A DNA stretch of 64,000 nucleotides from Candidatus Bathyarchaeota archaeon (GCA_963832745.1 CAWHVC010000003.1:608001-672000); one strand, 5' to 3'. Positions 1-64,000 are shown, numbered from the stretch's first letter. Numbers and translations: made by a program. Notes: generated from the sequence alone by a model not told the origin.

Positions 1-289
1 CATAGTCAGAATGCTGCACGGTTATTTCCTTAGCGCTCAAATAATTGTTATTTTTTGCTTCTATTACCCATTTTTCAAGTTCTTCATCAAAAATTCCTTT
101 AGTCAAAATTGGTTTGCCATCAAGCATTCTTAAGTCGCAATCAAGGCAGTATTCAAAAACGAACTCCATTTTTCGACCTTTGGAGTTTCCCTCGTCAAAA
201 TATGTTAAGTCACCTAGTTTAGAAAATAGGACATCGTCAAATTCGATAAATGAGATGCATGTTTTTTTGATAACATGTTTGTGCGTCAA
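1..289 (-). CDS. Hypothetical protein, partial (runs off the left window edge)
   Basis: Read by hand on the minus strand: TTG at 289 after GAGG, open frame MTHKHVIKKTCISFIEFDD... with no stop before the edge. Not in the ORF track. Confidence 0.4.
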   Translation of the reverse strand, partial: MTHKHVIKKTCISFIEFDDVLFSKLGDLTYFDEGNSKGRKMEFVFEYCLDCDLRMLDGKPILTKGIFDEELEKWVIEAKNNNYLSAKEITVQHSDY

Positions 290-582
290 ATTGGCTGCCT
301 CTTTGTTCGAGTTTTCATAAGTGGTTGCATTTCAAATAAGTTTAACTTTCTTAAGGGTTGCATAGAATTCGGGTTTGAAGCATAAGTCTATCGTTAGTTG
401 CACTTCAACAATTATGTTAACCTATTTTCGGTAAAACTGGCGGTTCAGGCTTAGCGCTCCAGTAAAGCTTTCATGCTAACAAACAATTATAAGGTTTAAA
501 GAGTAAAACTAGATTTGCAAAGACTGAGAAGCACGTCTCAACTTGTTTTTCTCAAATAACAGAAAATTCTAAAAAATAGGGA

Positions 583-1917
583 ATGGTGATTTTTTTGAGT
601 CAAATTAAGCGTTTTGAGCATAAGCGTTCTTCAATGCGGTTTTCTGTGAACGATTTTGGAGCCGTAGGCGATGGCGTTTCTGATGACAGCAAAGCCCTTA
701 ACGACGCAATTTCAGCCGCAGAAACTGCAGGTGGCGGTACGGTTGACTTTCAAAAAGGCGTTTACAAGTGCATGGGTGTAAAGCCTAAAAGTTTAGTGAC
801 CCTGCAGGGACGAGGTTGGGGCGAGTCAATAATTAAGGGTTTTGACAACAAAAGTGACCAAGCAATTATTGATGGAACAGGATATTACTCTCAAACCTCA
901 CCATTAACGGAATTCAATGTTTATGATCTTGAAATCGACGGCAGAGACATGAACCGTGTGGGCTATCATTATAACCGGAAAGGTATTGGAAATCAATGGA
1001 TGAAAAACTGTGTTTTCAGGAACGTTTTTGTTCATGATACGCCTGCAACCGGTATCGGTACTGATTTTATTATTAATGGGTACTTCGTGAGTTGTCTTGT
1101 AACAAAATGTGGAACCATCGGCAAAGTCGGCAATGGCATTGGAAGTAACGGGTTTGGAATAGGCGTAAGTGACGCGACAGAAGTTGTCGTGTTCAGCGGG
1201 TGTCAAGCTATTGAGATTGCAAATAACGGTTTTACTTTGGAAGCCCAAGTCACTCAGGGTGTTGGTTATGCATCAATTACTGATTGCTATACTGAACGAT
1301 GTGGGAATTCAGGATATTCAAATTCTGGCTCTAAAGGAGTAAAGATTGATGGTTGCACTGATAACGCAAGTAAATATGGCGTCTACATTAGTGCCAATGC
1401 AAATCAGCCTGGCGATCAAACAATGATTTCAAGTTGCCAATTTCTAAATCAACCAAGTCACGGGATATACTCTGATCAAGCTGAGAATAATTATCTTCAG
1501 GTAAGAGGTTCTCTGTTTGAGTCATGTGGCGGTTGTGGCATCAACAGTGTTGGAAGTTATTGCAGTTTTGTAAATAACACCTTTAAAGCCTGTAAGGACG
1601 TTACAATATTGTGCAAACCAGCAACGGGCGCTATAGGCAAGGGTTACCTTATTGCGGATAACATCATGACTGGCGGCAATTCCGTTGGTATCAAAATAGA
1701 TCCTACAGACCAACCAATTACTGGTTTACTTGTTAAGGGCAATTTAGTAATGGATTGTAAAGGTGTTGCAATTCAGGCGGTATGTAAACCGGGTGTTGAA
1801 ACTGGTAACTATTTTTCAGCAGTTATAGAAGGTAACGTTTGCTATGGTAACAAGAGTCCTCAAGTAGAGTTAATGGGTTCCTCAAGTAATCTCATAACCC
1901 GAAATAATATTGAATAA
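583..1917 (+). CDS. Right-handed parallel beta-helix protein (pectate lyase 3 / GH28-GH55-like N-terminus)
   Basis: SVNDFGAVGDGVSDDSKALNDAI motif followed by G/N/C-rich beta-helix repeats. Start may be ATG 634. Confidence 0.8.
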   Translation: MVIFLSQIKRFEHKRSSMRFSVNDFGAVGDGVSDDSKALNDAISAAETAGGGTVDFQKGVYKCMGVKPKSLVTLQGRGWGESIIKGFDNKSDQAIIDGTGYYSQTSPLTEFNVYDLEIDGRDMNRVGYHYNRKGIGNQWMKNCVFRNVFVHDTPATGIGTDFIINGYFVSCLVTKCGTIGKVGNGIGSNGFGIGVSDATEVVVFSGCQAIEIANNGFTLEAQVTQGVGYASITDCYTERCGNSGYSNSGSKGVKIDGCTDNASKYGVYISANANQPGDQTMISSCQFLNQPSHGIYSDQAENNYLQVRGSLFESCGGCGINSVGSYCSFVNNTFKACKDVTILCKPATGAIGKGYLIADNIMTGGNSVGIKIDPTDQPITGLLVKGNLVMDCKGVAIQAVCKPGVETGNYFSAVIEGNVCYGNKSPQVELMGSSSNLITRNNIE

Positions 1918-2360
1918 TTCTTAATTGCTTACTTGAGAAACGTGTTGTTTTGTAAGTTGCTGTGTAAACGCAGTAACTCGATTTTTTATGCATCAATATG
2001 TTTCAATTAAAAGGTCGGTGTAGGAGCTTTGGAATTTGATAGTAGCTACAAAACGGAAGATGCTGTCTTTGGTATTGCAAATGTTCAATCAGGCGCGTGT
2101 AGTCTTACAATTGGGTACTTTTTAAGTGACACTCAGCTTACTGTTTTACTGCCCGAATCCTGCTATTATTGTCAAAAATCAACTGTTTGTAGCCGAGAGT
2201 TTGGTTCACAAATAATTCGGAAGCTTAATGAAAAGGACAAAGGAAAAGTAACCTATTCCCTAAGGTAGACCCCAACTTTGTCTTCTGAAGTCTTGTGGCC
2301 TGAAAATGCCTAAATTTATAAGCAATCTTGGGCTCGTTATGCCTGAATGGTGCAGACTAA

Positions 2361-3506
2361 TTGCATAAACTGGCGCTTGCAGGAACATTTGCTCTTTTGC
2401 TTTTAACACTGGCAATAGTGAGTAATAGTTGTGTTTATGCTGACAGTATAACTCAGGATTCATGGATTACCCTATCACCTTCAACAGACAAAATCGTCAG
2501 CGCTGTTGGCAATATTATTGGTGCTGCCGCTTTAGATGACAAAATTTTTCTAATAGGTACCAAGTCCTGTGCAGTTTACACTTTAAGCATAAACTCTTGG
2601 GCGCCCATAGCTTCACCATCAACTTACACTTATGGACCAGTTGTGGCTTGCCAAAACAAAATTTACCTAATATGTAATTCAACACAAGTCTATAACCCGG
2701 CAACAGACACATGGGAAACCAAAACAGCCATACCTCAAGCACTCAACGGCCAAAAAGCCTGTGTTGTGGACGATAAAATCTATGTAATGAGCGGAAAAAA
2801 TCCTGCTCCTATAGGAATTGTTAATCCTTCTGACGCAAATTATGTTTATGATCCTGCCACTGATTTATGGTCCTCGCGGGAACCTGTTCCTGTGCCTGTT
2901 GCCGGACCCTCAGTTGTAGCCTTTAATAACAAAGTATATCTTGTTGGCGGTGGGGTAGGCACAAGTCTTGTTGAAAACGCAACCAATCTTGTCCAGATAT
3001 TTACTCCACAAACAAACACTTGGATTACTGGCGAACAAATGCCGACAGGAGTTATTTATTCCGCGGCTTTTTCAACCTTGCAGTTTGCGCCTGAAAGAAT
3101 TTATGTTGTTGGCGGCTCGCTGATGTATGATGGCGGCGGTTTAATGGGTGGAGACCGCAGTGAGAGTACAGCAACTAATTTGACACAGAAGTATGACTTT
3201 ATGACTGGTCAATGGTCTTTTTCAAAAACTGCTCCTTTAAACACTTTGTATTCAGCGTCTGCAACTGTAAATGAAGTTCTTTACCTCGTACAAAACGACC
3301 TTAAAATAGTACTGTATGTTCCAGAAGGCTATCAAGCAGAACTGCCAGCAATTCCCACCGCTACGCCAGGTGCTTCCGACTCATTTGTTATTATAAGCCT
3401 GATTTACTTTCTCTTGATTGCTGCTACTTTGGCAATAATTGTTATTGCTATACTGTTAAAATTGTTCAAGAAAACAGGATTAGAAGAAGACGAACAGGCG
3501 GGTTAG
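2361..3506 (+). CDS. Kelch-repeat beta-propeller surface protein
   Basis: Signal peptide, repeated KIY(V/L)..GG / YDPATD.W motifs, C-terminal TM helix with basic tail. Confidence 0.85.
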   Translation: MHKLALAGTFALLLLTLAIVSNSCVYADSITQDSWITLSPSTDKIVSAVGNIIGAAALDDKIFLIGTKSCAVYTLSINSWAPIASPSTYTYGPVVACQNKIYLICNSTQVYNPATDTWETKTAIPQALNGQKACVVDDKIYVMSGKNPAPIGIVNPSDANYVYDPATDLWSSREPVPVPVAGPSVVAFNNKVYLVGGGVGTSLVENATNLVQIFTPQTNTWITGEQMPTGVIYSAAFSTLQFAPERIYVVGGSLMYDGGGLMGGDRSESTATNLTQKYDFMTGQWSFSKTAPLNTLYSASATVNEVLYLVQNDLKIVLYVPEGYQAELPAIPTATPGASDSFVIISLIYFLLIAATLAIIVIAILLKLFKKTGLEEDEQAG

Positions 3507-4066
3507 GCTTTTTGTGCTAACTGGTTAGTCCATGCCGCAAGGGCTTCAAGCAGTTGCCTAATTAGCTTCAAGGTAACTTCGTTTGTTAGGTTGCCGTTTT
3601 CGTCAACGTTGTGTGGCGCGTCAGAAAGCATGACTTCCGGCCGATTAATTGGGTGCATATTTAAAAACACAAATGTCTGGCGCAGATGATATTGCGCGCG
3701 GGCGCCGCCAAGTCTGCCGGTTGATGCGCTCATGATGGCTACGGGTTTGCCTTCTAAGGGGTTACCAATGTTTGGTCTTGAAGCCCAATCAATCGCGTTC
3801 TTCAAAACTCCCGGTATTGAGTAGTTGTATTCTGGAGTAGCTATTAGCAGGGCGTCGGCTGCTTTTATTTTGCTTTTGAACTCAACAACTTTTTGCGTTG
3901 GCTGGTTTTCTAAGTCGGCGTTGTATGGCGGGATGCCTTCAAGGTCAAAAACTTCAATTTCCATGTTGTCAGGTTTAACTTTAACAGCTGCACGGACAAG
4001 TGCCTTGTTGTAAGAGCCTTTTCGTAGACTACCTGCGAAAGCTAAAACTTTGATTGGCTGCTCCAT
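3503..4066 (-). CDS. NAD(P)H-dependent FMN reductase (SsuE/ChrR-like)
   Basis: GSLRKGSYN, TPEYNYSIPGVLKNAIDW motifs. Confidence 0.92.
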   Translation of the reverse strand: MEQPIKVLAFAGSLRKGSYNKALVRAAVKVKPDNMEIEVFDLEGIPPYNADLENQPTQKVVEFKSKIKAADALLIATPEYNYSIPGVLKNAIDWASRPNIGNPLEGKPVAIMSASTGRLGGARAQYHLRQTFVFLNMHPINRPEVMLSDAPHNVDENGNLTNEVTLKLIRQLLEALAAWTNQLAQKA

Positions 4067-4128
4067 ATTTTTTCCTCAAAAACTTGTTAAAGTACTAAAG
4101 TAGTAGGCGGCTTAAACTGTTTTCTATT

Positions 4129-4899
4129 TTAAATGGGTTTTACTGTGATTTCTGTACCCATTTTTATCCTGTACTTTTCTGCAGCGTTTCCCCGGTTAAC
4201 AGCGATTTCAAGAAAACCGTGACTACCAATAAGAGCCATTGTGTCTTTAGGTTTTGTTTCTCCATAAGATTTTTTGAGTTTAAGTTTAAGCTGAGTGTCT
4301 TGAATTTTTATGTTTAGGTTTTCGCTTGGTACATCTGCTTTTTTCAGGTTGGTTATTATATTGCCAAATGAATCCACATGAAGAACCCTGCAGATGATAA
4401 AGTCTTTTTCATGTCTAACCTGCACAAATTCTGGCAGCACCGGTTCATCAACCCTGGGACCAAACCTTGCAGGTTTTACTCCTTTTTCAAGATGTGCCGC
4501 TGCAGGCGCAAAAACGTCTCTTCCATGGAATGTGCCAGATATTTCTGGTAGCATATACTTTGGATTAGTCAATTCGTAAATGCCCGTTATGCCTTGGCGT
4601 TCTGCAGCTAAAACCAGTAGACCGTTGTCTGGACCGATAAAGTAACCTTGTTTGGTTTCAATTAGTAGTGCGCGCCTTTTTGTGCCAACGCCTGGGTCTA
4701 CTATTGCAACGTGGATTGTTCCATTGGGAAAGCATGGGGCAGCTGAAGCCAGCATGAATGCGCCTGTTTGAATGTTAAACTTGCTTATTTCATGTGTAAT
4801 GTCCACTATCGTGGATGATGGGTTTATGCTTAGTATTACTCCTTTCATTTGTGCAACATAGGAGTCTACAAGGCCAAAATCGCTTGTTAAAGTAATCAA
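4129..4899 (-). CDS. SAM hydroxide adenosyltransferase (DUF62, fluorinase/chlorinase family)
   Basis: ITLTSDFG, VDPGVGT, TFHGRDVFAP, VDSFGN, LEIAVN motifs. Confidence 0.92.
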   Translation of the reverse strand: MITLTSDFGLVDSYVAQMKGVILSINPSSTIVDITHEISKFNIQTGAFMLASAAPCFPNGTIHVAIVDPGVGTKRRALLIETKQGYFIGPDNGLLVLAAERQGITGIYELTNPKYMLPEISGTFHGRDVFAPAAAHLEKGVKPARFGPRVDEPVLPEFVQVRHEKDFIICRVLHVDSFGNIITNLKKADVPSENLNIKIQDTQLKLKLKKSYGETKPKDTMALIGSHGFLEIAVNRGNAAEKYRIKMGTEITVKPI

Positions 4900-4905
4900 A
4901 TTTTT

Positions 4906-5193
4906 TTATCCTCCATGTACAACTGGAATAAATACTACTTCGTCGCCTTCAGAAAGCAGAGTGTCCAGTCCATTTAGAACGCTGATTTCCCGGTCATTTA
5001 CAAGAATCAACGCAGATGTTTTCATGGCGCCGTCTGTTTGCTGGTCAATAATGCTTGTTTTTATCTGCGGCTGTTCTTGAACTAATTTTTGAATCAAATC
5101 CTTTATGGAATAGTCTGCCGAGTAATCTATTGTAACTTTGGGTTTGCCTATTATATGGCGTAAGGCGCCGACAAATTTTACATTTATAGCCAT
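4906..5193 (-). CDS. MoaD/ThiS-family ubiquitin-like protein (SAMP-like)
   Basis: 95 aa, ILVND...L.EGDEV.FIP.VHGG with C-terminal Gly-Gly. Confidence 0.9.
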   Translation of the reverse strand: MAINVKFVGALRHIIGKPKVTIDYSADYSIKDLIQKLVQEQPQIKTSIIDQQTDGAMKTSALILVNDREISVLNGLDTLLSEGDEVVFIPVVHGG

Positions 5194-5259
5194 CAGTACT
5201 GCTCTCGTAAAGAGAGAGATTAAGGGTTGGTATTTAAAAATTGTTTTAATTTCAAAAAT

Positions 5260-5634
5260 TTATTGCTGATACTTTTCTTGAGTTAAGGTTTCAACTATGT
5301 CAGTTGCAACGTTAACTAGTGTGTCAGCTTGTTTCATCATTATGTCGCTGTTTACTTCTTCTACCTGTGAAAGTGCTTGCACTGTGCCTTCAAGTTCGAT
5401 TAAAAATTTAAGGATTGAATCGTTGGTTTGAGGGTTTTTTGCAACCTCTTCTCTTAGAAGGATTTCAATAAAGGCAGGCTCGCCTAGACTGTAATAGATT
5501 GCGTTTCGGGCTTTTCTTATTGCCTCCAAAACAAGGCTTGGTGCCATGTAGGGCATTTTTTGTGCTGCTTCGAGTTCAGCTTTTGCCTCCCGAAGATACC
5601 TGAAAGCCCAGCCTTTCCTATATTGATCCATCAT
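5260..5634 (-). CDS. Hypothetical helical protein
   Basis: 124-aa ORF co-oriented between rps17e and the MoaD-like gene. Confidence 0.65.
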   Translation of the reverse strand: MMDQYRKGWAFRYLREAKAELEAAQKMPYMAPSLVLEAIRKARNAIYYSLGEPAFIEILLREEVAKNPQTNDSILKFLIELEGTVQALSQVEEVNSDIMMKQADTLVNVATDIVETLTQEKYQQ

Positions 5635-5656
5635 TAAGTGTATCCAACTTGGTTGT

Positions 5657-5887
5657 TTATTCTTCTTCTATTTCGTCTTCTGACTCGATTTCTGAACCAG
5701 CTTGTGACAACGCAACTGTCCTTGTGATGTAACCTGCAACCTTGTTTCTAACACGTGTGGTTGTACCCTGTGTTAATGTGTTAACTGCTATTTTGTTTTC
5801 ATCAAAGTTGCTTGTGAATTTGCTTGGAAAGCGTGTCATGAGTTCTTTGCCGGTTCTTTTTATCTGTTCAGTTTTTACTTTTCCCAG
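5657..5887 (-). CDS. rps17e: 30S ribosomal protein S17e
   Basis: GKVKTEQIKR...F..NFDENK...RNKVAGYITR. Probable CTG start 7 nt after GGAGG. Confidence 0.92.
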   Translation of the reverse strand: MGKVKTEQIKRTGKELMTRFPSKFTSNFDENKIAVNTLTQGTTTRVRNKVAGYITRTVALSQAGSEIESEDEIEEE

Positions 5888-6019
5888 TGTGATTCCTCCG
5901 ATTATCAACGGTTTATTGTTTCTCCGACGCTTTAAAGCGTAGAAGCAACGTTTCAATAGAATAGAGGCTTAATTTAAGCTTACGCCTAGATATCGGATTT
6001 CAGGGAAGAAAAAACGGTT

Positions 6020-6811
6020 TTAGGGCGATTTATTGTCGAGTTTAATGTTAAAGAAAGTTTCAAAGTTTTTGGCGACCTGCTCAGCGACGTCGTTGACCTG
6101 CATGTTTTTGATTTCAGCAACTGCTTCCAGCACTGTTTGTATGTAGGAGGGCTTAGTTAATTGTCCACTGAACGGTTTTTTCCAGTAAGTTACTGGACCG
6201 TCGGTTTCGCTTAAAAAATTGGTTATCGGCGTTTGCTTTACAACTTCACGGATGCCGTTGGAGTAAACAACTGGTGGACCTTCAGTGATAAAGTAGCCTT
6301 GGTCTATTGCTTTGCTCAGTGTTTCCATTGGATGACTAAACCAGTGCAGCAATACGCGTTTCAAACTGTAAGACTGCAGCATTTCTACGATTTTGTCTGT
6401 TGTACCTCTTGAGTGAATGATAACTGGCAGGTCAAGTTGCTCGGCGAGATGAAGCATTTTATCAAAAACAAGCATCTGGTTTTCCCAAATGGTTTCGTAC
6501 TTGTAGTCTAAACCGATTTCTCCAATGGCTGCGAGACGTCTTTTTTGGCTTTGTTGTAGGATGAAATCTATTGTTTCTTGCAGTTCATCTTCTTTTAGAT
6601 AGTTTACGTTCCACGGGTGTATGCCAAGCGCTGGATAAATCAAGTCAGGATACTGTTCTGCAAGTTTTATGTCGTTTTGGCAGGTTCTTAGGTCCATTGA
6701 GTTTGTGACGAGCGCGGACATTCCTGCGTTTTTAGCGTCTGCTATCACTTCATCTAAATGCCCATTGTATTCTGTATCGGAAAGGTGAATATGTGCATCT
6801 ACTAGTTTCAT
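6020..6811 (-). CDS. tatD: TatD-family nuclease
   Basis: DAHIH, GIHPW, IGEIGLD, IHSR, ETDGP motifs. Confidence 0.92.
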   Translation of the reverse strand: MKLVDAHIHLSDTEYNGHLDEVIADAKNAGMSALVTNSMDLRTCQNDIKLAEQYPDLIYPALGIHPWNVNYLKEDELQETIDFILQQSQKRRLAAIGEIGLDYKYETIWENQMLVFDKMLHLAEQLDLPVIIHSRGTTDKIVEMLQSYSLKRVLLHWFSHPMETLSKAIDQGYFITEGPPVVYSNGIREVVKQTPITNFLSETDGPVTYWKKPFSGQLTKPSYIQTVLEAVAEIKNMQVNDVAEQVAKNFETFFNIKLDNKSP

Positions 6812-6960
6812 CTTTGTCAGCGCCTAATAACGTCACGACATTTTTATAACTTTTCTTATTGCCCCTTAACTCTAGCGGTAGAAGGGTAATTTAAAGAAAT
6901 AACTTACAACAAAGGTTAAATATTGCTTTAATTAGAAAAAGAGGCTGCAGAGATGTCGTT

Positions 6961-7182
6961 ATGACTGAATTAGAAATAGCTGTAGCCCCCATGCATAGAT
7001 TATGCAAGAAAGCAGGAGCAGACCGCGTAAGTGAAGCAGCAGCCAAAGAACTCGCCAAAGCCTTAGAGGAAATCGGCGTAAAAATCGCCAAAGAAGCACT
7101 CGATTTTGCAATGCACGCAGGCAGAAAAACCATCAAGTCCGAAGACATAGAAATTGCCGCCAAAAAAGTAATGGGCAAGTAA
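6961..7182 (+). CDS. Archaeal histone (HMfA/B family)
   Basis: [14 protein letters not shown]...[13 protein letters not shown] histone fold. Confidence 0.96.
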
Positions 7183-7205
7183 GGTAACGTTCACTAGTTA
7201 ACCAG

Positions 7206-7234
7206 TTTCCCTTTCTTCTTTCTTTTTGTATTTT
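7206..7234 (+). terminator. Oligo-T/pyrimidine tract after the histone gene
   Basis: TTTCCCTTTCTTCTTTCTTTTTGTATTTT shortly downstream of the stop; typical archaeal terminator. Confidence 0.5.
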
Positions 7235-7250
7235 AACCGCTGAAAGTCTT

Positions 7251-7312
7251 TTTCAACATTTAATGGCTCAAAAAGCGCTTAACTGACCTACCCCCTATAG
7301 GTTTCTGCATAG
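7251..7312 (+). repeat. Dispersed repeat copy A, left part (split by the transposon)
   Basis: TTTCAACATTTAATGG...ACCTACCCCCTATAGGTTTCTGCATAG. Joined to 10386-10428 it matches 59277-59346 at 63/70. Confidence 0.85.
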
Positions 7313-7596
7313 GGTTCTGTTTCCTTGTCGTCTGTTTTGTCTTTCCATTGATTGCCTGTTACCATTCGTCTGCTCAACGGTTCAATAATGGATATAGCTT
7401 TTCTTGGCACAACCTCAAACGTATAAAGCGTACCATCTATGCCTTGTCCATTAACTAATTTTTTATTGCCATACGAACCATCAAAAATTTCAGTTACCTC
7501 AATAATTTTACATTTTTGTATAGGAACATCACAAGTATGAGTAGCGAAATCTCTTTCAGCAAACATTTTCCCACAATGTGAACATTTAACTAACAT
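7288..7596 (-). CDS. Passenger protein with N-terminal zinc-finger-like motif
   Basis: CSHC...HTC motif. Reads through the left TIR and stops in the target repeat. Confidence 0.6.
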   Translation of the reverse strand: MLVKCSHCGKMFAERDFATHTCDVPIQKCKIIEVTEIFDGSYGNKKLVNGQGIDGTLYTFEVVPRKAISIIEPLSRRMVTGNQWKDKTDDKETEPYAETYRG

Positions 7597-8159
7597 TTCG
7601 ATAAATCCCCAATTTCACTATCATTATCACGAATGTATTTGTTTATGATAGCCTTTTTTTTCGCTAATTTATCGTTTAATTTCTGTAATTTTTCATTTCT
7701 TTCCTTTAAAACTAAGTTTTCTTCTTCAAGAGCCTTTAGTTTTTTACCTAATCCAATTTCATCAATTAAGTTGTTAGTATCAGCCCTTTCAATATTGTCA
7801 AAGAGAGCAACGACAACATCATTCCTTCGTTTCTTTAAGGCATTTAATGTATTCATGGCAGTAATGAAGGAACTAGATAAGATGGAATCAGGTTTATTTT
7901 CTTGTTTGGAATAGAATGCAACCGTTTCATCCATAAGACATTGAACTTTAGTGTACTCTGCAATATGTTCTGCAATAATATCAGCCAATGAAAATTCTTT
8001 TTTGATAGAACGCCCAAAAAAATCTGTTCCCATTGTTCTTTCCACTATTAAAGTTCTTGCTTCAGGTTTTAGGATTAAATCTTTTTCATGGAACTTTTTA
8101 ACAAATGCGTCTACTCTTTTATAAATAGGGTCTGTATCTTCTCTTATTTCTTCAGTCAT
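7590..8159 (-). CDS. Passenger hypothetical protein with C-terminal coiled coil
   Basis: 189 aa with heptad-rich C-terminus; tightly coupled to the flanking ORFs. Confidence 0.7.
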   Translation of the reverse strand: MTEEIREDTDPIYKRVDAFVKKFHEKDLILKPEARTLIVERTMGTDFFGRSIKKEFSLADIIAEHIAEYTKVQCLMDETVAFYSKQENKPDSILSSSFITAMNTLNALKKRRNDVVVALFDNIERADTNNLIDEIGLGKKLKALEEENLVLKERNEKLQKLNDKLAKKKAIINKYIRDNDSEIGDLSKC

Positions 8160-8162
8160 TTT

Positions 8163-8339
8163 TTACACATCGGTTAATTTTTTGACTACAGCAACTCTTT
8201 TGCCGTCAATTATTTCCATTTTCCATTCAAGCTTATCATTGTCTGTCAATTCAAGAAAAGCTACTATTCCTTCGGGAACTGTTGCACGTAGAGAACTTGA
8301 GCCAGGTCTTGCTTCTGTCAGTTTGCTTTTTAAACTCAT
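8163..8339 (-). CDS. AbrB/MazE/SpoVT-like small DNA-binding protein
   Basis: 58 aa read by hand (below the ORF-track cutoff): MSLKSKLTEARPGSSSLRATVPEGIVAFLELTDNDKLEWKMEIIDGKRVAVVKKLTDV. S.R.T.P..I...L.L...D.L.W pattern. Confidence 0.8.
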   Translation of the reverse strand: MSLKSKLTEARPGSSSLRATVPEGIVAFLELTDNDKLEWKMEIIDGKRVAVVKKLTDV

Positions 8340-8361
8340 AGTATTGCCTCAACTATCAATA

Positions 8362-8442
8362 TACCTACAGGTTGTATTTATAACTACTGATTAATCAGCC
8401 AACAAGTTTATATACACATACCTGTATAGTAACCTGTAGGTA
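8362..8442. promoter_or_regulatory. Divergent promoter with a 12-bp inverted operator pair
   Basis: TACCTACAGGTT (8362-8373) and AACCTGTAGGTA (8431-8442) flank two TATA-like boxes (8377-8383, 8407-8414). Confidence 0.6.
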
Positions 8443-8449
8443 GAAACGT

Positions 8450-9574
8450 ATGTCAACAAGACCAACAACCACAAGAACAGAACGGGGACAAGCAATAGCA
8501 AACGCTAGCAATCAAGTAACAAGAATAGACGAACTCCTTTACATCGTACAATCACAAAGCGGACACGGCGAATACGCAGTCAACAAAATAAACCATGAAT
8601 GGTACTGCGACTGCCCCGACAACAAACACCGAAAAGTGACATGCAAACACATCTACGCCGTATTATTCTCACAATCCATAAGAGCAGAGGTTAAAGCAAA
8701 AACAACAAGAACAATCGCCCCAATAGGCAACCTATCAACATGCATCTATTGCAGTTCAAGCAACCTAAAGAAAGACGGCATACGCAAAAACAAAACAGGC
8801 GCAATCCAAAAATTCTATTGCCGAGATTGCCATAAATACATGACTTTTAACATAGGCTTTGAACGAATGAAACATAATCCCCAAGCAATCACAACAGCCA
8901 TACAACTATACTTCTCAGGGGAATCGCTAAGAAACACAATGGAATCCTTAGAACTCTTAGGCGTTAAAGTTTCTCATAAGACAATTTTCATGTGGATAAA
9001 AAAATATGTTAAACTGATGAAAGACTACGCTGATAAATTAGTTCCCGATGTCTCAGACGCATGGAGAGCAGACGAAATACGCTTCAAGGTAAGAGGCAAC
9101 ATGAAATATCTTTTTGCCGTGATGGATGATGAAACACGCTTTTGGATTGCTCAAGAAGTAGCAGATACAAAACATAGCCATGACTGTTTTAACCTGTTTA
9201 AGCAAGCTAAAACCGTAATGGGCAAACAACCAAAGAAAATTATTACTGATGGGCTTTACTCGTTTGCGGCTGCTGCCGAGGTAGAACTTGATGATGCAAA
9301 ACACATACGCCACATTCGCTTAAGAGGAGATGTACACAACAATAAGATGGAACGCCTCAACGGTGAAATCCGTGATAGAGAAAAGACCATGCGAGGACTC
9401 AAAACAGTAAAAACCGACATATTCAACGGAATGCAAATCTATCATAACTTTATCCGACCACATGAAGCCTTAGAAGGCAAAACACCCGCCGACGCATGTG
9501 GCATAGAAATTCAGGGCAAAAATAAATGGATAACCCTAATACAGAATGCTACTCATGATAGACAATCGTGTTGA
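8450..9574 (+). CDS. DDE transposase (IS6-like) with N-terminal SWIM zinc finger and Zn ribbon
   Basis: CDCPD...CKH (SWIM), CIYC...CRDC, WRADE / IITDG / NNKMER catalytic motifs, YHNFIRPH..L.GKTPA tail. Confidence 0.9.
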   Translation: MSTRPTTTRTERGQAIANASNQVTRIDELLYIVQSQSGHGEYAVNKINHEWYCDCPDNKHRKVTCKHIYAVLFSQSIRAEVKAKTTRTIAPIGNLSTCIYCSSSNLKKDGIRKNKTGAIQKFYCRDCHKYMTFNIGFERMKHNPQAITTAIQLYFSGESLRNTMESLELLGVKVSHKTIFMWIKKYVKLMKDYADKLVPDVSDAWRADEIRFKVRGNMKYLFAVMDDETRFWIAQEVADTKHSHDCFNLFKQAKTVMGKQPKKIITDGLYSFAAAAEVELDDAKHIRHIRLRGDVHNNKMERLNGEIRDREKTMRGLKTVKTDIFNGMQIYHNFIRPHEALEGKTPADACGIEIQGKNKWITLIQNATHDRQSC

Positions 9575-10250
9575 CAATAGCAGTGTCTAAAGAGGGCACA
9601 CTATTTTCTAATTTTCCAATGCTTATACTTTTTACTCTTAATTCTCCGCAATATTTCATCTTTTTTTCTATGCCTTCAGCTATCAGTCGAATGTATATTT
9701 TTGAAATTAACTGATTAATAGAAATAGTAACAGATTTAGCGTTTTTAGGCATGATTATTATTCTTTCAAATATCTTGTTTTTTATGACGTTTTTCTCAGG
9801 GGCAATTTCATAAACGGAAAATTGTACTGCATGATTTGAGGGTTTACCTTTTGTGATAATGTTTCCAGTTTTTTCTAATTTCGTGACGTCTTCAATGTAA
9901 GTCAGTGATAGGTAGTAGGGAGAAATCCAGCTTGGGTCTTCACCTACGAATAATTTTGTTCTAGCTTTAGGTACTCCGTTTTCTATCCAAGGATAAATAG
10001 CATTATTGAATTTTGCGTATGCCTCGTTTAATTCTTTACCCTGCTCTATAGTGATGCCGAAACCCATTGTTTCTGAGTGTTTGGTTGGCGTATTAGACAA
10101 GATATATGGAGCCACAGAAACATTCATTTTTAGTCTGTTAAAATAAGCGTTCAGTCGTTCACCAACCACGATAACTGCAACTCCCCCAATAAAACCAAAA
10201 AAGCCTGCTATGATTTCGTTTGATGACATGATGCTTAGTTGCTTTCTCAT
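9549..10250 (-). CDS. Passenger membrane-anchored hypothetical protein
   Basis: N-terminal TM (IIAGFFGFIGGVAVIVVG); lies inside the right TIR; convergent overlap with the transposase. Confidence 0.7.
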   Translation of the reverse strand: MRKQLSIMSSNEIIAGFFGFIGGVAVIVVGERLNAYFNRLKMNVSVAPYILSNTPTKHSETMGFGITIEQGKELNEAYAKFNNAIYPWIENGVPKARTKLFVGEDPSWISPYYLSLTYIEDVTKLEKTGNIITKGKPSNHAVQFSVYEIAPEKNVIKNKIFERIIIMPKNAKSVTISINQLISKIYIRLIAEGIEKKMKYCGELRVKSISIGKLENSVPSLDTAIVNTIVYHE

Positions 10251-10377
10251 AATATTTAGATTTTACCAAATTAGTTCTAGCCGTGAATTTTAGGACAGCC
10301 AGCCCAACATACCCCCAAAACCTTTGAGCAGACGAAAAGTAACATGGAGAAGGTACAGACGAAGAGGTAACAGAACA

Positions 10378-10428
10378 CTGCATAGAACCACTATTTGGAT
10401 CCTAATAGGTTGATATGAAAAGTAAAGC
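10378..10428 (+). repeat. Dispersed repeat copy A, right part
   Basis: CTGCATAGAACCACTATTTGGATCCTAATAGGTTGATATGAAAAGTAAAGC. Confidence 0.85.
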
Positions 10429-10536
10429 TGTAGTTGGGCGATTGGGTGTTTTCTGCTTTTTTTGCTTTTCAGTTGGCGAAAGTGGTTTTGGGCGAACTCT
10501 TAAATCTAAACGCTGTCAGTGCTTCTTTGAGACATT

Positions 10537-11769
10537 ATGCGACTCTCAATCGTTGCTGTTGTTATCACTGTTACACTTGTTTTCAGTGTATCCTTTTCAG
10601 GGTTCTTTTTGCATTCAGTTATTGCCTCAACAGTAAAGACAGACGAACAGCCTCTAACAAAACCCATGCTGCTTTGGAATTATACCGTAGGCACCCCCAT
10701 TCTTTCTCCAGTGGTTTCTAACGGTGTAGTTTACGTTTGCTCAAACACCGAAGTTTTTGCTTTCAACACACGTAACGGTTTGCAACTTTGGAAATCGGTT
10801 GTCCCTCAGTCAATAGTGGCGCCGCCTGCTATGTTCAATGATGTTCTGTATGTGGGTGGCTGGAACTATGTTTTAGCCTTAAACGTCAAAACTGGTGAGC
10901 AACTCTGGGTTTTCTCGCATACTAAAGGAGCCATTGATTATACTGCCCCTGTAGTTACAGACAATATTGTATATTTTGGTGCTCAATCAGACGGTTTTAC
11001 AGCCTTAAACGCGAAAAACGGTGCCCGATTGTGGTATTATCTTAAAGATGAGCAAGTTGGCAACTCTTTGCCTGTTTATTCAGCCCCTGACATATACGGC
11101 GGTAAAGTTATTTTTAGCTGCTCTGACGGCAATGTTTACGCATTAAACGCTACTAATGGTGAAAAGCTTTGGAATTATACAGTTGGCAAATTCGCTATAG
11201 CCTCTCCTACCGTAAACGATGAAGTAGTGTACGTTGGCTCAAATGACGGTTTTTATGCTATAACTGCTGTTAACGGTGAGCAATTGTGGAACTTTACTGG
11301 TCAATTGGTTTCATCGAAGCCCAGCATTAAGGACGGCATTGTTTACTTTGATTGCTATGATGGAACTCTCTACGCTTTGAACGCCACAAATGGTCAAGTA
11401 GTCTGGATTTTTAACGTTGCTTCCTATTTGAATTCAGGTTTACTTTTTTCTTCATCTCCAACCATTGACGAAAGCACGCTTTATGTCGGCTCAGGAAATG
11501 GAACCATTTATGCATTGGATGCTAAAAATGGCAGTAAGCTTTGGAACTTTACGGTCAGTGACGCCGCTTTATCGTCGCCTACAAAAGCAAACGGCGTACT
11601 ATGCATAACCTCTCAGGATGGCAATATTTACGCTTTACAAGTTTCATCGGTCCCAGTATCGCCTACGCCATCTCCATTGCATATTTCATTTTCGAACCCA
11701 ACGACAATCATATCTATAGCTGCATTGTTAATTGTCGCAGTAGCTTTGATAATATTTCAAAAAAAATAA
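10537..11769 (+). CDS. PQQ-like (BamB-like) beta-propeller surface protein
   Basis: Signal peptide, repeated SSP.V..G.VY.GS.DG.LYALNA.NG..LW, C-terminal TM. Confidence 0.88.
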   Translation: MRLSIVAVVITVTLVFSVSFSGFFLHSVIASTVKTDEQPLTKPMLLWNYTVGTPILSPVVSNGVVYVCSNTEVFAFNTRNGLQLWKSVVPQSIVAPPAMFNDVLYVGGWNYVLALNVKTGEQLWVFSHTKGAIDYTAPVVTDNIVYFGAQSDGFTALNAKNGARLWYYLKDEQVGNSLPVYSAPDIYGGKVIFSCSDGNVYALNATNGEKLWNYTVGKFAIASPTVNDEVVYVGSNDGFYAITAVNGEQLWNFTGQLVSSKPSIKDGIVYFDCYDGTLYALNATNGQVVWIFNVASYLNSGLLFSSSPTIDESTLYVGSGNGTIYALDAKNGSKLWNFTVSDAALSSPTKANGVLCITSQDGNIYALQVSSVPVSPTPSPLHISFSNPTTIISIAALLIVAVALIIFQKK

Positions 11770-11958
11770 AGCATCTAATTAATTAAACAATCCAACAGGT
11801 TTACCAGCTCCCATATTTGCTAATTTTTTCGGCAGGGAGCATTTTATAGGAATTTTTAAATCTTAAACATAGCAGTGCTTACTTTTGTATGCTACATTCC
11901 TGTTACCTTTTTAAAATGGAAATAGCTGGTGTCAAGCACAATAAGAGGTAAGATAGAA

Positions 11959-13230
11959 ATGAAATGTTGCGTTTTTTGGCGTTTTCTTTTCGTGTTTATG
12001 CTACTGGTTATCTTTTTAACGGTTCCAGTTCATGCTACTGAGTTTTGGAGCACTGTCACGTTAGACAAAAGCACGCCAGATCTAAATGACTATTGTCCTA
12101 TTGTCTTGGACTCTAACGGTTATCCCCAAATAGCTTATACTAGTAACAGTTTTGGCGTAATGTATGCAAGCTGGAACGGTTCAGCTTGGAAAACAGAAAA
12201 AGTTGCAGGCGGCTTCGTATATGACCTTAAGTTGGATTCAAAAAATAATCCGCACATCTTGATTGATGGCGCAGACAATGGTTTGCTATATAGTAGTTGG
12301 ACTGACTCAAACTGGGTAACTCAAACTGTAGATAAAGAAAGCAGTTATTTTGGGCGATACAGTTCACTTGCCATAGATTCAGCAGGAAACCCGCATGTAG
12401 CCTACACTGACAACAGCAAAGTTGTGAAATATGCAAGTTGGACGGGGGCAAACTGGGATATCCAAGCTGTCGATACTTCTCAATCAGAATACTCGCCTAG
12501 GGTTTCTGTGGCTATTGATAAAGAAGGGACTGTATACATAATGTACGGTTCATTATCAGATGTTAAGCTTGCAGTTTTTAACGGTACAAATTGGGTAACA
12601 CAAACAATCGTTTCAAACATGGATGGTTTAGGCAACCTTGTTTTAGACTCCAAAGGTAGCCCTCATTTCATTTATACTCACGACTACGGGCAAAACGGAG
12701 ACTACAATAACGTGATATTGTATGTAAGTTGGGTTGAGCAAACATGGCACATACAACAGGTCATATCAAACGTTAGTGTTGGCGGCATAGGCACAAGAGG
12801 TGGCTTTTTCACGATGGGCTCTTTGTCATTAGATTCCAATGACATACCACACATTGCTTATGTCACTTCATCTCCTGATGGTGCATACAATTGGGGTTTT
12901 CTGGCGTATGCAAGCCAAACTGGGCGTGACTGGAAAATTCAACGAGTAAACTCAACTATTGTTGCCCAATCATGCAACTTAGCAGTTGATGTTAAAGGCA
13001 ATCCCCACATCAGCTTTGTGGGAGTTATCCACGGGTCAGATGAGGAGCACCTGATAGACGCCTATTCTTGGATTGCCCCCGTCATGTACGCCACAACCAC
13101 CGAATCTGTGTACTCTTCTAATTTGTCTCTTGAAATCGTGCTCGTGCTGGTGATTGTAACTTTAGTAACCGTTTTTCTGGTCCTTTTGGTATTAATAAAA
13201 AGAAGGACAGCCCTGAAGGTACCTGAATGA
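11959..13230 (+). CDS. Secreted, membrane-anchored beta-propeller-like repeat protein
   Basis: Signal peptide, repeated LDS.G.PHIAY...YASW.G..W..Q.V, C-terminal TM. GAGGT upstream of ATG 11959. Confidence 0.8.
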   Translation: MKCCVFWRFLFVFMLLVIFLTVPVHATEFWSTVTLDKSTPDLNDYCPIVLDSNGYPQIAYTSNSFGVMYASWNGSAWKTEKVAGGFVYDLKLDSKNNPHILIDGADNGLLYSSWTDSNWVTQTVDKESSYFGRYSSLAIDSAGNPHVAYTDNSKVVKYASWTGANWDIQAVDTSQSEYSPRVSVAIDKEGTVYIMYGSLSDVKLAVFNGTNWVTQTIVSNMDGLGNLVLDSKGSPHFIYTHDYGQNGDYNNVILYVSWVEQTWHIQQVISNVSVGGIGTRGGFFTMGSLSLDSNDIPHIAYVTSSPDGAYNWGFLAYASQTGRDWKIQRVNSTIVAQSCNLAVDVKGNPHISFVGVIHGSDEEHLIDAYSWIAPVMYATTTESVYSSNLSLEIVLVLVIVTLVTVFLVLLVLIKRRTALKVPE

Positions 13231-13274
13231 TTTTAGGCTCACAGCTCAGATAAAATCTTGAGAATAGCTTCCTT

Positions 13275-14132
13275 TTACCAGTTCATTTCTGCTTGGTAGA
13301 AGACTCTTCCTTGCCCATACTCGTAAGTAAACGCGTAAACCAATCCGTCAGCCCATCGTGCAATAACTGTTGCGTCACTATTCAAGTCAGCCAAGGCGTA
13401 GCACCCATAGGCGTCAATATGGTACACTGTTGTGCCGTTTTCAAGGTTTATTCCAAAGGGCTTGTCAACAACAAGGTTGGCGCTTCCGCCAGAGTTCGCG
13501 AATTGGCTGCTGCCAAACCAGTCGCTTAAGCCTGTGAGGTTTGTTCCCCCCGTGACGTATGGCCACATGTCTCTGCAGTACGTGGCGAAATAGCAGGGTG
13601 CGCCGCCAATGACAGCAACATTGCCACCGTTTGCCAAGTAATCTTTTACAAGTTGACTATGTTTAGGTTCCACAGCAAACCACGACTCAAAAATAACCAG
13701 GTCATACCCCTCAAGATTTTCAGGCACTTCGCCAGTACATGTTACATTAAAACCCAACTGCTCTAACAGGTTAACTGTAACATTCTTGATTTCTGACAGT
13801 TGACCTTCTCTCCACCATGGACCCCAAGTTGGGTCAGAAACATTATGAGCGCAAAAAGTGTCATACCAGTTGACGTAAAGTGCTCGACTGCCGTTGTTGG
13901 CTGCCCAAGTAATGCCTGCCGAAAACAGCGCCATTGATGGGTCTAAATCGGTTAACTGGAGAGTCGGCAAAGACGTAGGTGACGGCAGAATTGTTATGTT
14001 TGAGTTTACGTCTAAATCAGTCGGCGAGACATTCAGGGGCTCCTCTGGAGGGGAAGTCTGATTTAGTGCAGCATAAGCGCTTACAATTCCAGTGCTTGCC
14101 AGCAGCAAAGTTAAGATAACCAAAATTTTCAT
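13275..14132 (-). CDS. Secreted hypothetical protein, possible class I GATase-like (ThuA-like) fold
   Basis: Signal peptide MKILVILTLLL; L.GYDLVI...DYLANGG and YGQGRVFY patterns. Confidence 0.65.
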   Translation of the reverse strand: MKILVILTLLLASTGIVSAYAALNQTSPPEEPLNVSPTDLDVNSNITILPSPTSLPTLQLTDLDPSMALFSAGITWAANNGSRALYVNWYDTFCAHNVSDPTWGPWWREGQLSEIKNVTVNLLEQLGFNVTCTGEVPENLEGYDLVIFESWFAVEPKHSQLVKDYLANGGNVAVIGGAPCYFATYCRDMWPYVTGGTNLTGLSDWFGSSQFANSGGSANLVVDKPFGINLENGTTVYHIDAYGCYALADLNSDATVIARWADGLVYAFTYEYGQGRVFYQAEMNW

Positions 14133-14267
14133 GTGCGCTTCAATGTTTTTTGTGAACGCCAACTTTGTTATCTCCATTAAGAAAGGCGGGTTGTTTATGT
14201 ATAAAAGCTTGTCAGTCAAGATTTCTTGACTAAACAAACCTTTTCAGGTTTCAAAAATATTTGCAAA

Positions 14268-15035
14268 CTATACCATTGCTGAAGAGTCCCACAGGAACTG
14301 GAAGTATTCCCGGGCAAACCCAACTAGACCGATATGATTGCTCCAAATTACAAGGCTTGGTTTGTCTTCTCCCAGAAACAGCATGGCTTCCTTGCCGTCA
14401 ACAATTATGCCGCCGCCAAACATGTGGTCACGCAGACGGACCTCACTTATACCTCTGTATTTTTTAAGAAACGCCCAATCGTCACTGTTGCCTGCCGCCA
14501 TAAGTTGAATTTTAACGTTCTTTTTTAGGTTATTGAATAAGGGGTCAGCTAAACTGATTATGGGTTTGGCAAATTCGGGGGCTGCAACCACCATTTCTTT
14601 AGAAGTCATTTTAAGCATTTCATCAAGCTTAGCCAAAACCGCTTGCTGCCCTCGGAGAATTAGCATGTCAGGGCGTTCAACAATTTCCTGCTGCTCATAG
14701 AGCGGTTGAAGATTTTCGGCTATCATGTTCTCCCACATGGCGTATTTATCTTCAAGCCGAAGTTTAGTGAACCTCGCCGCTTCCAACGGTGGCACAGGGA
14801 AGTATTTGGTGGGTCGGCTTTCTCCACTTTTTATCCAGCCCTTCTCTTTTAGGGAGTTGAGAACTTCGTAGATTTTGCTGTAGGGTACTTTTGCTTTTTC
14901 ACTGATTTCCATTGCCGTCATTTCTCCGCCTTCAAGCAGCGCAGTATAAGCATCAATTTCATAGGCGTTTAGCCCCATCTCATGTAATGTATTACGCGTG
15001 TTCTCGTTAATTGTCAATGTTTTCCCCTCAATCAC
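14268..15035 (-). CDS. TrmB-family transcriptional regulator
   Basis: GLNAYE..AY..LL...EIS....VPYSKIYEVL.SL..KGW HTH plus C-terminal IIVDG domain. Confidence 0.92.
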   Translation of the reverse strand: MIEGKTLTINENTRNTLHEMGLNAYEIDAYTALLEGGEMTAMEISEKAKVPYSKIYEVLNSLKEKGWIKSGESRPTKYFPVPPLEAARFTKLRLEDKYAMWENMIAENLQPLYEQQEIVERPDMLILRGQQAVLAKLDEMLKMTSKEMVVAAPEFAKPIISLADPLFNNLKKNVKIQLMAAGNSDDWAFLKKYRGISEVRLRDHMFGGGIIVDGKEAMLFLGEDKPSLVIWSNHIGLVGFAREYFQFLWDSSAMV

Positions 15036-15123
15036 CTTAGGAAAGTTCTGGAAACCTTATTATTGTTACTTTGATTCTTAAGGACTTCGACAAAACAGCT
15101 TACACGTTAGAAGGCACTTTAAA

Positions 15124-16614
15124 ATGAAAGATATCAAAACTACAAGAAGCATTTGTCCTGAATGCCTCCAACAGTTAGATGCAACAATTTACGAAGACAA
15201 CGGAAAAGTCTTCATTAAAAAAACCTGCCCCGAACACGGGCCATTTAATGAACTTTACTGGTCAGACTACGACCAATATGTGCGTGCAGAAAAATTCCGT
15301 TTTGACGGCGAGGGTATCGATAATCCTAGAACCGAGAAAAAAGGCGGTTGCCCCCTTGACTGTGGAATCTGTCCCGAACACAAATCCCATACTGCACTTG
15401 CAATTATCGACGTAACTAACAGGTGCAACTTAACCTGTCCAGTCTGTTTTGCAAACGCTTCAGCTGCAGGTTATGTTTATGAGCCAACAAAAGAGCAAAT
15501 TTATGGCATGCTGGAGAATCTGCGTGCTAACAAGCCTGTTCCTGCTACTGCACTACAGTTTTCAGGTGGAGAACCCACAATCCGAAAAGAACTGCCTGAT
15601 TTTATACGCAAAGCCAAAGAACTCGGTTTTAGCCACGTAGAAGTTAACACTAACGGTCTTCGTCTTTCTCAAAGCGTGGATTATGCTAAAGAACTTAAAG
15701 CTGCAGGTGTAAGCACAATTTATCTACAGTTTGATGGTTTAACCTCAGACGTTTACAAGTTCATTCGTGGCGTTGACCTTCTTGACATTAAAATGAAGGC
15801 TCTTGAGAACCTTCGTAAGGCTGGTATTGACAGTGTTGTTCTCGTAGTTACCTTGGTAAAAGGGGTGAACGACGGTCAACTGGGTGACATCATTAATTTT
15901 GCCGTTAAAAACTTTGACATAATAAGATGCGTCAACGTTCAACCAGTAAGCCTCTGCGGTCGTTTACCTGCAAAAGAACGCGAAAACATGCGCATTACCA
16001 TTACTGACTTTATGAAGAACGTTGAAGAACAAACAAACGGTGCAGTTAAAGCTTCAGACTTTTACCCAGTGCCCACTGTTGCCCCAATCTCAAAAGCCGT
16101 AGGTGCCTTAAAGGACCGCAGATACGTCGAATTTACTGCTCATCCCCACTGCGGCATGGCAACATACTTGCTTGTTGAAGACGGTAAAATCACGCCCATC
16201 ACCAAACTGGCTAACGTTGATAAATTCGTTGCAACAATGAACAAAGTTTACGAGCTCGCATCAAAAGGCAACAAGAACGAAGCCAAACTGCACTTAGTGG
16301 CTGCAATGCGTCATGTTAAACTTGGGTTCATGCGCAAATACGTTCTAGGCGTAATAACGAAAGGTGACTACAAATCCTTAGGTGACCTTCAAAGAAAATC
16401 CCTTCTGCTAACTTCAATGCACTTTATGGATCCATACAATTTTGACCTTGAACGTGTTGAACGTTGCCTAATTCACTATGCTGTTCCAGACGGCCGCATC
16501 ATACCTTTCTGCACAATGAACTCTATTCACCGTCAAGCTGTAGAAAAGAAACTTGGCGTTCCAATCAAAGAATGGAAAGAGCAGCATAAGGTTGAAATAA
16601 CTCAGCCATTCTAG
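15124..16614 (+). CDS. tes: Tetraether lipid synthase (Tes / GDGT-MAS, MJ0619 family radical SAM)
   Basis: N-terminal CPEC...CPEHG, CPLDCGICPEH, CNLTCPVC, HPHCG, FMDPYNFD.ER..RC, IIPFC motifs. Confidence 0.88.
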   Translation: MKDIKTTRSICPECLQQLDATIYEDNGKVFIKKTCPEHGPFNELYWSDYDQYVRAEKFRFDGEGIDNPRTEKKGGCPLDCGICPEHKSHTALAIIDVTNRCNLTCPVCFANASAAGYVYEPTKEQIYGMLENLRANKPVPATALQFSGGEPTIRKELPDFIRKAKELGFSHVEVNTNGLRLSQSVDYAKELKAAGVSTIYLQFDGLTSDVYKFIRGVDLLDIKMKALENLRKAGIDSVVLVVTLVKGVNDGQLGDIINFAVKNFDIIRCVNVQPVSLCGRLPAKERENMRITITDFMKNVEEQTNGAVKASDFYPVPTVAPISKAVGALKDRRYVEFTAHPHCGMATYLLVEDGKITPITKLANVDKFVATMNKVYELASKGNKNEAKLHLVAAMRHVKLGFMRKYVLGVITKGDYKSLGDLQRKSLLLTSMHFMDPYNFDLERVERCLIHYAVPDGRIIPFCTMNSIHRQAVEKKLGVPIKEWKEQHKVEITQPF

Positions 16615-16637
16615 AAGTGGAGAAATACTCAAGTTAA

Positions 16638-16982
16638 TTGGTGAAAGTAATGGGCGGAAAAAAGAAGCTCGGCATTAAACAGATGGAAAAGCAGCAAGTG
16701 AAAACTGACGAAGACAAAGCTGCAAAAGACGCTAAAAAGAAAGAGAAAGCAGGACCTCCACGTGAAAAGAAGCAGTTAGCAATTTTGCCTCCAGACGTTA
16801 AAGACCAAAAAATTGTCTCTGAGGTTAAAAAGATGGGTGCCTTGACACCTTACGCTATTGCAACACGTTTTGGTGTACGTATTAGTGCAGCAAAAGACTT
16901 TCTTGAACAGCTTGAAGCAACTGGTCAAATCCAGCTTGTCTCGGGTAGTCACAACCTAAAAATATACAAAGCCGCAGCTTAA
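16638..16982 (+). CDS. rps25e: 30S ribosomal protein S25e
   Basis: MGGKKK, Lys-rich N-terminus, TPY.IA.RFGVRIS.AK..L..L. Start may be 16650. Confidence 0.85.
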   Translation: MVKVMGGKKKLGIKQMEKQQVKTDEDKAAKDAKKKEKAGPPREKKQLAILPPDVKDQKIVSEVKKMGALTPYAIATRFGVRISAAKDFLEQLEATGQIQLVSGSHNLKIYKAAA

Positions 16983-17046
16983 AAACTGCGAAACTTTCTT
17001 AAATCTTCTTAACCATCTTAATTACTGACCAGTTCAAGGTAATATT

Positions 17047-17526
17047 ATGAGTTTTCCACAAAAACTGTATACCACCAAAGAAGTTTGTGCCGCCAAAGAA
17101 TTAATCAACAGTGGCTACAAACATGAATTGTCTGTGGATGGCACTGAGGATTTTAAAGCAAAAGTAAACCAGGCATTAGAGCACCTAAAAACCGCTGGAT
17201 ACTATGACTTCTTTAGAACCTACATTAAAGAAATAACAGAAATCGACGGTATATCACAGTTAAGAGAAACAGAAGTCTCAATTTGGGCTAACCAGTACGC
17301 CGTAGATAATCCTGTGGATGCTGCCAGTTTGCTTGTTCAGAAAGCGTATAGCATGAAAGAGTATCTTGACGGTGAACTTTACTATGGAGGAAACGCAGAG
17401 AAACGCTCTGTAGTGAAACGTGTAGAGTTTTTGCAGGCGTTAAAAGAAAAAACTGCTGACTCCGCCGTTAAGGAAGAGTGTCAGCGACTACTTGACTTGT
17501 GGTCTGAAAGCTCATTGTCCTTCTAA
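17047..17526 (+). CDS. Hypothetical protein
   Basis: 159-aa ORF with normal composition. Confidence 0.65.
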   Translation: MSFPQKLYTTKEVCAAKELINSGYKHELSVDGTEDFKAKVNQALEHLKTAGYYDFFRTYIKEITEIDGISQLRETEVSIWANQYAVDNPVDAASLLVQKAYSMKEYLDGELYYGGNAEKRSVVKRVEFLQALKEKTADSAVKEECQRLLDLWSESSLSF

Positions 17527-17934
17527 GGACGAGCTTTCTGAGTTTACGTTACTTGGTAGTAACTCAATTTTTATTGCTGTTCCACTTTTTGCGGTTTTGA
17601 ACAGTTCAAGGTTTTTAGTGATTGTACCAAGGATGCTTACTGGACTGTAGGGTTGGGATTTGCCGTAAAACACGCATAAAGCGCTGCCCATAGGCCAAAA
17701 AGCGATGGTGCCGGTTTCTACAGTTGGTTTCGCTTTTTCCTCGCCCATTTTGATTGGGATTTCAAAGTAGATTTCTTCTTTGTAGAGGGCGATTCTGCTT
17801 ACAATGGGCAGTTTTCTTGTAATCATATCGATGGTCCTTGGTGCTTTGAACCTGACAAGTTCGCCTTCTGCTTCACCTAAACCTTCAAGGATAAATTTTA
17901 TTCTTATGCGAGAGATATCTTCTTCAGCACTCAA
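17512..17934 (-). CDS. Cyclophilin-like fold protein (TM1367/DUF369-like)
   Basis: EEIYFEIP...V.GTIAFWP.G.ALCVFYG.SQP.SPV.ILG. Confidence 0.8.
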   Translation of the reverse strand: MSAEEDISRIRIKFILEGLGEAEGELVRFKAPRTIDMITRKLPIVSRIALYKEEIYFEIPIKMGEEKAKPTVETGTIAFWPMGSALCVFYGKSQPYSPVSILGTITKNLELFKTAKSGTAIKIELLPSNVNSESSSLEGQ

Positions 17935-18077
17935 ATTTAACGCCTCAAGAGAAAATCATCCAACATTTTCTTGGAGAATAGTATAGTGATACTCGAGAAG
18001 AATATTTAACTCTTACAGTAAAAACAGCACTTCAATAACAAAAGAAACAAAAAGGTAAAAGGCAAGAAAAAAAGCCG

Positions 18078-19181
18078 TTAAAGTAACGCCAAAAGTGTCT
18101 TGCCAATGTACTCGATTTGCTCGCTTGATACGTTAGGGTGAACAGGTAAACTGAACACTTGTTTTGAAGCTTTCTCGGTTTCGGGTAATTTACATTCGCC
18201 AAAATTGTCACTGTAAAACTCCATCGTATGAACAGGATTAACGTAGTATGCTTCGGCACCGATTTCTTTTTGCTTCAACTCTTTAAGTAGTAAGTTTCGT
18301 TCCTCTTCAGTGCCATCTACCAGCTTTACCGTGTAAAGGTACCAGCTGTGACGGTTCGCTTCTGTTTCAGTTGGCAGTTTAAGACGCTTGGACTTTTGAA
18401 GAATGCTTGTAAGTTGCTGAGCATTTTGGCGACGTTTAGCAACAAACGAAGGCAGCTTTTCCAGTTGCACTATGCCTATGGCAGCTTCAAGTTCTGGCAT
18501 GCGGTAATTGTTTCCCATCAGAACAGACGTGTATTTTGCTTTTTCCCCATGATTCCGAATCAACCGTAATGTCTCGTCAATCTTATCATCGTTAGTTGTT
18601 ACCATGCCGCCTTCACCAGTAGTCATGTTTTTGCTTGCATACAAACTCCAACAGGCAGCATCTGAAAAAGACCCAGCCGGTTTACCCTGATAAGTTGCGC
18701 CGTGAGCCTGAGCTGCGTCTTCAATTAATGCCAACCCGTGTTTTTCAGCAATTTCTCTTAACGGTTTCATGTCTGCTGAGTAACCATACAAGTCAACAGG
18801 CAAAATGGCTTTTGTTTTGCTGGTTACTGCTTTCTCAACATCTTTTGGCGAGAGCGTGTAGGTTTCAGGGTCAATGTCAGCGAAAACAGGTTTTGCTCCC
18901 GCGAAAACAACAGATTCAGCTGTGGCAACAAAAGTGAAGCTTGGAACAATAACTTCGTCACCCTGCCTGACTCCGACTGCCAATAATGCAGCGTTTAAAG
19001 CGGCTGTTCCATTGTTAACTGCAACCGCGTGTTTAACACCTGCAAATTTAGCGTAGTTTCTTTCGAACTCTAACACTTTGGGGCCTTGACCTAAAGCGTT
19101 GGTTAAGGGTCCTTTGCGCATAACTTCTAAGGCTGCTTGGGCTTCTTCTTCCCCAGTTTTAGGCATGTTAATCGGAATCAC
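18078..19181 (-). CDS. DegT/DnrJ/EryC1/StrS PLP-dependent aminotransferase
   Basis: NGTAAL, IEDAAQAHGA, SLYASKNMTTGEGG, SLPVHP motifs. Confidence 0.95.
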   Translation of the reverse strand: MIPINMPKTGEEEAQAALEVMRKGPLTNALGQGPKVLEFERNYAKFAGVKHAVAVNNGTAALNAALLAVGVRQGDEVIVPSFTFVATAESVVFAGAKPVFADIDPETYTLSPKDVEKAVTSKTKAILPVDLYGYSADMKPLREIAEKHGLALIEDAAQAHGATYQGKPAGSFSDAACWSLYASKNMTTGEGGMVTTNDDKIDETLRLIRNHGEKAKYTSVLMGNNYRMPELEAAIGIVQLEKLPSFVAKRRQNAQQLTSILQKSKRLKLPTETEANRHSWYLYTVKLVDGTEEERNLLLKELKQKEIGAEAYYVNPVHTMEFYSDNFGECKLPETEKASKQVFSLPVHPNVSSEQIEYIGKTLLALL

Positions 19182-19252
19182 TTTTAAGTCACCAATTTTG
19201 GGAAAAGGAGAAGGCAGGATTCCTATTTTAGGATTTCACAAGACCGCCGGTT

Positions 19253-20392
19253 TTACTCGACATTAAGTTCTTCCCAACGACTGTAATCAACAAGCACCAT
19301 GAATTTTTGAGCTCTGAACTCTGCATCTAAAGCTGGGTCGCCGGTGTCAACCTTTAAGCTTTTGAGGCTTCGAACCTTACCTTCTGTTGCAACAATAACA
19401 ATGTTGTCCAAGCCTACTTGCCGAATAACTCTTGAGCTGATCTGTTGGTTGCCTCTGCCAAAAATGAAGCCTTGGCCGCCAATTAAAGTTACAATAATTT
19501 TGGCTGATTTGCCGTTTAACGTTTGAAGTATCTGCTGTTCATTAACGTCCCTTTCAACAATTTGCTTGTTGATAAACAAGTCTACGCCAAGCAGAGTCTT
19601 CTTTTGATCCAACAGGTCACTAATGGTGCGTGTAGTTGTTCCTGGACCTATAATATAGAGTGTTTCTGGCTGCATGTTTTCAATAACGTAGATAGCTATG
19701 GCTGCCTGATTGCGCACTTCATCCTCCGTTGTTGGACTTGCCAGCTTGCTTACCTGAATCAAATGCGGCTCATACGGGCTAAACACGTAACCGTAAAGCT
19801 CCGCTGACAAACGCCCCTCACGGAAAGCCTGCTCATCAACATCCATAACCTCCGCTTCCCTCAACGGCAATTCACCATTCAAAAACCTAAACACAACACG
19901 CGCAGCTGCCCTTGGGTTAACCGCAAAAACTGCACTATGCATCTTAACACCAGTAGGCACCCCTAAAACTGGCAACTTTGTTTCAACCGCTCTTAGAATG
20001 TCACGAGTTGTGCCGTCACCACCACAGAAAACCAGCAAATCAGCTTTAGCGTCAACCATGCATTGAGCTATGGCTTTTGTGTCCTCTGAACTTGTCTGCT
20101 GATGCTTCTCGCCAACTACCGTATAGCTGTAGCCCTGCTTCTTTGCTTCCTCTTCGCCCATGTCTCCAGCACCAACGAGCAGGCGGATGCAGCCTTTGAG
20201 TGGTGCAAGCTCTGCAAGGAAGGCTTTGGCTCTTACTGCCGCGATGGGTTTGGCTCCGAGCGCGATGGCTCTGTCAAGGATGGCTTTTCCGTCTGTGCCT
20301 TTCAAACCTACGGCTCCACCCATACCTGCGACTGGGTTTACGATGAAGCCTATAGTTTTGGTTGGGATTTTTGCTGTCAATGGTGTTATCAA
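19253..20392 (-). CDS. ATP-NAD kinase family protein (AcoX-like)
   Basis: NPVAGMGG.VGLKGTDG, GGDGTTRD, GVKMHS, GRGNQQ motifs. Confidence 0.88.
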   Translation of the reverse strand: MITPLTAKIPTKTIGFIVNPVAGMGGAVGLKGTDGKAILDRAIALGAKPIAAVRAKAFLAELAPLKGCIRLLVGAGDMGEEEAKKQGYSYTVVGEKHQQTSSEDTKAIAQCMVDAKADLLVFCGGDGTTRDILRAVETKLPVLGVPTGVKMHSAVFAVNPRAAARVVFRFLNGELPLREAEVMDVDEQAFREGRLSAELYGYVFSPYEPHLIQVSKLASPTTEDEVRNQAAIAIYVIENMQPETLYIIGPGTTTRTISDLLDQKKTLLGVDLFINKQIVERDVNEQQILQTLNGKSAKIIVTLIGGQGFIFGRGNQQISSRVIRQVGLDNIVIVATEGKVRSLKSLKVDTGDPALDAEFRAQKFMVLVDYSRWEELNVE

Positions 20393-20578
20393 CCTGTGTA
20401 GTAAATAGGTCAGGTTTAATAAGAAATAGAATTCGGTTGTTCTAGTTAATTGAGGGCATTTGTCGTTTAACGATTGAATTCAAGAAATTGGGGAATTAAA
20501 CTGGGGGGGGGTCATCGAACGGCTTAAACACCAGAACGCTGGTTTCGTTACTTATGCAGATGTAACTGTTTGAATCAG

Positions 20579-21220
20579 TCAAGATTGCATTGGCTGGGCT
20601 GGCTGAGTTGGCGGGGTGTAATTGTATGGTTGGGTTTGGTTGTATTGTGAGAATTGTTGGTTTTTCATGCTGAAGAAGCCTATTGTAGCAAATAGCCACG
20701 AGATGAATATCAATATCAAGCCTACACCGATGATTGTCAGTATTGAGCCAATCCAGAGTAGAGTGCCTGCGGTGGCTAATGTTTGGTCACCCGTTTTTTC
20801 TGCGAGTGTGTTTAAGGTTGTTTTTAGGTTGGTTGCTGCGAGTACGTAGAATATGAACGCTACAATTAAGCTTGCCATGCCTGCTATTATGCCAGCACTA
20901 AACCCTGCTGTTGCTGCTAAGAAGCCTTCAAAGGTGAAAGCTGTTGCAGATGCTATACCTATTAAGACTGCAGCGCCCGAGAATGCTACAGCGATTATGG
21001 CGACGATGTAGTATTTTATGCCCTTCCAAGTGTTCTGGTAGACGCTTTCATCTCCATAGTAGCGTGAGAATTCTTTCATGCTTTTTACGAGCAGAACTAT
21101 GCCTACTATACCTAATACCCAGCCGACGAAGGGAATAATGCTGAGTAAAATCAGGATTGAACCCACACCAGCCATTGCTTTACTATTTTCAAAGTTTTGA
21201 GTCAAATTTTCTGCCTCCAA
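20579..21220 (-). CDS. DUF996-like membrane protein
   Basis: Four TM segments, G.IL.IIGVGLIL..I.W, Gln/Pro-rich tail. Confidence 0.75.
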   Translation of the reverse strand: MEAENLTQNFENSKAMAGVGSILILLSIIPFVGWVLGIVGIVLLVKSMKEFSRYYGDESVYQNTWKGIKYYIVAIIAVAFSGAAVLIGIASATAFTFEGFLAATAGFSAGIIAGMASLIVAFIFYVLAATNLKTTLNTLAEKTGDQTLATAGTLLWIGSILTIIGVGLILIFISWLFATIGFFSMKNQQFSQYNQTQPYNYTPPTQPAQPMQS

Positions 21221-21448
21221 TTTTTGATGTTCTTATGTTCAATTCATGATTTAGCCCTAACATTTGGAAGAAAAACATCAAAAAACTTCTATGCGTTAGA
21301 GTTGGCAGCTCTAAAGGTTAGAGTTACAAAAAAAGGGCACGTCTGAAAGACTGAAAAAATTCAAGAAAAATGATTTTTTAGCCACGCCAAAACTTAGCAC
21401 AATAAAGAAAGAAAAAAATAAAAAGTTTAAAAGGAAAACTGGGGGCGG

Positions 21449-22867
21449 TTATTGTCCGCCGCTTATATACTTCTTTCTTACATCGTTGAGCCATGGGTAA
21501 AGCTTCTGAAGCTTCTCCATTGACTCAGCAACCTTCTCTGTAGGATACTCGCATGGCTGCAAGTTTCCGGCGAAATATTCACCGTAAGCCGCCATATCAA
21601 AGAAGCCATGACCAGTCAAAACAAACAGCAATGTTTTTGCCTCACCTGTTTCCTTGCATTTACGGGCTTCGTCAACAACTGCTTTGACAGCGTGTGCTGC
21701 TTCGGGTGATGGGATAATGCCTTCACTGCGGATAAAAATCTTGGCAGCATCAAAAGCGGCAACTTGGTTAACTGCTAAGGTGCTGATTTGTTTTTCTTGG
21801 GCTAAGACGCTGATGGTTGGTGCGATGCCGTGATATCTTAATCCGCCTGCGTGAATAGGTGCTGGCATGAAGTCATGACCTAAAGTGTGCATTGGGACTA
21901 ATGGTGTTAATTTTGCTGTGTCTCCATGGTCATAGGTGTATTCTCCTTTAGTGACTTTGGGGCAAGCTGTAGGTTCAACTGCTACTAACTGGGTTACTTT
22001 GGGTGCTTTCTTTGTGACACGGTCATGATAGAATGGCCAAATTAAACCCGAGAAGCTGCTGCCTCCGCCGATACAGCCGTAAATTGCGTCTGGGTAATCA
22101 TCAACCATTTCAAGCTGTTTCTGTGCTTCTAAGCCTTCAACTGTCTGATGTAAACACACGTGGTTAAAGACGCTGCCTATGGTGTAGTTGGCTTTATGAC
22201 CTGTTTTACCACTTTCCAGTGAGTCTTCAACTGCTTCGCTGATTGCGATGCCAAGTGCACCTCGGTTTTCTGGGTCTTCAGCAAGAACTTTTCTTCCAGC
22301 TGCGGTATGATTGCTTGGGCTTGCATAGACTTCAGCTCCATAAGCGTTCATCATCATTTTGCGGTAGGGTTTCTGTTCGAAGCTTGCTTTTACCATGTAT
22401 ACGGTTGCTTTGATTCCGAACATGGAAGCCGCAAATGAGAGTGCAGAACCCCATTGACCTGCGCCTGTTTCAGTGGTTACACGTTCTATGCCTTCTTTCA
22501 TGTTGTAGAAGGCTTGGGGTACGGCGCTGTTGGTTTTGTGGCTGCCAGCTGGGCTTACGCCTTCGTATTTGTAGTAAATTTTTGCGGGTGTTTTGAGTGC
22601 TTTTTCTAGGCCTACTGCTCGGAAGAGTGGTGATGGTCTCCAGATGCGGTAGATTTCTCGGACTTCGTCTGGGATGTTTATCCAGCGTTCTTGGCTTATT
22701 TCTTGACCGATGATTTCTTTGGGGAAAATTTGTGGAACTATGCCGACACCTGGTTCTTTTGTTGCAGGGTCGATGAATGGTGGAAGTGGGTGTGGTAGGT
22801 CTGGTACTATGTTGTACCATTGTTTTGGGATGTCTTCTTCTTTTAGTAAGATTTTTCGGGTTATCAT
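21449..22867 (-). CDS. trpB2: Tryptophan synthase beta chain, TrpB2 type
   Basis: [31 protein letters not shown] motifs. Confidence 0.95.
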
Positions 22868-22920
22868 GTTTCTTCTTTCCCGGATTGTTGTGAAATGAGT
22901 CTCGAAGCTTTATTTAAGCT

Positions 22921-22950
22921 TTTCAGTACATGAAGGTACTGAAATGTACA
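22921..22950. promoter_or_regulatory. TRP-box operator array
   Basis: AGTACA (22925), GGTACT (22935), TGTACA (22945) at 10-bp period, plus a 9-bp perfect IR TTTCAGTAC/GTACTGAAA, between divergent trpB2 and trpY. Confidence 0.7.
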
Positions 22951-23036
22951 TTAACGTTTCGCTGAACAATGGAATCTCAAAACGTAAATTAACACTTTTA
23001 TACTTAAACGCACAAAAACATACACGCGAAACAAAC

Positions 23037-23541
23037 ATGTGGAACATGATAAAAGGCCATTTCGAAGACTACCCTGAAAGACTCAAAGTAGCACGAGTCC
23101 TAGTCGAAAACGGCTTAAGCGCCAAAGACGGCAAAATATATCTTAACCAAATCGAAATCCCGCCAGTACGCATAGCCCGAGTCGCCGGCGTAGACAGACG
23201 CACAGTAAACGAAACCCTAAGCGCCATAAACGAAGACCCTGAAATCAAGCTGCTCTTCCAAGAAATCCGCCCTGCAGGTCACTCTCTAAAAGAAATCGCC
23301 AAACACCTAAACTTAGGCGTAGTCGAACTTACCGTAGCCGACGCAAAAGCCCCCGGAATTTTATCGAGCGCAGCCACTTTATTAAACAACGCAAACCTAA
23401 GCATACGCCAAGCCATCGTAGATGACCCCGAATTATCCCCTGAACCCAAACTTACACTTCATTGTTGAATGCAAAATTCCTGGAGAATTAATTCCCGAAA
23501 TACTAAAGATTCAAGGGGTAGCAAAAGTTTCAGTATACTAG
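23037..23541 (+). CDS. trpY: TrpY tryptophan-sensing regulator (HTH + ACT); +1 frameshift near 23460
   Basis: MW..IK..FE.YP.R..VAR, GVDRRTV, SIRQA...DPEL. The C-terminus IVECKIPG...GVAKVSVY continues in the shifted frame. Confidence 0.82.
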
Positions 23542-23816
23542 ATGATTTCAAAAAAAGTTTCGCTTAGATTTAGAAATCAGGGTTCTCTATGGCTGTTGTG
23601 CTGTTCTAGTCTTAGCATGATTCCAACAACATCTAAAACAGAAAACCATAAACCCCATATTTGTGACCCGCAGATTATGCATAGGCGAAACCTAAATTAA
23701 TAATCAAAACCATTGAAATTTGTATAGCGTAGCTTTTCTACTTCTTAGGGTTGCTAGAAAAACTTATATTGTTAAGGGTGTTTTGTTGTTGTTCGCATTA
23801 AGGAGGTTTACCTGAT

Positions 23817-25497
23817 TTGTCATCATCACCTACACAAGCTGGCGGCGTACCAGTTCTTGTATTAAAAGAAGGAGCAAACCGTTCTCGCGGAAGAGAAGCA
23901 CAACATAATAATATTACCGCAGCCAAAGTTGTCGCGGAAAGCGTAAGAAGTTCGCTTGGCCCAAAAGGCATGGATAAAATGCTTGTTGACAATTTTGGAG
24001 ATGTAACCGTTACAAGCGATGGCCGCACAATACTTGATGAAATGGATGTTCAGCATCCAGCTGCAAAAATGCTTGTTGAAGTCGCCAAAACCCAAGATAA
24101 CGAAACTGGAGATGGAACAACTTCTGCAGTTGTTATCGCCGGCGACCTTTTAGGACGCGCTGAAGAGCTTATTGACAAAAACATTCACCCAACAGTAATT
24201 ATTGATGGGTTCAAAAAAGCTTCAGAGAAAGCTCTTGAAACATTAAATAAAATTTCTATGCCATTTGACCTCTCAAAATCTAAAGATTACCTAAGGAAAA
24301 CTGCTGTAACTTCAATGGCAAGTAAACTTGTCGCTGAATACAAAGAATACCTCGGCGACATAGTTGTCAAGGCAATGCTTGAAGTTTCAGAAAAACAGCC
24401 AGATGGTACCTTCAAAGTTGACATTGATGACGTCAAAGTGGAAAAGAAAACCGGCGAATCACTTGGCGACACAAAACTTATCAATGGCATAGTAATCGAC
24501 AAAGAAATCGTTCACTCCGGCATGCCCAAACGCGTTGAAAACGCAAAAATCGCCCTTATCGACGCTTCCTTAGAAAATGACAAGCCGGAAATAGATTCAA
24601 AAATTAACATTGAAAACCCATCCCAAATTGAAGCCTTCCTACAACAAGAGGAAGACATGCTGCGTGAGATGGTTGATAAAATCGTTGTCACTGGCGCAAA
24701 TGTTGTCATTTGCCAAAAAGGCATTGACGACATGGCACAGCATTTTCTTGCTAAAAAGGGTGTAATTGGTATTCGACGCGCTAAAAAGTCTGACATGGAG
24801 AAGCTTGCACGCGCTATTGGCGGAAAAATCGTTTCTGACATTGATGATATCTCTTCTGAAGATTTAGGTTGTGCAGCTTTGGTTGAGGAACGCAGAATCG
24901 GCGATGACAAAATGACTTTTGTTGAAGGCTGCAAGAACCCTAAAGCAGTCACGATTCTAATTCGCGGTGGCACTGAACGTTTAAACAATGAAGCAGAACG
25001 TTCAATCCACGATGCCTTATGCGTTATACGTGACCTAATCCAAGACCCACAAGTAGTAGCTGGTGGAAGCGCACCTGAAATGGAAATGGCAAACACTCTC
25101 AAAAAGTATGCCCAAACCCTTCCGGGCAGAGAGCAACTTGCCATACTGGTTTTCGCTGAAGCCTTAGAGTCAATTGCAGTAACATTATCAGAAAATGCTG
25201 GTTTAGACCCGATTGATATACTGTCCGAATTGCGGTCTAGACACGAAAAAGGAGAGACATGGGCAGGCATCGAAGTAAACAGCGGTAAAGTCCAAGACAT
25301 GACCCAAGCAGGAGTCTATGAACCCGTCGCAGTCAAACGTCAAATCATCAAATCAGCATACGAAGCAGCCTCCCTTATACTAAAAATCGATGATGTTATC
25401 GCCTCAGGCAAAAACAAAATGCCTCCTGGGCCACCTGGAGGAATGCCAGGCGGAATGGGTGGACATGGGCGGATATCCAGGTGCTGGAGAGTATTAA
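23817..25497 (+). CDS. ths: Thermosome subunit (group II chaperonin); apparent +1 frameshift in the GGM tail near 25463
   Basis: [21 protein letters not shown] motifs. The GGM tail resumes as [10 protein letters not shown] in the shifted frame. Confidence 0.95.
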
Positions 25498-25744
25498 ACT
25501 GTCTAACAACAAAATTACTGTAGGACCACCAAAAGTAACCCGTTTTGAGAAGGCAAGAATTGTTGGCGCTAGAGCTCTGCAAATTAGCATGGGTGCGCCA
25601 ATCCTTGTTGATGCTGACGAAACGGTGTCTAACCCGATTGATATTGCATTAAAAGAGATGGATGCGGCAGTTTTGCCAATAACCATCAGACGTACATTGC
25701 CTGACGGAACCTTCCAAGACATACCCCTCAAATGGCTAGTATAA
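25481..25744 (+). CDS. rpoK: RNA polymerase subunit Rpo6 (K)
   Basis: [21 protein letters not shown]...LPITIRR. Start is GTG 25481 or CTG 25499. Confidence 0.95.
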
Positions 25745-26230
25745 ACCACATTTTTCTTTTTTCTTTAAGATTTCTTTAGCGCCTTTTAAAGTAGCATTTA
25801 TTTGAGTCCAGTGTGCTCCCTGCCAGTACACGTGACCGCAGTTTGGGCATTTCCAGAACTTGTCATAATACAAAAAAGTGTTCGCCTCCACGTCACCCTT
25901 GATTTGCTCTTTAGGAGTTGCTTGCAGTTTAGCGTTGCAACGTGGACAATGTGAACTGTCCATGTCGATTTCAAGCGGCAAACCGAACCTTTTCGCCAAT
26001 TCCGCAAGCCTCTCAGCCTCAGATTTACCCTGCAAATAAAACGCTTCAAGCCCCCTGCCCAAAGCACGTTGATACAATTCAAAATCTTTAGTTAACAAAA
26101 CTCTGCCCTCAGCTTTTGCCTGAGCCAGCAGTTGGTCGTCGGTGAGTGTTGTGGAATATTCTACGTTTTGTCCCAGCATTCTTAGCCAACGCGACAGTTT
26201 CCCAAGCATCGCATCAGCCAGAAACTTCAA
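25736..26230 (-). CDS. Mut7-C RNase (PIN-like + Zn ribbon) protein
   Basis: [26 protein letters not shown]...CPNC..VYW.G.HW. TTG start after GGAGG. Confidence 0.9.
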
Positions 26231-27573
26231 GGTTTCCTCCCCGGATGATTTTTCCGTTGCCAGGTTTTTCAATGATTTCACCTTCATCCATGACCAAGAC
26301 GCCGTTAACGAAGGTTTTTACAGGTTTACCGACTACTTCCCAGCCGTTATAGGGTGAAAACTTGGCTTTAGACTTAAATTTGGAAGCGTTAATGGTCCAG
26401 CGTTGGTTATAATCTACAATTGTTAGGTCTGCGTCTTTGCCTTGCTCAAGCTTGCCTTTGCTTGTTAAGCCGAAGATTTCTGATGGCTTTTCTGCAAGCA
26501 ACTCAACCATTCGTTGCATTGTCAACTGGTTTCTCCTTACCAATGTTAGCATTAAGGGCAGCGTGGTTTCCAATCCGGGCACGCCCACTTTGACTTCCCA
26601 AACGCTGCCTAGCCGATTTTTCTTCAAGTGTATGTGGTGCATGGTCAGACCCAACTGCGTCTATGTCGCCTTGGGTTACACCTTTTCTGAGGGCTTCCTG
26701 ATGGACTACTTCGCGGAGAGGCGGTGCCATAATTGCCATCATACCATAACGTGAAACATCCGTTGATGATAACATCAAATGGTTAGGAGTAACTTCGCAG
26801 GTGACTGTTTTGCCGTCTTTTTTTGCTTCTTTGATTGCCTCTAAACCCTGCTGGCTTGTAACGTGACAAAAATGCATGTGAACCTTTGAGCCTTCACTTG
26901 CTCTAAGTAACCGTTTCATAGCATCAACTTCTGCCTGCTCGGTGTGTGCTAAAAGAAAGTTGCGGGCATCATTATGTTTGGCTTGCTTTAGCCTTTGTTC
27001 AATAGATAAAATCTGGTTTTTATCCTCAGCGTGAATCGCAACTACTGTGCCTGTTTCCCCAGCAGTTTTTAGTCCATCTTTTAGGGCTTGGTCATCGTCA
27101 ATGTTTAAACTTCCAATTTGGTTGCCCATAAACAGTTTAAACCCAACTGCACCTTGAGCCTTGATTTGTTGTAGCTCAACCAATTTTTTAGGAAACTCTG
27201 AATATAACCCCAAGTTAACAAGGGTTCGTCTTTCCGCGATTTCCATGCGGTTTTTTAGGTTTTCTACGCTGTTAGTTACTGGCTGATTGTTCGGCATATC
27301 CAAAACGGTGGTAAAGCCGCCCGCTGCCGCTGCAGAGGTGCCAGTGATAAAATCCTCTTTGTAAGCTCTTTCTTCATCTCGCAAGTGAACGTGCTCGTCG
27401 ATTAAACCGGGCAGAACCAGCATGCCGTGAAGATCAATTTTTTGGTCGGCGCTAGGCATTTGAGGTTGCCTGCCGATTTTGAAGAATTTGCCTTCTTCAA
27501 TGGCAATGCTGCATTCGAGTATTTCGCCTTTAAGGTAAGCTTTCGTGTTTATAAGGACAGAATCAACAATCAA
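26214..27573 (-). CDS. pyrC: Dihydroorotase; +1 frameshift at about 26610
   Basis: DEHVHLR, DMPN, CEVTPNHL, SDHAPH in one ORF; GVPGLET and SKAKFSPYNG in the overlapping ORF. Confidence 0.88.
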
Positions 27574-27670
27574 TCTAATCCACAGTCCAAGAAATAGCGG
27601 GTGGTTTGGTTAATTAAAGTTTATTTATGGTTCGTTAATGTTATTTCTGTAGGTTTTAACGTTTTTTGAA

Positions 27671-29647
27671 GTGGTATGTTTGCCTAGAAGCATTTTGCTT
27701 AGCAATGGCCAATTTGCAGTAGCCCTTGACGATAACGCTTGCATAAGAGACGTTTATTTTCCCTACGTTGGCCTTGAGAACCACGCGGTCGGTCACGCTT
27801 TCCGTTTTGGAGTATGGGCAAACGGCAATTTCGAATGGGTCAACCCAACATGGGATACTTTGATGACTTACATGCCTGAAACCTTAACCAGCCGCTACAA
27901 AATCAAAAACCAGACTCAGAGCATAGAAATGGAAGTAAACGACGCCATATATCATTCAGAAAACGTTTTTCTACGCAAAATACACCTCACCAACCAACTT
28001 GACGAGCCCCAAGAAATCCGTCTTTTCTTTACACATGACTTTCACATTTATGGTTACGAAGCAGGAGACACAGCACTTTTTGAACCACAACTAAACGCGG
28101 TTATACATTACAAAGGTAAACGGTACTTTTTGGTTGGCGGCTTAGGGGCTGGTGAAGGTTTTTATCAGTATGCAGTCGGCTACAAGGAAGTCAGCGGTAA
28201 AGAGGGTACATGGCGTGACTGTGAAGACGGTCAATTAAGCAGTAACCCTGTGGCTCAAGGTTCAGTTGATTCTGCCGTCAGCTTCCAACTAATGATTCCA
28301 CCCCACAATTACGGTTTAGTACATTACTGGATTGCCTGCGGAACAAGTTTGAATGAAGTTTCAGCCTTAAACGCAGTCGTAAAAGATGTTGGAGTTGAGC
28401 AGATGCTGCTGAAAGTAGAAAATTACTGGAGCGCATGGCTTAACCGTCTAAAACTTGATCTTAATATTTTGCCAAAAGACGTTGCTCGCCTCTACAAACG
28501 TTCCCTGCTTTTTATGCGTGCACATCTTGACGGTCACGGCGGATTTTTGGCGTCGCTGGATTCAGACATAATTGGTATTCACAGAGACACTTACTCATAT
28601 GTTTGGCCTAGAGACGGCGCCATGGCAGCCTTAGCCTTCACCACGGCAGGCTTCACAGACGTCACCGAAAAATTTTTCGAGTTTTGCCACAAAGTTATTG
28701 ACGACGAAGGTTTTTTTAAACACAAATATTTGCCCGACGGTTCGTTGGGAAGCACTTGGCATGCGCTTATTGACTCTGAAGGTCATTTGCAGTTGCCCAT
28801 TCAAGAGGATGAAACAGCAAGCGTACTCTATGCCCTATGGAAATGTTACGAGCGGACGGGTAATATAGAATTTGTAACTAAAGTTTACGATAAACTGGTG
28901 GTTAAAGCATCAGATTTTATGATGAAATATCGTGACCCAGATACGTATTTGCCTAAGCCCACGTTTGACGAATGGGAAGAGAAAATTGGTGTATTCACGT
29001 CGACTACAGCAGCTGTTTGCGCTGCATTAGATGCGGCAGCTAGGTTTGCTAAAGTATTCTATGACAGTAACCGTCAGGAAGCACTTGCTGAAGCCTGCGT
29101 TCAAACCAGAAACGCCTTAATCAAGTACCTCTATGACTCTAAACTTAAACGGTTTGTTAAAGGCATTTTGCCTAACGGTGAAACAGACTTTACACTTGAC
29201 AGCAGCATCACAACAGTCTTTGCATATAATATTTTAGACGCAAAAGATGTTTTGGTCAAAAACTCTATGGATGCTTTGACTAGTAACTTGTGGGTTAACT
29301 CGAAGGTTGGTGGATTTGCCCGTTACCAAAACGACCCTTACAGGCGAGTGGCGCTGGGTACTGCTGGAAACCCATGGTTTATTTCCACTCTTAGACTGGC
29401 AAGATGGCACATAGCCGCCGCCTTAACACCTGAGAATCTTGCGGGCGCCTTAACATTTTTACAATGGTCAACAAAAAATGCTTTACCCTCAGGCGCTTTA
29501 GCAGAACAACTTGACCCATACACGGGAAACCCAGTTTCTGCAACTCCTCTTTTATGGAGTCATGCTGAGTTTGTGCTTGCCGTAACCGAATACATAAACA
29601 AATATCAAGAATTCGCTGCCAGGTCAGAACTTGGAATGGAGGTATAA
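27671..29647 (+). CDS. Glycoside hydrolase family 15 (glucoamylase-like)
   Basis: YSYVWPRDG, QEDET, DEWEE, LAEQ, PLLWSHAE motifs. Confidence 0.92.
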   Translation: MVCLPRSILLSNGQFAVALDDNACIRDVYFPYVGLENHAVGHAFRFGVWANGNFEWVNPTWDTLMTYMPETLTSRYKIKNQTQSIEMEVNDAIYHSENVFLRKIHLTNQLDEPQEIRLFFTHDFHIYGYEAGDTALFEPQLNAVIHYKGKRYFLVGGLGAGEGFYQYAVGYKEVSGKEGTWRDCEDGQLSSNPVAQGSVDSAVSFQLMIPPHNYGLVHYWIACGTSLNEVSALNAVVKDVGVEQMLLKVENYWSAWLNRLKLDLNILPKDVARLYKRSLLFMRAHLDGHGGFLASLDSDIIGIHRDTYSYVWPRDGAMAALAFTTAGFTDVTEKFFEFCHKVIDDEGFFKHKYLPDGSLGSTWHALIDSEGHLQLPIQEDETASVLYALWKCYERTGNIEFVTKVYDKLVVKASDFMMKYRDPDTYLPKPTFDEWEEKIGVFTSTTAAVCAALDAAARFAKVFYDSNRQEALAEACVQTRNALIKYLYDSKLKRFVKGILPNGETDFTLDSSITTVFAYNILDAKDVLVKNSMDALTSNLWVNSKVGGFARYQNDPYRRVALGTAGNPWFISTLRLARWHIAAALTPENLAGALTFLQWSTKNALPSGALAEQLDPYTGNPVSATPLLWSHAEFVLAVTEYINKYQEFAARSELGMEV

Positions 29648-29957
29648 TAAAGGGTTGTTTGCTAAATTATGTGATAAACGTTTTTTGCCTGTTGGGGAAT
29701 TGCGGTCATTCAAAGTCCGTGGTTACGAAATTTTAGCGGTTAATCTTGGTGATAAAGTGTCCTGTTTGGATGGACGTTGTTCTCATGCTGGGGCGCCTTT
29801 GGCTGAGGGGACACTTGACGGAGGGATTCTAACTTGTCCATGGCATTATTCGCAATTCAACATAACAAACGGACAAGTGATTAGAGGTCCAGCCTACAAA
29901 CCGCTTAAAGTTTACAGGGTTCAAGAAAAAGAAAACAGCGTATATGTTGACTTATAA
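29631..29957 (+). CDS. Rieske [2Fe-2S] ferredoxin
   Basis: CSH...CPWH motifs. Confidence 0.9.
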   Translation: MEWRYNKGLFAKLCDKRFLPVGELRSFKVRGYEILAVNLGDKVSCLDGRCSHAGAPLAEGTLDGGILTCPWHYSQFNITNGQVIRGPAYKPLKVYRVQEKENSVYVDL

Positions 29958-29987
29958 TTTAAGCATAAAAAAGAAGAGCTTACTACC

Positions 29988-30569
29988 TTACTTTTCTTGT
30001 TCTAGTTCAATGCGGCATTCGTCGCAAAGATTTTGGCCGTTGTGTTCTTTAAGGTTTTCAGAGTAAGCTTCACAGCGGTCGCAGTAACCGGACTGCGGTG
30101 CCTCTTCAAGTTCTTCTACAGGAGAACCTTCGATGCGTGTGTGTTCCTGCATTATTTCGATAAGCTCCGGCATAACACCAAGCAGGTCTTTATCTGAAAC
30201 TATGCCAACCAAGTTGCCTTTGTAGAAGACACCTAACCGTCTGATGTCTAGGCGGTTCATTCTTCTTGCAGCGTCACTTATGGTGGCCTCAGGTTCAATG
30301 GTGACAAGTGGAGTGGTCATGATTTCTTTTGCTTTAATCTCGTCTGGCTTATTGTTTCTGGCGATTACACGGATTACTAGGTCACGTTCAGTTATGATTC
30401 CAATGGGTTTTCCTTCTTTGTTGGTGACGATTACTGCTCCTAATCCTTCTTTGTCCATTGCGGTGGCGATGTTGTTGGTTGTTTCCTCTTCGTCAGCGGT
30501 TACTACTGGGCTGCTCATAACATCTTTAACTAGCATTTTTGTTCTTAATCCAAATTCTGACATTGACAT
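29988..30569 (-). CDS. CBS-pair protein with C-terminal Zn ribbon
   Basis: VKDVMSSPV, GIITERD, CDRC...CDEC. Confidence 0.9.
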   Translation of the reverse strand: MSMSEFGLRTKMLVKDVMSSPVVTADEEETTNNIATAMDKEGLGAVIVTNKEGKPIGIITERDLVIRVIARNNKPDEIKAKEIMTTPLVTIEPEATISDAARRMNRLDIRRLGVFYKGNLVGIVSDKDLLGVMPELIEIMQEHTRIEGSPVEELEEAPQSGYCDRCEAYSENLKEHNGQNLCDECRIELEQEK

Positions 30570-30729
30570 ATCCACTCGATAACTGAGATAATTCGCCTTT
30601 ACATGTTCAAAATAAGAAAAGCGCAATTTAAGAGTTGCCTACACAATGCTTGCAAAAATACTGTCCAATTTTTCTGCAAGTTTTATATCGCGCCCCATTC
30701 TCTTAACCCAGACGCTGAAGATGACCTTG

Positions 30730-31617
30730 ATGTTGAGAACAAACCGTGAAAAACTTGTCAAAATCTCTGTAATGGGCGAAGTAGCAAGCCCAACAACAAG
30801 AAATGTTTACAACATTTCAGCTACCGGAACCCCCTGCATATTGCCCGGTGTAGGAGGCATAACTTACAATCTGCGTGTTGGCGACCCCGCGTGTGGTTGG
30901 GAAGCAGATCACGTTGAACCCTGCGTCAGCACCGATAACAAAGAAAATGATGCACGCTCAGGTATGACAGCAAACACTGCCTATAACGTCCTCTCCTGTG
31001 TTGGTAATCAGGCTACAGTTGCAAGTGGAAGCGCCAAAGGCGAAACAGGTACAGTAACAGGAAAACACGGCGGCATAGAGCATGTACTAATAGATTTTAA
31101 ACCTGAAATCCTTGATAGGCTTGTAATCGGTGACCAGATTCTCATAAAAGCTTACGGTACAGGCTTAAAACTACTCGATTTTCCCGAAATAAAACTGGTA
31201 AATATGGACCCAAGCTTGCTTGACGCAATGAACCCTCAGGTTAATGGCGAAAAGCTTGAGGTTCCCGTTACGCATCTTATTCCTGCAGCTATAATGGGTT
31301 CTGGTTTGGGTGCTAATCAGGTTAACAGCGGCGACTATGACATTCAACTTTTTGATGACTTGGTGGTTAAGCAGTTTGGGCTTGAAGACCTGCGGCTCGG
31401 AGATCTTGTTGCTATTATGGATGCTGACCATTCTTATGGTAGAATTTATCGACAGGGCGCAGTTTCAGTTGGCGTTGTGGTTCACACCAATTGTGTAACA
31501 GCTGGGCATGGTCCGGGCGTTACAACTTTGATGACTTCTGCAAGCGGTAAAATAATTCCTCAGATAAATCCGAAAGCAAACCTTGCTTCTCTGCTAAAAT
31601 TACGGGCAGATATATAA
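30730..31617 (+). CDS. DUF4438 (TM1086-like) protein
   Basis: RTN.EKLV.ISV.GE, GGITYN, DHVEP, GKHGG, AGHGPGV motifs. Confidence 0.8.
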   Translation: MLRTNREKLVKISVMGEVASPTTRNVYNISATGTPCILPGVGGITYNLRVGDPACGWEADHVEPCVSTDNKENDARSGMTANTAYNVLSCVGNQATVASGSAKGETGTVTGKHGGIEHVLIDFKPEILDRLVIGDQILIKAYGTGLKLLDFPEIKLVNMDPSLLDAMNPQVNGEKLEVPVTHLIPAAIMGSGLGANQVNSGDYDIQLFDDLVVKQFGLEDLRLGDLVAIMDADHSYGRIYRQGAVSVGVVVHTNCVTAGHGPGVTTLMTSASGKIIPQINPKANLASLLKLRADI

Positions 31618-31668
31618 GATAGTTAATTCAATATTTGGAACAATAATAGATTAAAGAGGTCAAAATAG

Positions 31669-31962
31669 TTGCCAGTTAAACGTAAAAGCCGAGGAAGAGC
31701 AAAAGGTAGCAAAGGAAGCAGCAGTCTTGTTCAATGCGTAAATTGTGGGGCAATGGTGCCGCGTGACAAAGCAAAGCGGTCAACACGTAGAGTGTCTTTT
31801 GTTGAGCCACAGTTGGCAAAGGAACTTAGGCAAAAAGGTACATTCTTAGCCTCTTGGGTTGATACTAAATATTACTGTATTTCATGTGCAGTGCACCGTG
31901 GCATCGTCAAAGTACGTGCTGAAAACGAACGCCACTCAAAAGGTTACAAAAGAAGATTCTAA
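31669..31962 (+). CDS. rps26e: 30S ribosomal protein S26e
   Basis: P.KRKSRGR.KG, C.NCG..VPRDKA, YCISCAVH. Confidence 0.96.
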   Translation: MPVKRKSRGRAKGSKGSSSLVQCVNCGAMVPRDKAKRSTRRVSFVEPQLAKELRQKGTFLASWVDTKYYCISCAVHRGIVKVRAENERHSKGYKRRF

Positions 31963-31994
31963 GCTTCTAAACGCCTTTTCTTGATATTTCTTTT

Positions 31995-32591
31995 TTACTT
32001 TTTTAACGCTTTATACACGTGATACGCTCTTTGAATCACGGTAAAGTTCGCGAGTACTGCTAAAACGATTATTCCGTAGTTTAAGGCTGGTAGATAAAAC
32101 ACTGCCGCAATCGTGAATACTGCCAAGATTAACATGCGTTCTGCACGTTCAGCAAATCCTACCGACTCCATTTTTATTCCGACACCTTCAGCCCTTGCAC
32201 GTGTGTAACTTACAAGCACAGAACCCGCCAACGCTGCAAGCCCCCAAACTGGGTTGCATAAGCCACTGATGATTATTCCAGCATAAACCGCTGCATCAGC
32301 ATACCTATCCAGTACAGAATCAAAAAAGGCGCCAAAAGTTGAGGCCTGATTAAACGTTCGAGCTACTATGCCGTCCATTGTGTCGCTAAATCCTGAGGCT
32401 AACATGAACACTACTGCTAAAACTAGAAACAGAACCGGCTGCGTGGGGACTATAGCGTATGCAACTGCGGATGCTAAAGACAGGATGAAGCCGACGATGC
32501 TGATTTTGTTTGGCGTAAACCCTAACTTGTGTGCAATGTTTGCTTCAGTGCCAAGCATTTCTTGGATTTGTTTCTTAAGTTTGGTTAGCAA
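31995..32591 (-). CDS. CDP-alcohol phosphatidyltransferase (archaetidylinositol-phosphate synthase-like)
   Basis: TPN..S, D..DG.VAR...S.FGAFFDSVLDRYAD, SYTRARAE motifs. Confidence 0.9.
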   Translation of the reverse strand: MLTKLKKQIQEMLGTEANIAHKLGFTPNKISIVGFILSLASAVAYAIVPTQPVLFLVLAVVFMLASGFSDTMDGIVARTFNQASTFGAFFDSVLDRYADAAVYAGIIISGLCNPVWGLAALAGSVLVSYTRARAEGVGIKMESVGFAERAERMLILAVFTIAAVFYLPALNYGIIVLAVLANFTVIQRAYHVYKALKK

Positions 32592-32832
32592 TTTTTTGGG
32601 TCTCTCGGTTTTTGCTGTGTTTATTGCCAATTACTGGTTGGCTGTAATAAAGGCTTTTCCAGAAGGGTGCCTTTAAGCCCTGTTTTGGGACTGAAATTCG
32701 GATTCTAAGTTCGGTTATTTTCAGTGAACTTATAAGGAAGTTAACGGATTAATAGGATGGTGACGTTCTGACGCGCACCAGAGCGCATAGCAGCAACGTT
32801 ACACAAAGCAACAATAAAAGGAGTAAAACAAA

Positions 32833-33123
32833 ATGACTGAAAACGCAGACGTAATCTTCGTCGGAAACAAACCACCAATGAGCTATGTTTTAGCAATTAT
32901 AACAAGTCTCTCCTCAGGCAACCTGAAAGAAATCACTTTGAAAGCAAGAGGCCAAGCAATTACCACAGCAGTTGACGTAGCTGAAATTGCAAGGAACCGT
33001 TTTGTAAAAGACCTCAAAGTGAGCAAGATTGCCATCGGTACAGCCGAGATGCCGCCACGCGAGGGAGAGAGCAAGTCCAGAATGGTTTCCACGATGGAGA
33101 TAACCTTAAGCAAAAAAGCATAA
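32833..33123 (+). CDS. albA: DNA/RNA-binding protein Alba
   Basis: IFVGNKPPMSYVLA, LKARGQAI..AVDVAE, VSTMEI.L. Confidence 0.96.
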   Translation: MTENADVIFVGNKPPMSYVLAIITSLSSGNLKEITLKARGQAITTAVDVAEIARNRFVKDLKVSKIAIGTAEMPPREGESKSRMVSTMEITLSKKA

Positions 33124-33269
33124 GGCGTAAAATCGTAAAAACCAATTCCTAAACAATCAAACCTTTCTTTTATTTTTTAAGATCTTTTCTTCTGCTTTTG
33201 CATTTTTTTTCGTTTTTTTTGTCTAACAAGTAACAAGTTTTAAATCTACGTCTAAAGCAAGTTAGGGTT

Positions 33270-34724
33270 ATGATGGGGAATAGATTGAGAACTATACCTT
33301 CCCTTCTTGTAGTGTTAGTTATAGCCCTTTTAGCTTGGTCATCAGTTTACGTTAACGTTTTACAAGCACAAGGTGAAGATTACACACTTGTGGGTGGTGT
33401 TATTGATACCGATACTATTTGGACACTTGATAGCAGTCCATATTTCTTGACGACACCTGTTTTGGTAAGCGAAGGTACAACATTAACAATAGAACCCGGT
33501 GTCACAGTTTGTATTAATGCTTCTTACATTAAAGTTGATGGCACATTAATTGCAAAGGGGAATGGTAACCAAAAAATAGTCCTAACCCAAAACGACACCT
33601 ACTATGTTCCGCTTGAATATTTGAATGCTAAACCAGCCATAGAATTTTCAAGTACAAGTATCCCTTGGAATGAAGCAAGCCAGACCGGTTGTATCCTTGA
33701 AAACACAGTTATAAGTAGTGCTCGCAGTGGTTACTATTATACAATAAAAATTTCTAATGCTTCCCCAAAAATAAGTAACAGTACCATAACAACTTATGGT
33801 GATTCTTGGTCAATATACGTTGATAGCGGTTCTCCCATTATAGCAAACAATACCATAACAAGCAAGTATCACGGAATTACAGTAAACTCCCATAGTGGCG
33901 TTCCAAAGTCAATTGTTAGCATTGTTGACAATATTATTTATGGATGTGAAATAGGAATTTCAATAGGCAGTGGGAGCCCTGTCATAGAAAGGAACTTAAT
34001 CATTAACAACGTTGGCGACCACTCAGATGATTGCGGAATTTTTGTCAATTGGCGAGACAATGGCAATAAAGCTGATGTTCCACCTGTAATTAAAAACAAC
34101 ACTATTGCAAAGAATTCTAATGGTATACGATACGCTTCACCATACGACTGCCTAATTGAGTACAATAACTTTTACCAAAATAATCAATACAATATTTACT
34201 TGAGGTATGAAACCACCTCAAACATTACTGCTACAAACAACTGGTGGGGGACAATAGCAACCTCAGAGATTAACCAGACAATCTACGATTTTAAAAATGA
34301 CTTCAACTTAGGCAAAGTAAATTTTGTTCCCTTCCTGTTAGCACCCAATCCGCAAGCGCCAACAATCCCAACATACACAATAATTGCAGCCGCAGGTAAC
34401 GGTGGCTCCATTAGTCCAAGCGGAAGCTTCATAATTGCCTATGGTGACAGCCAAGTTTTCAACGTGACTTCCGATTCTGGTTACCAGCTGACAAACGTTT
34501 TAATTGACGGCTTACCTGCGTCTGCTCCATACACAGTTTCAAATGTAGTTGCTGATGGTCACACAATAATTGCCTCTTTTGAGCAATCTCCAGTCTCGAC
34601 ATCCACACCTTCACCAACACCACCTTCTGTTATACCCGAAATGCCCTCTTTATTGATGACTGCAGTGCTAATGTTGACAGTTCTCGGAGCAACAGTGTTG
34701 ACTCGAAAGAAAAAAGTCAACTAG
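33270..34724 (+). CDS. Beta-helix (NosD/PbH1) surface protein with PEF-CTERM-like sorting signal
   Basis: Signal peptide, I.NN.I repeats, ATNNWWG, S/T/P linker, IPEMPS + TM + RKKK. Confidence 0.82.
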   Translation: MMGNRLRTIPSLLVVLVIALLAWSSVYVNVLQAQGEDYTLVGGVIDTDTIWTLDSSPYFLTTPVLVSEGTTLTIEPGVTVCINASYIKVDGTLIAKGNGNQKIVLTQNDTYYVPLEYLNAKPAIEFSSTSIPWNEASQTGCILENTVISSARSGYYYTIKISNASPKISNSTITTYGDSWSIYVDSGSPIIANNTITSKYHGITVNSHSGVPKSIVSIVDNIIYGCEIGISIGSGSPVIERNLIINNVGDHSDDCGIFVNWRDNGNKADVPPVIKNNTIAKNSNGIRYASPYDCLIEYNNFYQNNQYNIYLRYETTSNITATNNWWGTIATSEINQTIYDFKNDFNLGKVNFVPFLLAPNPQAPTIPTYTIIAAAGNGGSISPSGSFIIAYGDSQVFNVTSDSGYQLTNVLIDGLPASAPYTVSNVVADGHTIIASFEQSPVSTSTPSPTPPSVIPEMPSLLMTAVLMLTVLGATVLTRKKKVN

Positions 34725-34749
34725 TGCTTCTCTTTTTTAGAAACTCTTA

Positions 34750-34861
34750 CTGACCTATTTGGATCATATTAGAAACTCTATGCAGAAGCCTAGGGGGTCT
34801 AAAATCCCTAAAGGGGGGTAGGTCCGTATTGGCTGAAAACCCGCTCATTAGCATGTTGAAA
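34750..34861 (-). repeat. Dispersed repeat copy E (reverse strand, duplicated left half-site)
   Basis: Reverse complement reads TTTCAACATGCTAATG...ACCTACCCCCCTTTAGG...GACCCCCTAGGCTTCTGCATAGAGTTTCTAATATGATCCAAATAGGTCAG. Confidence 0.78.
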
Positions 34862-34942
34862 TTCAGTGTTTATGGTTTCTGTGGTGTGGTTGGGGAAATC
34901 GTAAGGTTAAAATCTTAAAGGGTCTGTAAGTGAATTATTCGC

Positions 34943-36241
34943 GTGAAGACTATGTTAGATATCAAGCTTATCCGTGAAAGCCCCGACCTTGTAAGAGCCA
35001 ACCTGGAGAAAAGAAACAACCCAGAAAACCTGCAAATGCTCGACGAACTTATCGCTCTTGACAAGCAGTGGCGGCTCAACCTTACAAGCCTTAACGATTT
35101 GCGTCACGACCGCAAACTGGTCACAATGGAAGTTGCCAAACTCAAAAAAACTGGTCAAGACGCTCAAGCTCAAGTTGAAAAAGCCAAAGCAATAGACGTC
35201 CAAATCACCGCAGTCGAAAAGCAAGTAGCTCAGGAAGAAGAAAAAGAACGGGATCTACTCCTGAAACTACCTAACATGCTTGACCCAACCGTTCCATTGG
35301 GCAAAGATGACCATGACAACGTCCAAATAAAAACTTGGGGAAACATTCCACAATTCAATTTCCCAATCAAAAACCATCTCGACTTAGCGGATAATCTTGG
35401 CTTAATTGACATGGAACGCGCAGGAAAAATCAGTGGCTCCCGTTTCTTCTTCCTTAAAAACGAGTTGGCGCTTCTAGATTTAGCGTTGATGAATTTTGCT
35501 ATGCAAGAACTCTCAAAGAAAGGCTACGTGGCTGTGGAGCCGCCTTACATGATTAACAAGGCAGCTTACGAAGGCGTAACCGCACTTGCGGACTTTGTTG
35601 ACGTACTTTATAAGATTGAAGGCGAAGACCTCTACATGATCGCCACCAGCGAACATCCAATGGCTGCCATGTACATGGGCGAAGTTATCAAAGAACCGGA
35701 TATGCCGCTTAAACTTGCAGGCTTAAGCACCTGTTTCCGCAAAGAAGCCGGAGCACACGGAAAAGACACACGAGGAATTTTCCGTACTCACCAATTTAAC
35801 AAGATTGAACAATTCATTTTCTGCAAACCCGAAGACTCAGCAAGGTTGCATGAGGAACTGCTAGCGAACGCTGAGGATTTGTTGCAGAAACTTGAGTTGC
35901 CTTACCGCATAGTTAACGTTTGCACTGGTGACATTGGCACTGTTGCAGCTAAAAAGTATGATATTGAAGCTTGGATGCCCGCGCAGAATGGGTACCGTGA
36001 AGTAGTCAGTTGTAGCAACTGCACCGATTACCAAGCAAGACGATTGGGCATTCGTTACCGCGAGAAAGAGGGTGCGCCCACGAAGGGTTTCTTGCATACG
36101 CTTAACTCTACTGCGATTGCAACGGGAAGAACCATTGTTGCACTGCTTGAGAATAATCAGAATGAGGATGGCTCAATAAATGTGCCTAAGGCTCTTAGAA
36201 AATATATGGGTGACGTCGAAAAAATAGACAAAAAACGGTAA
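34943..36241 (+). CDS. serS: Seryl-tRNA synthetase
   Basis: MLDIKLIRE, ATSEHP, FRKEAG.HG.DTRGIFR.HQF, SCSNCTDYQARRL. Confidence 0.97.
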   Translation: MKTMLDIKLIRESPDLVRANLEKRNNPENLQMLDELIALDKQWRLNLTSLNDLRHDRKLVTMEVAKLKKTGQDAQAQVEKAKAIDVQITAVEKQVAQEEEKERDLLLKLPNMLDPTVPLGKDDHDNVQIKTWGNIPQFNFPIKNHLDLADNLGLIDMERAGKISGSRFFFLKNELALLDLALMNFAMQELSKKGYVAVEPPYMINKAAYEGVTALADFVDVLYKIEGEDLYMIATSEHPMAAMYMGEVIKEPDMPLKLAGLSTCFRKEAGAHGKDTRGIFRTHQFNKIEQFIFCKPEDSARLHEELLANAEDLLQKLELPYRIVNVCTGDIGTVAAKKYDIEAWMPAQNGYREVVSCSNCTDYQARRLGIRYREKEGAPTKGFLHTLNSTAIATGRTIVALLENNQNEDGSINVPKALRKYMGDVEKIDKKR

Positions 36242-36290
36242 AACCTTTTATATTGCTTTGAGAATGTTGAGGCACGTTTGGAGGATTACT

Positions 36291-37019
36291 TTGTCTTCAA
36301 AAGCAAAACACGTACGCGATAAATGGCGAGGCAAATCATGGTTCAACGTAGTAGCGCCATCGTTCTTCGGAAACGTTGATTTAGGTGCAATACCGGCAGA
36401 AACAACAGACCAACTAATCGGTAGAGTTGTTGAAGCTACACTGTATGATATTACAGGTGACTTTTCTCATCACTATTTGAAAATGTTCTTCCAAATAGGC
36501 GCAATGGACGGTAAAACCGCCAAAACAATGTTCAAGGGTCACGAATATTCACGTGATTATTTGCGCAGTTTAGTTAGAAGAAGAACAACCAAAGTGGACG
36601 GCCTATTCAATTTAACAACCAAAGACGGCTACAAACTAAGAATCGCCGTTTCAGCCTTAACACTTTCACGCATAAAGACTTCACAAGAAAAAATCATCCG
36701 CAACATCATGATAAAAATCATTAAAGAAAAAGCAGCAGCACTCACAATGGACCAATTCGTTCAAGAAATGGTTCTCGGCAAAATCGCATCAGACATCTAC
36801 AACGAGTCAAAACAGGTTGCACCACTACGTCATGTTGGTATACGCAAATCAAAACTTATTAGTGCACCCGCAAATGCTCCACAGCTTATCTTAGCCGCTG
36901 GCACAGCAACTGTTGAACCAGTTGAAGAAGCCGAGCCAGAGGAAGAAGAAGTCGCTGAAGCCGCAGACATAGCAGCCGAACAAGTCGCGGACGACGAAGA
37001 AGAAACAGAAGAAGAATAA
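36291..37019 (+). CDS. rps3ae: 30S ribosomal protein S3Ae
   Basis: RDKW..K.WF.V.AP, GRVVE.TLYDITGD, DYLRSLVRR. TTG after GGAGG; acidic tail. Confidence 0.95.
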   Translation: MSSKAKHVRDKWRGKSWFNVVAPSFFGNVDLGAIPAETTDQLIGRVVEATLYDITGDFSHHYLKMFFQIGAMDGKTAKTMFKGHEYSRDYLRSLVRRRTTKVDGLFNLTTKDGYKLRIAVSALTLSRIKTSQEKIIRNIMIKIIKEKAAALTMDQFVQEMVLGKIASDIYNESKQVAPLRHVGIRKSKLISAPANAPQLILAAGTATVEPVEEAEPEEEEVAEAADIAAEQVADDEEETEEE

Positions 37020-37117
37020 GCTTTCTTCTCAACCTTTTCATTTTAAATTATTTTTTGTTTCCAAAACAGTCTTAAAAGGCACTACGTTAAGCATCTCCTG
37101 TTTTGAGGGTTTAGTTT

Positions 37118-37573
37118 ATGGTTAACCATGCAGGTGTACATGAAAAAGGCTCAATCAACGTTAATGATGTAATTGAAAGCATCAAAAACCATGAAGACTT
37201 CAGCAAAGCTGGCGCCATAGGATTATTTATCGGTGTAGTCAGGGGAGAAACTCTTGAAGGCGGTGAGAAGGTGGAAAAACTTACCTTGGAAGCGTATGAA
37301 GAAAAAGCCGATGAAGTGCTTGGCAAAATCTGTGACGATTTAGTGCAGAAACCGGGGATTATTGATGTGCAGATTCACCATTTAACAGGCGAATTTAACG
37401 TTGGTGATGACCTTGTGTACGTCGCCGTTGCAGGTTCCCACCGGCAGCAGCTTTTTCCGGTATTGCAGGAAGCAGTTGAACGTTACAAGAGTGAAGCACC
37501 CATCTTCAAAAAAGAACACATCACCAGCGAAAAGGGCAAATCTGAGTATTGGGTTTCAGAAAGACATCATTAG
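37118..37573 (+). CDS. moaE: Molybdopterin synthase catalytic subunit
   Basis: GAI..FIGVVR, V.VAGSHR, K..APIFKKE. Confidence 0.92.
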   Translation: MVNHAGVHEKGSINVNDVIESIKNHEDFSKAGAIGLFIGVVRGETLEGGEKVEKLTLEAYEEKADEVLGKICDDLVQKPGIIDVQIHHLTGEFNVGDDLVYVAVAGSHRQQLFPVLQEAVERYKSEAPIFKKEHITSEKGKSEYWVSERHH

Positions 37574-37593
37574 CTTGGTAAACGTGACAGTGT

Positions 37594-38517
37594 ATGATTA
37601 CAGCTTTAGCAGGCGGAGTTGGGGCAGCCCGATTCTTAACAGGATTAACGCAGTTGATTAAAGAGGACGATTTAACGGTTATTGTTAACACAGGCGACGA
37701 CGTTGACCTTTTTGGTTTGCATATTTCTCCTGACATTGATATTGTAACTTACACGCTTGCCGGAATCGTTAACGAAGAAAAAGGCTGGGGCATCAAAGGA
37801 GACACGTTTGAATGCTTAAACATGCTCAAACGATTCGGTTTAGCAGACGCAGAATGGTTTAACCTTGGCGACCGAGACTTCGCCACCAGCATTATGCGCA
37901 CAAACATGTTCAAAAACGGTGGCGCCCTCTCGCAAATATCTGCAAAAGTAAGCTGTGCCTTGGGCCTTAAACTGAAGATTTTGCCTATGACCGACGACAA
38001 GTTTGCCACTCATGTACGAATCTCTGAGGGCTCTATCCATTTTGAGGAGTACATGGTTAAACGGGGAGCACAAGACCAAGTGTTAGGCGTCGAGTTTGTC
38101 GGAGCAAAAGCGGCTAAGCCTGCACCGGGCGTTGTTGAATCGATAATGACTTCGGAGAAAGTGATTATCTGTCCTAGCAACCCCATAGTAAGCATTGGCA
38201 CGATTCTTTCAGTTCCAGGTATAAGGGCAGCTTTGCAGAAAACCAGTGCCAAGAAGATTGCAATTAGTCCAATTGTTGCTGGTGCACCGATTAAGGGTCC
38301 AGCTGATAAACTGCTGAGCGGTTTAGGTGTTGAGGTTTCAGCTTTTGGGGTTGCAAAATTGTATGCTGATTTCTTGGATGGTTTCGTTATTGACATTGCG
38401 GATGCTAAGGAAAAGGGTCGGATAGAGGCTTTAGGCATTAAAGTGGCGGTTACTAACACTTTGATGAAGGATTTGGCTTCTAAGGTAGCGTTAGCTAAAA
38501 TAGTGCTCGGCTTGTAA
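37594..38517 (+). CDS. cofD: 2-phospho-L-lactate transferase
   Basis: LAGGVGAARF, NTGDD, SPDID, LGDRD, PSNP.VSI, GPA.K. Confidence 0.93.
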   Translation: MITALAGGVGAARFLTGLTQLIKEDDLTVIVNTGDDVDLFGLHISPDIDIVTYTLAGIVNEEKGWGIKGDTFECLNMLKRFGLADAEWFNLGDRDFATSIMRTNMFKNGGALSQISAKVSCALGLKLKILPMTDDKFATHVRISEGSIHFEEYMVKRGAQDQVLGVEFVGAKAAKPAPGVVESIMTSEKVIICPSNPIVSIGTILSVPGIRAALQKTSAKKIAISPIVAGAPIKGPADKLLSGLGVEVSAFGVAKLYADFLDGFVIDIADAKEKGRIEALGIKVAVTNTLMKDLASKVALAKIVLGL

Positions 38518-38585
38518 GCTTGATAGTTGTTAGTCTATTAAGATAAGGGTTATATTTCAACACACGAATACTGTTTCTATCAAGT

Positions 38586-39269
38586 TTGGGAGTGCCTGCC
38601 GTGGAAAAAAGAAGCTATGATTGGTTTGAGCAACGAAGAAGAACAAGAGGCTTAGAGCTTGCGCATGAGCAAATCACTAAAGCCTTTGATACAGTAACTT
38701 GGCTGCATAAGGCCACTAAAAGTTTTTCAGAAAAAAACATTACTGATGCAAAAAAATACATTGAAAACCTGTATTTAGCCGAGGAAGAAGTTGATAAACT
38801 AAGAACTGACACCTTCCTTGAACTGTCTAAAGGTGCCGCGTTGGTTTCAGATTACCGCGAAGATCTTTTGCATCTTGTAAAACGTCTTGATACTTTGGCT
38901 GACCACACTAAGGATGCTGCAAGATGCCTTGAAATGCTCGCTGAAGCTGACATTCCTTCTGAACTTTGTCAAAAAACTGTTTACATGACTGGCAAACTTG
39001 TTGAAACTGCACAAATGCTTCGAAGCAGCATAGAAAAAATCTCTTCCAACCCCATGGAGGCTGTAAAAGAAGCTAAACAAGTCGGCGAAATTGAGCATGA
39101 CATTGACACTGAATACCTAAGAACCAAAGGGTTATTCGTAAAGTATGGTGCCAACATGAACTGCGGAGCGATGGTTATCTTTGACGACCTGATCGAGTTT
39201 ATTGAACAAGCCGCAGACATGTGTGCTGACACAGCCGACTACATCTTGGTGCTTTCAAGCAGAGAATAA
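38586..39269 (+). CDS. DUF47 / PhoU-like phosphate transport regulator
   Basis: Twin helical repeats EEEVDK.R and EHDID...E..AD...D.AD. Confidence 0.85.
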   Translation: MGVPAVEKRSYDWFEQRRRTRGLELAHEQITKAFDTVTWLHKATKSFSEKNITDAKKYIENLYLAEEEVDKLRTDTFLELSKGAALVSDYREDLLHLVKRLDTLADHTKDAARCLEMLAEADIPSELCQKTVYMTGKLVETAQMLRSSIEKISSNPMEAVKEAKQVGEIEHDIDTEYLRTKGLFVKYGANMNCGAMVIFDDLIEFIEQAADMCADTADYILVLSSRE

Positions 39270-39346
39270 CCTGCTTTTCCTTTTTCTAGTGTTTTGTTTG
39301 TTTTGTTGATGCTTTTGTATACAGACAGCCGTCAGTTACACCGGTT

Positions 39347-39457
39347 TTTCAATATACTGATAAGTTGTTAATAATCCTGTGAGCTTGCCCATCTATGAAA
39401 AGGTAGACCCCCTATAGGTTTCAATATAGAACCACTAATAGTAGCCAAATAGACTGA
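39347..39457 (+). repeat. Dispersed repeat copy D
   Basis: TTTCAATATACTGAT...GACCCCCTATAGGTTTCAATATAGAACCACTAATAGTAGCCAAATAGACTGA. Confidence 0.75.
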
Positions 39458-39556
39458 CAAGCAAATAATGTTTAACCAATTTTAGAAAAACGCCTAAACT
39501 TCAGTCAAGGGTTGTTTTACTGAAAGCTTTTTATCATATAGTAATTCCCAGTAATT

Positions 39557-40378
39557 ATGGGTAATCTGAGTAAAGGGCTGACTTTAGTTCTGATTCTAAC
39601 TGTAGCCTTCTCATCTCTAAGCTTATTAATTATTGAACCTGTAAAGGCTCAGTCAGTGAACTCTACCAAAGAATTCAGCCATCTAACACATGAAAATTTT
39701 ACCTTAGTTCCTGACGCAACTGTTTTAATACAAATTCAGTTGAAGGAAGGTGATTATGTTGAAGGGTCTTTTGAAGTTAGCAATTTCCACTATTATCCAG
39801 ATGTTTTCAACAATGGAGTGCTCACAACTTATCGTGTTGGCATAAAAATTGAAGATGCAAAATATCAGACTATTTATGATTATTTTCCAGAGACACACGG
39901 CTCTTTTAATTTTACTGCCTCAAACTCAGGACTTTATACGATTCCTTGTTCTTGTAATTATATCTATTTGGTTGATAATCCGATTGCGCCTCAATTGACA
40001 ATGAATTTTACTGTAAGAGGTGTTGCGATGCAAGTGAACGTTTTATCGCCATTAACCCAACTCTACACGGAATCAAATGTTAGATTAAGTTTTACAACTA
40101 ACAGGTTTGCAGATTGGACTAGCTACAATCTTGACGCTAAAGGTAATGTTACTTGTGACGGCAATACAACGCTTACAGAATTATCTAACGGTATACACAA
40201 TCTCATAATTTACTCTAATGATACATATGGAAATATGGATACGAAAACCGTAACATTTACTATTGTTGAGGGTTCCATGTTTACAACAGCCCTAATCATC
40301 ATTATCGCTGTACCTGTTGTCGCTCTTTCAATAGTGTTTTACCGAAGGCATCGAAAAACCGATAAAATAAACCAATGA
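39557..40378 (+). CDS. Membrane-anchored surface protein (beta-sandwich + Ig-like stalk)
   Basis: Signal peptide, LS.G.H.L.IYSND.YGN Ig-like motif, C-terminal TM + RRHRK. Confidence 0.8.
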   Translation: MGNLSKGLTLVLILTVAFSSLSLLIIEPVKAQSVNSTKEFSHLTHENFTLVPDATVLIQIQLKEGDYVEGSFEVSNFHYYPDVFNNGVLTTYRVGIKIEDAKYQTIYDYFPETHGSFNFTASNSGLYTIPCSCNYIYLVDNPIAPQLTMNFTVRGVAMQVNVLSPLTQLYTESNVRLSFTTNRFADWTSYNLDAKGNVTCDGNTTLTELSNGIHNLIIYSNDTYGNMDTKTVTFTIVEGSMFTTALIIIIAVPVVALSIVFYRRHRKTDKINQ

Positions 40379-40624
40379 CATTTCATAGAGATAAAATAAG
40401 CCTGCCTCTAATGTTCTATGCATGCATTGGATTTAGGTTTCAATTAGTTTCAGCTTTAATATCCTGAAAATTTGCTCTTAGGCCCATTTTGGATGTTTGA
40501 CTAGCCTATATTTGTTTTATTGAATGAGCGTCTGGTCTTTGGCTAGATTGTTTTTTATATTTCAAAAAACATTAACCTTTAAATCTCAATTAACAAAACT
40601 TTACGGATTAGGGATGGATAAAGC

Positions 40625-41296
40625 ATGAAAGTTGTAGCTTCATGGAGCGGCGGCAAAGACAGCGCCTATGCCCTGTACTTAGCAAGCCAGCAAGGCCACG
40701 AAATCGTAAACATCTTAACCATGATGATGAGCGAAGACAAATCAAACTTCCACATGATACGCTCAGACATCTTAGACGCCCAAGCAGACGCGTTGGGCAT
40801 ACCCTTGATTAAACGACAAACCAGCAACGAAACCTACGAACGCGACTTCAAAGCTGTTCTTGCTGAACTCAAAGCCAAAGGTGTAGAAGGCTTAGTCACA
40901 GGCGACATTTACGAGGTTGCCGGTCATGAGGAAGGCTGGCTGAACCGCGTCTGCCGTGAAATGGGATTAACACCAATCAAACCACTCTGGATGGGCGACA
41001 CCAAACAAATCTACCTCGACTACATCAAAGCAGGCTTCAAAGCAACCGTAGTCCGCACTAACCTAAGCAAACTGGGCATGGAATGGCTTGGACGAGTACT
41101 TGACAGACAATTTTACGATGACATCCTTAAACTGGGCAACATTGATGCATGCGGCGAAGGCGGCGAGTACCACACAGTCATTACTGATGGACCCAACTTT
41201 AAGAAGAAGATTGAAATTCTAGAAGCCCAGAAACATAAGCTTGACAGCGGCTTTGGCTACTTGGAAGTCAAAGACTTCGCGGTCAAACTTAAGTGA
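40625..41296 (+). CDS. Diphthine-ammonia ligase-like PP-loop ATPase (DUF71/MJ0570 family)
   Basis: SWSGGKDS, GDI, PLW, D.CGEGGEYHT...DGP.F. Confidence 0.88.
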   Translation: MKVVASWSGGKDSAYALYLASQQGHEIVNILTMMMSEDKSNFHMIRSDILDAQADALGIPLIKRQTSNETYERDFKAVLAELKAKGVEGLVTGDIYEVAGHEEGWLNRVCREMGLTPIKPLWMGDTKQIYLDYIKAGFKATVVRTNLSKLGMEWLGRVLDRQFYDDILKLGNIDACGEGGEYHTVITDGPNFKKKIEILEAQKHKLDSGFGYLEVKDFAVKLK

Positions 41297-42411
41297 AGGA
41301 TTCAAATTACATGAAAACCAGCCTTGACGTCATAATCGCCCATAACAAAGCAAAAGGAGAAGCCTTCCTCTCAGAAATTGAAGGCAAAAAGCCTCTTTTC
41401 ATTGCAACAGTTGCCACTACAGAAACAGGCAAAATTCCCGGCTTATCCGCTGCAGGACAAAACCCTGATTTTACCGATTTTACTCCCCCAGCAGACGCTG
41501 AACTTTTGCTTTTAGGTAAATGTAAATCCATCCAAGGTGTACCCATCACACCAGACGGCATCCCAACCCCGGGTTTAATTACAATGTCCGCTCTGCGACT
41601 TGCAGATATTCCCGTAGTAATTGCCAATGCAGGTTGCAAGGTTAAGCCTCAGGTTCCATTCATCGATTTAGGCGGCAACTCTGGACGCGACATCCGTTCT
41701 GGCGACTCTGTCGATAACGTCGAGGAAGTTATTGAACGTGCCAAGATCGCTGGTGAACAACTCGGGAAAACTTCAGATTACCTTGTCATAGGCGAAAGCA
41801 TTCCCGGAGGCACCACAACGGCGCTTGGTTTGCTTTCAGCTTTAGGTGTAAACGCCGAAGGCAAAGTGAGCAGTACCCTGCCACAGAATCCTCACAGCTT
41901 AAAAACCGAGGTTGTGCAAGCTGGCTTGAAAGCTGCGGGCGAAAAATTCGGCAGCCTAAATAATAACCCTATAAAGGCGGTTAGCTGCGTGGGTGACCCA
42001 ATGATGCCTGCCTTGGCTGGGTTAGTTATTGGCGCTGCAAAGCAGGTGCCTGTTTTGATGGCTGGTGGAACCCAAATGACCGCGGTTTTAGCTTTAATTA
42101 ACGCCTTAAATCCTGAAGCCCTTTGTAACGTGGCAGTAGGCACAACAAGATGGGTAACAAGCGACAAAACATCAGACATTAAAGGAATCGTTAGCCAATT
42201 CTGTGAAGTTCCAATCTTGGCGGCAGACCTAAACTTTGGCGCCTCAGCGATACCGGGCTTGCAAATTTACGAAACCGGCCTTGTCAAGGAAGGTGTCGGA
42301 GCAGGCGGAGCCTCAATTGCTGCTATGGCAAAGATGGGCGGCGCAGTCGACAAGGATTTACTTCTTAAAGCAATTGAACGTAACTATAGCGTGTTAATGT
42401 CAATGAAGTGA
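41293..42411 (+). CDS. cobT: Archaeal nicotinate mononucleotide-dependent phosphoribosyltransferase
   Basis: IPGLSAAG, TP.ADAE, GESIPGGTTTA, AGGTQM, VKEGVGAGG. Confidence 0.9.
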   Translation: MKDSNYMKTSLDVIIAHNKAKGEAFLSEIEGKKPLFIATVATTETGKIPGLSAAGQNPDFTDFTPPADAELLLLGKCKSIQGVPITPDGIPTPGLITMSALRLADIPVVIANAGCKVKPQVPFIDLGGNSGRDIRSGDSVDNVEEVIERAKIAGEQLGKTSDYLVIGESIPGGTTTALGLLSALGVNAEGKVSSTLPQNPHSLKTEVVQAGLKAAGEKFGSLNNNPIKAVSCVGDPMMPALAGLVIGAAKQVPVLMAGGTQMTAVLALINALNPEALCNVAVGTTRWVTSDKTSDIKGIVSQFCEVPILAADLNFGASAIPGLQIYETGLVKEGVGAGGASIAAMAKMGGAVDKDLLLKAIERNYSVLMSMK

Positions 42412-42418
42412 GCCCTGC

Positions 42419-43174
42419 TTGGTAATTAAAGAATTCAAGAACCTTCTATCCTTTCTTACAGTTTTGCCGGTCAAAATGGATAATGACCTCTTTACTGACT
42501 GCGCAAAATACATGTGGGCTTTCCCCTTAATCGGCGCCTTCATCGGGGTACTGGCAGGTTTTTTTGGTTGGGTAGCGTATCAGTTTTTGCCCGGAATCGT
42601 TGTGGGAGGCTTAGTAACTGCAGCGTTGCTTTGGCTTACAGGTCTTCACCACACTGATGGACTGCTGGATTTCGGCGACGGCGTCATGGTTCACGGTACC
42701 CCTGAAAAGAAAGTTGAAGTTATGCATGACCAACTTACAGGCGCAGGTGGATTAGCTCTAGGCATATTGACGATTATGATTACTGCATTGACGGTTGGAC
42801 AAATCGGCGTTGGTATCATAATTCCCGCAATCATCGTGGTTGAAGTTTCTGCTAAATTGTCAATGGTTGTTATGGCGTGGGCAGGCAAATCTGTACATCA
42901 AGGTATGAACTCATCGTTTCTCGCGTTTATGCATGGGCCACAAGGCACAGCCCGTTTAATTATTGGTTTGGTGATTTCTTTTGCCATCGCTTTGCCGCTG
43001 CTACGTTGGGCAGGCGCAGTTGTACTTACCGCAGGCATATTGACCAGTCTTGTAATGACTTCTATAGCTCATAGGAATTTTAACGGTGTAACAGGCGACG
43101 TTTTTGGCGCAACTAACGAGTTGGCACGTTTGGTTTCACTGATTGCACTATTGGGGGTGGCGGCATGGATATAA
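42419..43174 (+). CDS. cobS: Adenosylcobinamide-GDP ribazoletransferase
   Basis: FLT.LP, TGLHH.DGL.DFGDG, GVTGDVFGA.NE; multiple TMs. Confidence 0.93.
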   Translation: MVIKEFKNLLSFLTVLPVKMDNDLFTDCAKYMWAFPLIGAFIGVLAGFFGWVAYQFLPGIVVGGLVTAALLWLTGLHHTDGLLDFGDGVMVHGTPEKKVEVMHDQLTGAGGLALGILTIMITALTVGQIGVGIIIPAIIVVEVSAKLSMVVMAWAGKSVHQGMNSSFLAFMHGPQGTARLIIGLVISFAIALPLLRWAGAVVLTAGILTSLVMTSIAHRNFNGVTGDVFGATNELARLVSLIALLGVAAWI

Positions 43175-43785
43175 CCGCCTTGATTATGGCAGGCGGCAAA
43201 GGCTCTCGCATGGGCTTACCCGTCGAGAAACCAATGCTCACCTTCATGGGAAAACCCCTAATTGACTACGTCGCAGCCGCAATATCCCAAGCTAAAAGCA
43301 TCAAAGAATTCTTTGTGGTAACAAGCAGCAATACGCCCAACACTGAGCAGCACTGCAAAAATATGGGTTGGAAAATTATTCACACCAACGCCAAAGGTTA
43401 CCATGACGACCTAAAACAGGCAGTCAGGCAAGCAGGTTTGACTGGTCCAGTGTTGACTATGCCCTCTGATGTGCCTGCAATCACTGGTGAAGTTCTTGAC
43501 AAAGTAGTCTGCGAGTTTGAACGGTGCGGAAAAGATTTTTTGGCGGTTTTTGTTCCTATTCAGAAACGGCTTGATCTAGGCCTTTCGATTTCCAGCACTG
43601 ACGAGTACAAGGGCGTTTGGTATGCTGTTTCGGGTATTAATGTGATTAACGGCACAAAGATTCAAGAAGAAGGAAAAATAGAAACCAGCGCCATCATCAC
43701 TGAAGAAACCGAAGTCCTTCTAAACGTTAACACCTTAAAAGACGTTGAAGTCGCCCAAAAACTGTTAGGCACTGCCGTCCGCTAA
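43165..43785 (+). CDS. cobY: Adenosylcobinamide-phosphate guanylyltransferase
   Basis: MAGGKGSRM...EKP, S.NTP.T, GY..DL, NVNT..D; follows cobS. Confidence 0.85.
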   Translation: MDITALIMAGGKGSRMGLPVEKPMLTFMGKPLIDYVAAAISQAKSIKEFFVVTSSNTPNTEQHCKNMGWKIIHTNAKGYHDDLKQAVRQAGLTGPVLTMPSDVPAITGEVLDKVVCEFERCGKDFLAVFVPIQKRLDLGLSISSTDEYKGVWYAVSGINVINGTKIQEEGKIETSAIITEETEVLLNVNTLKDVEVAQKLLGTAVR

Positions 43786-45414
43786 CTTTTCAACGGTTTC
43801 GGGACTCTTTTTTTCCTCGTCTACTTTTTCAGGTGGTGCTGTCTTTCTTTCGATTAACGATTTCACGGCGTCTGCCAAGGAGTTGCATGCTGCTTTTCGG
43901 GCATCCATCGAATTATCAACCTCTTTAATTTTGATGTCCTTCTCGAGGTTCTGCATTTTGCCAACCATTGCCTGCTTCCTTTTAAGGTACTCTTCATGCA
44001 GCTTTTTCTGTTCAGCCCCAGAATCCTGCTCAGCCAGCCGCAACCGTTTTCTTGCCGCATCCAGTTTAAGGTTAACATCGATTAGCTTGTTTTCATGTGT
44101 TAATCGTTTGAGAGGGTTTCGGCTGTCGGCTTCAAGAAGCAGGTTATTATACTCTTTTTCTAAATCTCGTACTTCTTTGATTAGGAAGCTTAGGGCGGCT
44201 TTTCTTCTGGCAGCCAACTCTTTAGCTTGATTCATGTATTCAGCGTCAAGGTCCCCTGCCGTGCCATGACCAACTGTGGAGGTTTGAACAGTCAAGGCTA
44301 AACGTTTTTTTGCAGCGTTTAGTTTCTGGGTGACTTCAGTGCGTTTTTGGTCTTGCGCCATCTTTTTGAGTGGGTGAAGATAGCTAGTTTTTACTTGGTC
44401 TAGTTCTGTCAATTCTTCTTCGAGGTGCCGTACATTTTTGATTAGAAAGTCAATGGCGCTTGTGCCTTTAGTAACGATGTCTTTGGTTTGGGCAGCATAT
44501 CCGGCGCTGATTTCGCCAAGAAGCTGCTTATTTTCCTCTAAAGACTTGGTTGAAACTTCAAGTTCCGCTTCATTTATCAAACGATTAGCAAGTTCCTCTT
44601 CAATGTCACTGAAAATGTCTGAGAACTGCTTGTTAAACTCTTCATCAGGGGAGATTATGCCATTTGCGGTAAAGGACATTACGACTTGACGTAGGTTAAC
44701 CATCCAGTCGTCAAAGAATCGACTGATTGGTGAATACTCAAACTTTTCGTTACTAAGTAAATCGATGAACTCCAAAGTTTCAGCTTTGATTGCCTCGATT
44801 CGTGCAAGCTGTTCAGCAGTGTAAATTGATGTTGGTTGCGTCGGTTCTTCGGGGTCTGGAGTGGGCACTTCGGCGGCTGCAGGGTTCGCTTTGGGCAAGT
44901 CTATGGGGGCTTTGGTTGTAACTTTTTGAATGCTCGGCTGTACTTTTTCTTGCTGAGGTTTAATCGGTAATGGTTGTGAGGGTGCTTCTTTGACAAAAAG
45001 TTGTTTAGGTGGCTCTTGTTTAGGTTGCGCTTTGAAGTTGACCAGTTTGGGGATTACCTCACTAAACACAGTTACCATTAAGTCACGGTTCTTGGCTTGC
45101 GTTAAATCAACAATTTCAATATAGTCTTCACTGTATGTTAACGCCAAGAGTCCGTTAGAGTAAACAAGTGCTTGAGTTGCCTTTGCGTAACCGTAAGGAA
45201 GCACAGATGCCGAGACCGCAATTGACATCGTTAGAGGTCGCATATTTTTTTGTAGTGCCTCAAAAAAGCTTGCGGCTAAATCTGCTTCTTCTTTGGTGAG
45301 TTTGCCTATTTGTTGTATATCTTCGCCGATGACTTCGAAGGCTTCCATGATTTCTTCCAGTGCATTTTCCCTTTTTATCGTAATGGGTTCAACGGAAAAC
45401 GGTGTTTCTGTCAT
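43765..45414 (-). CDS. Hypothetical coiled-coil protein with internal duplication
   Basis: 549 aa with a Pro-rich linker and two ~85-aa helical repeats. Confidence 0.75.
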   Translation of the reverse strand: MTETPFSVEPITIKRENALEEIMEAFEVIGEDIQQIGKLTKEEADLAASFFEALQKNMRPLTMSIAVSASVLPYGYAKATQALVYSNGLLALTYSEDYIEIVDLTQAKNRDLMVTVFSEVIPKLVNFKAQPKQEPPKQLFVKEAPSQPLPIKPQQEKVQPSIQKVTTKAPIDLPKANPAAAEVPTPDPEEPTQPTSIYTAEQLARIEAIKAETLEFIDLLSNEKFEYSPISRFFDDWMVNLRQVVMSFTANGIISPDEEFNKQFSDIFSDIEEELANRLINEAELEVSTKSLEENKQLLGEISAGYAAQTKDIVTKGTSAIDFLIKNVRHLEEELTELDQVKTSYLHPLKKMAQDQKRTEVTQKLNAAKKRLALTVQTSTVGHGTAGDLDAEYMNQAKELAARRKAALSFLIKEVRDLEKEYNNLLLEADSRNPLKRLTHENKLIDVNLKLDAARKRLRLAEQDSGAEQKKLHEEYLKRKQAMVGKMQNLEKDIKIKEVDNSMDARKAACNSLADAVKSLIERKTAPPEKVDEEKKSPETVEKLADGSA

Positions 45415-45761
45415 GGCAAGCCAAACGAAAATAGCGGTTTCTGGAAAGATTAGTACTTGGGTGTCTCTGTTTCTACGCTCAAGTTTGCTATGGTCTAAGC
45501 TGGGGGTGAACGGTGAGGTTTGCTGGGTTTACATGAGTAGGTAAACGAATTGGAACCCGATAAAATTTCCTGGCAAGTGTAAATGTAGCCCATTCAGCCC
45601 CTCCTGTTCTATTTTTTATTTCTATCAAAGAAAAACAAATTTTTGATACAAAAGACCTAACTCAACAAGAGCATATTTCTAACAAAAACATTTAGTCTAC
45701 TTTTTATCGATAGGATTAAATTTTCCAAGACTGCTTTAAAGCTCTTTGAGGACAAATTTGG

Positions 45762-46748
45762 ATGCTAGCTGTCTTGCTGGGTGTTTCCGTACTCGTATTA
45801 GCGGTAATCTTAGATTTAATCATCGGCGACCCATCACCTTGGAAGCCCTGGAAACGCATCTACAACCTGCACCCAACCGTGTGGCTGGGACAGTTAACTA
45901 AAAAACTTGAACCCTACTTCAAAACAAGCAATGCCAAAATTGAAAAATTTGGCGGCGTAATCCTTGCACTAATAATTATTGGCGTAATAACAATCCCGAC
46001 CTATTTTGGTTTGCACTACATCTATGTGTTTCTTGGCGCCGCTGCATACCTGATTGTAGCACTGGTACTCTACAAATTCACAATATGCATAAAACTTGAA
46101 ACAGACGGTGCAGTTGCAGTTGCTAAAGCCATCGAAGCCAACGACTTAGTTGAAGCAAAAAAGTACGCCCACTTCTCTCGTCGAGACCCAACTAGCCTGA
46201 CCGGTCCACAAATTGGCAGCGCCGTTATCGAGTCAATGGTTGAAAACTTAACGGACTTCAAGTTATCCCCGTTCATTTACTACGCCTTCTTTGGACTGCC
46301 TGGTGCAGTGGCTTTTCGGGCAATTAATACGCTTGATGGCATGGTCGGCTTCAAGGATAAAGAGCACATTAACACTGGATGGTTCTCAGCAAACCTTGAT
46401 AACATAGTCAATTACATACCCTCCCGCTTCACAACAGTGCTCATGATAATTTCCGCTGCAATCTTAGGCTATGATTACAAGTCTGCTTGGAGAATCGCTA
46501 AACGTGACCATAAACGTGTTCAAAGCAGAAATCATGGTTGGCAGATGGCGGCAATCGCAGGTGCACTTCATATTCAACTGGAGAAGCCTGGTAGATACAC
46601 TGTCGGCGACCCAATAGAGGTTATTACGCCTGATAAAATCATGAAATCCCTAAAAGTACGCGACGTATCTATTGTGCTTTGCATGTTAATGGTTGTGCCA
46701 ATTATTGTTGTGATTGGGCTTTATTGGCCGTGGCTTTGGGGTCTTTAA
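45762..46748 (+). CDS. cbiB: Adenosylcobinamide-phosphate synthase
   Basis: D..IGDP, HP.VW.G, ES..EN..D, RAINTLDGMVG, S.N.GW.MAA.AGAL. Confidence 0.92.
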   Translation: MLAVLLGVSVLVLAVILDLIIGDPSPWKPWKRIYNLHPTVWLGQLTKKLEPYFKTSNAKIEKFGGVILALIIIGVITIPTYFGLHYIYVFLGAAAYLIVALVLYKFTICIKLETDGAVAVAKAIEANDLVEAKKYAHFSRRDPTSLTGPQIGSAVIESMVENLTDFKLSPFIYYAFFGLPGAVAFRAINTLDGMVGFKDKEHINTGWFSANLDNIVNYIPSRFTTVLMIISAAILGYDYKSAWRIAKRDHKRVQSRNHGWQMAAIAGALHIQLEKPGRYTVGDPIEVITPDKIMKSLKVRDVSIVLCMLMVVPIIVVIGLYWPWLWGL

Positions 46749-46854
46749 ATTTTATCAAAATTACCGTTTTCAAGGCTTAATCGGAGTTTTTCGAAAGCTT
46801 TAAACATTTGGGGCTCTGTATTTGCCAGAGACATAGAGTATAGGGAAGAGAAAA

Positions 46855-48234
46855 ATGGGGCTTCATGTAACTCTTGTAAATCCACCTTATCGAACTCGAC
46901 CTCACCAGCATCCGCCGTTTCCACCGTTGGGTATAGGTTACTTAGCAGCTGTTCTGGAAAAAAATAATTTCAAAGTTGAAGTTATCGATTGTCAAGCATC
47001 CCGGTACACGTATGACGATTACAAACGGGAAATAGCCAACCGCAAACCCGACATTATCGGCGTAACAGCCCCAACAAGATTGTACAATTCTGCAAAAGAA
47101 ATTCTTAAAATCAGCAAAGAAGCACACCCAGACGCGGTTACTTTGCTTGGCGGTTCACATGTTACTTTCTGGAATGAAAAAGCCCTCCAAGAGTGTCCAC
47201 AACTTGATGTTGTCGTGCGCAAAGAAGGTGAATACACGCTTCTGGAACTTGCCCAGCGTTTAGAGGCAGGTAAAGACATCAGTGACGTGGCGGGAACAAC
47301 TCAACGAAAAGACGACGGGTTTATTTTTAACGTTGACAGGCCTTACATTGAAAATTTGGATGAGTTGCCTTTTCCAGCAAGACACCTTTGGGACCTTGAC
47401 GCAATAAGAAAGCAAGAAGACATGTTTTACCTAATTACAACTCGCGGCTGCTCTGCATGGTGCAACTTTTGCGCTGCAGTACGTATTTTTGGGCGAAAAT
47501 ACCGTATGCGAAGCGTTCAAAATGTGGTTGACGAGCTTGAGTTTTTGCATAAAACATACAATGCAGAAATTTTTACCTTCTGTGATGACGCATTCACTGT
47601 AGATATGAAAAGAACTGAAAGGTTATGTGAAGAAATAAACAAGCGTAACCTGAAAATAAAATGGAACATGGGCACCCGAGTTGACAGCGTATCAAAGGAG
47701 TTGTTGCAGAAGATGAAGGATGCAGGCTGCATTTCCATGTGGTGTGGTCTTGAATCAGGCGCCCAAGAAGTTCTAAATGACATGCATAAAGGTATCTCAA
47801 CCAATCAAACAAGACAGGCATTAAAATGGGTAAGAGAACTTGGCTTAAAACCAACACCAAACGTTCTGCTTGGGTATCCAGGTGAAACAATTGAGTCCGC
47901 GCTAAAATCGATAAAGTTTGCTGAGGAAGTTAGTCCCGACGAAATCGCTTACTATAATATTGCTACGCCGTATCCGGGAACTCCAATGTATGATGAAGTA
48001 ATGAAGAACGGTTGGGTGAGAAACACAAACTTTGACGATTATGACGCCACACAACCAATCTTTGAAACCCCCACCATGAGCCTACAGGACTTGCAGGCAC
48101 TTTACGATTACGCATTCAAAAGCTTCTACACGCGACCAAGCTATGTTTTGCGGATGTGGCGAAGAGGCTTCAGTTCAGGTTATGCGGCGACAGGAAGATA
48201 CATTTACTACAAACGCAAAAAATCCAACCATTAA
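46855..48234 (+). CDS. Cobalamin-binding radical SAM protein
   Basis: PPLGIGYLAA B12-binding domain, TRGCSAWCNFC, F.DD.F, G.ESG, TPYPGT. Confidence 0.92.
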   Translation: MGLHVTLVNPPYRTRPHQHPPFPPLGIGYLAAVLEKNNFKVEVIDCQASRYTYDDYKREIANRKPDIIGVTAPTRLYNSAKEILKISKEAHPDAVTLLGGSHVTFWNEKALQECPQLDVVVRKEGEYTLLELAQRLEAGKDISDVAGTTQRKDDGFIFNVDRPYIENLDELPFPARHLWDLDAIRKQEDMFYLITTRGCSAWCNFCAAVRIFGRKYRMRSVQNVVDELEFLHKTYNAEIFTFCDDAFTVDMKRTERLCEEINKRNLKIKWNMGTRVDSVSKELLQKMKDAGCISMWCGLESGAQEVLNDMHKGISTNQTRQALKWVRELGLKPTPNVLLGYPGETIESALKSIKFAEEVSPDEIAYYNIATPYPGTPMYDEVMKNGWVRNTNFDDYDATQPIFETPTMSLQDLQALYDYAFKSFYTRPSYVLRMWRRGFSSGYAATGRYIYYKRKKSNH

Positions 48235-48369
48235 AAAGAAATTAAAACATACTAGAATTTAAACTGCCCAATTGACCTAGAAATCAAGTAACTTGGTCGC
48301 CTGAGAAACTATCTTAAGGTATTATTTTAGTAACAAGATGGCCAATAAGAGAAAAACCCTTGTTGTTTT

Positions 48370-49206
48370 TTAATCTTTCTTCTGCATACGCTTTCTTATT
48401 GCAACAAATAATGCAACAAAAACAATTATAGGTAATAGCATAAACATTACAATATTAGACACATTCGTTTGGTTAGATGTTTCATTGTATATTGCAAATT
48501 CAATATTTGTATCTGAAAGATATACGCGACCATTAATGAAAAGAACGTTGATTCCAGAACCAACCATAATTGGATCCGAGTCAAAACTCCCATCCACCAT
48601 CAAACCTGTAGTAGAGTCACAAAGTAAATCGATATTTTTTCTTGTTTGATTTATTGTCACAGTACCTTCCACGATGAAACCTTTAACCATGCCCTGACAA
48701 GTATCTAGAATGTAACCGGTTTTTACTGGTAGAGAAACCTTTTCAGGTGGAATATCCCAAATTACTACTTTTTGATCATCATTAGGATTTGCACAAACCC
48801 ATAGGTGGGTCGTCCCTATGATAGAACCATTTGAATAATGCACTGCTCTATTGTCTAAATCAACAAAAACATCGCTTTTAAGAGTCAATGTAGCATTACC
48901 CAAAGAAACGTTATTTAACGTTTTTCCCATATAATCAAAGAAGAACTCTATTTTGGCTATTTTATTAGTGATACTAAGGCAACTCCAACCAAAAGTGGCA
49001 TTATAAAAGCCAAGTGTATCATAACCTCTTGGGTTTGATGAATTAAAAAAATATGCGTAACCAGGTTGGTTAGTAGTGTACCTCACATATGTTCCTTCTC
49101 TTAGCCATGTAGGCACACATTGATCTGCATAAACTAGAGCAATAAAAAAGGAGTTTAAAATAAAACAACTTATAATCAGTATTGTGGTTAAATTTTTTAG
49201 TGTCAT
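48370..49206 (-). CDS. Membrane-anchored secreted hypothetical protein
   Basis: Signal peptide, WL.EG.Y..Y motif, C-terminal TM + RKR; AT-rich. Confidence 0.7.
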   Translation of the reverse strand: MTLKNLTTILIISCFILNSFFIALVYADQCVPTWLREGTYVRYTTNQPGYAYFFNSSNPRGYDTLGFYNATFGWSCLSITNKIAKIEFFFDYMGKTLNNVSLGNATLTLKSDVFVDLDNRAVHYSNGSIIGTTHLWVCANPNDDQKVVIWDIPPEKVSLPVKTGYILDTCQGMVKGFIVEGTVTINQTRKNIDLLCDSTTGLMVDGSFDSDPIMVGSGINVLFINGRVYLSDTNIEFAIYNETSNQTNVSNIVMFMLLPIIVFVALFVAIRKRMQKKD

Positions 49207-49264
49207 TTTTTTTACCCCATTTTTAAAAAAAAGAGAGAAGGATATAGTGGATTTTGCCTTTGTA

Positions 49265-49684
49265 TTACGGTAGTCCTGCGTACCCTGAACTTTGAGACCA
49301 CGTGTGCGTTGGAACAAAACGACTGTCAAGGAAGTTTGACCATGCGAGGGCGCCTATTGATGAATAAGAACCGCTTGGATAGTAGTCTTTAGAAGTTGCG
49401 TATATGCTGCCGGCAGTTTCCGGGACTCCATTAAAATACCATTGGTAGTAAAGAGGCCCGCCAAAGTTTTGAGCATTGCCTAGCCATCGACCACCGTGCA
49501 ATACAACATTTGTATAAACTCCACCAACTAGATCAGCTGCCCCGCCTGCGCCGCAGCCCTCTCCATAATAGGAGTTGGGGTTCTGTCTGGAGAATGTAGT
49601 TGCATTGACTGCGGGAATAATTGTCATTACCATCGCAACCAGTATTGCTGATATTAAGGCTGATTTTAGATTTATGTTTTTCAT
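49265..49684 (-). CDS. Small secreted Gly/Tyr/Trp-rich protein
   Basis: Signal peptide ending AVNA; GAGG upstream of ATG. Confidence 0.7.
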   Translation of the reverse strand: MKNINLKSALISAILVAMVMTIIPAVNATTFSRQNPNSYYGEGCGAGGAADLVGGVYTNVVLHGGRWLGNAQNFGGPLYYQWYFNGVPETAGSIYATSKDYYPSGSYSSIGALAWSNFLDSRFVPTHTWSQSSGYAGLP

Positions 49685-49910
49685 TTTTTTTCCTCATTAA
49701 GGTGTTTATTCTTTTTTTTATAATATTTTGCATAATTTGTACAAATTTTGTGTACAAAAATGATTAAATAGTCCTCTTTTTCGAGAATAGGATCTTTGGT
49801 TTCCAAAATTAGCGTATATATTAAAAAATAAAACTGTTTATTTTCAATAACTCCCCTTTAAAAATGCAAACATTTTCTTTTAATTGTTTTTCGTGATAAA
49901 ATTTATATGA

Positions 49911-50345
49911 ATGATGTGGTACCCAAATAACATTTACTGGCTTGGAGAGTTTGAAAAGACGAAAAAGCATATTGCCCACTTTTCAATAAATCCGAAAGAT
50001 AAAACAGCAGTTTTTAGCGCAAATAGTATTAATAAGTCTAAAAAAGAAGAAATTGAACCTGGCATAATTTTTTTGTTGCACGCTCCAAGTGGATCTAATT
50101 CCAAAAGACAAATTTTGTTGGCATTAACTCAAAGGCCAAAAAGTTGTAATCAATTGGCCACAGAACTAGAACTTAATTGGCGTACAGTATACAGACATCT
50201 TCAAATCCTTGAGCGCGAAGTGCTAGTTTTAACTTTCAATTTTGGGGAACGGAAATTTTACAAGTTATCAATCAAAGGTTGCGAAGTTATAAAAATGATC
50301 AATTGCAAAAATGAGGGTAATATTTCGTTTGATAAACAGACTTAA
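49911..50345 (+). CDS. Winged-HTH (ArsR-like) regulator
   Basis: IL.AL..RP.SCNQLA.EL.LNWRTVYRHL..LE...LV....G....Y.LS. True start uncertain. Confidence 0.75.
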   Translation: MMWYPNNIYWLGEFEKTKKHIAHFSINPKDKTAVFSANSINKSKKEEIEPGIIFLLHAPSGSNSKRQILLALTQRPKSCNQLATELELNWRTVYRHLQILEREVLVLTFNFGERKFYKLSIKGCEVIKMINCKNEGNISFDKQT

Positions 50346-50409
50346 AACATTGCTTCGAAAATTATCCTGAAAAAATGATATTAATATAAAAAGAAAAGAG
50401 ATTGGGTTT

Positions 50410-51112
50410 TTAGTATTGCTTTCTTGCGGATAGACCATACCAGGACATTACTTTTGCAAGTATGGGTATGATCACGCCTAAGAGAATAGCTGGTAGGAAC
50501 GCTAAGGTACAAGCCGTATACTGGGTCTGCCCATAGTCCATGTGCCATCATGCGTGGAGAGTATGTCATGTAACTGCCGCCGCCTGCGAAGTCAAGTGAC
50601 CAGTTGTAGTTCATGTATACTTGTAATACTGCTATGAATACTGAAGCGGTCATTGCTGAACCGATCATGCGTTTGAAGTTTGTTGAGCCATTGTTTAATG
50701 CGCCTGCAATGTAGCCGATCATAACGGCGTAGATTATCCAGAACATAACGCTTGGGTCGCCGTAGAAGTTGTGGTATACAGATCCATCATTTGGCATGCC
50801 TACATAGTAAATGTTGTAGAGTCCTGCGCTGGCTACGTAATACATTCCGCCCATGATGAAGCCTGCTGCGCCGCCTGCCCATTTATTCCAAGTTAAGCCT
50901 AAGATCAATGGTATACCGAGAATTAGCATTTGTGAGAAGCCTTGTGTAAGAATGACACCGACTGTGCTAAGTAGATCCGAGCCGTTTCCGAAGACGTGAT
51001 ATGTGCCGCTTGGGTTAACGTAGATTACTAGAAGGAATATGATGAGTATTACCAATAGAGGTACGATGAAGCCGTAGAGAATGTCTGACAGTTTAAATTT
51101 TTCTGGTTCCAA
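50410..51112 (-). CDS. Multi-pass membrane protein; +1 frameshift at about 50503
   Basis: Several TMs, WNKWAGGAAGF. The last TM (AFLPAILLGVIIPILAKVMSWYG) lies in the shifted frame. Confidence 0.75.
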
Positions 51113-51242
51113 AGTTTTTCCCTTTCTTTTAATGTTATTTTTAAGAACTATTATCGTTTAGGCGTACTAATAAATTTAATCCTCTTCACCTGAATTGCGA
51201 GGGCAAATTAACATAAAAAACAGGATTTGGGTCGCCAATTGT

Positions 51243-52811
51243 CTAATTTTTAGAACAAACAAATACGCCGCCCAGAATGGTAAAACTTGCCGAAACTCTG
51301 CTTATTTCATCAACCGCTACAGCTGCAGGGTTGTTTGATAAAACGGTTAAATCAGCAAGCTTTCCCTGCTCAATAGACCCTTTATTAGTCAACTCTGAAG
51401 CAGCCTGCGCCCCAAAAACGGTGTACATTTTCAACGCCTCGGAAACAGCCACTTTTTGCGGGCCATCACGTTTAACTGCCGCTTCAACACCAAGCAATGG
51501 ATTAAGTGGCTCCATAGGGCAATCTGACCCTGCAGCAACCGAAACGCCAGAGCTAAGCAAGTCTTTAACTGGAAACAGCCAACGCACCCTATTCTCGCCC
51601 AAATGCTCCGCAGCTGACCAAACAGAAAACTCGGAAGCCACAACACACGGCTGAACCGATACTGAAACGTCCAACTCTTTTATTCGGCGCAAAAGCTCAG
51701 GGGTAAGAACCGCAGCTTGTTCAATGCGCGGGCGGGCAACCGTAGGGTTTTGGCTGGTTTGCTGAATGATGTTTAATGCTTCAGTGACTGCTTTGTCACC
51801 TACCGCATGGATGATAAGCTGTAACCCAGCGGCTTGAATCTTATTGGCAAGCTTTCGCATTTCGTTTTGTTGGCAAAGCATTTTTCCCTGCTCATCTGGG
51901 CTGTCGCTGTAAGGTTCAATTAACGCGGCGGTTCTTGAAGCGAGGTAACCGTCAGAGAAAATAATTGAGGCGCCAAGTTTGAAGCACCCATTTTCTATGG
52001 GTTTTAGGCTTTTTAGTGCTAAATCAAGCATTTTTGAAGGAACTATCAAGAAAATTCTCAAAGGCAAAGAGTCTTCTTGGATTAGCTGCTGGATAATTGG
52101 AAGTTCTGCTTCCGAGAGCACTATCCAGTGAATACTGGTTACGCCTGCTTGTACAATTTTTTCTAACGCCAACTTTGTAGCTTGGTAAAGTTCCTGCTGT
52201 GTTGGTTCAGGAATAACGTTCCATACAAGATTTGTTGCGTACTCACGAAGAATCCCCGTAGGTTCACCGTTTGCGTCTTTTTCAACAAATAATACTTCAG
52301 TTTGCTCATTGATTTTTGCTGCTTCGAGCGCTTTGCTATTAACAGAGCATACTTGCCCTGTTTGGCAGTAAAGAACTACTGGATTATCAGGCGCAGCGGA
52401 ATCTAAATCCTTTCGGGTTGGCAAACGTTTCTCCGCAAGCCTATCAGGGGTTAACGCCTTGCCCAAAACAAACCGTCCCTTTCCAGTTTGTTTTATGCGT
52501 TCGGAAAGTATGTTTTGAATGTCTGTTATTGACTTAGCGTTTTCAAGGTCCAGCCATGTTAGCAACTTGCCGTAGTCAGCGACGTGAATGTGAGTATCTA
52601 TGAAGCCGGGTAGCACAGTTTTGCCTTCAAGATGAATTACTTTGGTGTTTTCGCCGATAAACTCGTTGACTTCTTGGTTGGTGCCTACGTGGCGTATTTT
52701 GCCGTCTTTAACTGCGATGGCTTGCGCTGTTGGCATATTTGGGTTCATAGTTAAAACGTTTCCTTCAAGCAAAACCAAATCCGCCGGGGTCAACAGGACA
52801 TCAGTCTCCAA
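51243..52811 (-). CDS. YtcJ-like amidohydrolase (Amidohydro_3)
   Basis: PGFIDTHIH, PTGILRE, DG.L.SRTA, HAVGD.A, GSDCP, GSIE.GKLAD. Confidence 0.9.
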   Translation of the reverse strand: METDVLLTPADLVLLEGNVLTMNPNMPTAQAIAVKDGKIRHVGTNQEVNEFIGENTKVIHLEGKTVLPGFIDTHIHVADYGKLLTWLDLENAKSITDIQNILSERIKQTGKGRFVLGKALTPDRLAEKRLPTRKDLDSAAPDNPVVLYCQTGQVCSVNSKALEAAKINEQTEVLFVEKDANGEPTGILREYATNLVWNVIPEPTQQELYQATKLALEKIVQAGVTSIHWIVLSEAELPIIQQLIQEDSLPLRIFLIVPSKMLDLALKSLKPIENGCFKLGASIIFSDGYLASRTAALIEPYSDSPDEQGKMLCQQNEMRKLANKIQAAGLQLIIHAVGDKAVTEALNIIQQTSQNPTVARPRIEQAAVLTPELLRRIKELDVSVSVQPCVVASEFSVWSAAEHLGENRVRWLFPVKDLLSSGVSVAAGSDCPMEPLNPLLGVEAAVKRDGPQKVAVSEALKMYTVFGAQAASELTNKGSIEQGKLADLTVLSNNPAAVAVDEISRVSASFTILGGVFVCSKN

Positions 52812-52934
52812 TGTTTTTGTAATGTTACAGGTTGTTTATTGCTTATCAAGGTAACTTTTTCTAAAATAGGCTTTATCGCAAAATCTTTTTTAGTAACAGG
52901 CATCTAGGTAAGTCAACAAATTACAAGCTGAAGG

Positions 52935-54050
52935 ATGTATTTTAGGATGGCAAAAAAAGGCCCTTTGATGATGACTTCGTGGAGAACCACCGGCGCCTGC
53001 AATGCACGCTGCAGATACTGCAACGTAGACGCGACAGGCAAAAAAGCTGACAGGGAATTAACAACACAAGAAGCATTAGCCTTGGTCGATAAAGTGTACG
53101 ACTTCGGCGTTAGCTGGTTCGGACTTAAAGGCGGAGAACCGCTTCTAAGGAAAGACATTTTTGAAATAGTTGCCTACGCAAAAGGCAAGGGTCTTAACGT
53201 GTGCCTTCTTACTAACGGATGCTTTGTTGACGGCGAAATATACGATAATCTTGTTAAGAATCAAGTTTGGGGCTCTGTAAGCATCGATGGCCCAGAAGAA
53301 ATCAATGACCAACTTCGTGGAAAAGGCTCCTATCAAAAAGCCCTCGCTGCAATCCAAAAATTGTCAGCAGGAAAAATCCTAAACGGCTTAGCCGCAGCAA
53401 TTACTTCAGTAAACTATCAGCACCTTGACCATGTTTGCGAGTTGGCTGAAAAGTACCACGCTAACTTTGTCTGGTTTAACCATTTGGTTCCCAGTGGAAG
53501 AGCAAAAGATCAAGTGGACGATTTAAGCCCCACCCCAGAACAACTGGAAGAAGCACTTAACCACATTTGGGACTTATCAGTCAAGTACAAGGGCAAATTT
53601 GACATTCACGTACACTGCCCACACTTCGCACGTGTAGTAAAACAACGCAACATTCCAAACTTTGACGAATGGTACGAAAAAGAGTTCCACGGCAAATGCA
53701 CATACTTCGCCTTTGGCGGCTACATAAGCATTACAGAAAACGGCAGCTTAATCCCATGTTTCTACACAGACCTCCGCCCAATGGAGCCAATGAAGCTAGG
53801 AAACATCCGTGACCCCAAGAGCCTAACACAAGTTTGGGAAGAAATGAAAGCTTCATCCTACTTCAGCAGCTTCCGGGATAGAGGGAACCTAAAAGGAAAA
53901 TGCAACGTCTGTGAGTACCGCGATATCTGTGGCGGATGCAGAAACCGAGCGTACGCTTTAACAGGTGACATTTACGGGCAAGACGACGCATGCGCATATA
54001 TTCCAAAAGCTTTGCGTGACAATCCCGACCTGTTGAAAGAAAAACAATAA
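52935..54050 (+). CDS. Radical SAM/SPASM protein (AhbC/D-NirJ-PqqE-like)
   Basis: CNARCRYC, GGEPLLR, and SPASM motif C..C.Y..ICGGCR.RA...D..C. Confidence 0.9.
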   Translation: MYFRMAKKGPLMMTSWRTTGACNARCRYCNVDATGKKADRELTTQEALALVDKVYDFGVSWFGLKGGEPLLRKDIFEIVAYAKGKGLNVCLLTNGCFVDGEIYDNLVKNQVWGSVSIDGPEEINDQLRGKGSYQKALAAIQKLSAGKILNGLAAAITSVNYQHLDHVCELAEKYHANFVWFNHLVPSGRAKDQVDDLSPTPEQLEEALNHIWDLSVKYKGKFDIHVHCPHFARVVKQRNIPNFDEWYEKEFHGKCTYFAFGGYISITENGSLIPCFYTDLRPMEPMKLGNIRDPKSLTQVWEEMKASSYFSSFRDRGNLKGKCNVCEYRDICGGCRNRAYALTGDIYGQDDACAYIPKALRDNPDLLKEKQ

Positions 54051-54169
54051 ATCATTTTTTATTTTTTTTAGAAAATAGCTTTTTATTTAATCAACAATAT
54101 TAATCCATCATAAAGTGTTTAATGCATCACTTTTTTGTACCTTTAAAGGGTCAAATGGGGAGTTTAGGC

Positions 54170-56465
54170 ATGCAGAAAAGAAACGCGGCGTACTTCTTAA
54201 TCATGATATTTCTTATTCCACTGCCTATACTTGTTGCCAGCTTGATGACGACGACCCAGCCTCAAATTGATTCTTGGCCAATGTTTCACCAGAACCTGCA
54301 ACGCACAGGCTACCTTGACACTGCACTACCAATGAATAATCAGACACTATGGAAGTTTAACACGGGCGGCCAAATGGGTTCACCCGCATTGCAAGACGGC
54401 GTAGTTTACGTTGGCGGGTATGACCACAAAGTTTACGCTTTTGACGCCCAAACAGGCGAATTAATTTGGAACTACACAACAGGCGGCATAGTGGTGTCCC
54501 GGCCCGCAATAGCCGCCGATTTAGTTTATGTTGGCTCTGAAGACAATAACCTTTACGCGTTAAATGCAACAGATGGGAGTTTAGTCTGGAAGTTTCTTAC
54601 CGGTTATTATGTGGATTCTGACCCTGCAGTGGTTGGAGGTGTTGTGTATGCGGCTTCTGAAGACCGAAACGTTTACGCCTTAAACGCACAAACAGGCGAA
54701 AAAATATGGAACCACACCACTGGTGGCCAAATCATGCTTTCATCGCCAACAGTTGCCGACGGCTTTTTGTACATCGGCACTTTAGACCATAAACTCTATG
54801 CGTTAAACGCGGCAGACGGCAGCTTAGCTTGGACCTACACCACCAATGATAACATTGTTTCAACCCCCGCCGTCTCTGAAGGCATCGTTTATGTGGGGTC
54901 CTTGGATAACAACGTTTACGCCCTACACGCCCAGACCGGCGATTTACTTTGGAATTTTAGCGCCAGTGATGCAGTGTATTCATCCCCTGCAGTTTCTGAA
55001 GGACTGGTCTTTGTGGGATCAAACGACGACAACCTTTACGCGCTTAACTCCACTGACGGCTCGTTTGTTTGGAGCTACACAGCTGGCGGCGCTGTTTCGT
55101 CCTCCCCAACAGTCGCAAACGGTCTTGTTTATGTAGGCGCAAACGATGGAAAAATTTACGCGTTAACCCTTCAAACTGGGCGCCTTCAATGGGTTTACGC
55201 TTCAGATGATATTGTGATTTCTCAACCCGCAGCATCGGAAGGCAAAGTTTTTGTTGGCGGATGGAATGGCAAACTGTACGCTTTAGACGCAAGCAACGGC
55301 AGTTTGGATTGGAGTTTTAGTAGTGGCGGCAAAGTTGATTCTTCTCCGACTGTTTCAGGTGGCGTCGTGTATGTTGGTTCTCATAATGGAAAACTGTATG
55401 CCCTTAACGCGTCCACAGGATTAGTAGGTTACAATTGGGAACTGCATAATAACGTGATTTGGAGTTTTCAAGCAAACGACAAGTTTCTGTTTTCTTCACC
55501 CGCAATTAGCGGTGGAGTGGCATACGTGGGCTCATATGACGGCAACGTTTACGCTATAAACACCACAACGGGGCAGTCAATATGGAGTTTCTTGACGGGT
55601 TACGCGGTGGTTTCTTCACCTGCAGTTTATGACGGAATCGTTTACGTGGGTTCAGAGGACAATCATCTTTACGCGTTAAACGCAGAAACCGGTTCTCTTG
55701 TGTGGAACCACACTTTTGGAAACATGATTATCACTTCTTCGCCTGCTGTTTCAAACGGTAACGTGTACGTGGGCTCCATGGACAATAACGTGTATGCCTT
55801 CAACGCAGAAACCGGTGTTCAAATCTGGAATTATACAACCGGCGGCATCGTAACCTCATCGCCTACAATTGCAGGCGGCGTCGTTTATGTGGGGTCTTAT
55901 GACCATAACATTTACGCCTTAAACGCTCAGGACGGCAGTTTAGTTTGGAAATACGTCACCGGTGGCAGCGTAGCATCTTCAGTTGCAGTTACAAACGGAG
56001 TGGTTTATGTTGGTTCAGACGACGGCAAAATGTACGCGTTGAATGCAGCGTCGGGCAATTTTAAATGGAGTTACCAAACCGGCGTGCCAAGTAGCCTCTT
56101 CCCCAGCTGTTACGTGGGACATGCTGTTCTTCGGTTCATATGACGGTAAAATCTATGCCTTAAACTCGGCTGACGGCAGCTTTGTCTGGAGTTATCAAAC
56201 AGGTGACTGGGTGGTTTCTTCTCCGGCCGTTGTTAACGGCGTTTTGTATGTGGGTTCTTATGACCATTTCGTGTACGCCATCGGCGCAATTAATAACACT
56301 CAAGACCAAACTGGTTACCCCACGATGCTTATCATGATTTTGACGGTTGGCTTGATTGCAGTTCTCATTGTGGTTGGTATTCTTTACTGGCGTAAACGAA
56401 AAGCTGACAAGTTTTTCGGAAAATATTTTATTCCGAAACCCAGTAGTGAAGGTGACTTTCCATGA
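54170..56465 (+). CDS. Large PQQ-like multi-beta-propeller surface protein; +1 frameshift at about 56085
   Basis: WPMFH...RTG start and about 16 tandem 40-aa repeats. The last repeats and the C-terminal TM are in ORF 56043-56465. Confidence 0.85.
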
Positions 56466-57616
56466 ACCGTAAATGGGCAATAGCGTTTCTTCTATGTATA
56501 ACTTTAATTGTTGTGCTTTTTGTGGGTGCGCATTCGCTTTTTGGCGGAAACGGCGCTATGCAGAACGTTGATGTTTACGTAGGCGTAGACGCGGCTTATG
56601 ATAACATGACTGATTTGAAAGCACGCATTGACCAAGTCAAAGACTACACTAACCTATTTGTTTTAGGCAGCACTGGCATCACTCTTGACGAAGCTAAGCT
56701 TAACGAGATGTGCAATTACATTAACGCAAGCGGGCTTAGTTTTGCCACTTACACTCACACTACCGAAAACTCTACTTTCAATTTTAACCAGTCAGCTTGG
56801 ACAGCCTATGCTAAGCAGCGTTGGGGCAGCGAGTTTTTGGGTTTATACAGTTATGATGAACCCGGAGGACACCAGATAGACAGTGACCAACCATACATGA
56901 TAGTTCCCCAAGCAGAAAATTATTCGGATGCAGCTAACAAGTACATCTTTAACCTGCACAATTACATCTCCGAATTTCTTGCCTTAAATACCACACTGAT
57001 GACTTCTGATTACGCCCTTTACGAGTATGATTACCGTGCAGGCTACGACATTGTCTTGGCAGAATACGCGTGGAATCATAGCCGCCCAATAAACACTGCC
57101 TTAGTTCGGGGTTCAGCCACAATGCAAGGCAAAGAATGGGGTGTCATGCTCACTTACACTTACGAGCAGCCACCTTATCTTGAATCAGGACCCGAACTGT
57201 ATCAGGACATGATAACCGCTTATGAGAACGGCGCCAAATACATCCTTGTTTTTGATTACGCCACCCAAGACGAAACTCAAATGGCGCATGGCATTCTGCA
57301 ACAGGAGCATTTAGACGCTTTAAGGCAATTCTGGGAATATGTTAAAGCTAACCCACGCCAAAGCAACCCAGTTAGTGAACGTGTTGCGTATGTTCTTCCA
57401 TCTGACTTCGGTTATGGCTTTCGCGGCTCGAACGATTGGGTTTGGGGCTTATGGAAAAACAGCACCCTTTCCACTCAAATTTGGGATGACATAAACACTT
57501 GCTCGCAACAGTACAAGCAAAGGTTTGACATCATCTACGCTGACACTCCCAACTTTGACGCATGGGCTTATAGCAAACTCATCTACTGGAACGGTACAGT
57601 GCAAACAAAACCGTAA
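56462..57616 (+). CDS. Secreted hypothetical protein, possibly glycoside-hydrolase-like
   Basis: N-terminal TM/signal; G.Y.YDEPGG, AY.NGAKYI.VF. 4-bp overlap with the upstream gene. Confidence 0.7.
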   Translation: MNRKWAIAFLLCITLIVVLFVGAHSLFGGNGAMQNVDVYVGVDAAYDNMTDLKARIDQVKDYTNLFVLGSTGITLDEAKLNEMCNYINASGLSFATYTHTTENSTFNFNQSAWTAYAKQRWGSEFLGLYSYDEPGGHQIDSDQPYMIVPQAENYSDAANKYIFNLHNYISEFLALNTTLMTSDYALYEYDYRAGYDIVLAEYAWNHSRPINTALVRGSATMQGKEWGVMLTYTYEQPPYLESGPELYQDMITAYENGAKYILVFDYATQDETQMAHGILQQEHLDALRQFWEYVKANPRQSNPVSERVAYVLPSDFGYGFRGSNDWVWGLWKNSTLSTQIWDDINTCSQQYKQRFDIIYADTPNFDAWAYSKLIYWNGTVQTKP

Positions 57617-57733
57617 CCAGTGGCTCTTTGTTGTTTTCAGCTCTCAGGTTGGCTTTGTGCTTGGATAGGCGTTTAACAGAAACTTTATTATGGTAACAAG
57701 GGCATTTTAGAAAACAAATCTGAGGAGAAATAA

Positions 57734-59047
57734 ATGAAAAACCCGGCGACTGAAAAACAATCAGGCGTCTATGATTTAAGGACAAATTGGCCGCCTTACA
57801 CTTACAGAGATTACCCAGACATTAAGCCTGAAACATACAAGGCTTTTCTGGAATTCTTAGATACAGAAAACACGTCAAAACGGCTTATGGAGCTGCAGCC
57901 ATGGGTTTCCATCTGTGACTCTAAATGCTCATTCTGTTATTTCCCAACCACCGCTACAAGCAAAGCACACATTGAACCATATCTTGCAGCCCTTAAAAAA
58001 GAATTAGACATGTACGCTAAAACCAAGTATCTGCAGACAAGCGTTTTTGACGAAATCGTCTTAGGCGGCGGAACACCCAGTGTTTTAACCGCTGATCAAA
58101 TGATAGATTTAATCGAATACTGCAAAGCACGGTTTACCACTACAGATGATTACTTCATAAAAGTTACAGGTTCATCAAAAAGTTTTGACCGCCACAAAAT
58201 CGTAAAACTCGCCGAATACGGAGCTTTCCAAATGGACATGGGCGCTCAAACTTTCGATAACAAACTGCGAAAAGACTTCTGCCTGCCCGACCCAGCAGAA
58301 CACGTAATAGACGCAATCAAACTGGCACGTAAACTTGGCATGTGCGTCTGTGTAGACATACTCTATAATCTGCCCGGTCAAACCATGGAAGCTTGGAAAG
58401 ACACTCTTCAAAAATGCATAGACTTAGACGTTGAAGTTGATGTTTATGCGCTCGAAGTTGTTCCAGGCACAATTCTTGACATGCAAATAAAAGCAGGAAA
58501 AATGCCTCCAGCAGGCAACGTTGAATATGAAACCGAAATGTACCTAACCGCATACAAAATGTTAACCGATGCAGGCTACAAAGCTGTTGGTCACGACCGG
58601 TTCTCACGTGAACCTTGGCACTTTAAAGAATCATGCCTTAACGGTTGGCCTTTCGCCGCCCAGTTAACCACTGGTGCAGGATGCTTTATGGGTTACTTTG
58701 AACGGTTCTCCTATTCCAACTTGGAAGACATTAACGAGTACATGGCTGCAGTAAACGCGGGCAGACTCCCAATCAACCGAATATCTGAATCCACAACTGA
58801 AGACATGATGCGCAAAGTAATGACACGCCTATACCTTCGTTTGCCAGTAGACAAAGTTGAGTTCAAACAGAAATTCGGCAAAAACCCAGAAGATGTCTTC
58901 GGCCCACAACTAAAACGCCTGGTTGAAAAAGGCTTGCTGACAATTGATGACAAAGAAATCAAAATCACAAAACTTGGCGACATCTGGAAAGGCAACATTG
59001 CATGGGAATTCGCGGACAATCCACGCGAGAAAAACATGCTCAAATAA
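57734..59047 (+). CDS. HemN/HemW-like radical SAM protein
   Basis: CDSKCSFC, GGGTPS, G.QTF, D..YNLPGQT, HemN-type C-terminal domain. Confidence 0.88.
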   Translation: MKNPATEKQSGVYDLRTNWPPYTYRDYPDIKPETYKAFLEFLDTENTSKRLMELQPWVSICDSKCSFCYFPTTATSKAHIEPYLAALKKELDMYAKTKYLQTSVFDEIVLGGGTPSVLTADQMIDLIEYCKARFTTTDDYFIKVTGSSKSFDRHKIVKLAEYGAFQMDMGAQTFDNKLRKDFCLPDPAEHVIDAIKLARKLGMCVCVDILYNLPGQTMEAWKDTLQKCIDLDVEVDVYALEVVPGTILDMQIKAGKMPPAGNVEYETEMYLTAYKMLTDAGYKAVGHDRFSREPWHFKESCLNGWPFAAQLTTGAGCFMGYFERFSYSNLEDINEYMAAVNAGRLPINRISESTTEDMMRKVMTRLYLRLPVDKVEFKQKFGKNPEDVFGPQLKRLVEKGLLTIDDKEIKITKLGDIWKGNIAWEFADNPREKNMLK

Positions 59048-59123
59048 ACCCAACTTTCCTTTTCTTGTTTGTTTTGTTGATGCTTCTGTATACAACCCTG
59101 CTTTAGGGGTAATTAGTACTGGT

Positions 59124-59346
59124 TTTCAACATGCTAATGGCGCAAAAAACCGTCAATAGCACCTAACCCCTCTTAGTGATTTGCGATTTTCATAATGCTT
59201 TTTGGGCTGTTTCTGCGGTTTTCCAAAGCGGCATTTTCTGGCTACTTGTTCTGTAGGGTTAGGGTTCATTGTTTTTACCTACCCTCTATAGGTTTTTGCA
59301 TAGAACCTCTATTTGGATCCTAATAGATTGGTTTAAAAAGTAAAGC
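59124..59346 (+). repeat. Dispersed repeat copy B (intact core 59277-59346; extra half-site near 59160)
   Basis: TTTCAACATGCTAATG (16/16 with copy E) then ACCTACCCTCTATAGGTTTTTGCATAGAACCTCTATTTGGATCCTAATAGATTGGTTTAAAAAGTAAAGC. Confidence 0.85.
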
Positions 59347-59622
59347 AACACAAAGCAATGAACAGCACTGAACAGCAAAATGCAAGTCGGCAACTAGCAT
59401 GGCCCATTAAAACTTGATTTTTTCTATGTTTCGCTCCAACAGCCAAACCAGCATCAGAGCGTGTCCTATAAAGAATTTTAGCGTTAAAAAAACAGCAAAA
59501 TATAGACATTAAACAATCAACAAATACTGCTCTGGCTGGTTTGCAACCAATAGTTGTCCTTTTTTTGCTAAAACTTATTAGGTTCTTGGGGCTTTATCCG
59601 CAAAAGAGGGCTGGAATAACAA

Positions 59623-61086
59623 GTGAAAGTAGCGGGGAAAAAGATGCTAAAATCAAGCAAGCATGTTGTGGGATTGTTGGTTTTGTTCTTGTTTGTGTCT
59701 TTGTTTGCTGTTTTGGCTAATCCAGTTGTTGCTTCTGATGGCGCTGAAAATTCTTGGGTTTCGGTTTCGTCTTTGCCTACTGTTAGGGGTGATTTGGGTG
59801 TTGCTGCGGTAAATGGGAAAATCTATGCTATAGGTGGCATTTTTGTTAATACAAAGACTACTCCGAACAATGAAGAAACGCTAGGTACAAACGAGGAGTA
59901 TAATCCTGCCACAAATTCCTGGACCACCAAAACACCTATGCCAATACCAAGCAGCAATTTCGCAACCGCAGTATACCAGAACAAAATCTACTGCGTAGGA
60001 GGCGGCGTAACTGATGTGTTCAACTCTACTAGGGGAACTTGGACCACTGTAATAAGTTCTGGGTTTAACCAAGTTTATGACCCACTGACCGACACTTGGG
60101 AAAATAAGACAGCAATGCCTTATCCTCAAGTAAAATCTCATGCCAATGTTGTTAATGGAAAAATCTTTTTTGTTGGCGGTTACCCTAATGGTACACTAAA
60201 TCAGATGTACGATCCTGTCACGGATAACTGGAGTGTAATGGCTGCTATGCCTGAAAAGTTTCAGGGTGCCTCATGTGTTTACGATAATAAAATCTACATT
60301 ATTGGGACTCTGTATACCGGCAAGCTTCCAGATTTTTCCGAGCCCATGACCCAGATTTATAATCCAAGCACAGATTCATGGAGTCAAGGACCAACAGCCT
60401 TGCAAGCCGTAGCAAGAGCATTTGCTGTAGTTACCGTAGGGGCTATGGCGCCTCCGAAAATTTATGATTTGTATAATCCCTCGCATGCGCCAAACTCTTA
60501 TACTTATCTTAATCAGGTGTACAACTTAGATAATGGTACTTGGGTGACTGCTGCTAGAATGCCTGACCGTGAACGTTTTGGTGTTGCTGTGGTTGATGAC
60601 TTGATATATGTTATTGGTGGATACACTTTTTCATGGCCGAGTCTTGATGACATTATAGCTAATCCTGACAATCGAGCAATCTCTTATTCATATAAGGGGG
60701 ATGTTTTGCGGTATACTCCTTTTGGGTATGGTTCTGTTCCGCCTAAGGCATTGGTTGCTTCTCCTTTAAATGCAAGTAGCTTTACTATTGGGGATGTTGT
60801 TTCTTTTAATTTTTTAACGAATCGGGCAGTGGACTGGGTGGGTTACAGTCTTGATGGTGCAGATAATGTTACTGTTACTGGTAACTTTTCCCTGTCAGAC
60901 CTAACTTTGGGTTCGCATAGTGTTACTGTTTATGCAAAAGACAGCAATGGAAACATTGGCGCCTCGGAAACAGTGGTTTTTTCTGTTTCTGAAAAGTCTT
61001 TTCCAGTAGCGGTGGTTATAGCGGTTGTTGTAGCAGCGGTGGTTGTTGTTGGGTTGGTTTTTGTTTTGAGGGTAAAAAAACGGTGA
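59623..61086 (+). CDS. Kelch-repeat surface protein with Ig-like stalk and C-terminal TM
   Basis: Signal peptide, GKIYAIGG / YDP.TD.W repeats, L..GSHSVTVYAKD..GN, Val-rich TM. Confidence 0.88.
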   Translation: MKVAGKKMLKSSKHVVGLLVLFLFVSLFAVLANPVVASDGAENSWVSVSSLPTVRGDLGVAAVNGKIYAIGGIFVNTKTTPNNEETLGTNEEYNPATNSWTTKTPMPIPSSNFATAVYQNKIYCVGGGVTDVFNSTRGTWTTVISSGFNQVYDPLTDTWENKTAMPYPQVKSHANVVNGKIFFVGGYPNGTLNQMYDPVTDNWSVMAAMPEKFQGASCVYDNKIYIIGTLYTGKLPDFSEPMTQIYNPSTDSWSQGPTALQAVARAFAVVTVGAMAPPKIYDLYNPSHAPNSYTYLNQVYNLDNGTWVTAARMPDRERFGVAVVDDLIYVIGGYTFSWPSLDDIIANPDNRAISYSYKGDVLRYTPFGYGSVPPKALVASPLNASSFTIGDVVSFNFLTNRAVDWVGYSLDGADNVTVTGNFSLSDLTLGSHSVTVYAKDSNGNIGASETVVFSVSEKSFPVAVVIAVVVAAVVVVGLVFVLRVKKR

Positions 61087-61114
61087 CCCGACTTATCTTG
61101 CATAAGCTTCCAAT

Positions 61115-61207
61115 TTTTTACTTGCTAATGCCTTTGTTTTTGGTCAATAGCGCCCTACCCTCTAAGGTTTTCTGCATAGATATCCTATTTGGATTTTAAT
61201 AGGTTGA
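61115..61207 (+). repeat. Dispersed repeat copy C
   Basis: TTTTTACTTGCTAATG...CCCTACCCTCTAAGGTTTTCTGCATAGATATCCTATTTGGATTTTAATAGGTTGA (44/55 with the copy A core). Confidence 0.8.
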
Positions 61208-61316
61208 CGAAATCAGCTTTTTTCAACTTGTGGCTCCAGCAACAGTTCAAACAAGTTAGCGTTTACTGCCGAAATCTATAAATGATTATTTTCAACTCCC
61301 TTTAATTTGGAGCGTT

Positions 61317-61718
61317 TTGTTTTTGAAGAAAATCAATGAGTTAATGCAAGAAGCAGATTGGAAAGTCGAGAAACATGTACCAGTTATTGAATGTGATGAG
61401 AATGTAGCTGCGAATGAACTTTTTGAAGTAAAAGCAGCTATTGGTAAAGAAGTTGCTCATCCAAACACGACTGAGCACCACATTAGCTGGATGGAAATTT
61501 ATTTTCTGCCCGAAGGCGAAAAGTTCCCATACTTGATTGCCCGAAATGAATTTGGTGCGCACGGAGCTTCAGCGCAAGGACCAAACACAAGCACAGTATA
61601 TACCAACCATTCAATGGCTTGCTGGATGAAAACTGGTAAACCTGGAACTTTGATGGCTGTTTCAATGTGTAACATCCACGGGTTATGGCAGTCAGCAAAA
61701 GAAATTAAAATAAAATAA
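61317..61718 (+). CDS. sor: Superoxide reductase (neelaredoxin-type)
   Basis: EKHVP, HPNTTEHHI.W, CNIHGLW iron-ligand motifs. Confidence 0.92.
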   Translation: MFLKKINELMQEADWKVEKHVPVIECDENVAANELFEVKAAIGKEVAHPNTTEHHISWMEIYFLPEGEKFPYLIARNEFGAHGASAQGPNTSTVYTNHSMACWMKTGKPGTLMAVSMCNIHGLWQSAKEIKIK

Positions 61719-61770
61719 TTCCCTTTTTTGAATTTTTGTGAATTTTAATTATAAAAAAAGACTGTTATGG

Positions 61771-62892
61771 TTATGCAGTCATCAACTTCTTTACTGCATC
61801 AACAAGTTTTTGGTTGTCTTTATCTGAGCGTACAGTAAGCCTGAAGTAGGTGGCGTCTAAACCCACGAAGGTACAGCAGTCACGAATCAGCATGCCCATT
61901 TTGGATAGTTCTTCCTTAAGTTTGGTTGAGGTAATTTTGCCGTTGGTGATTTTTACAAGCAAAAAATTAGTTTCTGAAGGGAACACTTGCAAGCCGGCGA
62001 TTTTGCTGAGTTGCTCCATGAACCGTGCACGTTCTTGTTTGATTGTGCGTTTAGTATTTTCTATAAACGCTTTGTCACTGAACGCTGCTAAAGTGGCGAA
62101 ACCTGCGAGGCTGTTTATGCTCCATGGCTGCCGTACGTCGAGGAGTTTGTTGATTAGGTTTTTTGCTGCAATGCCATACCCGAAGCGTATGCCCGGCATG
62201 CCGTAGAATTTGGTTACTGAACGGATAACGAAAAGGTTTTCGTACTGGTTTACGTAACCTGCCATTGTTCCTGTTTGTTCTTTGTCTGTGAATTCAATAT
62301 AGTTTTCGTCGATGCTGAAGATTACGTTTCTCTTTTGGCAGTACTCGACAAGATCAAGAATTTCCTTTACGCCATATAGTTTCCCTGAGGGGCTGTGAGG
62401 ATTGCATATGGAAACGATTTTTGTGTCAGACGTTATGGCATCCTTAATTTTCTGGTTCTCCATACTGAAATCGGAGGGTAGCTGGACATAGATTGTTTGT
62501 CCCCCTAAGCGTAAAGCTGCTTTTTCATATTCAGTAAATGAAGGCACTGGAACTACAGCGTTAAAGTTAGCTCTTGAAAAAATTTCTGTAATCATATAGA
62601 TGAGTTCGATTGAGCCGTTGCCCAAAATGATGTTATCAGCATCTACGCCTGGCTGGTTAACATAGTCGGCGATGCTTCTGCGGAGTTCAACAGGGTTTGG
62701 GTCAGGATAATACCTTATCAGTTTAGCGTTTTCTTTAACCGACTCAAGAGCTTTTGGTGAAGGCCCCAAATGGTTAATTGGTCCACTAAAATCAAGTGCT
62801 TCTTCGAGGGGAATATTATATTTTCTGGCGAAACCCCAAACGTCGCCGCCGTGGCTTACAAATCTGCGTTCTCTACACTCATTATTCGCCAA
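61771..62892 (-). CDS. cobD: L-threonine-O-3-phosphate decarboxylase (class I/II aminotransferase)
   Basis: HGGD, LDFS..IN..G, YPDP, GNGS.ELI, RSVTKFYGMPGIRFGY, IRDC..F.GL. Confidence 0.82.
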   Translation of the reverse strand: MANNECRERRFVSHGGDVWGFARKYNIPLEEALDFSGPINHLGPSPKALESVKENAKLIRYYPDPNPVELRRSIADYVNQPGVDADNIILGNGSIELIYMITEIFSRANFNAVVPVPSFTEYEKAALRLGGQTIYVQLPSDFSMENQKIKDAITSDTKIVSICNPHSPSGKLYGVKEILDLVEYCQKRNVIFSIDENYIEFTDKEQTGTMAGYVNQYENLFVIRSVTKFYGMPGIRFGYGIAAKNLINKLLDVRQPWSINSLAGFATLAAFSDKAFIENTKRTIKQERARFMEQLSKIAGLQVFPSETNFLLVKITNGKITSTKLKEELSKMGMLIRDCCTFVGLDATYFRLTVRSDKDNQKLVDAVKKLMTA

Positions 62893-63451
62893 CTTTTTTC
62901 TCCTCCATCAGACTTAAGATTTTTTTCTCTACTTGTAAATGTGCCTTGTAATGTGCATTGTAAAGGTTAACTACTTTGTATAGCCAGTAAATTACCCCAA
63001 AGCCCAACGTTACTATCGTAATTACAGTGTACATTTTTATGGGTATCGTCTGTGTCATAAACATTGGTTCAGGGAACGCTTGAGCAAGAAACTGTTCCTG
63101 TTCAGCTTCATGTGCAACTAAATCTTTAGACAACAAATAAGTAATAATGAAGACTGGAATAATCAGAATAATGGCTGCCGTCCAAATTGATGTATTCATT
63201 TCACGTGGATGCTTGGTTATTTTTGGCACAGTTTTGCCTTGACGCCGCAGGTAAGCTGCTATTTGCTCTTCGAGGGCTTCTTCTTTTTTGAAGTGATGGT
63301 TTCTGCCCTCTATTAAACGGTGAAACATGGGAAAAAATGCTAACCCGAAAGTGACAATGGCGCCTAAAAACCACATGGAAAACCAGACTTTGCGGTCGCC
63401 TTCCAGTGAAGTAAACGTTGGGTTTTCCATTTTAAGCATCAATTCATCCAT
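62882..63451 (-). CDS. Membrane protein (DUF4234-like)
   Basis: Two similar TM motifs, IVTFGLAFF and IVTLGFGVIYWLYK...YN.H. Confidence 0.65.
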   Translation of the reverse strand: MDELMLKMENPTFTSLEGDRKVWFSMWFLGAIVTFGLAFFPMFHRLIEGRNHHFKKEEALEEQIAAYLRRQGKTVPKITKHPREMNTSIWTAAIILIIPVFIITYLLSKDLVAHEAEQEQFLAQAFPEPMFMTQTIPIKMYTVITIVTLGFGVIYWLYKVVNLYNAHYKAHLQVEKKILSLMEEKKVGE

Positions 63452-63517
63452 GATTGTTTATGGCAATGGTGGAGTAGCCAAACTTTATAAGTTCTTCCAT
63501 CGAGCTTCAATAGTAAA

Positions 63518-64000
63518 ATGAGCTCCAAGCAAATGCTGATTTCCATCATCATTCCCCTTTACAATGAAGAGCGGACCATAGGCAATGTCATTGAACGTGT
63601 TCAAGCATCTATGGAGCAGACGGGCTTGAAATTCGAAATTATAGTTGCGGATGACCATTCATTTGACGCTTCACTGCAGGTAGCTAAAACTTACCCTGTT
63701 AGGGTGTACAGTTTAACTGCACATGTGGGTAAAGGCATGGGATTACGTGCAGGTTTTGCTAAAGCTAAAGGCGACATAATAGTAACTATCGATTCAGATG
63801 GTTCACACCGTCCCGAAGAGCTGCCAAGACTGCTTTATCCAATATTAAATGACAAAGCCGACTTAGTAATAGGCTCCCGTTACCTGCACCAGAAAAATGT
63901 TGCTGCCAAAAGGCTCAATGCTTTTGGCGTTAAACTCTTCAACCTTATAATTCAAATGTTCATAGGAGTTTATGTGACTGATTCCCAGTCTGGCTATCGT
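63518..64000 (+). CDS. Glycosyltransferase family 2 (Dpm1-like), partial
   Basis: Read by hand: ISIIIPLYNEE, VADDHS.D, GKG, IVTIDSDGSH.P, GSR. Runs off the right edge. Confidence 0.9.
   Translation, partial: MSSKQMLISIIIPLYNEERTIGNVIERVQASMEQTGLKFEIIVADDHSFDASLQVAKTYPVRVYSLTAHVGKGMGLRAGFAKAKGDIIVTIDSDGSHRPEELPRLLYPILNDKADLVIGSRYLHQKNVAAKRLNAFGVKLFNLIIQMFIGVYVTDSQSGYR

Follow-up and report, generated by a model that had tools for sequence, protein, structure and literature searches.

Landing sites of an archaeal IS6-like cargo transposon family: non-random insertion at repeat centres and beside putative promoters

The transposon family described here chooses its landing sites instead of inserting at random, as comparison with relatives shows: preferred sites are the centres of a dispersed repeat and spots beside putative promoters. 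The reference element lies in a 64,000-nucleotide stretch of DNA from a Candidatus Bathyarchaeota archaeon (the window); it is intact, is present once in its genome and belongs to a family of archaeal transposons of 2 to 8 kb. It has landed in the centre of a repeat copy that already existed, a position hit by two further family members in a sister genome.

The element and the repeat that it interrupts

The IS6-like transposon occupies positions 7313-10377 (3,065 bp), and carries five ORFs including the transposase gene. It is bounded by a 23-bp left terminal inverted repeat (IRL; 7313-7335, plus strand; GGTTCTGTTTCCTTGTCGTCTGT, starting GGTTCTG) and a 23-bp right one (IRR; 10355-10377, minus strand; reverse complement TGTTCTGTTACCTCTTCGTCTGT), which begins TG; IRL and the reverse complement of IRR match at 19 of 23 positions. 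Sequence inspection identified the two copies of the target-site duplication, CTGCATAG, at 7305-7312 and 10378-10385. Perfect 8-bp duplications surround this element and 64 other delimited family members. The left-end consensus of the family is GGTTCTGTTAAGTCTTCGTCTGTTT, with G1, T6 and T13 invariant (65/65) and G2 and G7 each conserved in 64/65. Family elements range from 2,125 to 8,093 bp (median 3,442), none being smaller than 1.6 kb; one 84-bp element made only of tips was observed at locus L128. A nucleotide search of the element's own genome returned one full match and two short, weak ones, and the four tblastn matches comprised, besides the element, one paralogue with 34% identity and two fragments.

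In the intact, 374-aa transposase (8450-9574, plus strand), a SWIM zinc finger and a zinc ribbon with four cysteines are joined to a DDE domain of the IS6/IS240 type, with Pfam matches to DDE_Tnp_IS240 (PF13610; 3.5e-14, 53.6 bits against a cut-off of 27) and SWIM (5e-6). Its best-scoring NCBIfam model was transpos_IS6 (NF033587), matched over profile positions 1-201 of 202 with 117.1 bits, under the cut-off of 125. Invariant in 55/55 full-length relatives are C53, C55, C65, H67, C98, C101, C124 and C127 as well as the catalytic D208, D267 and E301 and the basic R308. A search of 61 genomes detected transposases of the family in 21.

IS6 relatives include IS26, IS257 and IS240, archaeal 'IS6-like' elements are present in ISfinder, and IS6-family insertion is generally said to be nearly random. 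Transposition in the IS6 family is replicative and passes through cointegrates that host recombination resolves. The label IS6-like, which an earlier note on this DNA had applied, is apt as regards the catalytic domain, the tip of the TIR and the duplication of 8 bp, but not as regards size or gene content. The likeness consists of an IS240-type DDE domain with the D, D, E triad and a basic residue seven positions after the E, the 8-bp duplication, and a TIR that begins GG and has G at position 7, as given in portions of PMC6807381 and PMC7986276. In contrast to classical members of about 0.8 kb (0.7-0.9 kb) with one ORF, the window element has 3,065 bp and five ORFs, and its transposase scores under the IS6 cut-off. 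The zinc-finger extensions covered in the available part of the review PMC7986276 are clostridial, whereas here an archaeal protein carries a SWIM finger and a four-cysteine ribbon; ISDsp3 is the single IS6 member with a passenger gene named in that part. The discussion in PMC6807381, in the excerpt available, reports no experiment on archaeal IS6-like elements.

Between the TIRs and inside the duplication, four ORFs accompany the transposase gene as passenger genes in the sense of a tIS. The leftmost (102 aa; 7288-7596, minus strand) starts with a CxxC pair and extends outwards across the left inverted repeat, with its final 25 nt and the stop codon in the flank; it yielded only weak, sub-threshold zinc-finger matches and has homologues in 5/65 elements by tblastn and in 6/17 by all-against-all comparison. 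The adjacent 189-aa ORF (7590-8159, minus strand), with a C-terminus that looks coiled-coil by eye, matched no family in Pfam, NCBIfam, PADLOC, PHROGs or Atlas and has homologues in 2/65 (tblastn) and 5/17 (all-against-all) elements. Judged by its homologues, a 58-aa ORF divergent from the transposase gene (8163-8339, minus strand) encodes an AbrB/MazE-type small DNA-binding protein. This is the family's commonest accessory gene, with homologues in 28/65 elements, and of the 18 members aligned, 16 match Pfam PF04014 (best E 1.6e-8); when scanned alone, the copy in the window element gave no Pfam match. The divergent control region (8340-8449) contains a 12-bp inverted repeat around TATA-like boxes, with arms TACCTACAGGTT at 8362-8373 and AACCTGTAGGTA at 8431-8442. 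The fourth, a 233-aa cargo ORF with a hydrophobic N-terminus by eye (9549-10250, minus strand), occurs in the window element only (1/65) and matched no family in Pfam, NCBIfam and further family databases.

The element splits one copy of a dispersed, AT-rich repeat of about 55-70 bp, and its 8-bp duplication lies exactly at the repeat centre. The left part of the interrupted copy (7285-7304, plus strand; profile positions 1-20; GACCTACCCCCTATAGGTTT) and the right part (10386-10412, plus strand; AACCACTATTTGGATCCTAATAGGTTG) were located with nhmmer, the matches of which extend over the duplication on either side (7285-7312, profile positions 1-28, E 7.4e-7; 10378-10412, profile positions 21-55, E 7.2e-8). 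Once the element and one duplication copy are removed, the rejoined sequence aligns gaplessly with the intact copy at 59277-59346 (plus strand; profile positions 2-55, E 9.5e-17) and agrees with it at 63 of 70 positions, as the earlier note had described; we reproduced this reconstruction and its coordinates. The profile search placed further copies at 34753-34798 (minus strand) and, intact, at 39406-39456 and 61153-61206 (both plus strand). The 3.02-Mb genome holds about 110-120 copies: the 55-bp core profile gave 120 matches (E of 1e-3 or lower) in both orientations, 110 of them near full length and 106 of these 110 intergenic by crude ORF calls. Within the window, core matches total 268 bp, or 0.42% rather than the roughly 1% that the note had given; across the genome, they cover 0.20%. 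The repeat's dyad, GGTTTCT-GCAT-AGAACC, forms a weak hairpin as single-stranded DNA (-2.3 kcal/mol, z -1.4), and the duplicated 8-mer takes in its loop and the inner part of its stem. On both sides of the joint, the repeat contains CTATAG/CTATTAG boxes and TAGGT/ACCT boxes. The repeat pattern is present in 27 of 120 genus genomes and abundant in about 10.

The repeat centre as a recurrent hot spot

The repeat centre is a recurrent hot spot that has received three independent insertions. In the sister genome G080, two other family members occupy the equivalent position, to within 1 bp, of two other repeat copies. The L064 element (3,068 bp) has the opposite orientation, different TIRs and a transposase 63% identical to that of the window; the L064/L130 flanks correspond to repeat profile positions 21-55 and 1-28, which overlap by the same 8 bp as do the flanks of the window element, and the duplication GTATGCAG is the reverse complement of CTGCATAC. 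The L133 element is a relic with a junction, offset by 1 bp, at which ACAGAACC is followed by TGCATAGAACC. Together with the window element, these insertions come from two genomes and represent both orientations.

Each of the three occupied repeat copies (3/3) is intact and empty in the other genome (G000 versus G080), which argues against descent of the three from one ancestral insertion. At the window locus, the left neighbour of the repeat is an archaeal histone gene (73 aa; 6961-7182, plus strand; Pfam CBFD_NFYB_HMF, 1.4e-12), a flank orthologous in 117 of 120 genus genomes, and on the right follows a 410-aa gene (10537-11769, plus strand) whose repeated motifs, judged by eye, resemble those of PQQ/beta-propeller proteins. 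In G080, the spacer between the histone and PQQ genes contains an intact, unoccupied repeat, the left flank being 90% identical, and an intact repeat is likewise found downstream of the histone gene in G075 and G064. Conversely, G000 holds intact empty copies at both loci occupied in G080. The window element was thus inserted into an already existing repeat. The TATA-like box of the 410-aa gene (CTCTTAAATCTAAA, about 26 nt before the ATG) was left untouched by the insertion; in G080, where the site is empty, both the box and the spacer are conserved.

Among the scorable element ends in repeat-bearing genomes, 3 of 11-13 are at a repeat centre, compared with an expected share (within 1 bp) of 0.00077 when weighted by position matrix and 0.00065 for uniform intergenic insertion; the probability of at least 3 of 11-13 is about 1e-7 under either the uniform-intergenic or the TATA-weighted null. 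This figure builds on three events only, one of them a relic, and on relic ends chosen by eye from a loose pattern listing. Outside the repeat lie the elements L043 (G005) and L039 (G030) in repeat-bearing genomes and eight or nine relic ends in G000, G030, G064 and G083. A junction-pattern scan of all 120 genus genomes found G000 and G080 plus one false match in G072, and the same junction was found in no further case in the metagenome contigs scanned. In a related variant repeat (10 copies in G145), one position was hit by two different elements. With this variant counted, 5/65 family insertions are in repeats; the 60/65 delimited insertions elsewhere have unrelated flanks and unrelated 8-bp duplications.

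Target sites across the family

Sixty-five distinct family insertions, each with a perfect 8-bp duplication, were delimited, and their surroundings associate the family with several preferred targets, of which the repeat is only one. An A/T-only run was found 4-6 nt from the duplication at 32/65 sites, compared with 6.8% of controls (P 2e-20), the controls being 3,720 non-ORF positions within the same loci; within 0-7 nt, the numbers were 51/65 and 23.9%. The position matrix of the insertion sites reads TWTATAWA at -13 to -6. An ORF of at least 80 aa that faces away from the insertion and starts 15-60 nt beyond the box was detected in 24 of 49 cases versus 16% for other A/T runs (P 1e-7), and only 6/49 had such an ORF facing through the insertion site. 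This association suggests that the TATA-like run near the duplication is usually the promoter of a gene facing away from the insertion, a putative identity derived from ORF geometry, with crude ORF calls as gene calls. The promoter side would be left unchanged, because the 8 bp is duplicated. All sites are surviving insertions in metagenome-assembled genomes and are not fully independent, since some loci may be orthologous. Selection against gene disruption adds to the intergenic location, yet it cannot set the 4-6-bp spacing. Among all positions of the genome, the TATA-based matrix ranks the repeat centres no higher than about the 98.8th percentile, and therefore the general TATA rule fails to predict the hot spot. 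In contrast to this strongly non-random target choice, such targeting is absent from the IS6 accounts in the available portions of PMC7986276 and PMC6807381.

A second feature of the family is the re-use of targets. Thirteen of the 65 sites adjoin the tip of another element, and at 11 loci the array junctions carry identical 8 bp while the members differ. Different members are thus stacked end to end at these loci through re-use of the same 8 bp, and repeated hits by other members are associated with head-to-tail arrays that have the identical 8 bp at every junction. The arrays consist of different elements within long contigs, which argues against an assembly artefact. The targeted route of IS26 differs in that a copy is placed beside another IS26 without a new duplication, whereas the arrays here have 8-bp spacers. 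A likeness in layout is offered by Thaumarchaeota, in which casposons and proviruses are integrated in tandem at one attachment site (PMC6563490, in the part available): several different elements are stacked at one site, with the target regenerated each time. The elements described there use Cas1 or tyrosine recombinases and tRNA or protein-coding genes, whereas here DDE transposons re-use an 8-bp duplication beside a TATA-like box.

Explanations and known systems

The observations are probably best explained jointly by a cargo transposon with a repeat-centre hot spot among several targets, proximity to TATA-like boxes, and re-use of the same 8 bp. As in IS6, insertion would proceed by strand transfer of the DDE type with a stagger of 8 bp. 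Target capture may be steered from a fixed distance on one side of the joint, for instance by a protein bound to the DNA or by the shape that the DNA adopts at TA-rich boxes. The presence of boxes on both sides of the joint in the repeat would explain the symmetric use of both orientations.

One candidate for such steering is a protein that binds the TACCTA/TAGGTA boxes of the control region and the TIRs and also the ACCTA/TAGGT boxes of the repeat, and that would in this way guide the transposition machinery to the middle of the repeat. This role might fall to the accessory protein of AbrB/MazE type or to the zinc fingers at the N-terminus of the transposase. In most of the 27 family spacers inspected by eye, inverted repeats of the TACCTA/TAGGTA type surround the TATA box, as do the arms in the window; the left half of the repeat, ACCTAC-CCCCTAT-AGGTT, equals a control-region arm with 7 nt inserted, [TA]ACCT occurs at position 9 in 8/65 left TIRs, and an AbrB-like gene is present in the window element, L064 and L055. 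However, this likeness of 5- to 6-nt words was seen post hoc, L039 carries an AbrB-like gene in a repeat-rich genome and yet lies outside the repeat, and L058 hit the variant repeat without an AbrB-like gene. We consider tethering of this kind rather unlikely.

The earlier note had proposed that the transposase recognises the repeat as a dedicated safe harbour, with most transposition directed there, comparable to IS1397 and IS621 at REP sequences. Three hits on one position of the repeat, with both orientations represented and a chance probability of about 1e-7, bear out targeting beyond chance, which the single insertion then visible had left open. The resemblance between the dyad and the element ends also has some substance, as GGTT/AACC tips flank the joint, and AACCT, a motif chosen post hoc, immediately adjoins the duplication in 8 of 520 positions, where about 0.6 would be expected. 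Dedication to the repeat did not hold: unrelated flanks and duplications, named in the note as the contrary outcome, were found at 60/65 sites, even though the repeat centre is still enriched; elements of G005 and G030 lie outside it; the repeat is absent from most family-carrying genomes; and in genome searches no family transposase was found in the repeat-rich G008, G075, G093 and G101. Across the family, the prevailing rule is instead that insertions lie close to TATA-like boxes and re-use the same 8 bp. Dedicated repeat targeting is accordingly improbable, and as an exclusive mode it is largely refuted.

Repeat-targeting elements are nevertheless among the nearest precedents. IS1397 and ISKpn1 (IS3), IS621, ISPpu9 and ISPa11 (IS110) and ISRm22 (IS4) target REP sequences (Tobes and Pareja 2006, PMC1525189), and they resemble the present family in that a palindromic repeat, dispersed and intergenic, is entered repeatedly and independently at one fixed position. 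The association there amounts to 5/5 to 10/10 in one genome, compared with 3 of 11-13 ends here, and the available portion of that paper lists five families (IS3, IS110, IS4, IS256 and IS5), neither IS6 nor archaea being among them. REP hairpins are GC-rich, whereas the archaeal repeat is AT-rich and folds weakly. Target-selective insertion sequences are already known, and the SWIM-DDE family can be classed as a variant of them.

Near-random insertion followed by survival of harmless intergenic copies, one of which happened to be in a repeat, is very improbable. The repeats are indeed intergenic (106/110), and some TATA proximity is expected, since the intergenic DNA of compact genomes is largely promoters (compare the 23.9% of controls at 0-7 nt). 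However, one repeat position was hit three times, the spacing of 4-6 nt is sharp, and random insertion cannot produce identical 8-bp junctions between different elements at 11 loci. Scarcely credible is a repeat that is itself a miniature derivative or footprint of the element, associated with it by common descent: its centre does resemble two inward-facing element tips (GGTTTCT ... AGAACC) and a tips-only element of 84 bp exists, but the repeat is intact at orthologous empty sites, hosts elements with different TIRs in opposite orientations, is lacking from the flanks of 60/65 elements and abounds in transposase-free genomes.

Beyond the joint explanation preferred above, it is a tentative possibility that the SWIM-DDE family reads archaeal promoter architecture and that promoters and promoter-like repeats serve as reusable safe harbours. 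The complex would dock on the bent BRE-TATA region bound by TBP/TFB or, alternatively, on a protein that occupies the TATA-like boxes in the repeat, and the element ends would then be joined one fixed step upstream. A possible adaptor would be either the N-terminal SWIM/zinc-ribbon part of the transposase or the accessory protein of AbrB type. In eukaryotes, Ty3 and Ty1 integrate at Pol III genes and Tf1 at Pol II promoters, and their integrases are guided by known host factors (TFIIIB, Sap1). The SWIM-DDE insertions resemble these in their short, fixed distance from a putative core promoter, the intact gene, the repeated use of sites and the independence of orientation; they differ in that the transposase is a prokaryotic DDE enzyme and the putative promoter is assigned from ORF geometry only. 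If promoter reading holds true, the family would represent a prokaryotic counterpart of promoter targeting of the Ty3/Tf1 type.

Anatomy of the element and its transposase

The transposon (7313-10377) is 3,065 bp long and lies between two copies of the 8-bp duplication CTGCATAG (7305-7312 and 10378-10385, from a reading of 7101-10600). It starts with GGTTCTGTTTCCTTGTCGTCTGT; read on the complementary strand, its other end is TGTTCTGTTACCTCTTCGTCTGT, and the two agree at 19 of 23 positions. The transposase of 374 aa (8450-9574, plus strand) matches the Pfam families DDE_Tnp_IS240 (3.5e-14) and SWIM (5e-6). In the alignment of 55 full-length relatives, the SWIM ligands C53, C55, C65, and H67, a second four-cysteine set (C98, C101, C124, and C127), and the catalytic residues D208, D267, and E301, together with R308, were invariant. 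Judged by catalytic residues, TIR tip, and duplication, the element probably works like an IS6-type DDE transposon, as the earlier note had assumed, but it departs from this class in size, in possessing more than a single gene, and in the curated NCBIfam threshold: the best model is indeed the IS6 transposase, at 117.1 bits just below the cut-off of 125 bits.

Four further ORFs of 102, 189, 58, and 233 aa are located on the strand opposite to the transposase gene. No usable match to the 102-, 189-, and 233-aa products was obtained in Pfam, NCBIfam, PADLOC, PHROGs, or the protein Atlas. The 102-aa ORF (7288-7596, minus strand) exits through the left inverted repeat into the flank, its final codons and stop being supplied by target DNA, an arrangement that recurs in five other elements. 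The window element is single-copy in its host genome, G000 (3.02 Mb, five contigs, 41-42% G+C), in which the window corresponds to C3:608001-672000. This genome also carries a distant IS6-like transposase gene on contig C1 (C1:544200-545030, locus L029), which is about 34% identical, covers residues 96-369 only, and lacks the SWIM part.

Target sites across the transposon family

Relatives with 57-68% identity were found in 21 of 61 related genomes searched. Among species-representative genomes, 295 stretches encoding a relative were recovered and 79 loci were kept; the hosts comprise Bathyarchaeia, Nitrososphaerales, Methanoperedens, and Asgard-related genomes, and the records are mostly Candidatus Bathyarchaeia/Bathyarchaeota MAGs. 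Delimitation by TIRs and a perfect 8-bp duplication yielded 65 distinct insertions after removal of six sites fetched twice. Elements without a perfect duplication or too close to a contig end were left out of this count, and all sites represent insertions that survived in assembled genomes.

When the 65 empty sites were aligned on their duplications, TA-rich sequence peaked at positions -11 to -7. After orientation of the sites by the nearest A/T run (A/T only, at least 6 nt, containing TA), the resulting matrix showed TWTATAWA at -13..-6, followed by TT(G) at -3..-1. An A/T run ended 4-6 nt from the duplication at 32 of 65 sites versus 6.8% of 3,720 non-ORF control positions taken from these loci (P 2e-20), and within 0-7 nt at 51 of 65 sites versus 23.9% of controls. 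By a count from the site listing, the box adjoined the left end of the element in 30 cases and the right end in 23, so that element orientation is free. With gene positions taken from crude ORF calls, an ORF of at least 80 codons facing away and starting 15-60 nt past the box was present at 24 of 49 sites compared to 16% of other A/T runs (P 1e-7), and an ORF of this length pointed through the insertion site in only 6 of 49. In the host genome of the window, A/T runs peak about 20-40 nt upstream of crude gene starts. We infer that the boxes are promoters of genes facing away and that insertion takes place immediately upstream of these promoters; since 8 bp are duplicated upon insertion, the sequence beside the TATA box is left unaltered.

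A further hot spot is situated 24-25 nt past the motif TATTTAAGAGTAGCTACCC. Among the 9 occurrences of this motif in the fetched loci, 8 have an element tip at that distance; the eight include one site that was fetched twice (L031:3832, L057:11041(-), L062:4941, L068:3963(-), L069:4460, L072:4095, and L080:5586), and an empty counterpart exists in the window's genome at C5:326719(-). The motif is conserved and promoter-like, and some copies hold a 12-bp palindrome, GAGTAGCTACTC.

Thirteen of the 65 sites adjoin the tip of another element. At 11 loci (L117, L120, L057, L128, L033, L100, L078, L076, L107, L089, and L114), two to four different members stand end to end with identical 8 bp at every junction. 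In L117, for example, the shared sequence is TGATAAAG; L128 and L057 contain CTTGCGGT and TTGAATAT, respectively, four times each, and L100 contains TGTTTTCC three times. The TIRs of these neighbors differ, and their transposases are 38-67% identical to that of the window. It is possible that such arrays arise by attraction of incoming elements to the ends of resident ones. However, the outermost array flanks bear the same 8 bp and, in most arrays, a TATA-like box at the distance typical of the family, which favors the simplest reading that a single 8-bp hot spot is used serially and regenerated by each insertion; this would explain how unrelated elements came to share one site. Locus L128 also contains an 84-bp, MITE-like family member (9278-9361), which consists of two inverted tips only and is flanked by the 8 bp of the array.

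As far as can be judged from sequence comparisons, fixed spacing from TATA-like boxes and re-use of the same 8 bp thus appear to be the main target rule of this family. It takes the place of the dedicated safe harbor suggested in the earlier note.

Insertions at the center of the dispersed repeat

With the intact repeat copy as a single-sequence nhmmer query, 93 matches were found in the window's genome at E<=1e-2; a profile of the 55-bp core, GACCTA-CCCCCTATAGGTTTCTGCATAGAACTTCTATTAGG-ATCCTAATAGGTTG, gave 120 matches at E<=1e-3, 110 of them near full length. According to crude ORF calls, 106 of these 110 copies are intergenic, and their orientation relative to neighboring genes is unbiased (34/27/25/20). 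Core matches make up 0.42% of the window (0.20% of the whole genome), so that the share of about 1% of the window estimated earlier was too high. Of the 120 genomes in the genus, 27 contain the repeat pattern, about ten of them in abundance, with reversed-pattern controls essentially zero. An Rfam scan of the whole window returned no family at gathering score.

Some copies are followed downstream by a second module, ...AGCAATGAACAGCACTGAACAGCAAAATGCA.GTCGGCA.CTAGCATGGCCCAT..., which is conserved between genomes (window 59340-59410; host genome C5:~508780-508860 and C3:~581330-581394; L132:4990-5060) and could represent a small RNA gene or belong to a longer composite repeat. Upstream of the core there is often a variable hairpin (TAATGGCT - T-rich loop - AGCCATTA), for instance at C4:231963 and C3:226783 of the host genome, so that the full repeat unit may measure about 100 nt. 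In one copy (C5:508857-508898), CCCCTTAG and TAGGTT are separated by an insertion of 32 bp, at a breakpoint different from the transposon hot spot. Another (C5:85398-85432; L157:2999-3033) is truncated, starting 2 nt before the hot spot, and has no adjoining element.

Excision of the window element with one 8-mer restored a sequence that aligned without gaps to the intact copy at 59277-59346, with 63 of 70 positions identical, confirming that the element sits in the repeat center. A second such insertion was found in the related genome G080. There, a 3,068-bp element (L064) has repeat profile positions 21-55 on one side and 1-28 on the other, the same split as in the window, in the opposite orientation; its TIRs begin with GGTTCTGGTGCATCT, and its duplication GTATGCAG is the reverse complement of CTGCATAC. 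The transposase of this element contains two in-frame stops and shares 63% identity with that of the window. The third case is a relic end in G080 (L133), ...TTAACAGAACC|TGCATAGAACCTCTATTTGG, at the same repeat position to within one base. The two sides of this relic map to different contigs of the window's genome (C5:619676-620850 and C2:368424-369617), and a 47-nt transposase remnant (C2:368189-368235) lies beside the C2 counterpart, which points to an old rearrangement at this element.

Intact, empty orthologues were detected for all three occupied copies. In G080, the intergenic region that separates the histone gene from the PQQ-repeat gene holds the repeat intact and empty, with a left flank 90% identical, and G075 and G064 likewise have an intact repeat after the histone gene. 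Opposite the two G080 insertions, the window's genome carries intact repeats at C3:533853-533904 and C5:620854-620907. A junction-pattern scan of the 120 genomes of the genus gave matches in the window's genome and G080 and one in G072 only; the latter, with three mismatches, lies in a partial repeat with no transposase within 6 kb and was not counted. The sole match to a repeat-half/TIR junction in a metagenome scan was an unrelated tandem repeat without transposase.

In most of the 65 family insertions, flanks and duplications were unlike the repeat, which on its face is the outcome that the earlier note had named as speaking against repeat targeting. Most family-bearing genomes lack the repeat, however, so that the informative cases are the repeat-bearing genomes, and as the window element is single-copy, chance had to be evaluated with relatives. 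Outside the repeat, these genomes hold elements in G005 (L043) and G030 (L039) and relic ends in G000 (C5), G030, G064, and G083. Altogether, about 3 of 11-13 scorable ends, relic ends being judged by eye, sit in the repeat. The share expected within 1 bp of repeat centers is 0.00065 under a uniform intergenic model and 0.00077 with the family's TATA-weighted matrix, corresponding to a probability of about 1e-7 for at least three hits. Discounting the window hit that prompted the analysis leaves two among about 11 ends (P ~3e-5 by arithmetic from the same shares). These three events argue that the repeat center is a genuine hot spot, and in substance the targeting proposed in the earlier note is borne out; the repeat is, however, one of several preferred sites rather than a dedicated target. 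A related repeat, CCCCTTATATATAGAAWCTGCATRG, with 10 copies in G145 and none for the reversed control, was struck at one position by different elements in two genomes (L055 and L058).

The general TATA matrix places repeat centers at only about the 98.8th percentile of genome positions and thus cannot account for the three hits. A cruciform or hairpin as the target is not favored, because the repeat folds only weakly as a single strand (z -0.6 to -1.8). On either side of the joint there is a symmetrically placed box, CTATAG at a distance of 4 nt and CTATTAG at 5 nt, and the joint itself lies within GGTTT|CTGCATAG|AACC, the arms of which are similar to the element tips. AACCT, a motif chosen post hoc, directly follows the duplication (offset 0-3) at 8 of 520 positions compared with a background of 0.0011 per position, a tally that includes the window and L064.

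The 58-aa accessory protein has family members in 28 of 65 elements. Of 18 that were aligned, 16 gave a match to the Pfam family MazE_antitoxin, which has an AbrB-type fold (best E 1.6e-8), and a PDB profile search with this family reached at best only E 0.55. The gene is divergent from the transposase gene, and the spacer carries TACCTA/TAGGTA-type inverted repeats flanking a TATA box (arms at 8362-8373 and 8431-8442 in the window element). ACCTA/TAGGT boxes also make up the dispersed repeat, which suggests that one protein may bind both. The flanking boxes, the tip-like arms, AACCT, and the AbrB-like protein with the boxes beside its gene may all contribute at the repeat center. A link between left-arm accessory genes and repeat targeting was dropped, since no correlation was seen and L064 carries the AbrB-like gene only.

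Relation to known elements and implications

Promoter-proximal integration is known from Ty3, Ty1, and Tf1, and IS6-type elements are usually regarded as low-specificity inserters. A literature search by title and abstract retrieved no report on a SWIM-DDE IS6-like archaeal family or on TATA-box target choice in archaea, and target choice of archaeal transposons is hardly treated in the literature found. IS6 elements are described as about 0.8 kb long with one ORF and 8-bp repeats, with ISDsp3 as the one member named with a passenger gene, zinc-finger extensions in clostridial clades, and a targeted route of IS26 beside another IS26 (PMC7986276). In the account of Harmer and Hall, archaeal "IS6" elements are distant relatives at best, without experimental data (PMC6807381). 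REP-targeting insertion sequences of bacteria, with association ratios of 5/5 to 10/10, belong to the IS3, IS110, IS4, IS256, and IS5 families; the families named in that source include neither IS6 nor archaeal ones (PMC1525189). According to a survey of Thaumarchaeota, composite transposons with passenger genes were undetected in archaea (PMC6563490).

The family combines a spacing from TATA-like boxes that is precise to the base pair, repeated use of one and the same 8-bp site, and a hot spot at the center of a dispersed repeat, and it shows that IS6-like transposons with cargo genes are common in archaea. Should the preference reside in the transposase itself, this compact enzyme would insert just upstream of archaeal promoters while leaving them intact. 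It might then be of use in archaeal genetics and for the annotation of promoters and repeats of uncultured lineages, and would provide insights into how transposons limit the harm they do in compact genomes.
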